DNA from: Octopus vulgaris
Lineage: Eukaryota
Length of the DNA stretch: 64,000 bases
Direction: 5' to 3'
Assembly: GCA_951406725.2 (NCBI GenBank)
Contig: OX597817.1
Location: 150,040,001 to 150,104,000 of the forward strand
Within the stretch, counting starts at the first letter, position 1, and each line of letters begins with the position of its first letter. Both the position numbers and the translations under genes were made by a program. Below, piece after piece: positions 1-64,000 of the stretch. The notes below the pieces were generated by a model, which was not told the DNA's origin, searched no databases, and worked only from the letters and a program-made list of their open reading frames with translations.

Positions 1-744
1 CAAGAGATCAGATAGATTAAATTAATGTTACTCCTTGAACTACAGTTTTCAGCTGCCTGTTGCATGGATAATTTAGATATTAATTAATGTAATATTTATC
101 CCCACTTAAAAGTAGATGTTGTGTTAGAACACAGGATACTGTGATAGTTACCACGAGAGAACTTCTCATCTGGACTTGTAGTGCATATAGGCATTCCTGT
201 TTATATCACTAGCAGGAGATAATCCTCTACCATCAGTGCTAGGATTATGAGATCGTGTGATTTCATCTTTGTCAGTGGTAAATGCCTGAAAGCTAGAGAC
301 AATAGTGATTTCTCCATTAGTAATATATCAGTGCTTCATCAGGCACTGGTGTCACAGATAGCCAGTGGGCTTATTATAAGACAATGTATTTGTTCTAGTT
401 CTCTGTGCTCCAAGTTCAAATCACAAAGAAGTCGTCTTTGTCTTTCATAAAATAAAGTAAGGGTAGAGAGCAGTGACTGGGCAGAACTGTCAGAGCATGA
501 GATAGGAATGCCTTGCAGCAGCTGTTCTACCACTTTACATTCTGAGATTTTGGGCAGCAGACTTAATCTTAACATGACCACTTGATCCCTCGGTGTCTTT
601 AGTGGAGTTCAATCAGTCATTAACATTCAAATCATGTCTCAAGTTTGAGGATATCTTCCTCCCATCTTCTAATCAGTATCATCATCATCATTACCTTCAC
701 CAACCTCTGGAAATCATAGTCTCAAGTCATAGCATTCATCAAGC

Positions 745-970
745 CAGTTATCTGGTTTCCATGGTGTATAAGTGACCAAGATCGCAACATTCCCCCCTGA
801 ACAGGATGCCAATCTGGTGCATGGTTACTTATTTACAGCTAAGTGAACTGGAGCAATGTGTAAGGAAAGATTTTGCTCAAGAACACTCCACACTGCCAAG
901 TCCAGGAATCGAAACCAGTATCTTGCGATTGAGAGTGTAACATTTTATCCACTATGCCACACATCTTCAC
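745..970 (-). mobile_element. degenerate tRNA-derived SINE (family with ttgagcaagacacttt-type central domain)
   Basis: Matches copies at 8385-8712, 23902-24212 and 48941-49262; reverse-complemented B-box-like ggaatcgaaacc near 905. Confidence 0.7.
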
Positions 971-2965
971 CAAATGAGTTTCAGGAACCCTGAAAAAAAT
1001 TAAGGATCCTGAGTGCTAGCCTTCTTTCTTTGGTTAAAAGGTCAAAAAAAAATATATATATTCCAGAGTAGTCATCCTTTTTCCTTGATCAGATTTGAAT
1101 AACATTTGTCACTAAGGCAAATGTAATTTAATTTTAATTAACTGAAGTTGATTGATTCGGTACCACTTTTCTTGTACCTTGAGACTAGGCCCTGACACTT
1201 TGCCATCATCTTTAACTTCTTTGTATCTATTCCCATCGACTCTTATATAATGTGGAGTAGCCATGTATCTCTTCTATAAGAACTCTGTGTCTGTCCCTCT
1301 ATCACACTACAACCTCTTGACACCAAGCAGAATAATACCTCCTTCTCTACTACAACCCCTCTCAGTCAAGAAGGGGTTCTTTTTGTTTTCTTTTCTAGCA
1401 GATTACTCGATGACCTCACTAGTGCTACTGTTACAAAAAGCGCTCTCACTGCTCTCTTTATAAAGGGCTGGCATTAAGAAGGACATCATGCTATAGAAAC
1501 CATGCCAAAGCAGGCATCGCTGCTCAGCATAGACCCTCAACTTGTTGGATCCTGTCAAACCATCCAACCTATATTAGCATGGAAAACGGGTTAAATGATG
1601 ATGATGAGGGGGGTGAGGGGGAGGAGGAGGATAAATAAGGACTTACTCAACTAGTATATAAAATATCAACCTTTTGGTTGGAGAGAGTTGAACTTGCATT
1701 TCGTTACAAAATGGCCCATTCTGAAAAAGTTTCTAATCACTCCTTTCAATCATATTTAAATATAGTGTTCCAGAAAGCAGTAACTACATGACTAGACTGT
1801 CACATTACACCACAACACTCCACATAATGAACTACTAAATGTACTAAACTAGACTGAAGCATGGCATGTGCCTATGCCATAGATTTGTTCAAACGTGACT
1901 GGCTATTCAACAAGACTCTTCTCTCAGTTACCTGGCAACTGAACAAGTGAGAAAATAAAGAGAACAATTTGATGGTGGAGAACCAAACTAGGAGAGAATT
2001 CACAAGTAATTTGATGGGTTTCCATCACTGAGATTGAATCCTCTCACACAACAATCAATAAATTAATATGTGGCACATAGACAAGAAAATAGTTATTGCC
2101 AACTTTCATTGTGGTTATTGCCAAAATATTAGGGAAAAAGTAATACAAACAATATAAAATAGAAACAGATAATTACAGCTAAGTTATATAATTTAATATA
2201 AACATTAACCTTTAATTAATTGGGAAAAACTTTTCTCTGCTCTAATAACTTTTTTTTTTAATTAGTTATTTTCTGGCAGATGATATTTCTAATGTTGATA
2301 AAAGAGTTTGGAATTTTAAGCAAACTAAAGATTTAATTAATTATGATTGGGAAAAGAACCAAAAAGAGGATTCTGTCATGTTAGGCATTTGGAAGCAGGT
2401 TGAGGAAACTGAACCAAACTCAGTCAATATGAAGAATGTAGGAAGAAAAGGATGAAAAGAGTACATGTGTGAAGTAGACAGTGAGCAAGATCAGCTCCTG
2501 GTAACCCAACTGACTTAGAACTGAGCTAGAAATACACCTGCATGTATGAAATGTAGCTATCAATTCTGTAAGTGTCTCATATATTTCTTACTAACATACA
2601 GCTATCATGTAAACAATAGTGGTTGTGTTTGGATGGAGACAGAAACAGTATAGGGTAGAGCTGGGATAAATAAGAATAATAAAGCTAACAGAAAACAGTA
2701 ATGAATACTAACAGTAATTGTTTTTAACACAGGCACAAAGTCAGAAATCTCCGGGGATAGGTGTAGTCAATTAAATCAACTCCAGTACTTGACTGGTATT
2801 CTGTTTTATCAAATGCAGAAGGATGAATGATAAAGTTCAAGTCAAACCTTACTCGGATTTAGACTTAGAAAAAAAACAAAAAAAAAAAGAAACAGAAGAA
2901 ATATTACAAGGTATTTTGCTCAATGCTCTAATGGTTCTGCCAATCCACTGCCCTAAAGAGCATTA

Positions 2966-3344
2966 ATGGTGCAAAGAGCACCATCTGAGTGTGATCGTTG
3001 CCAGAGCAGCTAACTGGCTTCCATGCCGGTGGCACATAAAAGGCACCATTCATGTGTGATTGTTACCAGCATCGCCTTACTGTCACCTGTGCCAGTGACA
3101 TGTGTAAAAACATTCGAGCGAGGTCATTGCCAGTACTGCCTGACTGGCCCCGTTCCGGTGGCACCCACTACACTCTCGGAGTGGTTGGCATTAGGAAGGG
3201 CATCCAGCTGTAGAAACTCTGCCAGATCAAGACTGAAGCCTGGTGCAGTCATCTGGTTCGCGAGCCCTCAGTCAAACTATCCAACCCATGCTAGCATGGA
3301 AAGCGGACGTTAAACGATAATGATGATGATGATGATGATGATGA
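2966..3344 (+). mobile_element. 5'-truncated RTE-LINE 3' UTR ending in (GAT)n
   Basis: Same sequence as the 3' UTR that follows the RT ORF remnant at 60297-61165 (gagtggttggcattaggaagggcatccagctgtagaaa...acgttaaacgatgatg). Confidence 0.85.
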
Positions 3345-4040
3345 TAGACACAAGGTTTGAAATTTGGGAGGAAAGAAGTTAAGTCAATTAAATCAACCCC
3401 CGGGACTTGAACTTGATTGGTACCTCATTTTATCAATCCTGGAAGGATGAAAGGCAAAGTTGACCTTCCTCTAATGTTCTGTCACTGCCTTTATATAACA
3501 ATAATATAAATAATAATCTTTCTACACACAAGGCCTGAAATTTGGGGGTAGGGAAGTAAGCGATGACATCGACCCCAGTACTCAAGTGGTATTTATTTTA
3601 TTGATCTTGAAAGGTTGAAAGGCAAAAAGCAATCTCAGCAGTATTTGAACTCATAAGTAAAGAGCAGGAAGAAATATTACAAACATTTTAATGATTCTGC
3701 CAACTAGCTGTCCATATATAATGATAATCCTTTCTACTATAGGCACAAGGCCTGAAATTTTAGGGTACTTTACTGGTACTTATTTTATCGACCCTGAAAG
3801 GATGAATGGCAAAGTCAACCTCAGCTGCATTTGAACTCAGAATGTAAATAAAGAAATACTGCTAAGCATTTTGCCTGTTGTGCTAATGATGCTGTCAGCT
3901 CAGTGTCCATATATAATGATAATAATAATTCTTTCTGTTATAAGCAGAAGGCCCGAAATAAAAAGTGGGGTGAGGGCTAGTCAATTACAACAACCCCTGT
4001 GCTCAACTGATGCGATTCAAAATTTAAAGCCAGAAGAAAT
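3345..4040 (-). mobile_element. cluster of about four degenerate SINE fragments (Meta-like central domain family)
   Basis: Repeated cacaaggcctgaaattt...aaaggatgaaaggcaaagtc...ttgaactca blocks matching the copies at 23622 and 51168. Confidence 0.7.
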
Positions 4041-4299
4041 GCTAGAAAAGATCCTATAAGGTCCAATTTATTTATTTTTTTTGCACATGCTGTGTCCACT
4101 ACAACAACAACAAATGCTGTATGCTAACAGCAATAACAACTACATATGACAAAACATCAACTTGTAAAGCAGTTGTAAAAAAACAGCTGTAATTGTTATG
4201 CCCAACAATCAAAGAGGAATTCAAGGAAGAAATTCTTGCGGAAAGCAATATCTAAGTAAAACATACCAATAAATCAATCACTCAATCAAATTGGTGTGT

Positions 4300-4550
4300 A
4301 TCATCATCATATCACATTCTGTTGGGTTTTCTCTGTTGATATAGGTTGGGTGAGCTTTCAATATATCTTCTTATTCATCCCAACCAACCATCATCTCATC
4401 TGAGATGCCCAAAATTCTTAGATTTGATTTCTCAGACTTCAAAGCTTTCTTTGGTTCACCTCCGCCATAGGTACCATCAAGTTCTGCAAGTGCCATAATG
4501 CCATCTATGCTTACAGTACTATAACACCATCTGCATTTAACTCATTATAC
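4300..4550 (-). mobile_element. highly decayed RTE ORF 3' end
   Basis: Minus strand reads roughly ELDGTYGGG.PKK...LRILGISDEM, resembling the RTE C-terminus seen at 60580-60690. Confidence 0.4.
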
Positions 4551-5022
4551 ACTCAGTCTAAATCTTCAAACCATCCATATTGAATGGCCATTTGTTTTTC
4601 CATTTGTATAACTAATATATATTTGAGCCAATGAGGAAGCCTGTATATAGTCAATCGATCTGCTAGAAATAGCAGCAAAACAACCCACAAATTGTACTCT
4701 TCCAACTTGAAAAGAGAGGGACACAATAATAGTGTAGTTCTCAACTGTGTCCTGAAAATTCACCATAAGAAATTTCGCTGCATAGGAAAATTCACATAAG
4801 CCAAATTTTCCGAATGGACAATGATATAGTGAATTATATCAGAATTTATTTTAATGAAAAATATAATTAATGATAAAAGGTTTTATAAAAGCATTAAATA
4901 AGTCTTTGTTCAACGTCAAACATTAAAAATACATGATGAAATCATTTGAAACTAAATTCCTTATAGCAAATTTTCCTACAGTAAAAATGTTCAGTTAAAT
5001 TTCCTACAACTGTCCTCAATAA

Positions 5023-5420
5023 ATATTCTTTTCTACTCTAGGCACAAGGCACGAAATTTTGAGGGAGGGGGCTAGTTGATTAGATTGAACCCAGTATGTA
5101 ACTGGTATGTAATTCATCAACCCCGAAAGGATGAAAGCAAAGTCAACCTCGGCAGAATTTAAACTCAGAACGTAAAGACAGACAAAATACCTATTTCTTT
5201 ACTACCCACAAGGGGCTAAACACTGAGAGGACAAACAAGGACAGACAAACGGATTAAGTCGATTATATTGACCCCAATGCGTAACTGGTACTTATTTAAT
5301 CAACCCCGAAAGGATGAAAGGCAAAGTCGACCTCGGCGGAATTTGAACTTACAATGTGACAGCAGACGAAATACTAAGCATTTCGCCCAACGTGCTAACA
5401 TTTCTGCCAGCTCATGGCCT
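5023..5420 (-). mobile_element. two nested tRNA-derived SINEs (Meta-like domain)
   Basis: Two consecutive aaccccgaaaggatgaaa(g)gcaaagtc.acctcggc.gaattt blocks; inner copy starts at 5190 with tatttctttactacccacaaggggc. Confidence 0.85.
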
Positions 5421-5586
5421 TGTCCTCAATAAATATTGCCTGAGAAAAGGATGGGCTGGTTATGGCTAAATCACTTTTGATCTGTATGATTGAGGCCAAA
5501 CCAGGAGAACAAAAATAACAAATGCAACTAATAAATTGATGTTTTAAAAATTCATGTGCTGAAAAAATAACAGATACGCAAATATA

Positions 5587-5870
5587 CAGTGACCATAAAG
5601 TCTGGATGCATAAGTGGAAATGCCTATGTTCAATAATTTTATTCAACTACATCAATGAATAGCATTTTCAACATGGTTACCACCATTAGTGATGTAGATT
5701 TTGATGCATTTTGTGAGATTCACATAAACCCGACGCAGTAACTCCACGTCTGTCAATTTGACCTCCTCTTTCAGTACACCCCAGAAAAAGAGGCCAAGGG
5801 GACTGATATCTGGTTGGTGAGTGAGGAACCCATTCCACAAGAATATTAGTGCTATTTCCCATGTACCCAA
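5587..5870 (-). mobile_element. Tc1/mariner-superfamily transposase C-terminal remnant with right TIR
   Basis: Frameshifted WVPHSP/PDISPLGLFFWGVLKEEV...IKIYITNGGNHVE resembles the WPPxSPDLxPxDFFxWG motif; TA|CAGTG terminus at 5587. Confidence 0.8.
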
Positions 5871-5880
5871 ACTTTATAGT

Positions 5881-6050
5881 CACCATCATTATCATTTAAC
5901 ATCCGTTCTCCGCGTTGGCATGGGCTGGATGGTTCGATAGGAGCTGGCTAGCCGGGGAGCTGCCCAGGCTCCAGTTATCTGTTTTGGTATGGTTTCTACT
6001 GCTGAATGCCCTTCCTAAAACCAACCACTTTACAGAGTGCACTGGATGCT
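5881..6050 (-). mobile_element. RTE 3' tail fragment
   Basis: (CAT)n then ttaacatccg...ggcatggg...gcccttcctaa, reverse complement of the RTE 3' UTR. Confidence 0.75.
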
Positions 6051-6142
6051 TAGGATCTCTCAGCTGAGAGAGGGATGTAGAGGACTTGCCTGTATGAATG
6101 GACGGCCATAATTTTACTTAGCATGTATGTGTGTGTGTGTAT

Positions 6143-6203
<61 letters not shown>

Positions 6204-6324
6204 AAAAAAACTCTTGCTGACTTGCAACAAACCACCCCTCTTAACTCAATCCCCTGCTCAATTTGCTTCATGAAAAAGATTTTTTTCGCACCAGATGTGT
6301 TTATTCACCATATTTCATTTCATA

Positions 6325-6420
6325 ACAGCTACCTCTGATGAGTACAAGGTTACATAATCAGACTGTTACTTAATACCCTGTTGAATCCTTAGTGTGAAAC
6401 CGATTGTTAAGATCAGCTGT
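6325..6420 (+). ncRNA. degenerate type I hammerhead ribozyme in a Penelope-like pLTR remnant
   Basis: acagctacct CTGATGA gtacaagg...ccttagtgt GAAA ccgattgt TA agatcagctgt: stems I-III recognisable with mismatches; element lies between TA-rich microsatellites. Confidence 0.6.
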
Positions 6421-8384
6421 AATGGATATATAATACTGTACACTTTGATTGATATGTATGCATGTATATATACACACACACACACACTTGTGTGTGTGTG
6501 TATTGGGCTTACTTCAGTTTCCCTCAACCAAAATTCACTCACAGTTTCAACCTTAAAACCAAACCCTTTCATTTCATTCAATGGAGCTGAGATGAAAAAA
6601 AGCCTCTCACCAGAAAACAACTCCACTCTGCTAAATTATGAATGAGATTAAGAGTAGAATTGAATACAAAACTAAAATTAGAGGAAGCACTACAATTATA
6701 AAGCGTCCTGTGTCAACAAGAGTCAATATAATAAAAACTGAAGTGAAAGAAATAGGTTTTGATAATGCATTATAACGAGAGGAAATATAATTTATTTTCT
6801 TTTCTGTTACTTTATAATGGCTTGTGACACAGAAGATGGCCTGGAAATGCAATGCACAAAGAAATATGTAAATTCGTTTAGCAAGCAATCAAAATTGTTA
6901 ACTAGTTTAATTGACATTATAATTTCTCAAACCACAAAAGCTCTGTTGCTTTCACCTCATTACAAAAACCAAAATAAAGAAAAAGAAGAAAAATTTTAAT
7001 AAACCAGTCATAGCTGGCTGGATCAATTGAATATTAGCCTACTAATGAAAATACTGGCCTACTAGCTTGACGAGTCAATAGTTCCTTTCCTAACCCCTAG
7101 TAATGATTCGTTTGTCTTAATAAGTACCAAAGAAAAGTACAGTTCAATACTAAACAGCTGGGTGATTGCATAAGCTTGCATGCAGCCTCATGACAGCTTC
7201 AATTCTCTCATGAACACAAAGAAAAGCTGGAAACTATTCTAATATATGATAGATATCTCCCCACCACCTCCCTATCTATCTATCAATTAGAGACAAACAC
7301 TTTCCTCTATTAGAGACAAACACTTTCCTCTCTGGTCAATCTCTCATCAACTTCTTCAAGTATCACTTGAAAAGGAAAGTGAGAGTAGAGAGGCAAGTTT
7401 TGTCTAGCGACAAAAAAAGATGGGTGAATGTAGCAAGGATGGCACGTATGAATGATGAAGCCACCTTGAGCATAATCCAATAAACCTGGAAAAATTTAAA
7501 ACACAGTTACTTGCAAATAAATGTGTTAACATGTGACATTATTGACCGAGGTTACCGTGGTCTTTTCCGCAGGCTTTTCTTTCCACAGATAAACCTTATC
7601 TGCTGCCCCCTTTACACTTTACATCATGACATTTCTATGATACACGATCCCTATTGATCGTTTTTTTCCCTCTTTTTACGATTCCTTTTGATCGAAAACC
7701 TACCTCCCTTTTTATTTTTTATTTTTATTTTATTTTTTTTTCTCCCCCAAAAGAAAAGATCTGCTTTGTAATTTGTCCCCTCTATGTTCAGCCCAGTGTG
7801 GTTAATAAAGAAACATATCTATCTCTATCTCTCTGAAAGTTACCAACACTAAATCACACAGATGAATATGATTCATTAGTAAAAATTGAACTAATTGATA
7901 TTTACTATATTTGAGGCATTTAGTAACAGAGTATTGTAAGCACCAACCTGGCCATTTTCGAGATTAGGATATCATTTTCTTTGTCTCGATGACTAGAATC
8001 CAAAAAAGTTGGGAGGAAGAACTGGTGAGGCTTGCAATAAGATCGAAAATTCGGCTGTAAAAATTGTACCTCAACGCTTTTGACACAACGCTTGCTCACC
8101 CAAACTCGGACCAGAGAGTTTAGTAACACACCATCGTAAGCACACAAACTCAATCAATAACTTTGGTGTGGTCCCTGTATCGCTTTTCGAAGATTTATGG
8201 CTCATTTTCTAAATTCCTTGTTACCATTGTAATAATAATGGGCTATTATCTTATCTTGTCTTACTTATCTCTTAAAGATACTTACCTTGTTATATTAAAA
8301 CATAAACAATACCTTTGCAGGGGTCTCTAAGGTATTATGGCTAAAATATGCAATGCGATACACCATTTCGTAGTACCAGTTGCT

Positions 8385-8712
8385 GAGACCCTCTTCAGTC
8401 ATGGCTGACCGTGGGATTGCACCTAGAAAGTTACCCTCCCAGGCACAAGTCCAGGCAAGGTTGTTTATGGATGACCAGCAGTCACCCATGCATACCGGCT
8501 TCCCATCTCCACACCACCAGTGTTATCCAAAGGAAAGGCAAAGGGGCCAATACAGCTTGGCACCTGTGACTCATTTCTACAGCTGAGTGAACTGGAGCAA
8601 CATGAAATAAAGTGTCTTGCTCAAGAACACAATACGCAGCCCAGTCCGGGATTCGAACTCACAACCTCACGATTGTAAGCTCGATGCTCTAACCACTGAG
8701 CCATGCACCTCA
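8385..8712 (-). mobile_element. tRNA-derived SINE, near full length
   Basis: Minus-strand head ggctcagtggttagagc...gagttcgaatccc (A and B boxes); homologous to 23902-24212 and 48941-49262. Confidence 0.9.
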
Positions 8713-10421
8713 CATAGTACCAGTATGTTCCATAAAATGAGAAAAACACAGTCATTGTTTCATCTTTCAGATGCATACATAAATAAATTATTTTACATAG
8801 GTGGAATGACTAGAGGGGGTCTTCACGGTCATTTTAAGACCAAAACCAGCTTCCTAATTTCATGCCTTGCCAAGATATCGCATTCTGAAAGTCACGAGAC
8901 TTTGACTTTGATTTTCTCAGTTTTTAAGTTGTGGCACTTACAACAGTCTGTTACTAAATGCCTCATTTGTAAGGGGTCTTTTATCTTTTACTTGTTTTTA
9001 GTTGTTAAACTGCAGCTATGCTGGGGCACCATTTTGAAGAGTTAAGCTGAGCAAATCAACACCAGTTGTCAAGCAATGTGTAGTGGTGGGGGGAACACAA
9101 GCAGATACATACCCACATGCATATGTAAACATACACACAAACAAAGGGCACCCATCTAGCAAATTCACTCACAAGGCATTGGTCATCTTTGGGTAAAAGA
9201 AAAAGACACTAGCTCAAGATGCCAGCAGTGAGATTGAACCAGAAACCACATAGTCCTAAAGCGAGCTTCTTAACCACACAGCCATGAATAGATTCTTTTA
9301 TTTTGTCCCTGCTTTTTTACTAGATATATGTATTTGATTTAAAGAAAGGTGGAAATGAACTATTGTGTCGTTCTTGTCTTTCCCAAGTGTAGCAAAATAA
9401 CTTTGCTGCATTTGGCTTGCCAGACAAAAATAAAATAGCACAATCGAGAGAGAAAAGAAAGAGCAAGTAATTTATAATTAAAGTACAGAAATAGTAGATT
9501 GTAGTCAACTGATAACAGATGCCAGAAATTACTGCTCTGAGTCAACAGAACAAGAACTGTGTGAAAATATAGGTGTTAGTACACAGAGGTAGCCAACTCA
9601 ACATTGACACTTATTACACTCATATAGCAACAAAACTGGACTTACTCAATCAGGCTAGCAAACAAAAATCAATAAAATGGATCAAAATCAGTTTACAAGC
9701 ATCTCCATTGAAAATGATTGTATTCCTCTCTCTCTCTCAATATAGGTCATTTCTAAAAAAGCAATAAGAATATAAAAGCATTTATGATAACAAAAAGGAA
9801 ATCAGAAATTTAATAACCAAAATGTATCTAGTTTAGTGTTCGACAAATTTCTGCCCAGCTCCATCCTTCTTAGAAATTTAATATCAAAGTATAGTAATTT
9901 AATTTCACATATGCAGAACAGAAACTTGTGCTACTTTTGTTTTATCTAAACTATTTTGTTTATATCAACTCCTTTGAGGAATAGCGGCTTAAAAGAAACA
10001 GAGAAAAAAAAAACAAACAAAATATATGTATATAAAATCACGCAAAAAAAAAAGAGTACTTTAGCAACACCAAGGGGCGAAGGTAGAAGACAGATAACGA
10101 GAGTTAAGCTGATGGCTGAGAAAGATGGAGAAAGAGGGTCATGGCTTTTTCTATACACCTATGACCTCCCTGGGGTATGGATGAGTGATTGATGCATGCA
10201 CTCTAGTTAACTATCTCAAAACTTCGCTGCTCAATATCATAAGTCTCACAACGTATCTCGTTATTGGAATTTATGAAGCAGAATCTTCTCCATAAAGTCG
10301 AATGTAAACTGGAAATGAATATCTCAAAAATGATGAAGCTTCCAACACCTGTAGAATTAATCCTATAATCACATATATAAATATATAAATATATATACAC
10401 ACACATAGATATATACATTAT

Positions 10422-11100
10422 ATGGCTGTGTGGTTAAGAAGCTTGCTTTTCAATCATGTGGTCTCAGGTGCAGTCCTACTGCATGATACTTTGGGCAAGT
10501 ATCTTCTATTATAGCCCTGGGCTGACCAAAGTCTTGTGAAGGTATTTGGTAGACAGAAGCTGAAAGATGCCCATCTTTCAGTTGGCGAGCTGGCAGAAAC
10601 GTTAGCACTCTGGGCAAAATGCTTAGCGGTATTTTGTCTGTCTTTATGTTCTAAGTTCAAATTCCGCCGAGGTTGACTTTGCCTTTCATCCTTTCAGGGC
10701 CGATAAATTAAGTACAAGTTATGCACTGGGGGTGATGTAATCGACTTAATCCGTTTGCCTGTCTTTGTTTGTCCCCTCTATGTTTAGCCCCTTGTGGGCA
10801 ATAAAGAAATAAGAAGCTGAAAGATGCCCATTATCTATGTGTGTGTGTGTACATTTACTCCTGTCTTGGCATCATATGATGATTGCAAATTAGCATCACC
10901 ATCATATAAGTGATTTTATTCATTTCCAGTCTTCCATGAAAACATGTCTGGTCTGGCTATGGGGAAATATTACTTCACTTGGAAACAGGTGTGGGTTGGT
11001 AACAAGAAGGGCACCTCTACAAATTCCATCTAACCCATGCAAGCATAGAAAAGTGGATGTCAAATAATAATTATGACAATGATGATGACAACAACGATGA
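10422..11100 (+). mobile_element. tRNA-derived SINE with a second-family SINE nested at about 10583-10812
   Basis: Head ggctgtgtggttaagaagcttgct; agaagctgaaagatgcccat duplicated either side of the nested copy (about 10555 and 10812). Confidence 0.85.
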
Positions 11101-11164
11101 CAGATAGATATAGATAGGTTTGGTAATGCAAACAAGGTAACTAGAATTCAAAACATGAGTAATA

Positions 11165-11515
11165 GACGCAGGAGTGGTTGTGTGGTAAGTAGCTTGCTTA
11201 CCAACCACATGGTTCTGGGTTCAGTCCGGGTTGGAACTGCGTGGCACCTTGGGCAAGTGTCTTCTACTATATCCCTTGTGAGTGGATTTTGTGGACAGAA
11301 ACTGATAGAAGCCCGTTGTATAAATGTATATGTTTGTCCCCCCCCCCCCAATGGTGTTGTGTTTATGTCCCCGTAACTTAGCAGTTCAGCAAAAGAGACT
11401 GATAGAATAAATACTAGGCTTACAAAGAATAAGTTCTGGGGTCGATTTGCTCGACTAAGGGCGGTGCTCCAGTATGGCAGCAGTCAAATGACTGAAGCAA
11501 GTAAAAGAGAGTAAA
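11165..11515 (+). mobile_element. tRNA-derived SINE (most abundant family in the window)
   Basis: gcaggagtggttgtgtggtaagtagcttgcttaccaaccacatggttctgggttcagtcc...actgaagcaagtaaaagag; more than 15 related copies in the window. Confidence 0.9.
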
Positions 11516-11522
11516 AAAGTTT

Positions 11523-11572
<50 letters not shown>

Positions 11573-11722
11573 AAATCAGACTGGAATCTGGTGCAGCTCC
11601 CCAGCTTGCCAGTTCTGATCAAACTATTCCACCCATGCCAGCATGAACAATGGACATGTTTCTATGTTTCATTCTAATAAAAACACTTTTACATTAATCT
11701 GAGGGTTACTTTATTCTTTTGA

Positions 11723-11764
11723 ATACAGTGACTTTGAAGCTTCGGCCAGTTAAGCCATCATAAG
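11723..11764 (-). ncRNA. truncated, degenerate hammerhead motif
   Basis: Minus strand: cTTATGA tggc ttaactg gcc GAAG cttcaaag TC actgtat...aataaag; two core substitutions and the 5' strand of stem I is replaced by an 11-bp hairpin (11764-11793). Confidence 0.4.
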
Positions 11765-11960
11765 TTATGCTGCCGTATATAAGGCAGCATAACCCCATTT
11801 ACATTTGATTCTTTGTATTTTTTTTTTTTTTATCAACTATTTCCTGACCACAAGTATCCTTACTTCACCAATGTGTGTGAGCTGCTAGCAACACACCATA
11901 GTAAAACCACCATCTAACATGGAATGAAATGTAAATGCTATAACTTTTGAAGCATATTAC

Positions 11961-12066
11961 ATCACCTGATGAGGCTCTCTGCACTGCACAATGCATCTGA
12001 TGTCATTACATCATTTCCCACCCACTAAGGAGCAGTGTTCAAGAGAGCTGAAACAATTGTTGTGCT
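11961..12066 (+). ncRNA. type I hammerhead ribozyme (minimal palindromic stem III) in a Penelope-like pLTR remnant
   Basis: atcac CTGATGA ggctctct gcactgc...gcagtgt..agagagct GAAA caattg TT gtgct, followed by AATAAA and a (TA)n tract at 12112. Confidence 0.8.
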
Positions 12067-12107
12067 AAATAAAGTTTCTAGTTACACTCTGTCTTCTGTA
12101 TCAATCA

Positions 12108-12152
<45 letters not shown>

Positions 12153-12372
12153 TATATTTATGGTTGGGGCCAGCACAACCAAATACCTAGAGTACCGGCT
12201 GATGCCGTGATGGAGAGGATAAAGTGAATTAACAGTAGTGAAAGACAACAAATGGTGGATCATGGGAAGATAAAGTTTTGCAGCTCACTTCCCACATATA
12301 GCTGGAGTTTACAGGATGATAATATTAGCAATTATAAAATCGATCGACCCATTATAGAAGACATATCTTCCC

Positions 12373-12503
12373 CTATATAACAGGCTTTAGAAGCTGTGAT
12401 CTTTGTATCTCAGAGAAGTATTACAGCTTTTAGCGTTTTTGTGAGTAAAAGATTGGAATGGTAAATTCCTGCAGACATTTCCATTAATATTTATTGTGAA
12501 ATT
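12373..12503 (+). repeat. 131-bp segment duplicated at 13649-13779
   Basis: Direct copy with two substitutions seen. Confidence 0.9.
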
Positions 12504-13181
12504 TCTAACTATCAATTAGCTAAAATAGTTTATTTTGCATGTGAATAGATGAAGATATCATTTTCAGGTACAAGCATGACTATACAGTCATGCTTGTCTC
12601 TCATCTATGTGATCTTGGGGTCAGTCCTTCTGTAACAGCACCTTCGGTAAGTGTCTCCTACTTTAGCCCTGGGCTGACCAAGGCCTTGCAGATGGATTTC
12701 ATAGAAAAAAAAACTGAAATAAGTCCATTGTATGTATGTGTATGTGTGTGAGAGAAAGTTTCTATCTCCTGGTCTTGACATTGCGTGATAGTTGTAAACG
12801 AGTGCCACTGTTATGCATGCAGTGTCATTCATTTCGAATATCCTGCATTAACATGTCTGGATATCACCTTGCTTGGAAACGGGTGAGGGTTGGCAAAAGC
12901 AAGGACATCTGGCCATAAAAAAATCTGCTTCAATAAACTCCATCTGACCCATGAAACCATGGGAAAGCAGACATTAAAACAACAATGATGATATACCTGA
13001 AATAAAATACCAAAGTTTTATAAATGTGGATTTTAACATAAATGATACTGAATCAAAATGTTAGAGATCAAGTGTTTCCTCTGTTGTGTATAACACTAAT
13101 TTGTATAAAATTACTCTAAATGATTGTTTCTGTCACTTCAACTAGACTACAGAATTTAACCTTTCATTTTATAAATTTTAA

Positions 13182-13402
13182 TCCTTTTGTTACCATATTT
13201 CTGTTGAAACACACTGCCTGCGTTCCAGTTAATTTTTTAGATGATAAAGAATTTTGTAAAATAACTTGGTCATTAGTAAGCTAGTGTTTGGAACATAAAG
13301 TAACATGAAATTTTGGTGGAAAGTTTTGAGATCATTTTAAAACAGGAAGTTTGTGACATAAAGGAGCCAAGGGCAGTCTCAGGCAGGTTGGTATTGAAAG
13401 GG
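13182..13402. mobile_element. piggyBac-type MITE (TTAA TSD)
   Basis: TTAA|tccttttgttacca...tattgaaaggg|TTAA; related to 54460-54681 and 58472-58940. Confidence 0.75.
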
Positions 13403-13439
13403 TTAAAAGTGTGGAAAGGCAAGCATGCCTTCTTAGTTA

Positions 13440-14135
13440 GTTAGTTCTCTACATGCCATGAGACACATAAGGCCACAACACAATCTCTCCAACTAGCACT
13501 ATTTTCTGTCACAGTTTTTCTATCATTCTAGCTTTACCACTCTTCTCGCTGTCTTTCCTTGTCAATGGTCCTTTGCTATGTGGTTTTGAGGAGCCCTGCT
13601 GCTCTTTTTCCTCCAGGAAAGTGCCACTTTAGTGCCACTCTAGATTTGCTATATAACAGGCTTTAGAAGCTGTGATCTTTGTATCCCAGAGAAGTATTAC
13701 AGCTTTTAGCATTTTTGTGAGTAAAAGATTGGAATGGTAAATTCCTGCAGACATTTCCATTAATATTTATTGTGAAATTCTGTCTGAGGACATCTCCAAT
13801 CTAGTTTCAGCATCTGCATCGTATTTCATCACTTATCACCTTGTCATCTCAATTCAAACACTTTTGCAGCCAAAGTCAAGTATTCTCCATAACCATGTGA
13901 GGTGGAAGCTGTCTATTGTTTTCCCTTCCACTTTTGTCACTTTCCTGTTTTCACATCCATAGAGTAATCCTGGTCAGACCAATGTCTTGAACAGCTTCCA
14001 TTTCCCACCCTAAACCTTTGCTTCTCCACACCTTTCTTAGACTGTAGAATGCTCTCCAGACTTTGGATATTCTATTCTTTAAGTCCTCTCTTTTGCCCCT
14101 GGCTTTCTTGACTGTCACTCTTAGGTAAACAAATT
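13440..14135 (-). mobile_element. decayed non-LTR retrotransposon (RTE-like) RT 3' portion
   Basis: IKEFVYLRVTV...DLKNRISKVWRAFYSLRKVWRSK matches the FxYLG...IxxRIxKAxxAFxxLxxxW region downstream of the LINE RT domain. Confidence 0.75.
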
Positions 14136-14707
14136 CTTTTATCATAGAAATATTAGACAGCAACTTGGCAACTATAAATTCTTATTGTATTTTCAACACC
14201 ATTTACTCTTTTAGTCTATATATAGTTTGTTTATATACAGATAGTTGGGTTGGAATGACAATACTTGTGGAGTTATCTTTTGTATTACTTTCTCCTTTTG
14301 TAAATTTTGATCAGGTTTTGTCATTGTTATTTGGGTGAGTCCTGATTGAGCAGAACTGTAATCAAAATCATTCTATTTTTAAGACAGCGGAATGTAATAT
14401 GGGGGAGATTTGACTGTTATTTCTAACAGGTCAATGACCATGTAAATGACCTCTCATAGATTTTGGGACCTTTGCTGGTCTGTGAATATTGAGAGGATGA
14501 TGACAGAATAAATAGATTTTAGTTATGTTTTCTGTAATGTAGATATTGAGTTATTGGAAATTAAAAAAAGCAAATCTTTGTTAAAGTGTGTGTACAATGA
14601 ATAAGGAAATAGCTTTAGACAGCAACAACAGCTCAGAATAGAGAGAGAGAGAGAAAGAGCAAGATAAAATAACAATTACCATGACATGTGAGGGAAAATT
14701 GTAGATA

Positions 14708-15102
14708 GGTACAGATGTCACTGTGTGGTAAGAAGTTTCTTCAAAACCACATAGTTTCAGGTTCAGTCCCACTGCATGGCACCATGGGCTGGTGTCTTCT
14801 ACTTATAACCTCGGGCTGACCAAAGCTTTGTGAGTGGATTTGGTAGATGGAAACTGAAAGAAGCCCATCGAATATATACACACATATATATATACAAACA
14901 CACAAATGTGCATGTGTGTGTGTGTCTTTGTTCTTGTGTTTCTCCCCCTCCCCCATCACCATTTGACAACCGGTGTTGGTGTGTTTACATCTCTGTAACT
15001 TAGCAGTTTGACAAAAGACATTAACAAAATAAGTAGTGGGGTACATATTTTCAAGGTGGTACCCCAGCATAGCCGTAGTCTAATGACTGAAGCAAGTAAA
15101 AG
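14708..15102 (+). mobile_element. tRNA-derived SINE flanked by ~120-bp direct repeats
   Basis: Same family as 11165; flanking repeats at 14583-14705 and 15132-15247. Confidence 0.85.
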
Positions 15103-15407
15103 GTTTGTGCCTATGTACCTGTCTTGTTCAGAAAGTGTGTGTGTGTGTATTGAATAAGGAAATAGCTTTATTCAGCAACAACCGCCCAGAATAGAGCGAG
15201 AGCAAGATGAAATAACAGTTCCATGACATGTAAGAGAAAATTATAAACAATAGTCACATCCTAGCAGCATATTATATAGATGTGTATTGTAGTTTGTAAA
15301 TGTTAACCTAGCAACACATCGAAACTGTTCTGAAGATGGAAATGGCAAAACACCTTTTATTTTTTTCATGTCTGTCATTCATTCTCAACAAGCATATATT
15401 ATACAAT

Positions 15408-15449
<42 letters not shown>

Positions 15450-18062
15450 AGATAAAGAACATAAGGTGCACGATTCTCTTTACTACTGAATGGGGGTGGG
15501 GTGGGAGTGGGGGTCTGTGTCCCTGTTGCGTGTGTAAAGTGAATGAAATTGGCTGAAGACAAAAACCAAGGAATGCTTAGGACAAAGTGGTGAAGATGTA
15601 TTTGAAGTTGTTGCATCTTATGCAGAAGACATACCTTCCTGTCCAGGCATTGTGGAACAAGTGTTCGTGTATATGTGTCTAAGTGTCTATATGTATATTT
15701 AGGCTTGTACGATACATACAAACTTTTAATGCTTATAGGTACATATATGTGTGAGTGTGTATATGTATGTGTATGTGTGTATATATGTACAAATATATTT
15801 ATTATATTTATAAATAGTTAGAAGTTCGTAAATCCAAAAAAGAAGTACCTATATGGCAAAGTGCTTAATAGATATGAAACTAGTGGTCTCTCTCTGACCA
15901 ACCAAAACAATCAGCTTCCTAAATACACACACAAACACGTGTGTATGTGTGTGTGTTGTAATGGTATATCTGTGTGTGTGTATGCATATACAAAGTGTTA
16001 TGGCTACATTTTTGACCCCACCCCCATATAGCTTCTAATACCCCTATCAATCACCACTCCATGCCCCTTTAATCTCATGTCTCTAGTGTTTGTGCCTCTA
16101 TTGCCCATCTCTCATCCCAACTCTTCTTAAATGCTGATGTAACTAAGGATAACACTGGATCTCCTTTGGCTCACCATAAATAGCTTCTAGTGTAACTAGA
16201 AATGCCATGACCCTCTCTCAATATTCCATCCTTTCCTCCCTCACTGTCATGACACCAGTTCTCTTGCCATCATGAAGCATTCCCCAGGGGATCTCGTCAC
16301 ACCTGTATATACCTCACACACTCTATCTGTATTCCTCCTTGGCTGCTTGGAACTGACATCCATTATTCACTCTTGCCATTTATCCACCTCTTGCTACCCA
16401 TCACTCTGTCTCCCATCCTCTCTAATTCTCCTGCCATGATAAAATGTACTCGATACTCTCTGTTGTGCACCGTTTGGTGCCGGTATCTTTAAAATATGCA
16501 CCCACTGCATTCTGTAAAGTTGCTGGTGTTAGGAATGGTGCCAAGCTGCGGAAACAAAACCAAAGATTAAACTTGTGAGTGAGGTGTGGTTCCCTGACCC
16601 ATTGTGGAGAATAGAAATAACCCATTTAACCCTGCCTGTGTGGGTAGAGTTCCCTCTCCCCTTTTCCTTCTTCCATACACTCCTAGTTTCTCTGTCCCCA
16701 CCCCTACTCACTTTGCACGTTGAGATGCCACCTGGACACCTCATCACGACTATTTGACTTTTTTGTAGCTGCTAACAATTTATATATAACTCTATCGCAA
16801 ATGAGAGTAGCCATGTTGCCCCTCTAAAACTAGAACCTACTCTGCCTCAACCCCATTTTACATACCTTAAGCCCTATCTGCAAGCATAACGCCCCACCTC
16901 CCAGGTCTTGTAGATTTGTCAGCTGCATGGCAACTTCACTAGTGCTAGTAGCACAAGAAAAGCACCCAGTATATATTGTAAAGTGTTTGGCATTAGAAAG
17001 GGCATCCAGCTATAGAAGCCATGCCAAAGCAGACTTTGGAGCATGATGTAGTCCCTGGACACATTAGATCCTGTTAAACTGTCCAACCCATACCAGCATG
17101 GAATATGGCCATTAAAAGATAATCACACACATAGTTTGTATTGAGTTATTACAAGAGATTTTCCTCAGCCACATAATTGTGTAGCAGCTTCAGCCAAGCA
17201 CACTTTTGTCATCATCCTAAGATAAGAGGGCGGCAGAGCACTCTCTCCATTAGAGACATTATGGCAAGCAGCTTCTTTGTGTGGTTAAACCAAGTGTCAA
17301 TCTGATTACCATCCATGCCTTTAGAAGTTTGAAGTTGTTCAAGAAGTAACCATGGATACAAGTGGACAGAGAAGAGTCAGCCGCAGTCACACACTTGGAA
17401 GAACAATGCTTAATAAGTGATTGTTCGTTTATGATAAATTTACTGATGAAGAATTCTGAACTATTAATGTCTTACAAAGAGTTGTAAATCTTCCTTTCCC
17501 AATTTTGAAGAGACAATCTTGAAATGCCAGTAGCAAAGCCACTTATTATGGCAAGCCTAAGTGTTGGAATTAGTGATGGATGATATACCAGAATGCAGTG
17601 AAATATATATATGTAGGCGCAGGCATGGCTGTGTGGTTAGGGAGCTTGCTTCCTAGCTACATGGTTTTGGGTTCAGTCCCACTGCGTGGCACTTACGGTA
17701 GGTGTCTTTCACTATAGCCCCGAATCGACCGAAGCTTTGTGATTGAATTCGGTAGGCGGGAGTTACTGCCACAAGTGTGTATGTGTGCGTATAGCTGCTC
17801 AGTGCCTCTCTGAAAGAGAGAGAGAGGGAATATATCTAATATATGATAAAAATTTTCGAAAAAAATTTTTATCAATGGCCAGCATATTAAGAAAATACCT
17901 TTAAAGGTTAAATTTCATAAACAACTTATAAACAAGGACAAAAGAAAAAATTCCAATGCCAAATATGCCGAAATATAGACTTATTCGTCAATAACTATAT
18001 AATTTATCACTATAAGCACGCATCTCGAAAGCAAGCCAATAGAAATTTTTTTTTTAATTTTA

Positions 18063-18124
18063 TTATCGGATCGGTCCCAATTTCTAAGTTAATTCATTTA
18101 GAATTTTCTCATCATCAACGATAA
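18063..18124 (-). ncRNA. type I hammerhead ribozyme (C3->T variant)
   Basis: Minus strand: ttatcg TTGATGA tgag..aattc taaat gaatt..ctta GAAA ttgg ga ccga TC cgataa. Confidence 0.7.
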
Positions 18125-18674
18125 ATACGATACTTACTTGCACCCATGGAAGAAGTAAATACTAAGTCATGAGTACATTTAAGTACCCCAAATATATCCA
18201 AAATAGAAATTCAACAGCATACCACGAGACATGTGTGATCGAACTGAAAATTCTCATAGAGTGAGAGAGTCCGGAAGTGAATAGTATTAAATTTATATCT
18301 AATATAGGATAAAAATTTTCAAAAAAATTGACGAATAAGTCTATATTACGGCATATTTGGCATTGGAATTTTTTCTTTTGCCCTTGTTTATGAGTTGTTT
18401 ATGAAATTTAACCTTTAAAGGTATTTTTTTAATATGCTGGCCATTAATAAAAATTTTTTTCAAAAATTTTTATCCTATATTAGATATAAATTTAATACTA
18501 TTCACTTCCGGACTCTCTCACTCTATGAGAATTTTCAGTTCGATCACACGTGTCTCATGGTATGCTGTTGAATTTCTATTTTGGATATATTTGGGATACT
18601 TAAATGTACTCATGACTTAGTATTTACTTCTTCCATGGGTGCAAGTAAGTATCTCATTTATTTCCTTATCGTAT

Positions 18675-18736
18675 TTATCGCTGATGACGAGAAAATTCTA
18701 AATGAATTAACTCAGAAATTGGGACCGATCCGATAA
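18675..18736 (+). ncRNA. type I hammerhead ribozyme
   Basis: ttatcg CTGATGA cgag..aattc taaat gaatt..ctca GAAA ttgg ga ccga TC cgataa: intact core, 6-bp stem I, predicted cleavage after 18730. Confidence 0.85.
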
Positions 18737-19104
18737 TAACGAAATTTTTTAGACATGTCTATCGGCATGCTTTCGAGATGCATGCTTATAGTGATAAATT
18801 ATATGGTTATTGACGAATAAGTCTATATTTCGGCATATTTGGCATTGGAATTTTTTCTTTTGCCCTTGTTTATAAGTTGTGTATATATATATATATATAT
18901 ACACCTTTCTGTAGTGACACTGTTCATCACAGTTTCTACAGCTGGCTTAATGAATATGAACGGCTGTGACAAGAATGATGTTTGATGCATAAAAATCAAA
19001 GACTGTGATTGTTGTTATAGGTAGCAACCAAGATGTTATCATGAATAGCTTTAATTTGATGAGATCTGTCTGGCAACAACATCATGGCTGCTATTGACCC
19101 TTTT

Positions 19105-19912
19105 GTTGGCACGTAGAAAACACCATTTGAGTGTGGACAATGCCAGTGTCGCCTGACTGGCACCTATACCAGAGTCATGTAAAGAGCACCCACTATATTG
19201 ACAGAGTGGTTTGTGTTAGAAAGGGCATCCAGCTGTAGAAACTCTCCCAAATCAGACTGGAGCCTGGTGCGGCTTCCTGGCCTGCTAGTTCTTATTGAAA
19301 TCGTCCAACACATGCTAGCATTGAAAGCAGACGTTAAATGACAATGATATATATATATATTTGTGCATGAGGAGACCTATTGAGTCAAGCACATCAACAT
19401 CAAAATAAATATCAAATGGAAATTGTAGTTGTGATACCTGTGCCAGTGGCACATATAAAGCACCCACTATACTCACGGAGTGGTTGGCATTAGGAAGGGC
19501 ATCCAGCTGTAGAAACACTGCCAGATCAGACTGGAGCCTAGTGCAGCCACCTGGCTTCCCAGACCCCGGTCGAACCGTCCAACCCGTGCTAGCACGGAAA
19601 ACGGACGTTAAACGATGATGATGATATATATATATATTTATATATCATCATCGTTTAGCGTCCACTTTCCATGCTAGCACGGATTGGACGGTTCAACTGG
19701 GGTCTGGGAAGCCAGAAGGCTGCACCAGGCCCAGTCTGATCTGGCAATGTTTCTACGGCTGGATGCCCTTCCTAATGCCAACCACTCTGTGAGTGTAGTG
19801 GATGCTTTTTATGTGCCACCGGCACAGGTGCCAGACGAGGCTGGCAAATGGCCACGATCAGATCGTGCTTTTCACATGCCACCGGCACGAGACCAGTCGA
19901 GGTGGCGCTGGC
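19105..19912. mobile_element. three RTE 3' tails: 19105-19348 (+), 19367-19625 (+), 19645-19912 (-)
   Basis: All match the RTE 3' UTR; the last two are tail-to-tail across a short (TA)n. Confidence 0.9.
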
Positions 19913-20448
19913 ATATATATATATATATATGTAATTCAAATTTATTGAAAAACAAAGACAGGTGTAGGAACAACAAGCAAGTGTATTTGTTTGACAAATG
20001 GAAAAGTCTTTTATGTTTCGAGCCCACACTCTTTGACAAAAAGGAACAAGAAAAAACAACATGTCAAGTTCAGTGGTCCAGTAATATTACAGTGATGTGC
20101 AGACATTCGCAGTTATAGAGAAATCAACACTTGAAGAGACAGCTCAAGATTATGACTTACTGCAGTTTCGTTTGGTGTTAAAATCATAGTAAAGCTTACT
20201 TGTAATACTATTATTGATATATCTTCAGAAATGGAGATGATGATGTATGATAAGGTGAGGGTGAATGGAGACGGGAGTGAGGATCGGTCTAGTTCACTAG
20301 GTCATAAAATAAAACAAACCAGAATACAAAAGTCAACTGTGTAGACATATGAAATAAAATACGATAAATATAAGATAGAAAGAAATGGAAATATATGAGG
20401 GCTGTATAAACACATTTACACATAGATACATAAATTCTAAGACAAGAT

Positions 20449-20833
20449 AGGCGTAGGAGTGGCTGTGTGGTAAATAGCTTGCTTACCAACCACATGGTTC
20501 TGGGTTCAGCCCCACTGAGTGGCACCTTGGGCAAGTGTCTTCTACTAAAGCATTGGACCAACCAAAGTCTTGTGAGTGTATTTGGTAAACGGAAACTGAA
20601 AGAAGCACATTGCACATCTGTGTGTGTGTTTGTGTCCCCCCCCCATCACCACTTGACAACTGGTATTGGTGTGTTTACATCCCTGTAACTTAGCGGTTCA
20701 GCAAAAGTGACCAATAGAATAAGTACCAGGCTTAAAAAAAGAAGCACTGGTGTCAATTCATTTGACTAAAAATTCAAAGCAGCACTCCAGCATGGCCACA
20801 GTCTAATGACTGAAACAGGCAAAAGATAAAAGA
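20449..20833 (+). mobile_element. tRNA-derived SINE
   Basis: Full-length match to the family at 11165, 34072 and 49676. Confidence 0.9.
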
Positions 20834-21323
20834 TATGAATGTACCATATTTTTGGTCATGTATGAGGCACACTGCTTTATACTTGATTTTAAATGAAAAA
20901 ACTGGGGTCCAACATATACATAAGGAAAAGTGTGAATTCAGTGTGTCTTAAATCCGGGTTTTGTCCCCATTAATGGGGGTGGCTAGATCTACCTCAATGC
21001 CATAGCAACCAAGGTAGGCAGGTGCACCCACCCCAACCTTTGGGCTGGCTGATGCCCATTCTCCTTTGCTGTCCTGAGGTTTTTTTTGGAGCTGGATTTT
21101 CTATGGGGAGCATGCCCTTGCTTACCCCCAACCTCAGTTTCTAGACACGAGTGGTCCCAAGACCAAGGCCTCTACCACGATTTTTAAGAAATGTAGTGGA
21201 AAACTAGCTCAGGAAGGCAGGGATGCTACTCATTGAGACCCCTTTGGGAGCCCCGCTACCATTATGAAGGAAATATGAATATGAAAAGGAAAATATTTGT
21301 ATCATAATTTAACACTAAATTAA

Positions 21324-21511
21324 CCCTTTAACATTTGAACCGGTCATATCCAGCCCAAATATTCTGTTTTATGCTTAAACCAGCTGGACTCAGCTTTTCC
21401 CAACTACCCTACAATGTCAAATCTTGAAATGATGAGATTATGCATGATTAACTCAAAGCAATGTGGATAAATAAGCATTACATATGACAGAGTAATCTAA
21501 ATGCTTAAGGG
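21324..21511 (+). mobile_element. piggyBac-type MITE nested in the internal TTAA of an older copy of the same family
   Basis: TTAA|cccttta...taaggg|TTAA; the outer copy continues at 21516-21700 and ends near 23190 (gctaaagag|ttaa). Confidence 0.75.
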
Positions 21512-21704
21512 TTAAAACAGCTATATCTGGCTTGTATATTCAGCCTGTTTTATATTCAAACTGACCAGATCCAGCCTTTCACACCAATCCTATACTGCCA
21601 TTCTAAAAATAAACACTCACAACATCAGCATCTTGAAGCTATGAAATAATACATGATTAATTCAAAACAATGTGAATATATATTATATATTATATTACAT
21701 TATA

Positions 21705-21933
21705 CAGGGTGTTTAAAAATTTTTTAATATCATTTCACAATCTAATAACTTTGCCAGTTCTTGTTCAAATGACTTCAAATTTTAACAGCATATGTAGAAA
21801 CAGGTCAAAAGTTTATGTTTAATGTTTGATATGTTTATCTTTTCAGGTATAGGAATGGCATTCACTGGAAGAGAAAAGGCCTTTTGTGTGTTGGAGTATG
21901 CTCGAACAAATGCAGCGTGCATTTGTAAGAGAG
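21705..21933 (+). mobile_element. Tc1/mariner-superfamily element 5' end with transposase N-terminus
   Basis: TA|CAGGGTG terminus; ATG at 21855 gives MAFTGREKAFCVLEYART..QRAF, typical of the DUF4817-like HTH of these transposases. Confidence 0.75.
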
Positions 21934-21934
21934 C

Positions 21935-23145
21935 TTGGATGGTGCTTTTTACATGCCACCGACATGGAGAGCCAGTCAGGCAGCACTGGCAATGACCCAT
22001 GCATGAATGGTGCTTATGGCGTGCCACTAGCACGGGAGTCAGTCAGGCGGCACTGGCATTGGCCACAACCACAATTCTCATTTTTGATTTCGATTTGATT
22101 AAAATTCAGATTGTGGTTTTTGATTTTATATTATATTATAGATTATATATTATTATATATCATATATATTATGACCTCTGGAGATATGCTGTGCTTAAGA
22201 AGACTCGACAAGCCAAGTGAGATCATACCCATGGCCGATGCCAGTGCCACATAACTGACCCATTTAAAAGTACCCTTCAGCCATCATGCAATATGCTGTG
22301 CTTGAGAAGACTTGTTGAGTCAAGTGAAATCGCAGTCATGGCTGATATCAGTGCCACCTGACTGGCACTCGTGCTGGTGGCACAAAAAAGCACCATTTGA
22401 TCGTGGCTAATGCTAGTGCTGCCTGACTAGCACCCATTTGAGCATGGCCAATGCCAGTGCCACCTGACTGACTCCTGTGCCAGTGGCATGTATAAAGTAT
22501 CATTCGAGTATGGCCAATTCCAGTGCTGTTTGACTGGCACCCATGCCAGTCATCATCATCATCATTTAACATCCATTTTCCACGTTGGTAGGGGTTGGAC
22601 GGTTCAACTAGGGTCTGGGAAGCCAGGAGGTTGCACCAGGCTCCAGTCTGATCTGGCAGTGTTTCTACAGCTGGATGCCCTTCCTAACACCAACTACTGT
22701 GAGAGTGTAGTGGGTGCTTTTTTATGTGCCACCAGCAGAGGTTGCTGGCATCAACCACGTTTGAATGGTGCTTTTATGTGCCAAGCATGGTCAATGCCAG
22801 TGCCACCTGGCTGGCTCCCGTGCCAGTGGTGTGTAAAAAGCATCATTCAAGCATGGTCAATACCAGTGCCACCTGACAGGTTCCCATGCCAGTGGCACGT
22901 AAAAAGCACCATTTGAGCATGGCCGATGCCAGTGCCACTTGACTGACTCCCATACCAGTGGCACGTAAAAAGCACCCACTACACACTCGGAGTGGTTGAC
23001 GTTAGAAAGAGCATCCACCTGTAGAAACTTTGCCAGGTTGGATTGGAGCCTGGGTGCAGCCTCCTGACTTGCCAGTCCTCAGTCAAACCGTCCAGCCCAT
23101 GCCAGCATGGAAAGAGTACATTATGCAACAATAATGAAGATGATT
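21935..23145. mobile_element. cluster of alternating-orientation RTE 3' UTR fragments with internal ~60-bp subrepeats
   Basis: Repeated gccagtgccacctgactggc...ggcacgtaaaaagcacc units; (CAT)n tail at 22551 and (GAT)n-like tail near 23135. Confidence 0.85.
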
Positions 23146-23621
23146 GATTATATGTTATACTAACAGAATAATCTAAATGCTAAAGAGTTAAGTATATGAC
23201 TTTTACACAAATGCAACTTATATACAAATAAATATGATCATTGGAATATTTATCTTTCGGTTTCAGAGGAAACCACTAAGTGTCAATTATCTGAACATAT
23301 AGTGTATTAAACAGTTGGTGGTTTATTCAATATGAAACAATGAATAAAATTAGGTTGATAACATGTTATTTGTTAATCATTTAACTTAATTGGTTTAGTT
23401 ATAAAAGGAGTAGGTTCAAAGACAGTATGTTATTTCAAAATGGTTAATTATAGAGTTGATCAAAACCTGTGAGGTTTTAACTTGAGCAATTACATCAAAA
23501 AAGAAAGGTGTTCTAGATTTAGATGAATGAATTATGCTATAGCATACGGGAGGGGGTGCTGAGAAGTTCCTTGCTTTGGGTAAAAAAGGATAGACACATT
23601 AAATACCATAGTCATAAATAT

Positions 23622-23830
23622 ACTCTTTTCTACTCTAGGCCTGAAATTTGGCGGAAGGGGACCAGTCGATTAGACCGACCCCAGTATGCAACTGGTAGTT
23701 AATTTATTGACCCCGAAAGGATAAAAGGAAAATTTGACCTTGGTGGAATTTGAACTCAGAATGCAGTGGCAGATGGAATACTGCTAAGCATTTTACCCAA
23801 TATGCTAATGATTCTGCCAGCTCACTGCCG
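23622..23830 (-). mobile_element. tRNA-derived SINE (Meta-like domain)
   Basis: Matches 5023 and 51168 copies. Confidence 0.8.
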
Positions 23831-23901
23831 TATAGTCCTAAATATACAGTTTGGGAAATGAGGCTGTATAGTCAAAGATGAAACTGTGAGTGTGTGTTTG
23901 T

Positions 23902-24212
23902 GAAGGCGCATGGCTCAGTGGTTAGAGCATCAAGCTCACAATCACGAGGTAGTGAGTTCAATTCCCAGATCAGACTGTATGTTGTGTTCTTGAGCAAGGC
24001 TGTAGAAATGTGCTGCAGCATCACTGGCACCAAGCTGTATCAGCCCCTTTGCTTTTCCCTTGGATAACATCAGTAGCATGGAGAAGGGAGGCTGGTTTGC
24101 ATGGGCAACAGCTGGTCTTCCACCATTAACAACCTTGCCCAGACTTGTGCCTCAGAGGGTAACTTTCTGAGTGCAATCCCAAAGTCATTCATGACCAAAG
24201 GGGGTCTTTACC
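23902..24212 (+). mobile_element. tRNA-derived SINE
   Basis: ggcgcatggctcagtggttagagc...gagttcaattccc head; homologous to 8385-8712. Confidence 0.85.
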
Positions 24213-24283
<71 letters not shown>

Positions 24284-24716
24284 CTTTTATTTGTTTCAGT
24301 CATTTGACTGCGGCCATGCTGGAGCACCACCTTTAGTTGAGCAAATCGACCCCAGGACTTATTCTTTGTAAGCCTAGTACTTATTCTATCAGTCTCTCTT
24401 GCCAAACCACTAAGTGACGGGGACATAAACATACCAGCATCAGTTGTCAAGCGATGTTGGGGAGACAAACACAGACACACAAACATATATATATATATCA
24501 TCATCGTCGTTTAACGTCCGCTTTCCATGCTAGCATGGGTATATATATATATATATACGACAGGCTCCTTTGAGTTTCTGTCTACCAAATCCACCCACAA
24601 GGCTTGGGTCAGCCTGAGGCTATAGTAGAAGACACTTGCCCAAGGTGCCACATGGTGACACTGAACCCGGAACCATGTGGTTAGTAAGCAAGCTACTTAC
24701 CACACAGCCACTCCTG
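24284..24716 (-). mobile_element. tRNA-derived SINE with a ~40-bp RTE tail inserted in its internal (TA)n
   Basis: Family of 11165; catcatcgtcgtttaacgtccgctttccatgctagcatggg at about 24499-24539. Confidence 0.85.
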
Positions 24717-25072
24717 TATGTATGTCTGTGTACGAGGATGTGTTGAAAATTCCCTGGCTTTACAGTGTGGACTTGATGCTTTTAAGTGGCACCTGCATTG
24801 ACAGGGTCACCAAGTACTTGCAAGACATTAAAAAAAAGTGAGCCTGTAGTTGTGGCTGATGCTAGTGTCGCATCAATGGCACCCTTCCTAGTGGCACATA
24901 AAAAACACCTGCTACACTCCTGGAGTGGTTAGCATTAGGAAAGGCATCTAGCCATAGAAACCTTGCCAAATCAGATTGGGACCAGGTGCAGCTCCCCGGC
25001 TTACCAGTTTTCATTCAAACCATCCAAGCCATGCCAGCACGGAAAGTGGAAATTTAAAAAATGATGATGATG

Positions 25073-25122
<50 letters not shown>

Positions 25123-25269
25123 CTCTCAGAGTCAGAGAGTGAATATACTACTATCATGTTCTTAAGAATGAAACCAACCTCTTTGTCTATATATCTACCC
25201 TCTTTATAATGTTGGCAAATGAAATAGGGATAAGAATGTGCATTGTCCATTTGACTGGAAAATTCTATA

Positions 25270-25357
25270 AGTGGCTGAAGAGTACTCGACATTTTAAAAC
25301 TGATGTAATACTTACAGTGTTTAATAAAATGAAGTAGCATGAAACAATTGTACTATT
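25270..25357 (+). ncRNA. type I hammerhead ribozyme in a pLTR-like remnant between (TA)n tracts
   Basis: agtgg CTGAAGA gtact..catttta...taaaatg.agtagcat GAAA caattg TA ctatt; downstream tggatat.c.tgttgcttattttgatt is shared with the element at 37525. Confidence 0.7.
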
Positions 25358-25565
25358 CTACCTTGGATATACTTGTTGCTTATTTTGATTATATATATAT
25401 ATATAAATGCAAGATTTAAAGGTTGCCAGCTTTTCAGCTTATCATACTTCAATCTGGGAAAAATCCACAACCTTCTGCACTGATATTTTCTATGGTTGCT
25501 TTAAACACACTTTCTTCCTACACCTTGATCTTTGGATCTTACATTTATATATATATATATATATA

Positions 25566-25782
25566 CAGTAATCCCTCAACTATCCCGGGTGTTACATTCC
25601 AAAACCCCTGTGATAGGTGAAAATTCACGAAGTAGAAACAGTACTGTACTGTATTTTTTTTTTTTTTTATAATTTGTATATATTTATTTTGTCATAAATG
25701 CAAAACAACGCCACAGAGGAATCGACATAAGCTTAAATAATAAACCACGAGAGGTGTACCGGAATATGGCGAGGGAACACTG
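25566..25782. mobile_element. pogo/Tigger-like MITE
   Basis: TA|CAGTAATCCCTC...GAGGGAACACTG|TA terminal inverted repeats with TA TSD. Confidence 0.75.
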
Positions 25783-26635
25783 TATATAAAGAATATATAA
25801 TGAAGTTATATGTTGGAAAGGTAATTTTGAAATTATGTTAAAAAAAGGGCACATGAGACGTTTATGATTTTTTCATTGGAAAATTTTAAATTGGATTAAT
25901 AGATTATGCATGTTATAATCAACAGATATGATTTGTTAAAAAAAAATCATTTATAAATCATGAAGGTTTCAAACCATCACAATAAATTGATGCATTTGAT
26001 TTAATGTCAAATGATTACATTTATATGAGGTGTAGAGGTTTTAAGAAGCCATTGAGTTAAAAACAGAGGTGATGTGAACTGAATTTATGTAGAGAGTCCA
26101 AAGTCTTAATCAGCAATATAACTGAGAGACATACCAAACAAGATCAAACATGTTTTTAAGACTCTAGAATGATATATTCTATTAAATATATGGAAAACAT
26201 AAAGACTAGGTTAAGAATTGGAATTTTTTTTTTAAATATCAAAGATCTGTCTATTACACAATTGGCAAAAAGTATGTGGTAAGAAGTCTCCTTCCAAGTT
26301 CAATCCCACTGCATGGCACCTTGAACAAGTGACTTCTGCTGACCAAGGCCTTGTGAGAGGATTTGGTAGATGGAAACAGGAAGAAACCCATTGTAAATAT
26401 ATGTATGTGTGTTACCATCTCCTTCCCTCGACATAGCATGATAGTGCTTCTTGCCTGGAACCTGAATGGGTACCTTTTTACATGGCACCAGCACAAGTGC
26501 CATTTCATATGGCACTAGCACAGGCGCTTCCTACATGGTGCCAGCATGGGTTTGCATGTATGTATGCATGGATGGATGAATGTAAGGATAGATAGATCGA
26601 TCAATAGACAGATAGATTATAATGATGACATTATT

Positions 26636-26868
26636 CTTTTACTTGTTTCAGTCATTTGACTGTGACCATGCTGGAGTACCACCTTTAGTCAAGCAAATTG
26701 ACCCCAGGGCTTATTCTTTGTAAGCCTAGTGTCAACATGCACCAGTCTCTTTTGCCAGTACATGTTGACCAGTCTCTTTTGCTGAACCACTAAGTTACTG
26801 GGACACAAACACAACAGCATTGGTTGTCAAGCGATGGTGTGGGGGACAAACACAGACACACAAATATT

Positions 26869-26899
<31 letters not shown>

Positions 26900-27052
26900 G
26901 ACAGGCTTCTTTCAGTTTCCATCGACCAAATCCACTCACAAGGCTTTGGTCGGCCTGAGGCTATAGTAGAAGACACTCACCCAAGGTACCACGCAGTAGG
27001 ACTGAACCCAGAACCATGTGGTTCGTTAGCAAGCTACTTACCACACAGCCAT
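26636..27052 (-). mobile_element. tRNA-derived SINE
   Basis: Reverse complement of the 11165 family. Confidence 0.85.
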
Positions 27053-29922
27053 ATCTGTGTTTGCACTAATGTGAGTAAAAAAAAAAAATAATGAAGATTT
27101 ACTAGAATTCAAATTAGATATGCATGCAAGTACTGCAAATATGCAGTGCTTGCACTCATATTTGAATAAATGTCCACACACACACTAACTTACAATCCAC
27201 TCATCCAGAGACAAAACTAACAAAATGTTTTAACGAAATACATTTTTCGATATTTTCCTCTCCTGTCACTGAGATCACTGTTATAAGAGAAGATCTTGGC
27301 CAACACAGAAAAAGATGGCAGAAGATTATCTTAGAAGTTTGTTACTTTTTTTTCTAAGCAATCAGTATAAATAGAGTTTCATGTATTAGTCAGATTATAT
27401 TAGTCTGAGCACTGTCTGTAAAGCCCCTCTCTAAGCCATATAATGGTAAGAAATTAAAAGCTTGTCTCTAATATCAGCTTAAATCAGACATTATATTGTT
27501 ATTATACAACAATAAACATGGGCATAATACACACACACACACACATATATATATGTATGTATGTATGTATATATATATATAATCCTTTGAATGTAATTTA
27601 ACCAAGGAATAAAGTTCTGAGAGAGAAGTTTGGCACAATTACTTCACCTCACTGACCTAATACAAGATAATCTCTCGAAGCAAACAGCTTATATCTTTCC
27701 TAAACATTTCATTGTTTAAGCAAAGAATAAATGATCATACACATTGTCATTACAGGATATATATATATATAAGTAAAAGGAGGTATTCAGAATTTTTTAT
27801 AATTATTTAGCACTTTCATATCATTTCACGAATGATATTTTTATAAAATGATATTCAGGAATCATATTTTTACAGAAAATTTATGCCTTTTATATATGTG
27901 AGTCAGTTGAAAAAATCTGGAGTTGAACTGAGAAGAGAGTATTTTTTGTTATTTTGAATCTATGAGTGTGTACGTATGTGTATTCGTGTGTATGTGTGGT
28001 GAATTTTTGGAGGCTTGGTTAGAAGATGTGTGCGTGTAGATAGTAGCTCAATTGGTAAGGTTAAGTATTTTTGGTATATTTGTTCACAAAATCACATTGT
28101 GACAGATATTGTATTACACACTTCATAAATAATTTTACATACATCATTAGACCGTCTACAAAGAAAATAGGTATAAATCACATTGCAAGCTTTTGTCAAC
28201 ATCAACATCAACATCATTTTAACAAACACTTTTCCATGCCTGCAGAGGTCAGGCAGACTTCATAGTCAAGACAAGAAGACACAGATGCTTATGCACTCGC
28301 ACAAGCACATAAATATATGTAAACTACAAAGAGAGCAAACAATGTAAATTTGCATTGATCATAATTTCTTTCACACACACACATGCATGTGTAACAGGCT
28401 TCTTTTAGTTTCCATCTACCAAATCCACTCACAAGACTTTGGTTGGCTTGGGGCTATAATAGAAGACATTTGCTCAAGGAGCCATGCTATGGAGCTGAAT
28501 CCAAAACCATGTGATAAGGAAGCAAACTTTTTATCACACAGCCATGTCGATGCCTATTTATTGAATAATATTTGAAAGTGAAATATGATTGAGAAGATAA
28601 TTTTCAAACCACATGGTCTTGGATTTGATCCCGCTGCAGCACCTTTAGTATCTATTATCTTGCATAGGCTTGGGTTGACTCAAATGAAATTAATTAACAA
28701 GAAATTAGCAGGTGACTGTTGAGGGGCCTTGCCTTGCAAGTTACTTGGTAACCTTACTAGTGCTGGTGCAACATAAAAAGCACTCAACACATGATCTTAA
28801 TTTGTAAACTTAATTTCTTGCCTGGTTTAAGACTAGGTCATTATATGGCAAGTATTCAGATGAGATCTGCCAGTTTCCTATGAGTTGTGGCTCCTTCTTC
28901 CCTTCTCCCTACCAGTCCTCAAGGCTCCTGTAAAAATATTACCTTTTCTACATCATAAAAAAATATTTGAAAGAGAAAGATAAAAAGGTAAACGTCTTTT
29001 AGAACTTCCTGAGACACATTAAGAACGGTGTTTAGAGCACAAAGTAACTTAATCTCCTTCAGTATAATTAAAACACAATTACAACACATATCAAGTAAAC
29101 TAACACAACACAAAACCCCAGCTGACTCATGAATACAGCACAGCTAAAGCCTATTTACATAGTAACTCACCCAGCTAGAAATAGCAGCTAAATCTACATT
29201 AAACCACACCATCTTAGATGGAGGAAAGGATATTTGTGGGATGGGATGGGGTATATGTACACACACACACACACAACTAGCTGCCACAGTTTCCATCAAG
29301 CAAACTCCATTTACAAAGCATGGATCAGCTCCATCCTATAAGTACTGTGTAGTGGAACCAAACGTGGAGCCACCTGACTGTGAAGAAAATTTCTTAACCA
29401 TGCAACAAACTTGATGTAGTAAGAAGAAACTTGGTTTAATATATCAGAGCAGGAAATCACCCTGAATTATCACTGATCTGAATTTAAACAACAACAACAA
29501 TGGCCCATATCTTGTGGCTGGAAAGCAGCAGCTGAAACAAATGCCCTCATTCACAGATTCACTTTCAAATCATGTCAGTAAAAGAAAAAACAGTTTTGTA
29601 CTTCTAAACAAAAATCAACTTTTGGTTGAATTCATAATCTCATTCTTTTTGGACACATAATATAGAAAAACAATTTCTTTCTCAAAAACAAACCCATTTT
29701 TTAGAAAATTACTATTTTTAAATCTCACAATGTGAAATATTCAGCAATAGTACTTTGTAGTAAAGATTGTTTGCCAACATAACATGGCAGTCCTCTTTAG
29801 GACAAATGTTTTCTGTAATTTAGCCCCAGGAGACATCGGCTCCAGCTGGCTATATGATATGATCTGTGTCCTTATATTTTCAAACAAGGGAATCTAGCAC
29901 CCCCACTCAGCTCAAAACAATA

Positions 29923-29967
29923 TCTGTGTATCGCGATTTCTGGGCTATTTCTCTTCATCAGCACAGA
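29923..29967 (-). ncRNA. minimal type I hammerhead ribozyme
   Basis: Minus strand: tctgtg CTGATGA agagaaatagccca GAAA tcgcga TA cacaga; perfect stem I, palindromic ATCGCGAT stem III, weak stem II. Confidence 0.7.
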
Positions 29968-30264
29968 ATAATTGCTCGGCTAGAGGTGACACTGCCAAAT
30001 TCTCGTTCGAAATATATAGTTTTCAAAGTAACAACTAGTCACTGATTTATAAATTAGAAAATTACTATTTTTAAATCTCACAACATAATAACAATGTTAT
30101 GTTGGCAAACAATCTTTACTACAAAGTACTGTTGCTGAATATCTCACAGTGTGAGATTTAAAAATAGTAATTTTCTAATTTATAAATCAGTGACTAGTTG
30201 TCACTTTGAAAACTATATATTTTGAACGGGAATTTGACAGCGCCACCTCTAGCCAAGCAATTAT

Positions 30265-30309
30265 TCTGTGCTGATGAAGAGAAATAGCCCAGAAATCACG
30301 ATACACAGA
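30265..30309 (+). ncRNA. minimal type I hammerhead ribozyme
   Basis: tctgtg CTGATGA agagaaatagccca GAAA tcacga TA cacaga. Confidence 0.7.
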
Positions 30310-30832
30310 TACTGTTTTGAGCTGAGTGGGGGTGCTAGATTCCCTTGTTCGAAAATATAAGGACAGATCATGTCGTATAGCCAGCTGGAGCCAATGTCTC
30401 CTAGGGCTAAATTACAGCAATATTGGTCCTAAACCAGGACTGCCATGTTACGTTGGCAAACAATTTTTACTACAAGGCCATTTTTGCTTTCTGTTCTACC
30501 TTAGGATGTAACTGATACCATTGTACATCTGCCTTCTGTGCTGCAATGTTTGTGATGAGTCACCATGGTCCTAGACAGTTTTCATTCAGAGTTCCTGATC
30601 ATGTAGGCAGGTCATCGCACTCATACATTCCATTTTTGTCAAGGATTCTTGGCTGGGTGCCCTTCCTTGTGCATCAACTACTTTTACAGAATGTACTGTA
30701 TCTATTTATTTAGTAGACAGGAATGACATTCACAGATGATACTCTGACAAATAACAAACAAAATACTAAATAGCATCCAGTGCAGTTGTTTATTCCAGTC
30801 GTCATTTGAAGAGATTACTTTCAAAACAAGAT

Positions 30833-31680
30833 ACATGCTGGCATGGGTTGGACAGTTTGACTGGGGTCTGAAAAGCCAGGAGGCTGCACCAGGCACCAGT
30901 CTGATCTGGCAATGTTTCTACAGATGGATGCCCTTCCTAACGCCAACCACTCCATGAGTGTAGTGGGTGCTTTTTACATGCCACCAGCATAGGGGCCAGG
31001 GGGTGGTGGCATCGACCAGGATCAGATGGTGCTTTTTACATGCCACCGGGACGGGAGCCAGTCAAGGCGGTGCTAGCATCGGCCACATTCAGATGGTGCT
31101 TTTTACATGCCACTGGCACAGAAGCCAGTCAAGGCGATGGGGCTGGCATCAACCACGTTCAGATGGTGCTTTTTATGTGCTACCAGCAAAGGGACCACAA
31201 CTACAATTTCCAAAACAACAACTTAAATATATGTGATTTTGATTAGAAGACTAAGGTTTACCTACTGCCTCTACGACATCTATTCCAGTTTGATTGAAAA
31301 TAATTTCACATGCGTGAAGCTGGCAGCTTACAGATTGTGTTTTAATGGTTATCATGAAATCAACATGCACTTATACCGGTTCTGAAAGTAAGCTCCTCAT
31401 TTAGCATCTGTTGCCCATGCTGGTATGGGATGGACAGTTTGACCAAGGCTGGCAAGCTGGAAGGCTGCACCAGACTCCAGTCTGATTTGGAATGGTTTCT
31501 ATGGCTGTATGCCCTTCTTATTTCAACCACTCCAAGTGTGTAATGAGTGCTTTTACATGCCACCAGCATACGTGCCATTTGTGTGACACTGGTATCTTCC
31601 ACAACTGTGATTTTGCTTGGCTTGATGGGTCTTCTTCCCAAGCACAACTTAATACCAAAGGTCTCAGTCATTGCATCAGA
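30833..31680 (-). mobile_element. two RTE 3' UTR fragments (30833-31245, 31398-31680)
   Basis: Reverse complement of the RTE 3' UTR with internal subrepeats. Confidence 0.8.
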
Positions 31681-32789
31681 TAGTAATCATCTTCATCATC
31701 ATTGTAGTTATTGGCTTATAAATGTGTGTGTCTGTGTGTTCATATCTTTTTGTCTTGATATTGAATGATAGTTGTAAAAGAGTGTCACCTCCTTACAAGC
31801 AGAATCATTCATTTTTAATTTCTTATGAAAATATATCCAACTAGGGATAAATATGACCTTGCTTGGAAAATGGTGAGGGTTGGTGGTAGATAGGGCATCC
31901 AGCCATAAAAAAATTTGCCTCAATGAATTCCATCTGATTCATGCAAGCACGGAGAAGCTGGACATTAAAACAATGATGAATGCCATGCTGGCATTTTTGT
32001 AGAATTTCAGTAGAAATGTTCACATGCAAAATCTCAGTCAATCGAAGTTTTTGCATTCACTCTACTGCATATGTGAAACCCTACCATTTTTGTATGTATT
32101 ATGCATAATCCTCCTTTGAAGTGTATCCTATTAACCCTATTGTGGTTGTTTATAACCAATGTCACTACATTCCTTCTATTTCTATATATATATTGATTAC
32201 TCTTGCTCGTGTCAGCTGAGTAAATATAACAAGACCAAAACATATGTGTTGCTTTCATCAGTTAGTTTTAAAGTAAAGATCCATTTTTTCTACATCTAAA
32301 TTTTCTTGATAATTTAGACAATCAATTGATCCCTTGTTTATTGTTCTTAAATTTTAAATGCTCTGAGATGAAATTTTTGTCCACTAATTTGATAAATTTA
32401 AATGACTGAATTTTTCAATTCCCTATCTATAATATATTTTTAGTTATTATGACCTATTACCTGTCTGTCCCACACCTGCTTCTGCCACCACATCCCACCA
32501 ACTGATAATCATAACTGACCAGTGCATTTCTCTCTAACCATCTACCACTCCCCTCTCATACTCCCCTGAACTTACCCACCCATACAACTTCCCTTTTATT
32601 CACCTTCCTGTAACTTGAGGGTATGCCCTGACACATCTTTACCACCATCCTCTTTCTCTTCAAACTGGGGTAATCATGTATCTCACAGTAAGACACTGGT
32701 TTTTGTCCCCACTCAATCATACATCAACCTCTCATCACCCAGCATAAAGTCACCTCCCTCAATACTATTCGCAACCCTTTCAGTTGAGG

Positions 32790-33502
32790 GGTCTAGTTTT
32801 GCAAGTTCCTTTTGACCACACCAGTGTTGGTGGAACATAAAATGCACCCAGTACATTCTGCAAAGTGGTTGGCATTAGGAAGAACATCCAGTCACAGAAA
32901 TCATGCCAAACTAGACACTGAAGTTTGATGCACTCCTCCGGCCTGCCAACTGCTGTCAAACCTATTTCTTTACTACCCACAAGGGGCTAAACACAGAGAG
33001 GACAAACAAGGACAGACAAACGGATTAAGTCGATTATATCAACCCCAGTGCGTAACTGGTACTTATTTAATCGACCCTGAAAGGATGAAAGGCAAAGTCG
33101 ACCTCGGCGGAATTTGAACTCAGAACGTAGCGGCAGATGAAATACTGCTAAGCATTTCGCCCAGCGTGCTAACGTTTCTGCCAGCTCGCCGCTGTCAAAC
33201 CATCCAACTCATGCCAGCATGGAATATGAAACATTAAACAGTGATCATCATCATCATCGTTTAACGTCCGTTTTCCATGCTAGCATGGGTTGGACAGTTC
33301 AACTGGGGTCAGGGAAGCCAGAAGGCTGCACCATGCTCCAGTCTGATCTGGCAGTGTTTCTACAGCTGGATGCCCTTCCTAACTCCAACCACTCCATGAG
33401 TGTAGTGGGTGCTTTTTACATGCTACCGGCACAGGTGCCAGGGGAGGCTGGCAGTGGCCACGATCGGTTGGTACTTTTTACGTGCCACCGGCACAGAAGC
33501 CA
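32790..33502. mobile_element. RTE tail (+) interrupted by a young SINE (32961-33191, -), followed tail-to-tail by an RTE tail (-)
   Basis: gctgtcaaacc duplicated around the SINE; (CAT)n junction at 33246. Confidence 0.85.
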
Positions 33503-34071
33503 ATAATAGTAATGAATATTCTCCTGAGATATTATTTCTCAGCTATATAGAACATGGCACTACAGCATACTGTGATGGTACTTATAACACATTTTGATGT
33601 TTCCAAACACATTGTTCCATCTCAGATTTGGCTGGAGAATGCAAGAGGAATGTTATGTCTGAATATTCTTCATCTTGTCAATCAAATGCTTTATCATGCA
33701 ACCAACACAAGATTATTAGTTTATAACACTTCATATTTTCTATAACTCGTGGTGTCTTTCAGTCTATGTAAATTGAACAAAACAAAATCAACCAGATGTG
33801 TTACTGAAATTAATCACTGATTTTCAGTTGTATAGTCCATATGTAATTGGGAAAAGTACAATAAAATGTAAACAGTACAGCCTTCCCACCATTACTTCCC
33901 TTCTAAGCTCTAAAAAATTATTCAGTATGATATACTGAAAGATTCTAAGGGGCTTCATCAGTAGGGGAAGAGTAATGGCCTGGACTTGGACCTCTAAGAT
34001 GAGAAGAAGAGACGAAATAACCTTTAGATCAGAGACTGGATTCAAATACTTATGTAAGTAACATTAAATAT

Positions 34072-34234
34072 AGGCATAGGAGTGGCTGTGTGGTAAGTAG
34101 CTTGCTTATGAACCACATATTCCGGGCTCCGTCCCACTGTGCAAAACCTTTGGCAAGTGTCTTCTACTATAGCCTCAGGCTGATCAAAGCCTTGTGAGTG
34201 GATTTGGTAGACAGAAACTGAAAGAAGCCAGTCG

Positions 34235-34265
<31 letters not shown>

Positions 34266-34475
34266 CTGTGAGCATATGTTTGTGTATCTGTGTTTGTCCC
34301 CTCAACATTACTTGACAACCGATGGTAGTGTGTTTACATTCTCGTAATTTCGGCAAAAGAGACTGCTAGAATAAGTACCTGACTTACAAAGAATAAGTCC
34401 TGGGGTCGATTTACTCAACTAAAAGGCGGTGCACTAGCATGGCCACAGTCAAATGACTGAAACAAGTAAAAGAGT
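34072..34475 (+). mobile_element. tRNA-derived SINE
   Basis: Full-length member of the 11165 family. Confidence 0.9.
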
Positions 34476-34494
34476 ATCAAATATAGAATATTCA

Positions 34495-35095
34495 TGCCAG
34501 CACCACATAAAAAGCATCTATGCTGGCACCAAAGAGCACCTGTGCCAGAGCCACATAAAAAAGACCTGTGCTGGTATCATATAAAAAGCATCTGTGCCAG
34601 TATCATGTAAAGAGCATCCATGACGCTGTTCACATAAGTACCCATACTAGTGCCATACCAATTCCATACAAACAGCACCCAGCACACTCTGGTAAGTTAG
34701 AAGGGCATCCAACCATAGAAACCATGCCAAAACAGACGACTAGAACCTGGTGCAGCCGTCCACCCTACAAGCTTCTTATTTCTTTATTGCTCACAAGGGG
34801 CTAAACATAGAGGGGACAAACAAGGACAGACAAAGGGATTAAGTCAATTACATCGACCCCAGTGCGTAATTGGTACTTAATTTATCAACCCCAAAAGGAT
34901 GAAAGGCAAAGTCGACTTCAGTGTAATTTGAACTCAAAACGTAATGGTAGACAAAATACTGCTAAGCATTTCGCGCAGATTGCTAACATTTCTGCCAAAC
35001 CATTCAACCCATGCCAGCATGGAAAACGGATGTTAAATGTTGATGATGATGATGATAATGATGATAGTGACAATGATACGCTTGATTCACTTCAA
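34495..35095 (+). mobile_element. RTE 3' tail with nested SINE (34777-34997, -)
   Basis: aaaagcac subrepeats, (GAT)n tail, interrupted by a Meta-like-domain SINE. Confidence 0.8.
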
Positions 35096-35670
35096 ATAGC
35101 AGTTTGCAAATGTAAGGTTTCCCTCTTCCTCTTTTTACTTCTTCCATCACCACTGCAATGGTCTCTGCTTTTCTAAATTAGTTCACAGTACAACTTCATC
35201 ATCCTGACTCAAATGACTTATAAAGCATTTCCATAACATAAGATCTTTGCATACACTACCACAGATTAGAGCAAACACTGCTTCCTACCATCATTCTTAC
35301 CTTTTTCTTAGACTTGATTTTACCCGATCCCACCTTCAAAGAACTGCAACCCTCTGGAATTTCCTCCCAGCCAGTACCCTCCTCACAGTAGACGTTAAAC
35401 AATAGATGTTCAAAATGAACATCAAGTACATCAATTTCACCTGTTCAAAGACAGGATGTGGTGGGGATGAAAAGGTCACAGTCATGAGGGCCCTACAAAG
35501 ATCACTCACCACTCTTGATTAATTTGTGAAACAAAAACTAAAAACTTGAGATATTGTATTGGGATGCTATGTGTATATGGAATGTAATTAAATGTAGAAT
35601 ACCTAAGGCGTAAATGTTACTACAATTAAGTACATCACCCTAAAATAAAAGTGTGTATTAAATGATGATA

Positions 35671-36580
35671 ATCATCATTATCATTATTTAACGTCTGTGT
35701 TCCATCCTGGTATGGATTAGATGGTTTGACTGAGGACTGACAAACCAGGAGGCTACACCAGGCTCCAATCTGATCAGACAAGGTTTCTACAGCTGGATGT
35801 CCTTCCTAATGCCAACCATTATGTGCCACCAGTATGGGAGCCAGTCAGGCAGCACCGGCATTGACCATGTTTGGATGGTGCTTTTTAATGTGCCATCAGC
35901 ATAGGAGCTAGTCAAGAGGCACTAGCATTGACCTCATTCGGATGGTGCTTTTTATGTGCCACCAGCACAGGAGCCATTCAGTTCCACCGGCACAAGAGCC
36001 AGTCAGTGGGTACTGGCATCAGTCACATTTGGATGGTGCTTTTTACATGCCACCAGCATGGGAGCCAGTCAGGCAGAACTGGCATTGACCACGATGCTAG
36101 TGATGATACAGTTCATATACTGAATGTTCTATTTCTTTTCACAGTATCCAGAAGACATCTATCAAGTAAGAAAAAGCAAACAGTACTGAGACAGTGAAGT
36201 GTAACTTGATCAGTTATTTTATCAAGAAAGATGAGTCAGTTAATGAGTCCAAATATGACTGGAGGTTTATAATTCTGAGTTAAATTTTCCACTGAACCGT
36301 CAATGTACCAATTGGCCCCAGTGCTGGTGGCACATAAAAAAGCACTATCCGAACGTGATTGATGTCAGACCTGCCTGACTGGCTCCTGAACCAGTGGCAC
36401 ATAAAAAGCACCCACTACACTCTCGGAGTGGTTGACGCTAGGAAGGGCATCCAGCTATAGAAACTTTGCCAGATCAAATTGGAGGCTGATGCAGCCTCCT
36501 GGCTTGCCAACCCTCGGTCAGACCGTCCCACCCACACCAGCATGGAAAACAGATGTTAAACGATGATAATGATGATGATG
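35671..36580. mobile_element. two RTE 3' tails (35671-36095 -, 36315-36580 +)
   Basis: Match to the RTE 3' UTR. Confidence 0.8.
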
Positions 36581-37371
36581 AGTAAAGCGGAGACAAAATA
36601 ATCCACCGAGACATTAAGATTATCAGGCTCAGGGGCTCTTGAACCAAGTGTTCATATTCCACTACAGATATTTTGCTGAATCTCTGCTTGGCAATTCTAT
36701 GTAAAAGACATGTACGTATATACTTATATCTATTTCTCCAATAATTTTGACAATTTAATTCAAAGTGATATGCATCAGGAACCTGTGAGGAAGTGTTTTA
36801 TTGTCAATCAGTCACAATACTTCATTTGATAACAAAGTAGATTATTATACTTCTGGACATAGAGATGTAGCCATATTCTTTTATTCTTTTACTTGTTTCA
36901 GTCATTTGACTTCTGCCATGCTGGAGCACCGCTTTTAGTCGTGCAAATCGATCCCAGGACTTATTCTTTGTAAGTCTGCTACTTATTCTATCGGTCTTCT
37001 TTGCTGAACTGGACATAAACACACCAACATTAATTGTCAAGCAACAGTGGAGGGACAAACACAGACACACACACACAAATATATACATACATACATGCAT
37101 ATATATATATATATCACATGACCAACCAGGCTATCAGTTGTTACTACACATCGCTGGTCACAATGCGCTCCGCATTGTTTTAGCCTTCAAATGACGCCAC
37201 CCCACTTGTTAAGTGAGCAAGCCAATATATATATATATATATATATATAATAGAAATATGTTATAAAAAGAAAATAGAAACTACACATGGTAATGTAAGG
37301 TGAAAGTAAGAAAAAATCAACGAAAATGCACATTGTAAATAAAAAAAGTAAAGGCTTTTTATGAAAGGTAA

Positions 37372-37406
<35 letters not shown>

Positions 37407-37524
37407 GATTCAGGTGAATTAGGTACTTAAGTTGAGGCACCAGAATTTAGTATGGTATTCATCATCATCCAATTTCAAAATAAGATGATTAAAATCAAAA
37501 TAAGCAACAGGATATCCAGAGGTA

Positions 37525-37612
37525 ATGCAGTACGATCATTTCATGCAACTCCATTTAATTGAACAATGCAATCATTATATCAATTTAAATGCAGAGCAAT
37601 CCTCAGCTGCAT
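37525..37612 (-). ncRNA. type I hammerhead ribozyme in a pLTR-like remnant (about 37404-37700) between microsatellites
   Basis: Minus strand: atgcag CTGAGGA ttgc..catttaaattga...tcaattaaatg..gcat GAAA tgatcg TA ctgcat; perfect 6-bp stem I. Confidence 0.8.
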
Positions 37613-37897
37613 AAATACATAGAATTCAATTAAATTAAATTAAAACAGATGGACACATTAGTATAATTTTACCTAAGACCTCCAAAATTATACTAAATTA
37701 TACACACACACACATATATATATGACAGGCTTCTTTCAGTTTCTATCTACCAAATCCACTCACAAGGCTTTGGTCAACCTGAGGCTATAATAGAAGACAC
37801 TTGCCCAAGGTGCTATGCAGAGGGACTGAACCCTGAACCATGTGGTTGGGAAGGAAGCTTCTTACCACACAGCCACTCCTGCACCTATTTATATATG

Positions 37898-38101
37898 TTG
37901 AGTTAGTGCATAATTACTGCAGTTTTTTCAACAAATTTTATTCAACAAAAACATCTTTAAATGATTATTCCAGAGCATATTCACCATCTACTTCAGTTAC
38001 TGCTTCCAATTTGCTTGGCAGATGGTCAGACCATCATTTAAAAATGTTTTTGTTGAATAAAATTTGTTGAAAAAAGCCACAATTATTATGCACCAACCCA
38101 A
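37898..38101. mobile_element. mariner-derived MITE
   Basis: TIRs of the TTGGGTTGGTGCATAAT type; internal minus-strand LPSKLEAVTEVDGEYALE* resembles a mariner C-terminus; second copy at 49585-50162. Confidence 0.8.
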
Positions 38102-38115
38102 TATATATATATATT

Positions 38116-38147
<32 letters not shown>

Positions 38148-39219
38148 TGTATGTATGTATGTATGTATGTGTGTATGTATGTGTGTATGTGTGTACAGAT
38201 ATACAAAGAGAGAGAGAGTCAACAGATGAAATCCAGGGAGGCCCAATATAGAAAACAGTGGTGCTCAAATGGTTTGGACTTACACTCTGAAGTCTTTATT
38301 GAGGGCCCACTTTGAGAACCTGTGGTCAAGAATATGCAACCAGTAGTGGATACATATAAACATAACCATAAATCTGGCCTCCCTCTTCAGGGAAGAAATT
38401 GGCATCTAACACACACGCACACATATATATACATACATACATTCATACATACATACACACAGAATTTAGACATAAATTTTAAGTAAACAGATATTGCTCA
38501 ACACAATATGACATCACATTAATGTAATGTGTTAAGCCTATTTATTCAATGCAATTAATTTTTTTTTAGACACTAAGCTACTACAAACTACTATTATTGA
38601 AAGCTTCAGTGATTTTTAGTGTCATAAAATTTTCATTTGCTACTATTTATGTGCTATGATATAAAGCAAAACAGCACTAAGTACTAGTGGATGCCCGATA
38701 CAATACAACAAGTGTACATTAATAACAGATAAAGATGGTAATCGCTTTTATTGGCAGATATTTTGGTGAATGAATTGAAGGAAAGAAAAATAAAATTCAT
38801 CACTAGACAGAATAGAAAAACTTGTTGAATGATTTAGTGCTTTTAACAATAACATCAGTAATATTCCTACATTGGAAAAAAAACAGATTAGTGGTGTTTT
38901 GTTTGGCTACAGTGTACAAAGGTGGGAGATTTCAGAGTAGCGTTGGAGATTGTTTACAACAGGAAATGTGTTAGTGCAAGTAACATCATTAAAATTTATT
39001 AAATTCATACCAAACGAAAGATATTAGATGTAAGATCATGGTCTTGTAACAACAGTGACTATGAGACAAACACTCTAAAGATGGGTGTAGAGAATAAACA
39101 TTTTGCTCCTTAGCATATAAACCAGTCACATCCAGCTCAAATATTGTATCTGCTTTCTGTTTAAACTGGCCAGATTTGCCTCTCACACCGACCCTACAAT
39201 GACACTCTAAAAATATACT

Positions 39220-39546
39220 ATCATCATTACCATCATCATCATCGTTTAACGTCCGCTTTCCATGCTAGCATGGGTTGGATGATTTGACTGAGGTCTGGCG
39301 AACCAGATGGCTGCACCAAACTCCAATCCGATCTGGCAGAGTTCCTACAGCTGGATGCCCTTCCTAACGCTAACCATTTCAAGAGTGTAGTGGGTGCTTT
39401 TACATGCCACCAGCACGAGGGCCAGTCAGGCAGTACTGGCAACGGCCACGCTCAAATGGTGCTTTTTATGTGCCACCTGCACAGGAGCCAGTCCAGCGGC
39501 ACTGGCAACGACCTCACTTGAATGTTTTTTCATGTGCCACCAGCAC
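39220..39546 (-). mobile_element. RTE 3' tail inserted in a TTAA-family MITE
   Basis: Match to the RTE 3' UTR; flanks match the MITE at 52176. Confidence 0.8.
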
Positions 39547-40917
39547 AATCTTATCAATGAAATCACAAAGCTGCAATATAATGCATGATTAAGTCAAAAC
39601 AATGAATAAATAAGCATTATGTATGAATACTAAAAGGTTACCAGCCACATCCAACTCAAATATTCTAGCTGTTTAATGTTCAAACTGGTGAAATCTGACC
39701 TCTCGCACCTACGCTACAATATCATTCTAAAAATATACAATCCTTTCATTGTTATCTCAAAGCTACAAGACAATACACCTTGGGCAAGTGTCCTCTGCTA
39801 CAGCCTCAGGTTAACCAAGGCCTTGCGAATGAATTTAGTAAATGGAACCTGAATGTCATTATCATCATCATCATTTAACGTCTGTTGTCCTTGCTGTCAT
39901 GGGTTGGACCGATTGTACATATGTATAGGTATATGTGCATGTATATATATACATACATACAATCGGTCCAATTTATATCAACAAGTTTTTTTTGTAATTG
40001 TACTATGTATTTTTCTTTATAAAACTTTTAAACTTTTTCCACAGCTTACCACCCATAACAGTTCATACACTAAAACAATTTTTAAATATAGCTATCTAAT
40101 CCCGCTACATGCTTACTGTTATTATATTATATATTTTTTGTATTCAAACATATATGCATGTAGATGTATATGGTTTTTATATAAGAGAGCATGTATTTGT
40201 GTATGTTAGATACGTGTGTTGATTTTTTGTTTACAGTTGGCTTTATCTCATTTTTTTTTCCTACTTATTTTTAAATATGTCTGCTGGCCAGATTAGTTTA
40301 TAGTTTATCACACAGATGGACACGAAAGCACATTAACATGTCGCTGTTTCTCTTCCTTTTTCCCCCCTTTTACAATTTATTTGCAAATCTCCTGTCAGCT
40401 TCTCCGACACAGCCTCTTTGTTTTTCCTTTTTTTTGGTAATACCTTTTTTGATGCTTTCCTTTAATTTTTTACATTGACAAGAATGGTAATACATAACTA
40501 TTTTAATTAATGTTATTATAATTAATGATGGTTTTTCTTACATGTTTGTATTACCATTTGAAACTGTCGTATGTGGAAATTAAATTCTAATTTGAACTTT
40601 TAACATCTTCTCTTCTCCATTTTTCTAAGTGTTAGCAGTGTTTTATATAAGATTTTATCTTATATATGCCTATAACGAACTTCTTACTTGTTATTTTCAT
40701 ATTTTAATTGCTTGCTTTAGCAGGCTATCATTTTGATATGATGAATATTTATTAGAAATATTTCTTTTTGGACTCCCCAAAAAGTTTGATTTGTTCTACT
40801 TGAACTTATTCTTTCTCTCTCTCTCTCTCTCTCTCACACACATACACACACACACACATATATATATATATTTGGTTAATGAGAGATGTAAGCTAGAAGA
40901 TATGAGAATTTTTATTA

Positions 40918-41023
40918 ATCACTAAAATTGTTTCAACACATTGAGCATTGATCCCTCATACGTGGGACACTTAACAACTGGTTCAGGAACATTCGATGGT
41001 GCAGATATGTCTCTTTGGGTGAT
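40918..41023 (-). ncRNA. degenerate hammerhead ribozyme in a pLTR-like remnant between (TA)n tracts
   Basis: Minus strand: atcac CCAAAGA gacatat...atgtgtt GAAA caattt TA gtgat taataaa; stems intact, core mutated. Confidence 0.55.
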
Positions 41024-41708
41024 AAAAAGAGACATGACTCGTTAAAGTATCAGTTCCACAATGTATCTTCTTAGTTCATGTAAAGAAAAGCAGAAAATTA
41101 TATATATATGTGCATGTGCCTTTGTGCCTGTGTCTGCCTCCACTACTGCTTGAAAACTGGTGTTGGTGTGTTTACATCCCTGTAACATAGTGGTTTGGCA
41201 AAAGTGACTGATAGAATAATTATCAGGTTTTAAAATAAATAATGGGTTCAATTCATTCAACTAAAATTCTTCAAATCAGTGCTCCAGAATGACTGAAGTC
41301 TAATGACTGAAACAAGTAAAAGACAAAAAATATGGGAAGTATTTTAGCCATTTGAAGAATTATTTTCTTAAAGTCTTCAAGAAATGTAACCTCACATAAT
41401 CCCATGATCATGGGAAATAACATATTCCAATGGATCACAGAATTTCTTGTTTGTCCCATACTCAACTGGATCATTGCAGAAAGATTAGTCATGTAATCAT
41501 TTGAAGATACAATAAACTGGAATCAGTTGCCGTTTTCAAGATTTGAACCTATTGCTGGAAATTCAATGAAGCTTTAATTATATGCTGCTAATGCATATAA
41601 TGTAGTAATCAAGGTACTAATGACACTAGTTCATAAGCCAACACCTAATCAATACAACCAGCTGTTTCGGCAAAGAAAAGTGAATATATATATATATATA
41701 TATATATA

Positions 41709-41946
41709 TCATCATCATCATCATCATCGTTTAACGTCCGTTTTCCGCGCTAGCACGGGTTGGACGGTTTCGACCGGGGTCTGGAGAGCTCGGGACTGCC
41801 CCAGGCTCCAGTCTAGTCTGGCAGTGTTTCTACAGCTGGATGCCCTTCCTAACGCCAACCACTCCGCGAGTGTAGTGGGTGTTTTTTACGTGCCACCTGC
41901 ACAGGTGCCAGAGGGGTCTGGCATCGGCCACGTTCGGATGGTGCTT
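41709..41946 (-). mobile_element. young, CpG-rich RTE 3' tail
   Basis: Near-consensus copy retaining many CpGs; joined through a T11 run to the tandem array. Confidence 0.9.
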
Positions 41947-41955
41947 TTTTTTTTT

Positions 41956-42587
41956 GGGGGGGTGCAGAAATATAGGGGAGCACCAGTGGGAGGGGTGGTT
42001 CAGAGGACAGGTAATAGGCAAGTAGAACGTAGGATATCGAGAGAGGGGTAATGCATGGTGAAATAGCGTATTGAAGAGGGGGGTTCAAAGAGTAGACACC
42101 TATAATGGTGGTGGGGGGTGCAGAAATATAGGGGAGCACCAGTGGGAGGGGTGGTTCAGAGGACAGGTTCTAGGCAAGTAGAACGTAGGATATCGAGAGA
42201 GGGGTAATGCATGGTGAAATGGTGAAAATTCGTATTGAAGAGGGGGGTTCAAAGAGTAGACACCTATAATGGTGGTGGTGGGGGTGCAGAAATATAGGGG
42301 AGCACCAGCGGGAGGGGTGGTTCAGAGGACAGGTTCTAGGCAAGTAGAACGTAGGATATCGAGAGAGGGGTAATGCATGGTGAAATAGCGTATTGAAGAG
42401 GGGGTTCAAAGAGTAGACACCTATAATGGTGGTGGGGGGTGCAGAAATATGGGGGAGCACCAGTGGGAGGGGTGGTTCAGAGGACAGGTTCTAGGCAAGT
42501 AGAACGTAGGATATCGAGAGAGGGGTAATGCATGGTGAAATAGCGTATTGAAGAGAGGGGTTCAAAGAGTAGACACCTATAATGGTG
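41956..42587. repeat. G-rich minisatellite, four units of ~156 bp
   Basis: gtgcagaaat at 41962, 42118, 42284 and 42439; units nearly identical. Confidence 0.95.
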
Positions 42588-42665
42588 GGAGAAACGACAT
42601 CCGGTATAGTTGGAGCAAAATAGAGATATCCGGTATTGGTGGTGGGGGTGGGTAGAGCGGGCGCG

Positions 42666-43210
42666 CCGCGAAGAACCGGCAGCCAATTTCTAATCAGCCC
42701 TGTAAGGGAGATAGAACCTAAATATCTATAACGATAACTAGTGAATTATACAGAATATGCAAAAACGAGGCGAGGCTGAAATAGTAAACAGAGTGGCGAC
42801 TAGGGGGATCAGAATAATAATAATTAATAAATAATAATAATAAATAGAGATACGGATGAATTAAAGTTCAAAGATTTCTTATCTTGGGATCACTTCGTTT
42901 ACGGACAGACTTGGCAGAAGGAGTTCGGAATCAAGAGTGAGGCAGGTTACTAGCTTAAGTATGCATGGCCATGTCGAGGAGTAGGAAGAGGAGTCCAGAC
43001 AGACAATGTAAAAAGAGGGGGAGAGAAACCCCGCGAAGAACCGGCAGCCAATTTCTAATCAGCCCTGTAAGGGAGATAGAACCTAAATATCTATAACGAT
43101 AACTAGTGAATTATACAGAATATGCAAAAACGAGGCGAGGCTGAAATAGTAAACAGAGTGGCGACTAGGGGGATCAGAATAATAATAATTAATAAATAAT
43201 AATAATAAAT

Positions 43211-43213
<3 letters not shown>
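42666..43213. repeat. ~183-bp direct repeats (42666-42848, 43031-43213), period 365
   Basis: ccgcgaagaaccggcagcc...aataataaataga occurs twice, with no difference seen. Confidence 0.95.
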
Positions 43214-43284
<71 letters not shown>

Positions 43285-43588
43285 GCTTTTATGCATGTAT
43301 TTTCATTTAAAGATGTAAGCACAAAGCCATGAATATTTTATTCAATTTGGTTTTGTAGAAATATATTTTAATCAATAAATCTGTCCCGAAGTGGTGTCAC
43401 ACACGATTTTATGCACGCAGATCATCAAAGACTATTGTATGTACCTAAATGACACAGAATTATGGTATAAGTACTTTTAAAAATTTTCCAGAGATGTACT
43501 TATAAAGCAACCACTTTGATCTGGGAACTTGCATTGAAACCGAAATAATTACATCATGATTAGAGCCATTGTAGCAATTTAAAAAAAC

Positions 43589-45137
43589 ACAAAAACCGTT
43601 GGAGTTATTTTGCATTTACTTTGTGAGGGGTCTAAATTTTCATCACACCACTGTATCTTGACAACTGACACAATTCTCTCACATCTCATGAGATATTTGT
43701 GCACTGTTAGATGGCTAAAATGGCTCTATAGTTGTTACTTTCGAGAAATTTTTGAAATGATAATGATTATTATTATTAAAAGAAACCATTATTAATTATC
43801 AGTAGTTAGGGCAGCGGACTCGCGGTTGTAGGATCGCAGTTTCAATTCCCAGACCAAGAGTTGTGAGTGTTTATTGAACGAAAACACCTAAAGCTCCACG
43901 AGGCTCTGGCAGGGGGGTGGGGGTGGCGATCCCTGCAGTACTCTTTCGTCGCAACTTTCTCTCACTCTTTCTTCTGTTGGCTTGCTCGCTTAGCCAGTGG
44001 GGTGGTGTCATTTGAAGGCTAAAACAATGCAAAGCGCATTGTGACCAGCGATATGTAGCAACATCTGATAGCCTGGTCGATCATGGTCACGGTAATCATA
44101 TTATTATTAATCATAAAGCTAAGACTTACTACTATACTTAGCAGGGATGTTGTGTTGAGGTTTGGTAACAATCCTCCTCAAATCTCAAGAATCTTTCTTG
44201 ACATTCTGGATAAGAGAATCATCAAAGCTCCAGGTAAAACAGTTATATCTTTATAACATCCTGATTTCAAATTCTTTCAAAGTTAGTTGTAATTGTCATT
44301 CCTGGGGTTCATGAAATATATGGCAATCATGTACTGGAGCTCATGCCCTACCTGGCATGTCTGGTTCTACAACAAAGTTACAATGACAAGAATTTCAGTA
44401 AATCCAATCAACAGAAAAGTCTGCCCATGAAATTAATGTGCAAGTGGTTGAGTACTCCACAGACATGCATACCCTTAACGTAGTTCTCAAGGAGATTCAG
44501 CATGACACAGTGGCCCAGGATGTGACAAAGCTGGCCCTTTGCCATACAGGTACTACTCACTTTTGCTAGCTAAGTAGACTGGAAGAACATGAAATAAAGT
44601 GTCTTGCTCAAGGTCACAAACGTCTGATCATGAACTGCATAACCTAACCACTAAGCCACATGCCTTCATTGGTATTATCATTATTATTATCATTATTATT
44701 ATTATTATTATTACAATAGTTATTGACTCCTGACCTGTTCAGATAGGTTTTTTTATATCACAATTAAAAACTGGATTCTAATAAGTTCCAACAGCATGAA
44801 AGAATTTATTACCCATGGAGGTAGTCTGCCCTGGTCTGGTGGTACGTAAAAAGCACTATCCGACTCGTGGCCGATGCCAGCGCCGCCTCGACTGGCTTCC
44901 GTGCCGGTGGCACGTAAAATACACCAATCCGACTGTGGCCGTTGCCAGCCTCGCCTGGCACCTGTGCAGGTGGCACGTAAAAAGCACCCACTACACTCAC
45001 AGAGTGGTTGGCGCTAGGAAGGGCATCCAGCTGTAGAAACATTGCCAGATAAGACTGGAGCTTGGTGCAGCCTTAGGCTTCCCAGATCCCCGGTCGAACC
45101 GTCCAACCCATGCTAGCATGGAGAACGGACGTTAAAC

Positions 45138-45168
<31 letters not shown>

Positions 45169-46041
45169 TGTCACGTAAAAAGCATCCATCCTGGTGCTAT
45201 GTAAAATGCACTAGCACCAGGTCCAGGTATAAAGCACACGTGCCGGGTCCACATATAAAGTACATGTACAAATGCCATGTAATGACACTGGTGCTGGTAC
45301 CACAGAAAAAGAACCCCGTAGACACTGTAAAGTGGTTGGCATTAGGAAGGAGATCCAACTGTAGAAAGCATGCCAAAACAGACAATTGGAGCCTGGTGAA
45401 GGTCTCCAGCTGGCCAGCTGCTGTCAAACTATCCAACCCATGCAAGCATGGAAAATAGATGTTAAATAAGGATGATGATGACAACAAGGAGAATTGAATG
45501 TGGCTTAGTGGTTAGGTTATGCAGTTCATGATCAGATGTTTGTGACCTTGAGCAAGACACTTTATTTCATGTTCTTCCAGTCTACTTAGCTAGCAAAAGT
45601 GGGTAGTTTTAGCCTTCAAATGACACCACCCCACTGGCTAAGTGAGCAAGCCAACAGAAGAAAGAGTGAGAGAAAGTTGCGACGAAAGAGTACTGCAGGG
45701 ATCGCCACCACCCCCTGCCAGAGCCTCGTGGAGCTTTAGGTGTTTTCGTTCAATAAACACTCACATCTCTTGGTCTGGGAATCGAAACTGCGATCCTACA
45801 ACCGCGAGTCCGCTGCCCTAACCACTGATAATTAATAATGGTTTCTTTTAATAATAATAATAATCATTATCATTTCAAAAATTTCTCGAAAGTAACAACT
45901 ATAGAGCCATTTTAGCCATCTAACAGTGCACAAATATCTCATGAGATGTGAGAGAATTGTGTCAGTTGTCAAGTTACAGTGGTGTGATGAAAATTTAGAC
46001 CCCTCACAAAGTAAATGCAAAATAACTCCAACGGTTTTTGT
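43589..46041. repeat. local inverted duplication
   Basis: 43589-44025 pairs with 45606-46041 and 44554-44661 pairs with 45498-45605; includes unique sequence as well as SINE parts. Confidence 0.9.
44835..45485 (+). mobile_element. two tandem RTE 3' tails
   Basis: (GAT)n tails at about 45138-45167 and 45471-45481. Confidence 0.85.
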
Positions 46042-46871
46042 ATGTTTTTTACCCATACAAGATTTAAAGGAAAAAGAAAAACGCTTGTTCATAATACAGT
46101 ACAACAGAACCACCATCAAACCAAATATTTTGAAGGTGAGCATGTTTCTGCATATTTTAAACGCACAAAGAAAAAAAAGAGAAAACTTGTAGGAACATGT
46201 TGCATGAAAATATATGCACATTAGCAGTGGAAAATATTAACATATCTGTAAAAAAATACTGCTGAGAGCAGCCCTGGTGATACATTTGGTTAAAACAAAA
46301 AACAAAAACAACACTTACAGATACACAAGCTTTTCCAAACAAAAGTAACTATGTATTTCTTAATGAGAGGTATTTGAGTAAAGGACTATTTACATTCATT
46401 ATAGATAAAACTTTCGATAGTTGAACTTTAGATATAGGACATGGAGACAAAAAATATGATTATGTGGCAGCATTCTGTTACAAAAACAAGTGTTTTTTTT
46501 ACTGTAATTGTCACACAGAGACACAAAAGAGAAGGAAGATAACTGTGCTCTGCAAAGAGCTGCTGGAGCAAGCAATACACCAATACATAAAATGATATCG
46601 TCTACCTTGAGCAAAGGAGGACACATGGCACCATATGAGTGAAGCAGTAAGCAAAATTAAGGTTTTGCATGCCTATCTGTGGACTAGTCCCAAAGTATTT
46701 AGGATAAATAACCACATGGGTCACCATAAAAGACCTTATTGATATTGTTGATCCCTGGATTAAAGTTAATTTTATCGTACAACTCTGATCCACTTCCTCT
46801 GCTATATTTTTTCTGATCTTATATATATATATATATATATATACATACATATGTGTGTGTGTGCGTGTGTG

Positions 46872-47252
46872 TGGAGGCACAATGGTCCAGTGGTTAGGGC
46901 AGCAGACTCGTGGTCGTAGGATCGCGGTTTCGATTCCCAGACTGGGCGTTGTGAGTGTTTATTGAGCGAAAACACCTAAAGTTCCACGAGGCTCCGGCAG
47001 TAGGGGAGGGGGGAGTTGATCCCTGCTGTATTTTTTCACCACAACTTTCTCTCACTCTTTCTTCTGTTGGCCTGGTCGGTCATGTGATCACGTGATATAT
47101 AAATGTGGCAGGCTTTCTACCAAATCCACTCACAAGGCTTTGGTCAGCCTGTAGCTATAGGAGACACTTGCCCAAGGTACCACATAGTGGGACTGAACCC
47201 AGAGCCATATTCTTGGGAAGCAAACTTCTTACCGCAGAGCCATGCCTGTGCC
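46872..47252. mobile_element. two SINEs of different families (46872-47095 +, 47105-47252 -)
   Basis: First matches 43800-44095; second matches the 11165 family head. Confidence 0.75.
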
Positions 47253-48028
47253 TAATGTAGTACCATTTTTTGACATAGTAGTGTAATTTAAGAGCACAGG
47301 CATGGTTGTGTTGCTAATTAGTTCACCTGCAACTACACAACCAAATATTTTCTAGCATTGTCTCAATCTAACTAAACTATTGTGAGTGAAATTCCTATTT
47401 GCAAGTTGTGGACCTAATCTGTCCACCTGATTCCTAGCGCCTTTAACAGAGTCCAATTTGTTGCAATCCTTCAAATCCAATCTTTGGTCTGATAATTATT
47501 TCCCCCTTTCCTCTTAGCCCTGAAGAAAAAGTTAAAAGAGGGCACTGCCCTTCCATTCTGATTAAACCATATGTTTTTTTTAAAGAAATTTGACTGCTAT
47601 TTTCAGCAGATTAAGCAACAACATTGTTGACTCAGTTATTTCATCTATTAACAAAGGCAGAAAAATTAATTTTCTCTCCCATTCTTGCTGAATTTCATTA
47701 TTCAAGCAAGAAGAATTATCTGCAACAGTTTTAATTCTCCTTGAAATATTTTGCAACATCTCAATAACTAAACTACCATTCTCCACATGAATGCAATTTA
47801 AAAGAGAAAAATGCATATCTTAGAAGCTGAAGGCAATATATCACAATAAAAATCAAGTTGTCAACTCAGCATCCAATGAAAATCTCAGAGGATTAGGCTA
47901 ACAATTTCAGATCATGACAGACAGGAGAAACAAAACATGCACATATTGGACACACATACACACACACACACACATTAAACTGACAAAGGAACCATTTTTC
48001 GTTGATAATGCTTTTCTGTGTGTATAGT

Positions 48029-49262
48029 AGGCGCAGGAGTGGTTTTGTAGGCACAAGAGTGGCTGTGTGGTAAGTAGCTTGCTTACCAACTACATGGTTC
48101 CAGGTTCAGTTCCATTGTATAGCACCTTGGGCAAGTGTCTTCTACTATTAGCCTTGGTCTGACCAAAGCCTTGAGTGGATTTGGTAAACGGAAACTGAAA
48201 GAAGCCTGTTGTGTATGTATATGTGTGTGTGTGTGTTTGTTTGATTGTTTGTGTTTGTCTCCGTAACATCACTTGACAACCGATGCTGGTGTGTTTACGT
48301 ACCCATAACTTAGCAGTTTGGCAAAAGAGACCAATAGAATAAGTACTAGGCTTACAAAGACTAAGCATATGTATATTGAGTTATAACACTAGTTTATTGA
48401 TATCACTATGACTAAGTGATATAATATATATGTGATAGACTCTCCCATTGTTAGACGACGTATGAGGGTTCAACAATTTCTTACCGAACAACCACACAAA
48501 TGATTTGTTTATAGTGATCAAATGTTTGTGTAGACATAAGCTCACTCTCTCCATCAAATCGACATTACATGCACAGGTGCAACTGGGTGCCACATGTCAG
48601 ATGTCGAAATGATCGCAGAGCGACGTGAAATGAAATGTTTTGCTCAAGAACATAACGCAACGCCCGGTCTGGGAATCGAACCCACAATCTTGCAATCGTG
48701 AGTGCAACACCCTAACCACTAAGCCATGTGCCTTCACTTATATATATCATCATCATTACTATCGTTTAATGTCCACTTTCCTTGCACGGGTTGGACAGTT
48801 TGATATGGAGCTGGCTAGCTGGGAGCTGTCCAGACTCCAACTGTCTGTCATGGCATGGTTTCTATGGCTGGATGCCTTTCCTAATGCCAACCACTTAACA
48901 GAGTGTGCCGGATGCTTTTTACGTGCCATAGTATTGTATGTGAAGGCACATGGCTAAGGGGTTAGAGCGTCGAGCTTACGATCATGAGGTTGTGAGTTTA
49001 ACTCCCGGACCAGGCTGCATGATGTGTTCTTGAGCAAGACACTTTATTTCACATTGATCCAGTTCACTCAGCTGTAGAAATAAGTTGCAATGTCACAGGT
49101 GCCAAGCTGTATCTGCCTTTGCCTTTCCCTTGGTTAACATTAGTGGTGTGAGAGAGGAGGCCGGTATGCACTGGTCTTCCATAAACAACCTAGCCTGGAC
49201 TTGTGCCTCAGAGGGTAACTTTGTAAGTGCAATCCCATGGTCAGTCATGACCAAAGAGGGTT
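48029..49262. mobile_element. repeat cluster: SINE 48029-48365 (+), SINE 48440-48737 (-), RTE tail 48748-48928 (-), SINE 48941-49262 (+)
   Basis: tRNA-like heads and matches to other copies in the window. Confidence 0.8.
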
Positions 49263-49584
49263 TCAGCAGTATTGTATTAAAGCTGAAAAGACTCCACGAA
49301 CTGTTACTCAGAGTTTCATATAATCAACCACCAGACAGTTGTGAGTATTTACAACAATGCAAGAGTTTGTAAGTATTTGTGATTACTAACTCATTGACTA
49401 AACATTTAAAGTTGATTGGGCAATTCCTTTTCAAAATAATTAGAATCTCTTGGATAAAGCTATTTACTATAATGGTAAAATATGTATCAAAGTGAGTTGA
49501 ATGAAATTTAAAAGATGAATAGAAAAAATTCGTAGGAAAGGATATAAAAAAATACATCAGAAATAAGTGACATATACGCATATA

Positions 49585-50162
49585 TTAGGTTGGTGCATAA
49601 TTACTGTGGCTTTTTTTTTTTTCAATAAATTTTATTCAGCAAAAACAATAACAATATTTAACAAAAACATCTTTAAGGTGCAGGAGTGGCTGTGTTGTAA
49701 GTAGCTTGCTTACCAACCACATGGTTCTGGGTTCAGTCCCACTGCGTGGCACCTTGGGCAAGTGTCTTCTACTAAAGCCTTGGGCCAACCAAAGCCTTGT
49801 GAATGGAATTGGTAAACAGAAACTGAAAGAAGCCCATCATATATATACATATATATGTGTATATGTTTGTGTGTCTGTGTTTGTCCCCCCAACATTGCTT
49901 GTGTGGTTTACGTCCCTGTCACTTAGCGGTTTGGCAAGAGAGACCGATAGAATAAGTACTAGGCTTACAAAGAATAAGTCCTGGGGTTGATTTGCTCAAC
50001 TAAACATGGTGCTCCAGCATGATCGAAAAAATAAAAGAATAAAGAATAAAAATGATTATTCCAGAGCATATTCACCATCTACTTCAATTACTCCTTCCTA
50101 TTTGCTCGGCAGCCAGTGGGAATAAGCATTTAAAGATGCTGCAATAATTATGTACCAACCAT
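49585..50162. mobile_element. mariner-derived MITE interrupted by a SINE (49676-50050)
   Basis: TA|TTAGGTTGGTGCATAAT...ATTATGTACCAACC; body matches 37898-38101. Confidence 0.8.
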
Positions 50163-51167
50163 TTAATACATATCAAAGTATGAAGCTGATGACTTATTTC
50201 ATTGCCACACAAAGCTTCCTATTAAATGTGCTCTTTCTGGTGATTGTAAACATGAATTTAACTATATTTATGTGCATGTTTACCATTATCTGAATGAAAG
50301 CACTAATCAAGAAACCAGCTTAATTCATATAAAAATACAATGCAACATATATTAAGTACTTAATCTCTTATTCTTGAAACCCTGCCTAAAAATATGAGTG
50401 TGTGTGTTGTGAACAATGCAGTCCTTGGACCCAGCAGATTCTGTCCAACCCATGCCAGCATGGAGCATAGATGTTAAACAATGATGATGATGAAGACAAA
50501 TATATATGTATGTATGGTGAGGTGGGGGGTAACTATAACAAATTTTATTGTATTGATTAAGCTACAGACGAGGACAGCTATATAAAGAAGTGACATGTTA
50601 AAAGTACTCATGCCTGTGACATGTAAAAAGCTCCCAGTATATCCTATGGAGTGGTTGGTGTCAGGAAGAGCATTCAGTCATAGAAATCAAGCCAAAAGAG
50701 ATTGGAGTCTGGTGCAGCTGTTCAGTTTACCAGTTCTAATCAAACTGTTTAACCCATGCCAGCATGGAAAATGGACACTAAATGATGATGATGATGATGA
50801 TATGAATATTATTACATAAATATTATACTCATATGACAAATCAATAGCTAAAAATATGAGTGTGTATGTGTGCATGTATAGTATAAGAGTTGCTGCTGGT
50901 GTTGTTTAACCCCAGGTCAAAAATCAAAGGCCTTCTTACTGTGACCCTTTCCTCTCTTTCCTATGAGCAGGAAATCCAGGACTGCATTATCAAAAAAAAT
51001 TCGTCTTTAAGTGATTTGAGGGAGATTAGACTGCTATTTCCAACAAGTTGAGCAATCATGTTGAAATTCTCTTTAGCGTGTGTGTATGTGTGTGTGAATA
51101 AGCAGTATACATGTGGTGTATGTTAGATTTTGGTTAATTTTGCTCGTGTTATTATTAAGTACAGAAA

Positions 51168-51620
51168 AAGGCTGTGAGCTGGCAGAATCGTTAGCATGCT
51201 GGTTGAAATGCTTAGCGGCATTTCGTCAACCGCTACGCTCTGAGTTCAAACTCCACAACGGTTGACTTTGCCTTTCATCCTTTCTGGGTCAATAAATTAA
51301 GTACCAGTGAAACACTGGGGGTCGATGTAATTGGCTAGTCCCTTCCCCCAAATTTCAGGCCTTGTGCCAAGAGTAGAAAAGATTATTAAGTACATATTTC
51401 TTTATTACCCACAAGGGGCTAAACACAGAGGGGACAAACAAGGACAGACATATGTATTAAGTCGATTACATCGACCCCAGTGCGTAACTGGTACTTAATT
51501 TATCGACCCCGAAAGAATGAAAGGCAAAGTCCACCTCGGCGGAATTTGAACTCACAACGTAACGACAGACGAAATACGGCTACGCATTTCGCCCGGCGTG
51601 CTAACGATTCTGCCAGCTCG
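51168..51620. mobile_element. inverted pair of related SINEs (51168-51381 +, 51395-51620 -)
   Basis: Shared Meta-like domain; attattaagtaca TSD sequence occurs three times (51151, 51382, about 51638). Confidence 0.85.
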
Positions 51621-52175
51621 TTTTAAGATTATTAAGATTATTAAGTACAGAAAGACAAATTACGTGTGGTGTCACTGCATGTCATCTGTTAAGAAAAGAA
51701 GCAATGACAAAACATTTTTAGGAATCTCACAATCAATAAAGTTTATGATATCCATTTCAGAGCTATTGGCATTGCTGATCACACACACACACACTGTATG
51801 CTGATGAAGTATCATCGTTGAATTTTGCTGAACAAGTAATTAAACACGAGAATTAAGTAAATGAATGAAAGCATGCTAATATTTGTTGCTGCTGTTGGTA
51901 ATTGCATTAAACAAACTATTACAGTATGTGGTTTTCAGTGTCATTTTGTTACAAGCTTTAATATGTAGATGCACAGGTGTGTGTGTGTGTGTGTAACATA
52001 TGTTTACATGTGTGTGTGTGCGTGTGCATGTAAACTGTTGTTTAGCCCCAGGTCAGCCTTGAGTGAACATGATCATAATCAATCAAAACATTTCTATGGT
52101 CAGTCAATTTGGTGGGGAATGATCATGGCTGGAAATCTGTGACTACAATACCCAATGTGATCTTTCTTTTATTAA

Positions 52176-52395
52176 CCCTTTAGTGTTTAAACCGGCTGTA
52201 TCTGGCCCAAATATTTTACACATTTTATGCTCAAACTGGCCAGAGCCAGCATCTCACACCAAACCTACATTGTCATTCTAAAAATAAGCAATTATATCTT
52301 TCTTACCTTGAAGCTACAAAATAATATTAGATAAACTTTTTTTAATGTGAATAAATAAGGATTACCTTTGACAAATTAATCTGAATGCTAAAGGG
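52176..52395. mobile_element. piggyBac-type MITE
   Basis: TTAA|CCCTTTAG...CTAAAGGG|TTAA. Confidence 0.85.
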
Positions 52396-52854
52396 TTAAT
52401 GGATTGCCATTTCTAACAGGCCTTGTAACAATGTAAAGGCTCCCTCGTTATCTACTCTGCTGTGTGGCAGTGTGTTGCGCTACAATGTCACAATACAAAG
52501 GCAATCAGAGAGCAAGTTGCACCAGATGTTCACACACAGACACACACACACACACATGCTACAGATGATCTCTATTTCTGAGACAATTAAATAAATCTGA
52601 AGGACCCTCTTAAAACTCTCACCTATCTGTCCTGGCTGATGCAATATTCAGCAGTAGAATAATTCTTACAAATGTCCTCATTCACAAATCCAATTTCAAT
52701 CAAGTCAACAGAAGGAGAACAACAATTAGCCTCATTCTATACAAAAATAAAACAAAAAAAAACATGAACTTTTGACTGCTTTTGTAATTTCAGTCTTTTA
52801 AAATAGAATATGGAATAATGATTCTTTTTTTTTCCTCAAAAACAAAACTATCTT

Positions 52855-53272
52855 TTATATTTTACTTCTTAGACTGTGGCCATGCTGGAACACCACCTAG
52901 AAGAATTTTAGTCATATGAACCAATCCTGGGATTTTTTTTTCTTAACCTGGTGCTTAGTTTGACTTCTTTTGCCAAACTGCTAAGTTATAGGGATGTAAA
53001 TACACCAACATCGGTTGTTAAGTAGTGATGAGGGACAAACACAGGCATTTATATACATATATTCTTTTTTTTTTTTACTTGTTTCAGTCACTAGAACTGC
53101 AGCCAAGCTGGAGCACTGACTTAAAGGGCTTGTTAGCCGAAAAAAATCGACCTCAGGACTTATTCTTTATAAGTCTATTAGTCTCTTTGCCGAACCGCTG
53201 AGTTATGTGGACATAAACACACCAACATTAGTTGTCAAGCAAAAATGGGGGTGGGGGAGCGAACACACGAAG

Positions 53273-53309
<37 letters not shown>

Positions 53310-53668
53310 GACACACATGTGGCAGGCTTCTTTCAGTTTCCATCTACCAAATCCACTGACAAGGCTTTGGTTGGCCCAAGACTATAATAGAAAACACTTT
53401 CCCAAAGTTCCACACAGTGAGACTGAACCCAAAACCACGTGGTTGGGAAGCAAGCTTCTTACCACACAGCCATACCTGTGCCTATACACACACATACATA
53501 TACACGACAGGCTTCTTTCAATTTCTGTCTATCAAATATACTCATAAATCTTTGATTGATCTGGGGCTATAGTAGAAAACACTTGCAAAAGTAACAAGCA
53601 ATGGACGAGAACCTGAAACCAGATGGTTAGGAAGTAAACTTCTTAACCACACAACCATGCCTGCACCT
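52855..53668 (-). mobile_element. cluster of tRNA-derived SINE copies and fragments
   Basis: Two 3' halves and two heads of the 11165 family in reverse orientation. Confidence 0.75.
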
Positions 53669-54444
53669 ACCACCATTTTTTCCAGTATTTTCCAGAATGA
53701 GATCTATGAAAATTCTAGGGTTCCACATGAAATTTTTTTTTTAAATTTATTGTATAAAAATTTGGTTTTCTCTGTTTTCAAAAAAATGTTTTTTTTTTTT
53801 TGAAGAAATATGAAAAGTTTCTCTCTCTAAAACAGATTTTGTCATCATCATCATTTAACATCCGTTTTTTTCCATGCTGGCATAGGTTGGACAATCTGAA
53901 GTTCCATTGTCTGTTTTGGTATGATTTCTGCAGCTTGATGCCCTTAGTAATGCTAACCACTTTACAGAGTGTGCTGGGTGCTTTATATGTGGCACCATCA
54001 CCAGTGCTTTATATGCGGAACTGGCACAAGTGCTTCATACACGGCACTGGCATGGATGCTTTTTTTTCATGGAATAATTTATCAAAATTAAGGTGATGGA
54101 AGTTGTCCGTAAAGTAGAGATAAAGGGTCCATAACAAAATAAGTGTGAACCACTGTTGTGTTTCATTATCATATGGCAACTATCATATTTTGGTTTTATA
54201 AGTACCAGATATTCACCACACTCAGACACAACACACACCTGATGATATTAATGGTGGTGGAAGTAACGATGATGATGATGATGTTGACGATAGTAATGCT
54301 GATGTTGATGATGCTGAAGATGACGCTGATGATAAGCTATCAACAGGGCTATCAAAAACCAAACCAAGGCCAACAATTATGAAAACAAAAGCTTCTGTAT
54401 CAAGGGTCCTGCATAGTTACAATCCTAGGATTTTCTTTATTTAA

Positions 54445-55254
54445 CCCTTCAGCTTTTAACCCTTTTGTTACCAACCCGGCTGAAACCGGCTCTGGCTTTG
54501 TAGTACAAATGTCTTGTTTTTAAAAGTTCTGAATTAAAATCTTCCACCAAACCATTAGTCACAATTTATGTTCCTAACACTAGCTTAATTATAACTAAGT
54601 TATTTTACTAAATACTTTGTTATACTTAAAATAATTCAAAGAAACACAGAGCATCTCAAAATAAATACAGTAACGAAAGGGTTAAACCAGTCGTATCCAG
54701 CCCAATTATTACCTCCACCTTAGCGAAGGCAAAGGTATTGTTTTCAGTCAGGTTTGTTTGTTTGTCCATGGACAAGATATCACAAGAACCACTGGATGGA
54801 TTTGGATGAAACTTTCAGGGATGTTTAGCCTTGTGACTGGCACAAACTGATTAGATTTTGGGATCAATCCAGTATCAGTCAAAGATTCTGGATTATTTTT
54901 CCTGTTTTTTTACTTAATTTTTGAGAGCAGCCAATTTCATTTTTAGTATTCTTGTTTGTGAGAGCAGTTGAGTTTATTTCAGATATTCGCATTTTAAAAA
55001 TCATCTCTGGCTAAATTGTTGAGAGGACATTGGTGTTGCTTTGGTGGAAGTTTGTGCTCTCTGAGTGCCCTTGTTCTATCTATTTTATGTTCAGACTGGT
55101 CGGATCCAGCCTCTCACACCTACCTGACAATGTCATTCATAAAATACTGAAGCTCATCATCAAAATCTCAAAGCTATGAGATAATGCATGATTAATTCAA
55201 AACAATGTAAATATATAAGCATTACATTTGACAGAGTAATCTGAATGCTAAATG
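54445..55254. mobile_element. TTAA-family MITE containing a nested second-family TTAA MITE (54460-54681) and a HINE-like element
   Basis: Outer TTAA|CCCTTCAGC...gctaaatgg|TTAA; inner TTAA|CCCTTTTG...GAAAGGG|TTAA. Confidence 0.8.
54709..55075 (+). mobile_element. Helentron-associated (HINE/DINE-1-like) non-autonomous element
   Basis: Subterminal inverted repeats acctccacc / ggtggaagt, a (GTTT)n tract, and a 3' hairpin gtgctc-tct-gagtgc. Confidence 0.6.
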
Positions 55255-56425
55255 GTTAAGTGATATAAAGGAACAACAAATTCACTCTGCTTTAAGAATG
55301 TCTATAGGATGGGTTAAAGCAATTAGGTTACAAAGAGTGAAGTATGGCCCAGTGAGTAATTACTGTTCATTTGGAGATAAGCAAATATCTACCAGGCATG
55401 CTGCTACTGAACTCGTCTGATACCCACTTAAGATTACCTTTTGATAACAACCCTTCTGAGATCCATCCCTAGATCTATGATACAAAATCATTTCATAATG
55501 ACTAAATTAAGCCTTCCATCAAAATTTCAAGTTAGTTTGTATTCAAAATATCAGCTTAGTAATGATACATATGATTTAATAAATTTTTCATTATTTTCAG
55601 AATTAATTGAAACAATTGGCATTAGGAAGGGCATCCAGCTGTAGAAACTGCCAGATCAGATTGGAGTCTGGTTCAGCCATCTGGTTCGCCAGTCTTCAGT
55701 CAAACTGTCCAACCCATGCCAGCATGGAAAGCAGACGTTAAACAATGATGTATTTTACAAGAAATATAGTAATGAAAGTTTTATGGGTTGTTTCATATTT
55801 ATTTGTTTCAGTCATTTGGCTGTGAATGGATTTGGTAGATGGAAACTGAAAGAAGCCTGTCATATATATACATATAAATGTATGTGTGTGTGTTTGTATG
55901 TCTGTGTTTGTTCTTCCACCATTGCTTGACAACCGATGTTAGTGAGTTTACGTCCCCGTAACTTGGTGGTTCAGCAAAAGAGACCGATAGATTAAGTACT
56001 AGGCTTGCAAAGAATAAGTCCTGGGGTCAATTTGTTCGATCACAGACGGTGCTCCAGCATGGCCGCAGTTAAATGGCTAAAAGAATAAAAGAACATGATC
56101 ATGACTGCAACAATGTAACTACCAGGCCACATGCTTTCACGAAGGAACATAAAAAAAAGTTTGGAGAAGATGGTCTACATCAGCAAAAGTCATATAAAAA
56201 AGTTTGTGAGTTTGAATAAATTCTGTTACTAAGAAGAAATGAGGAATCTAACATTTCAAGGCAATCACTTCATCTGAGAAAAGAGAAAAAAATTATTTTC
56301 AAGAGGCAAAGACACTGACTGAGAAAGTAAGGATATGGTTACAGAAGTGGATTTTAGGAGTTGTAAAAAAAATTTTTTTTACTTTTCTTCTTTCTCAGAA
56401 GATGGGTAGTTCTGAATCAACAAGT

Positions 56426-57084
56426 GGATCTATTCCATCTTAATCACAGATTTTTAATTAATTTTTTTTAACTAAACAGTTTGAAACTTTGAATACTGTT
56501 AGAATTTCTCACATAGAACACGGTTTACTCTGAACTTTTTTGACAAAATTTTGAATTTTAGAAGTTATTTCATGTTAAAGTTGTCATATTTGGGTAATTT
56601 CAACCAATCAGTGACGAGTATTTGGTTGAAGAAAGCTACTGCTGTGTGCAATAGTAATCGAAGAGGAACAACTTCTGGGCCATCTCTACTAAATGTCACC
56701 ACTCTGTTCGAAGAATCAACACCATAGAGCAATGAGTCTGCAGCTAGCTAACTAGAAAGAAAGAAAGGACAAAGGTGACATCATCTTCGCTCACCGTACA
56801 ATAGAATAGTGGTGACATCTAGTAGAGATGACCTGGAAGTTGTTCCTCTTTGATTACTGTTGCACACAGCAGTAGCTTTTTTCAACTGAATACACATCAC
56901 TGATTGGTTGAAATTACCCAAATGAGACAACTTTAACATGAAACAACTTCTAAAATAAGAAATGTTGTCAAAAACATTCAGAGTAAACCGTGTTCTACAT
57001 GAGAAATTCTACCAGTATTCGAAGTTTCAAACTGTTTAGTTAAAAAAAATTTTTTTTAATCTGTGAATGAGCTGGAATAGATCC
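56426..57084. mobile_element. MITE with ~285-bp TIRs and an 8-bp TSD (Merlin- or Mutator-like)
   Basis: GGATCTATTCCA...TGGAATAGATCC; arms about 56426-56710 and 56803-57084; flanks caacaagt / caacaggt. Confidence 0.85.
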
Positions 57085-57611
57085 CAACAGGTTCCTCTAT
57101 TCCATGCAACATACAAATTTATACAAAATCACATTTTGTGATTTTGAGTAAATTTCTATCAAATGAAAAGCAATGATTACAGGACAGCAATCCCTTGCAT
57201 TATGGAAGGAATGCATTCTTGAAAGCTTTGCCATAACAGAATTCCATAATGCAAAATCTATTCTTCTGCTTCCATGTTATAAAATACAATGCATTTCTAA
57301 CACATTTTTTTCAGAAAAAAAAAAAAAACACACACACACACACAACCACTTCTATAACCATAACCAGAGTTTCCATAATGCAAAAACTCTGGATATTAAT
57401 CAGAGCTCTGAAAAAACTTTCAAAACTTCACAATCTTTTTAAAGTTATTGAAATTTCTAGAAAAAAAAATGACTAGGAATCATGGGTGATTTTGTTGAAG
57501 GCCATCACGGTTTAGCATTTTTATTTTTAGCCTAATTTGTAACTAATTCCACACAAACATATATTGAAATTATAAGACACTTTAAATCTTCTGCCTTCAT
57601 TAATGTTCATA

Positions 57612-57844
57612 CATGAACTGGAATATCATACTGCAATAACAGACACACACTATCACATACATACAAACATATATATATATATATATATATACAGATTAGT
57701 GGTACAACAAGGCACTGATATTTATATATATATACATACACACACACAATACCATACATTATATATGAACTGGAATAATATACTGCAACAACAGACACAC
57801 ACACACACATATATATATATACAGATTAGTGGTACAAGGCACCA

Positions 57845-57875
<31 letters not shown>

Positions 57876-57885
57876 ATACCATACA
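57612..57885 (+). repeat. imperfect ~150-bp tandem duplication rich in microsatellites
   Basis: atgaactggaat...acagattagtggtacaa occurs at about 57613 and 57765. Confidence 0.75.
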
Positions 57886-58471
57886 CAGATACATACAAAA
57901 AATACACATGGATACACAATATCAAATGTATACAGAAATATACACACACACACACACACTTGTACATATAGACCATATAAATATACACATACAGACACTA
58001 TCTCACCACACAATATAATACACGAAAGTTACTGGCACTCCATTGGTTTCAATGAGGATTCCAGTTGAGTTGACCAGAACATAAAATAAAGGGTGTTGCT
58101 GAAGGACACAAGGAGCCATGGAGTATTGAACTTACAACCTTATGATTGTAAGCCAAATACCTTGACCACTTAGCCACATTCCCTCACAGGAATGTATACA
58201 AATACAATATCATACATATAGACATGTGTTCACAATATCAGCCATAACACCATACACACATACATGTAGAAATACACACTATTCAACAGAATTAAGTTGC
58301 CCTCTCGAGAGATTGCTGTTTAGCCCCAGGATTGCCTTAACTAAGCAGGTACGAACATATGTCACATTTTATTTAAGCTGAGGTCAGCCCAGATTTAGCA
58401 AACCTAGCATCATGCATCTAATACTACATCAGCCAGAGATGCTGTTAAAAAAGGAAAGTTAATAAGTTTAA

Positions 58472-58940
58472 CCCTTTATATACCTGTTTCTTTACTACCC
58501 ACAAGGGGCTAAACACAGAGGGGACAAACAAGGACCGAAAAAACGGATTAAGTTGATTACATTGACCCCCAGTGCGTAACTGGTACTTAATTTATTGACC
58601 CCGAAAGGATGGAAGGCAAAGTTAACCTCGGCTGAATTTGAACTCAGAACGTAACAGCAGTCAAAATACGGCTATACATTTCGCCCGGCGGGCTAACGGT
58701 TCTGCCAGCTCACCGCCTTCAATATATACCAACCCGCCTGAAACTGCCCTTGGTCCTGTGATACAAACTTCCCATTTTAAAATAATTTAAATTAAAATTT
58801 CCATTAAAATTTCATGTTAATTTATATTCCAAACCCCAGCTGAATAATGTCAGAATTATTTTTTGTAGTATTTTTGTTATTTTCAAAATTAATTGAAAAG
58901 AAAGCCAGTGTATTTCAACAGAAATATGGTAATGAAAGGG
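58472..58940. mobile_element. piggyBac-type MITE with a nested SINE (58485-58720)
   Basis: TTAA|CCCTTT...GAAAGGG; atatacc duplicated around the SINE. Confidence 0.75.
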
Positions 58941-59269
58941 GTAAGTATCCATCAGGCTCATCATCAGACTGCTTCTATTTACTATAGTTTACTAAGCAAT
59001 GATAGGGAACTTAAAGACAAGCTTTTCATGGAAACTCCTGCGTAAGAACTAGATTAAGGATTTAGAGAAATTCCAAATGTGAAGCAAAGCCTAGAATCAA
59101 GGTCTTAAAAGTACACCAAGCAAAGACATATGTTTTAGTTAGCAGGAAAGAAAATAGTAGAATCAATTATCAAGGAAGTATCTGTGTTTGATAAGTAGAA
59201 AAATAGTGGGTAAGAACTCAATGTAAACTGTGAGATGTAATAGTATTGAAAGCAGGCTGATAGAGGAGG

Positions 59270-59460
59270 AAGCCCTCCACCCCCATACGTAACATGCAGA
59301 GAAGTAGTCCAAAATAAGTGTACTCATGAAATAAATTCTTTCAAATATTCAGAGAGCTCCCTAGTAGCAGATAATAGATTCTGTTACCTAGGTGTTCTAA
59401 TTAACAGTGGGGAAGAGGTTCCTAAAGAAGCTAAAATAAGAACAGGATAAAGATGAAAAT
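59270..59460 (+). mobile_element. decayed RTE RT fragment
   Basis: Reads roughly RFCYLGVLINSG, similar to the FCYLGDxISxxG motif of RTE elements. Confidence 0.5.
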
Positions 59461-60296
59461 AGTTCAGAGAGCAATTTCATGGAAACCTAAAGCAATCAGC
59501 AAAAGTATGGCACATGCAATGAAAATAGATTTGCTTGCAAGTGATAGCAGTAGCTTCAAGGTGGTATACCAGCATAGCCACAGTTCAATGAGTGAAACTA
59601 GTACAGTAAAATTGCTGAGTGGATTGGATTATCTAACATTTCAGAGTTCAACTTCAGAATAAAAATGACAGGAGGAAAATGCTAGAAAGATGGCAGAGTT
59701 TTTCACCCTCTATGTTTGAGAAATAGGCTGCAACTGATGGGGAACACAAATCAGCATATGATTCATATGTAGATGGGAAGTAGTAAGAGAGAGAAACTGG
59801 GTATAAGACAGAAGGGAAAAGAAATGAAAAAAAGGAAGAGAAGCAAGCAAGGATGAGGTGGAGGGGAAAATTGAAGTGAGAGGGGAGCAGGAACAAACAA
59901 ATGAGGTTACTAAACTAAGAGGAAGTGTAAGAGCAGAAAAACCCATGAGTGACATGGTTCCAAGTTTGAATATGAAACTGGTCCTTCTGTTTCCTTAAGT
60001 ATGTGGACCTATGATGTGTGATAAATGGGTAATGGAATGGCCCATTGTGTTGAAGTGGGATGGGACAGGTTGGTTTGGCATACATAGCAAAGTGCTCTGA
60101 ACATGCTTTTTTTCTACTTCTCTCATCTTAACCTTGAAGGAGAACTGTCTGAAATGTTGGATACTCCACTCCCCTCAACAATTTCACTGAACTCTCTCTG
60201 TCATTTTTTCCAAATAATATAAGTCTCCAACTAGCTCCTTGAATTCTGTTTTATCTGATTATGTGTGTGTGTATATATATATATATATTTATTTAC

Positions 60297-61165
60297 AAAT
60301 GTAGATTGTACGATGCATGTGTGCGAACTGCTATGCTTCGCAGGAGTGAAACATGGGCCATGGCTGCGGAGGACATGCGTAGGCTCAAAAGAAATGAAGC
60401 TAGCATGATCCACTGGATGTGTAATGTCAGTGTCCATGCAAGACAGTGTAAACGCCCTGAGAGAAATGTTGGGCATAAGAAGCATCGGATGCAGTGTGCA
60501 GGAGAGACGTTTGTGTTGGTATGGTCATGTACTGCGGATGGATGAGGAGAGATGTGTGAAGAAGTGCCACTCCCAAAGTGTTGAAGGAATCCGGGGTAGA
60601 GGTAGACATGGGACGAGGTGGTCAAGCATGACCTGTGCACATTGAGCCTCACAGAGGCTATGACAAAAGACCGAGGCCTCTGGAGATATGCTGTGACTTC
60701 GAAGACCCGACAAATGAAGTGAGTCCATGGCTTGCAGGACGGCCTGCTGTGCTAACCTTTGATCGTAGAGTGACCCACTGTACTTTGGGAGACCTATTGA
60801 GTCAAGTATGTTAACACCAACATCAAAATGAAAATCAAATGGAAATTGTAGTTAAGATACCCGTGCAGGTGACACGTTAAAAGCACTATCCAAATATGGC
60901 AGTTGCCAGCGCCATCTGACTGGCATCCGTGTCGGTGACATGTAAAAGCACCATCTGATCGTGGCCGTTTGCCAGCTTCATCTGGCCCCTATGCCGGTGG
61001 CACGGAAAAAGCATCCACTACACTCACGGAGTGGTTGGCATTAGGAAGGGCATCCAGCTGTAGAAACACTGCCAGATCAGACTGGAGCATGGTGCTTCCC
61101 AGACCCCGGTTGAACCATCCAACCCATGCTATCATGGAAAACAGACATTAAACGATGATGATGAT
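60297..61165 (+). mobile_element. 5'-truncated RTE-clade LINE: ORF C-terminus plus complete 3' UTR and (GAT)n tail
   Basis: RLYDACVRTAML..SETWAM..EDMRRLKRNEASMIHWMC / LREMLGI...VQERRLCWYGHVLRMDE...VEGIRGRGR with frameshifts; typical RTE C-terminal region. Confidence 0.9.
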
Positions 61166-61469
61166 ATATATATATGTATGTATGTACACACATCCCATTT
61201 GGGTTATAACCTTGGAGTTTACTTTATAAAGCCTGTCCACAAGTATTGGCTATCAAATGCTATCAGCCAACTACATCAGATCACTTCATTGATGACATAT
61301 CTGAATATTCGTAACTATCCACAGAGTTTATATAAACATTAACATGGAGAATGGTGTGTGCAACTTATTGTATTGCATAATTCTTATTATTCCAGCAACA
61401 CTGGAAAATATCAATTCCTCAGGTCTATGCATAAATTGAAACACTTAATGTTGTCATAACCACATCTGG

Positions 61470-62275
61470 CAACCCCACAGGTGCTGACACCAAGTGACAA
61501 GCACCCATGCTGGTGCCACGTAAAAAGCACTCATTCTGGTACCACATAAAAAAGGCACCCATGTCAGAGTCACATAAAAAGACACAAGTGCTGGTACCAT
61601 ATACAGAAGGCACCACATAAAAAGCACCCAGTACAACTTTGCCAAAAAAAATCACTGAAGCCTGGTACTGCTCTCCAGCCTGCCAGCTCCTGTCAAACAG
61701 TCCAACTCATGCCAGCATGGAAAACAGATGTTAAATCATCATCATCATCATCGTTTAACATCCGTTTTCCGTGCTAGCACAGGTTGAACGGTTTGACCGG
61801 GGTCTGGGAAGCCAGGAGGCTGCACCAGGCTCCAGACTGATCTGGCAACGTTTCTACAGCTGGATGCCCTTCCTAACGCCAACTACTCCATGGATGTAGT
61901 GGGTGCTTTTTACATGCCACCGGCACAGGTGCCAGGGGAGGCTGGCAGCGGCCATGAACGGGTGGTGTTTTTTACGTGCCACCATCACAGAAGCCAGTCA
62001 AGGCGGCGCTGGCATCGGCCACGTTCGAATGGTGCTTTTTATGTGCCGCCGGCACAGGTATCACAACTACAATTTCCATTTGATATTTATTTTGATGTTG
62101 ATGTACTTGACTCAATAGGTCTCCTCAAGCACAGCAGGTCATGTGCCACCGGCATCGTCCACGTTCGGATGGTGCTTTTTATGTGCCGCCAGCACAGGTA
62201 TCATAACTACAATTTCCATTTGATATTTATTTTGATGTTGAAGTACTTGATTCAATAGGTCTCCTGATGATGATA
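61470..62275. mobile_element. tail-to-tail RTE 3' UTR fragments (61470-61735 +, 61736-62275 -), the second with a ~138-bp internal duplication
   Basis: Match to the RTE 3' UTR; ggcatcg.ccacgttcg...caataggtctcct occurs at about 62011 and 62151. Confidence 0.85.
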
Positions 62276-64000
62276 AATGAGTCCCAATTTCACAAAAATA
62301 TAAACCATCAAATGATAACTGGACAAATTTCTTCCAGGGATGCCAGACAAGTTTCCTATGGCTGAATGCATCTCAGTCAATAACTCCCTACTTAATGGGA
62401 TATGTTAACACAAAACTTCACTTGAAAATGACTCCACAGATTGTCAGGTGGTGCTATTAAGTTAAACATGGTCTGGACCAGTTTTTCACTGAAACACTTA
62501 ATTTTATCTAAGTTTACAAAGATACACACACATACGAGTATGTGAGAGAGAGTGGGGAGGAGAGAATGTACTAAAAATTCTAAATCCTTAAAAGGCCCTT
62601 AAATTAGTAGCAGCTGCTAACTCGCATCCCAATTGTTAGAGATAATCTAGCTTTTGGTGTGTTTCTTTGGTGGCTGTGAACTTAAAAGCTAACTACAAGG
62701 TCACAAGTTCAAATCCGACTGCAGCTATTGCGTATTCATCACAGCTGAGTTAGGCTTTTGGTAAGAAAAGCATCCAGCTGTAAAGACAATTATTCTGACA
62801 ACTAGGCTATTCCACTTTCAGATCAGTAAAAGAGTGTGTGTGTGTGTGTATGCACGTAGGCCTGTTATTTTGGGCTTGAAAGTTCAATAGAAAACCAAGT
62901 TTCAATAGTAGACAAAGCCCTTATCGTTCACCCGCCACACCGTGCATTCCAGCTTTGACCATCCTATCTTTTTCTGTATTATTAAGTTATAGAGTGCTTT
63001 CAAGGAAATGTGACAGAACGACCGCATACAGACTGCTCCATTGACTCATCCTGATAATATTTTTCGACAAAGTTTTATAACTAAGAGTAGACAGTTCGTA
63101 TAACACTGCAATGAATCTGCTAATCACACCACGAAACAGAAATGACAAAATATCAACAAACACATACGAAACATGATAACTTCGACGGAGTGGCTCGACT
63201 TATATATATATATATACACATAAATATTTTAATCTTTTATTCAAGTGGGAATGTAGCGCTCATGCCCCTTAGTTGGAGACCCAGAGACTAAAATACTATT
63301 CAAATTGAATTTATATTACATCCCACTGTCATAGGAAGCAAACAAAAAAAAAAGGAGAGTGAACATTGTAGTCTTATATATATGCAAAGAAACTAGATGG
63401 TTATGGTTGGAACGGTTGCTACTGAGCGACTACTAGAGGAGAGAGAGGGTGGTTGTTAAACAATAACACAGTAAAATACCGGAAAAGAGTTATTAACTCG
63501 CTCAGGTATAAAGAAGGTAGAAGACCTTATCAGTTCATTTAATAATTATATTTGAAAATCTCACATTCGGTGAAAGGGAGAGATAAGAAAAATGACATGG
63601 GGATGAGAGAGAGAGAGGGTATTGTCCGAACTTTTCGTTACACCATTTAATCAGCAAGAAAAGAAACAAGCTTTTAAAAGTAAAGGTTGGCGATCTTTCG
63701 TCTCTAGTAGACCTTTCCGTCGATTTCCGTAAAAAATTTTTGTTTTTTACATATGGGCTTGCGGGAACTTTTGAAGTAATATACATACATGTACACATAC
63801 ACCGAGTAAAAAAATTCAGTTATCTCTTTCTTTCACACATTACTCTGTCTCTTCACACACACTAACAGAAGCACTTCACTTACACAACATACTGTCTGTC
63901 TCCCACACCCCATCAAACACACACACACACACACATGTACATCAATGCTTCCAATGCACGGTAACTTCAAAAGAACTTCCCTCGTCATACAATCGCTTTC

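What the first reader, a model, noticed from the sequence alone, without database searches (positions are those of the whole stretch)
17831..18880. Divergent pair of circularly permuted, slightly-more-than-unit-length hammerhead monomers: footprint of a circular RNA retroelement
Seen: the two arms are reverse complements of one ~470-bp monomer but begin and end at different points of it. Each runs past its own start (about 36 bp redundancy left, about 70 bp right). They join at a 3-bp microhomology (att, about 18327-18329), and each holds one type I hammerhead pointing outward. No ORF was found. Known: Penelope-like elements carry minimal hammerheads in their pseudo-LTRs and often insert with inverted copies, and animal non-LTR retrozymes are tandem hammerhead monomers that yield circRNAs. 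Inference: different permutations with ends away from the cleavage site (18730) fit reverse transcription once around a circular RNA, primed twice from opposite DNA ends by a Penelope-type RT acting in trans. I do not know of this two-armed form being described in cephalopods, but cannot confirm novelty.
Basis: partly seen in the sequence, partly recalled or inferred. Interest (0 to 1): 0.85.

Follow-up and report, generated by a model that had tools for sequence, protein, structure and literature searches.

The report
Penelope-style hammerhead retroelement, two-armed insertion
This is one copy of a roughly 470-base, protein-less repeat that carries a hammerhead-ribozyme motif and is scattered in well over a thousand copies through this animal genome; its ends match those of Penelope retrotransposons, so it was likely pasted in by a Penelope enzyme, probably copying from a circular RNA.

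Summary
Observation confirmed: two back-to-back arms of one 463-482-nt unit, each slightly over unit length, joined at ATT, one type I hammerhead each (left core mutated C3U). The interpretation needs correcting. The locus belongs to a dispersed family (1,682 exact hits to one 24-mer). Its 3' ends are fixed at two sites about 150 (E1) and 235 nt (E2) past the cleavage site, abut (TA)n, and 76 of 81 classifiable two-armed copies use one of each. 5' ends are random truncations; median arm about 0.4 unit, maximum 2.6. So 'once around the circle' is no rule (both arms unit-length in 3 of 119 pairs), and the two-armed form with a tail at one end is standard Penelope-like (PLE) anatomy, also shown by an intact PLE in this genome. 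What survives: copying runs seamlessly through the cleavage site (43 of 92 arms cross, 2 stop there) and no long source array surfaced, which favours but does not prove a circular template. No ORF-bearing parent was found. Verdict: a retrozyme-like, non-autonomous, likely PLE-mobilised family with an unusually long (~85-nt) tail and near-strict end alternation. Cleavage and circles are untested.

The parts
17831..18329 (-). Left arm, 1.07 units; 5' end at circle position 204 (position 1 = 18731), 3' end at E2 (~240); carries the tail; 17-nt deletion upstream of its hammerhead
17831..17920 (-). Tail: segment between the two family-wide 3' ends E1 (~150) and E2 (~235-240), present at this end only
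17845..17873 (-). A/U-rich stem-loop inside the tail ending just before E2; 11-14 bp in the three subfamily majorities; predicted protein-binding site (inference)
   Evidence: sequence
18062..18125 (-). Left type I hammerhead, core mutated C3U, predicted cleavage 3' of 18069; likely inactive
18327..18329 (.). ATT microhomology joining the two 5' ends
18327..18880 (+). Right arm, 1.15 units; 5' end at circle position 79, 3' end at E1 (150)
18674..18737 (+). Right type I hammerhead: stem I 6 bp plus 3-bp extension, CUGAUGA, long interrupted stem II, GAAA, 4-5-bp stem III, predicted cleavage 3' of C18730; C.A at 10.1-11.1 is a trait of this subfamily
18881..18901 (.). (TA)n run, the family's target sequence; the left flank has only a short AT run before a (GA)n tract

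Best explanation
The locus is a dead-end insertion of a non-coding, hammerhead-bearing ~470-nt repeat family with Penelope-type ends, likely written into a (TA)n run by a Penelope-like RT/GIY-YIG protein acting in trans and probably copying a circular monomer RNA. Steps. (1) Inferred: rare copies with two hammerheads are transcribed, self-cleave and ligate into a ~470-nt circle. (2) Inferred from PAc biochemistry: the PLE protein binds the tail region, nicks both strands of a TA repeat and primes cDNA from each DNA end. (3) Shown by copy ends: one end starts at E1 (~150 nt past the cleavage site), the other at E2 (~235), both at UA-rich template positions. (4) Shown: both cDNAs run through the cleavage site without a stop and break off at random, from 0.05 to 2.6 units. 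(5) Shown/inferred: the two 5' ends are joined back to back, often through a few shared bases. The window copy is a rare case in which both arms just exceeded one unit.
For: Dispersed family: 4,227 candidates, 600 hits to a hammerhead pattern, 1,682 to a 24-mer, controls 0. 119 of 190 unique loci are back-to-back two-armed; 76 of 81 pairs with both ends classifiable are E1+E2 (independence predicts 50%, p 1e-17); the pattern recurs by eye in the top rows. (TA)4 beside 104/119 E1 and 109/132 E2 ends versus 341/3,800 flank windows. An intact young PLE of this genome (4,270-nt unit, RT + GIY-YIG) shows the same anatomy: 3' ends 143 and about 170-189 nt past its hammerhead-like site, TA flanks, back-to-back arms, up to at least 2.2 units. 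In 92 arms sampled without regard to the hammerhead, 43 cross the cleavage site, 2 stop within 12 nt of it. No round-specific alleles inside the unit. A 2.6-unit query recovered only one other copy over 2 units and no long array among the 40 scored of 4,038 candidates. E1 arm reaches further 5' than the E2 arm in 38 of 76 pairs, so it was not copied from it. Arms of one insertion share sub-lineage variants (2.5% vs 0.7% of sites; closer than the median other copy in 51 of 62). Hammerhead: 11 core positions identical in the majorities of three subfamilies while N7 has three states and H17 two; 93.7% of 847 cells pair, A-U to G-C switch in stem II in 15 of 39 rows.
Against: No autonomous partner found: no homology of the unit to the PLE's own ends in 50 GIY-YIG loci or 22 loci of the young PLE, only neighbouring insertions. 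The tail is about 85 nt, not 30-40. In the young PLE only 4 of 7 complete pairs alternate ends, so strict alternation is not general. Only 3 of 92 arms are long enough to hold two hammerheads and 2 arms among the 190 loci keep two intact cores. Window subfamily A has C.A at 10.1-11.1; isolated motifs do not fold into the active form by MFE; RNAalifold recovered only outer stem II; Rfam did not hit. Shuffle controls ignore relatedness, and 11 unchanged positions at 14% subfamily divergence is not significant alone (about 0.19). In PAc, uncleaved RNA is the main substrate and cleavage is dispensable in vitro (PMC11167929). A small excess of near-palindromic junctions exists (9 of 76 within 10 nt, null 3.4, p 0.005). 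Copies are a median 7% from their subfamily majority, so a source array may have decayed.
Confidence: 0.6

Rival explanations
1. Same PLE-type mobilisation in trans, but the template is a linear, uncleaved read-through transcript of tandem source copies (or seamless template jumps); the hammerhead is a passenger or processes RNA at another step.
For: PAc inserts from unprocessed RNA and hammerhead mutants do not affect insertion in vitro (PMC11167929, main text read). Seamless crossing of the cleavage site fits any continuous template. The young PLE makes over-unit copies although all 36 of its hammerhead-like sites read CCGAAGA (U4C). Subfamily A amplified with a C.A mismatch next to the core.
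Against: No array longer than 2.6 units in 190 loci or in the top 40; the longest copies have daughter-type ends; 5' truncation would shrink a purely linear lineage unless length is regenerated; no 5' pile-up at a start site; hammerhead covariation across subfamilies.
Confidence: 0.27
2. The unit is simply the pseudo-LTR of an older autonomous PLE, and these are its 5'-truncated remains.
For: Most PLE copies are 5'-truncated and show only terminal repeats; hammerhead-to-end spacing (150 nt) resembles the young PLE (143 nt). 10 of 190 loci have PLE protein hits nearby.
Against: Arms over one unit return to the unit's own sequence, with no ORF in between. None of 62 single arms shares upstream sequence with another, bar one segmental duplicate pair. 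The 10 nearby PLE hits differ in orientation and distance; the two read by eye (L151, L187) are separate insertions.
Confidence: 0.04
3. The inverted arm arises by fold-back or self-priming (nascent cDNA or antisense template), as proposed for rotifer Penelopes, rather than by a second priming event.
For: 9 of 76 junctions are near-palindromic, above the permutation null; model in PMC3846280 (passages).
Against: 67 of 76 junctions are offset by more than 10 nt, in both directions (38 and 29); arm lengths are uncorrelated (rho -0.02); in the window the offset is about 126-145 nt.
Confidence: 0.07
4. Assembly artefact or DNA-level rearrangement of a satellite.
For: No laid contig spans the window junction (short Logan contigs of a repeat).
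Against: The same anatomy at 119 independent loci on many chromosomes; arms differ by about 5% plus indels, so they are not a chimeric read-back.
Confidence: 0.02

Closest known systems
Metazoan non-LTR retrozymes (Cervera & de la Pena 2020, PMC7229834; Li, Clavereau & Pollet 2026, 10.64898/2026.07.22.740005)
   Same: Small, low-GC (29%), non-coding unit with one type I hammerhead; head-to-tail repetition; thousands of copies; co-occurs with autonomous PLEs, which both papers propose as the mobiliser.
   Different: Mostly dispersed sub-unit fragments, no long arrays found; unit at the long end of the 170-400 nt invertebrate range; fixed PLE-type 3' ends, tail, inverted arm and (TA)n target, none of which I saw described for retrozymes in the parts read; no homology to a PLE pLTR found (the Xenopus families have it); cleavage and circles untested.
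EN+ Penelope-like elements (Penelope/Poseidon, Neptune, Naiad; PAc of Anolis, PMC11167929; PMC8557442; PMC3846280; PMC4209133)
   Same: Partial tandems, random 5' truncation, inverted 5'-truncated arm, tail at one end, two internal RT start sites downstream of a hammerhead, AT-rich/(TA)n targets, microhomology junctions.
   Different: No ORF; tail about 85 nt rather than 30-40; hammerhead has a 4-5-bp stem III and extended stem I rather than the minimal palindromic form; near-strict one-E1-one-E2 use (76 of 81), whereas PAc showed no strand difference in start site in vitro.
Non-autonomous Chlamys elements such as MRC1 (PMC8557442 passage)
   Same: ORF-less PLE-dependent elements forming pLTRs and head-to-tail multimers.
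   Different: Green-algal; generally resemble an autonomous family at the 3' end and mostly lack hammerheads.

Membership tests
Non-LTR retrozyme | Type I hammerhead in each unit | tested here: met
   core intact in right arm, C3U in left; Rfam no hit
Non-LTR retrozyme | Small, low-GC, non-coding unit | tested here: met
   463-482 nt, 29% GC, longest ATG frame 99 aa
Non-LTR retrozyme | [quoted passage not shown] | tested here: inconclusive
   Not met at the window locus (one per strand); met by 2 arms among 190 loci, L228 and L233
Non-LTR retrozyme | Self-cleavage in vitro | not testable with these tools
   covariation only
Non-LTR retrozyme | Accumulates as circular RNA | not testable with these tools
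   only assembled contigs of runs guessed to be RNA were available
Autonomous Penelope-like element | ORF with PLE RT and GIY-YIG endonuclease | tested here: not met
   no tblastn hit in the window; none contiguous with the unit in 190 loci
PLE-type insertion (works like) | Partial tandem with random 5' truncation | tested here: met
PLE-type insertion (works like) | Inverted 5'-truncated arm adjoining the 5' end | tested here: met
   119 of 190 loci
PLE-type insertion (works like) | Tail at one end between two fixed RT start sites | tested here: met
   76 of 81 pairs; about 85 nt, longer than the published 30-40
PLE-type insertion (works like) | AT-rich or microsatellite target | tested here: met
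   213 of 251 E1/E2 ends beside (TA)4 vs 9% control
Non-autonomous derivative of a named PLE | Sequence homology to the pLTR of an autonomous family | tested here: not met
   50 GIY-YIG loci (from 150 scored of 6,136 candidates) and 22 loci of the young PLE; sample is small

The most novel reading that the evidence does not exclude
This family is a genome-wide fossil record of target-primed rolling-circle reverse transcription: a ribozyme-made ~470-nt circular RNA hijacks a Penelope RT-endonuclease dimer, which primes the two cut DNA ends at two different fixed sites flanking one hairpin, one site per strand. That would be direct anatomical evidence that animal retrozyme circles are mobilised by PLEs and would explain why the PLE tail sits at one end only.
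Probability: 0.4. Interest if true: 0.72.

Novelty: new variant of a known kind. Interest (0 to 1): 0.48.

Why it matters
How animal retrozymes move and how PLE tandems, inverted arms and tails form are open questions; PLE mobilisation of retrozymes has been argued from co-occurrence and pLTR homology, and circular templates were proposed but not shown. A short unit with over a thousand copies gives statistics that a 4-kb PLE cannot: fixed start sites, one-per-arm usage and no stop at the ribozyme site. With a young intact PLE in the same genome, the model is directly testable in the published PAc-type assay. The single locus is ordinary within its family.

Tried and rejected
Rfam at gathering and E-value thresholds: no hammerhead family hit; 17 chance matches. 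No RNA holder on record; contigs from two DNA-guess and two RNA-guess runs cover the family but cannot show strand, ends, circles or this locus's junction: no verdict. Search for a parent PLE: GIY-YIG search, 20 + 20 fetched PLE regions, blastn and nhmmer: none. Shared upstream flanks of single arms: none. Long arrays: none in the top 40 of two multi-unit queries; only the best candidates are scored. Round-specific alleles occurred only where alignments run into the TA flank. Same-subfamily concordance of arms (68 of 69) was not used as proof of one template molecule because subfamilies may differ in age. Whole-circle folding gave z of about -7 to -8.5 on the sense strand but with only 12 shuffles, and the antisense strand also scored -2.4 to -8.9, so it is not counted as evidence for a circle. 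Earlier scan notes: nothing relevant. One search opened an unrelated paper and was ignored. Rejected: 'once around' rule, pLTR remnants, satellite, general fold-back.

Full report
Observation. The two arms, their periods (463 and 482 nt), redundancies (37 and 76 nt), the ATT junction and the two outward-pointing type I hammerheads are real. Circle position 1 is defined as window 18731, the base after the predicted cut. The right arm runs 79 to 150 (1.15 units), the left 204 to about 240 (1.07 units). The left hammerhead has C3U. No other copy and no long reading frame lies in the window. The host taxon was not tested; the genome has 2.80 Gb in 227 contigs.

The family. A search with the right arm gave 4,227 candidates; exact patterns gave 600 hits for the stem III-stem I region and 1,682 for a 24-mer near position 100-125, reversed controls 0. 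I fetched 216 family loci, 190 unique after removing duplicates: 28 picked by similarity, 101 by hammerhead patterns, 61 by the 24-mer (the first rows listed, mostly chromosomes C1-C3). Majority sequences of three subfamilies differ by 4-11%; copies are a median 93% identical to their subfamily, so activity is not very recent. The window copy is subfamily A, the rarest in the 24-mer sample (9 of 87 arms).

Ends. 119 of 190 loci are back-to-back two-armed, 62 single-armed, 9 more complex. Of 300 arms, 119 end in window E1 and 132 in E2, 49 elsewhere. Apparent ends at 162 and 246 are run-on into TA; match frequency drops after 150 and over 234-240, giving a tail of about 85 nt that holds a conserved 11-14-bp hairpin. 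Among the 119 pairs: 76 E1+E2, 4 E2+E2, 1 E1+E1, 38 with at least one unclassified end (left out of the test); p 1e-17 against independence. The similarity-picked set is biased towards E1 by the query end, but 34 of the 42 pairs in the 24-mer set are E1+E2. (TA)4 lies beside 213 of 251 E1/E2 ends against 341 of 3,800 control windows. Junctions overlap by 2 or more bases in 59 of 119, are blunt or 1-base in 21 and gapped in 39.

Lengths. In 92 E1/E2 arms from the 24-mer set, median lengths are 155 (E1) and 233 nt (E2); 13 reach one unit, 3 are long enough for two hammerheads, the longest is 2.63 units. 43 cross the cleavage site, 2 stop within 12 nt of it, and the stopping rate shows no step there or at one unit. 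Both arms reach 0.98 unit in 3 of 119 pairs, the window being one.

Two primings. The E1 arm extends further 5' than the E2 arm in 38 of 76 pairs and less far in 29; lengths are uncorrelated. Fold-back from the tail-bearing arm cannot give the first group. Nine junctions are near-palindromic, more than the null of 3.4 (p 0.005), so a minor fold-back route is possible. Arms of one insertion share sub-lineage variants, which points to one source lineage but not necessarily one RNA molecule.

Hammerhead. In 39 natural copies (40 candidates, one near-duplicate dropped) the 11 core positions are the same in all subfamily majorities, N7 has three states, H17 is C or A, stem II switches A-U to G-C, and 93.7% of cells pair versus at most 46% for slid controls. 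Caveats: relatedness inflates these scores; 57 of 404 columns differ overall, so core invariance alone is weak; subfamily A has C.A at 10.1-11.1 where B has the canonical G-C; MFE, RNAalifold and Rfam do not recover the full motif. Activity is predicted, not shown.

Mobiliser. The genome holds young PLEs with intact RT + GIY-YIG frames of 781 and 775 aa (76 of 76 scored matches of the second were 100% identical). Twenty-two loci of the second family show 3' ends 143 and about 170-189 nt past a minimal hammerhead-like site, TA flanks, back-to-back arms (4 of 7 complete pairs alternate, 3 carry the tail at both ends) and partial tandems. This is an internal control for the anatomy. Neither family, nor any of 50 GIY-YIG loci, shares sequence with the unit apart from neighbouring insertions, so the partner is unidentified.

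Circle or linear tandem. The template was continuous across the cut site and sometimes over 2.6 units long. No longer array appeared in 190 loci or among the 40 best of 4,038 and 3,186 candidates for multi-unit queries, and no pass-specific alleles exist inside the unit. A lineage that only truncates needs a way to regain length; a circle made from rare two-hammerhead copies is the simplest. Against this, PAc uses uncleaved RNA in vitro, sources may have decayed, and no RNA evidence could be obtained. I put PLE-type mobilisation at about 0.87 and, within it, a circular template at about two in three. The window locus could not itself yield a circle.

Literature. These establish the inverted-arm-plus-tail anatomy, internal RT starts bounding the tail, opposite-strand hammerhead pairs, the circle hypothesis, molluscan retrozyme circles and the proposed PLE-retrozyme link. 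Searches for octopus + hammerhead ribozyme, retrozyme + cephalopod, Penelope + octopus + non-autonomous, Penelope-like + twin priming and a six-term anatomy query returned no description of this family or of one-per-arm start-site use. Supplements were not opened and Repbase and Dfam were not available, so the family may already be catalogued. Hammerhead numbering and the effect of C3U are recalled from general knowledge, with C3/G8 and G10.1-C11.1 also stated in PMC11167929 and PMC4209133.

Verdict. Real, and a retroelement footprint, but the striking two-armed form is standard PLE anatomy. The added value is at family level: a retrozyme-like unit bearing a full PLE insertion signature, a long tail and near-strict end alternation. 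New variant of a known kind; interest 0.48.

Noticed in passing
L267 and 21 related loci (e.g. G000:C3:5852000-5861999): Very young PLE family, 4,270-nt unit, 775-aa RT + GIY-YIG frame preceded by shorter upstream frames; all 36 hammerhead-like sites read CCGAAGA (U4C), while older relatives (L104, L253) read CTGAAGA.
   Followed up: partly
L091:430-5672: Second young PLE family with a 479-aa upstream frame lacking Pfam hits and a 781-aa RT + GIY-YIG frame; 3' region has repeated CCAAT- and CRE-like motifs; no hammerhead found by my descriptors.
   Followed up: partly
L104:6560-6850 (-), L178:3070 (+), L249:833/1625, L054:1118, L002:1112, L186:836: Several other type I hammerhead families in the flanks, some with a stem III like this family's, one as an opposite-strand pair (L249) and one bounded by TA runs; likely more PLE ends or further retrozyme-like families.
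   Followed up: no
window 18642-18652 and 18501-18555: A GTAAGT splice-donor-like motif about 35 nt upstream of the hammerhead is kept in all three subfamilies, and ETS-like (CCGGAAGT, reverse) and E-box (CACGTG) motifs lie further upstream; possible internal promoter and intron as in Penelope 5' UTRs (motif names recalled).
   Followed up: no
L233, L253, L265, L266: A fourth subfamily about 18-20% from the others; the two arms of L253 differ by only 1.9% and share 44 non-majority bases.
   Followed up: partly
window 41958-42588: G-rich tandem repeat of about four ~158-nt units (reported by TRF as 2 x 321), no hammerhead.
   Followed up: no
L092:5547-5991, L194, L262: Family copies sit in the TA run at the 3' end of PLE copies, consistent with a shared (TA)n target.
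   Followed up: partly
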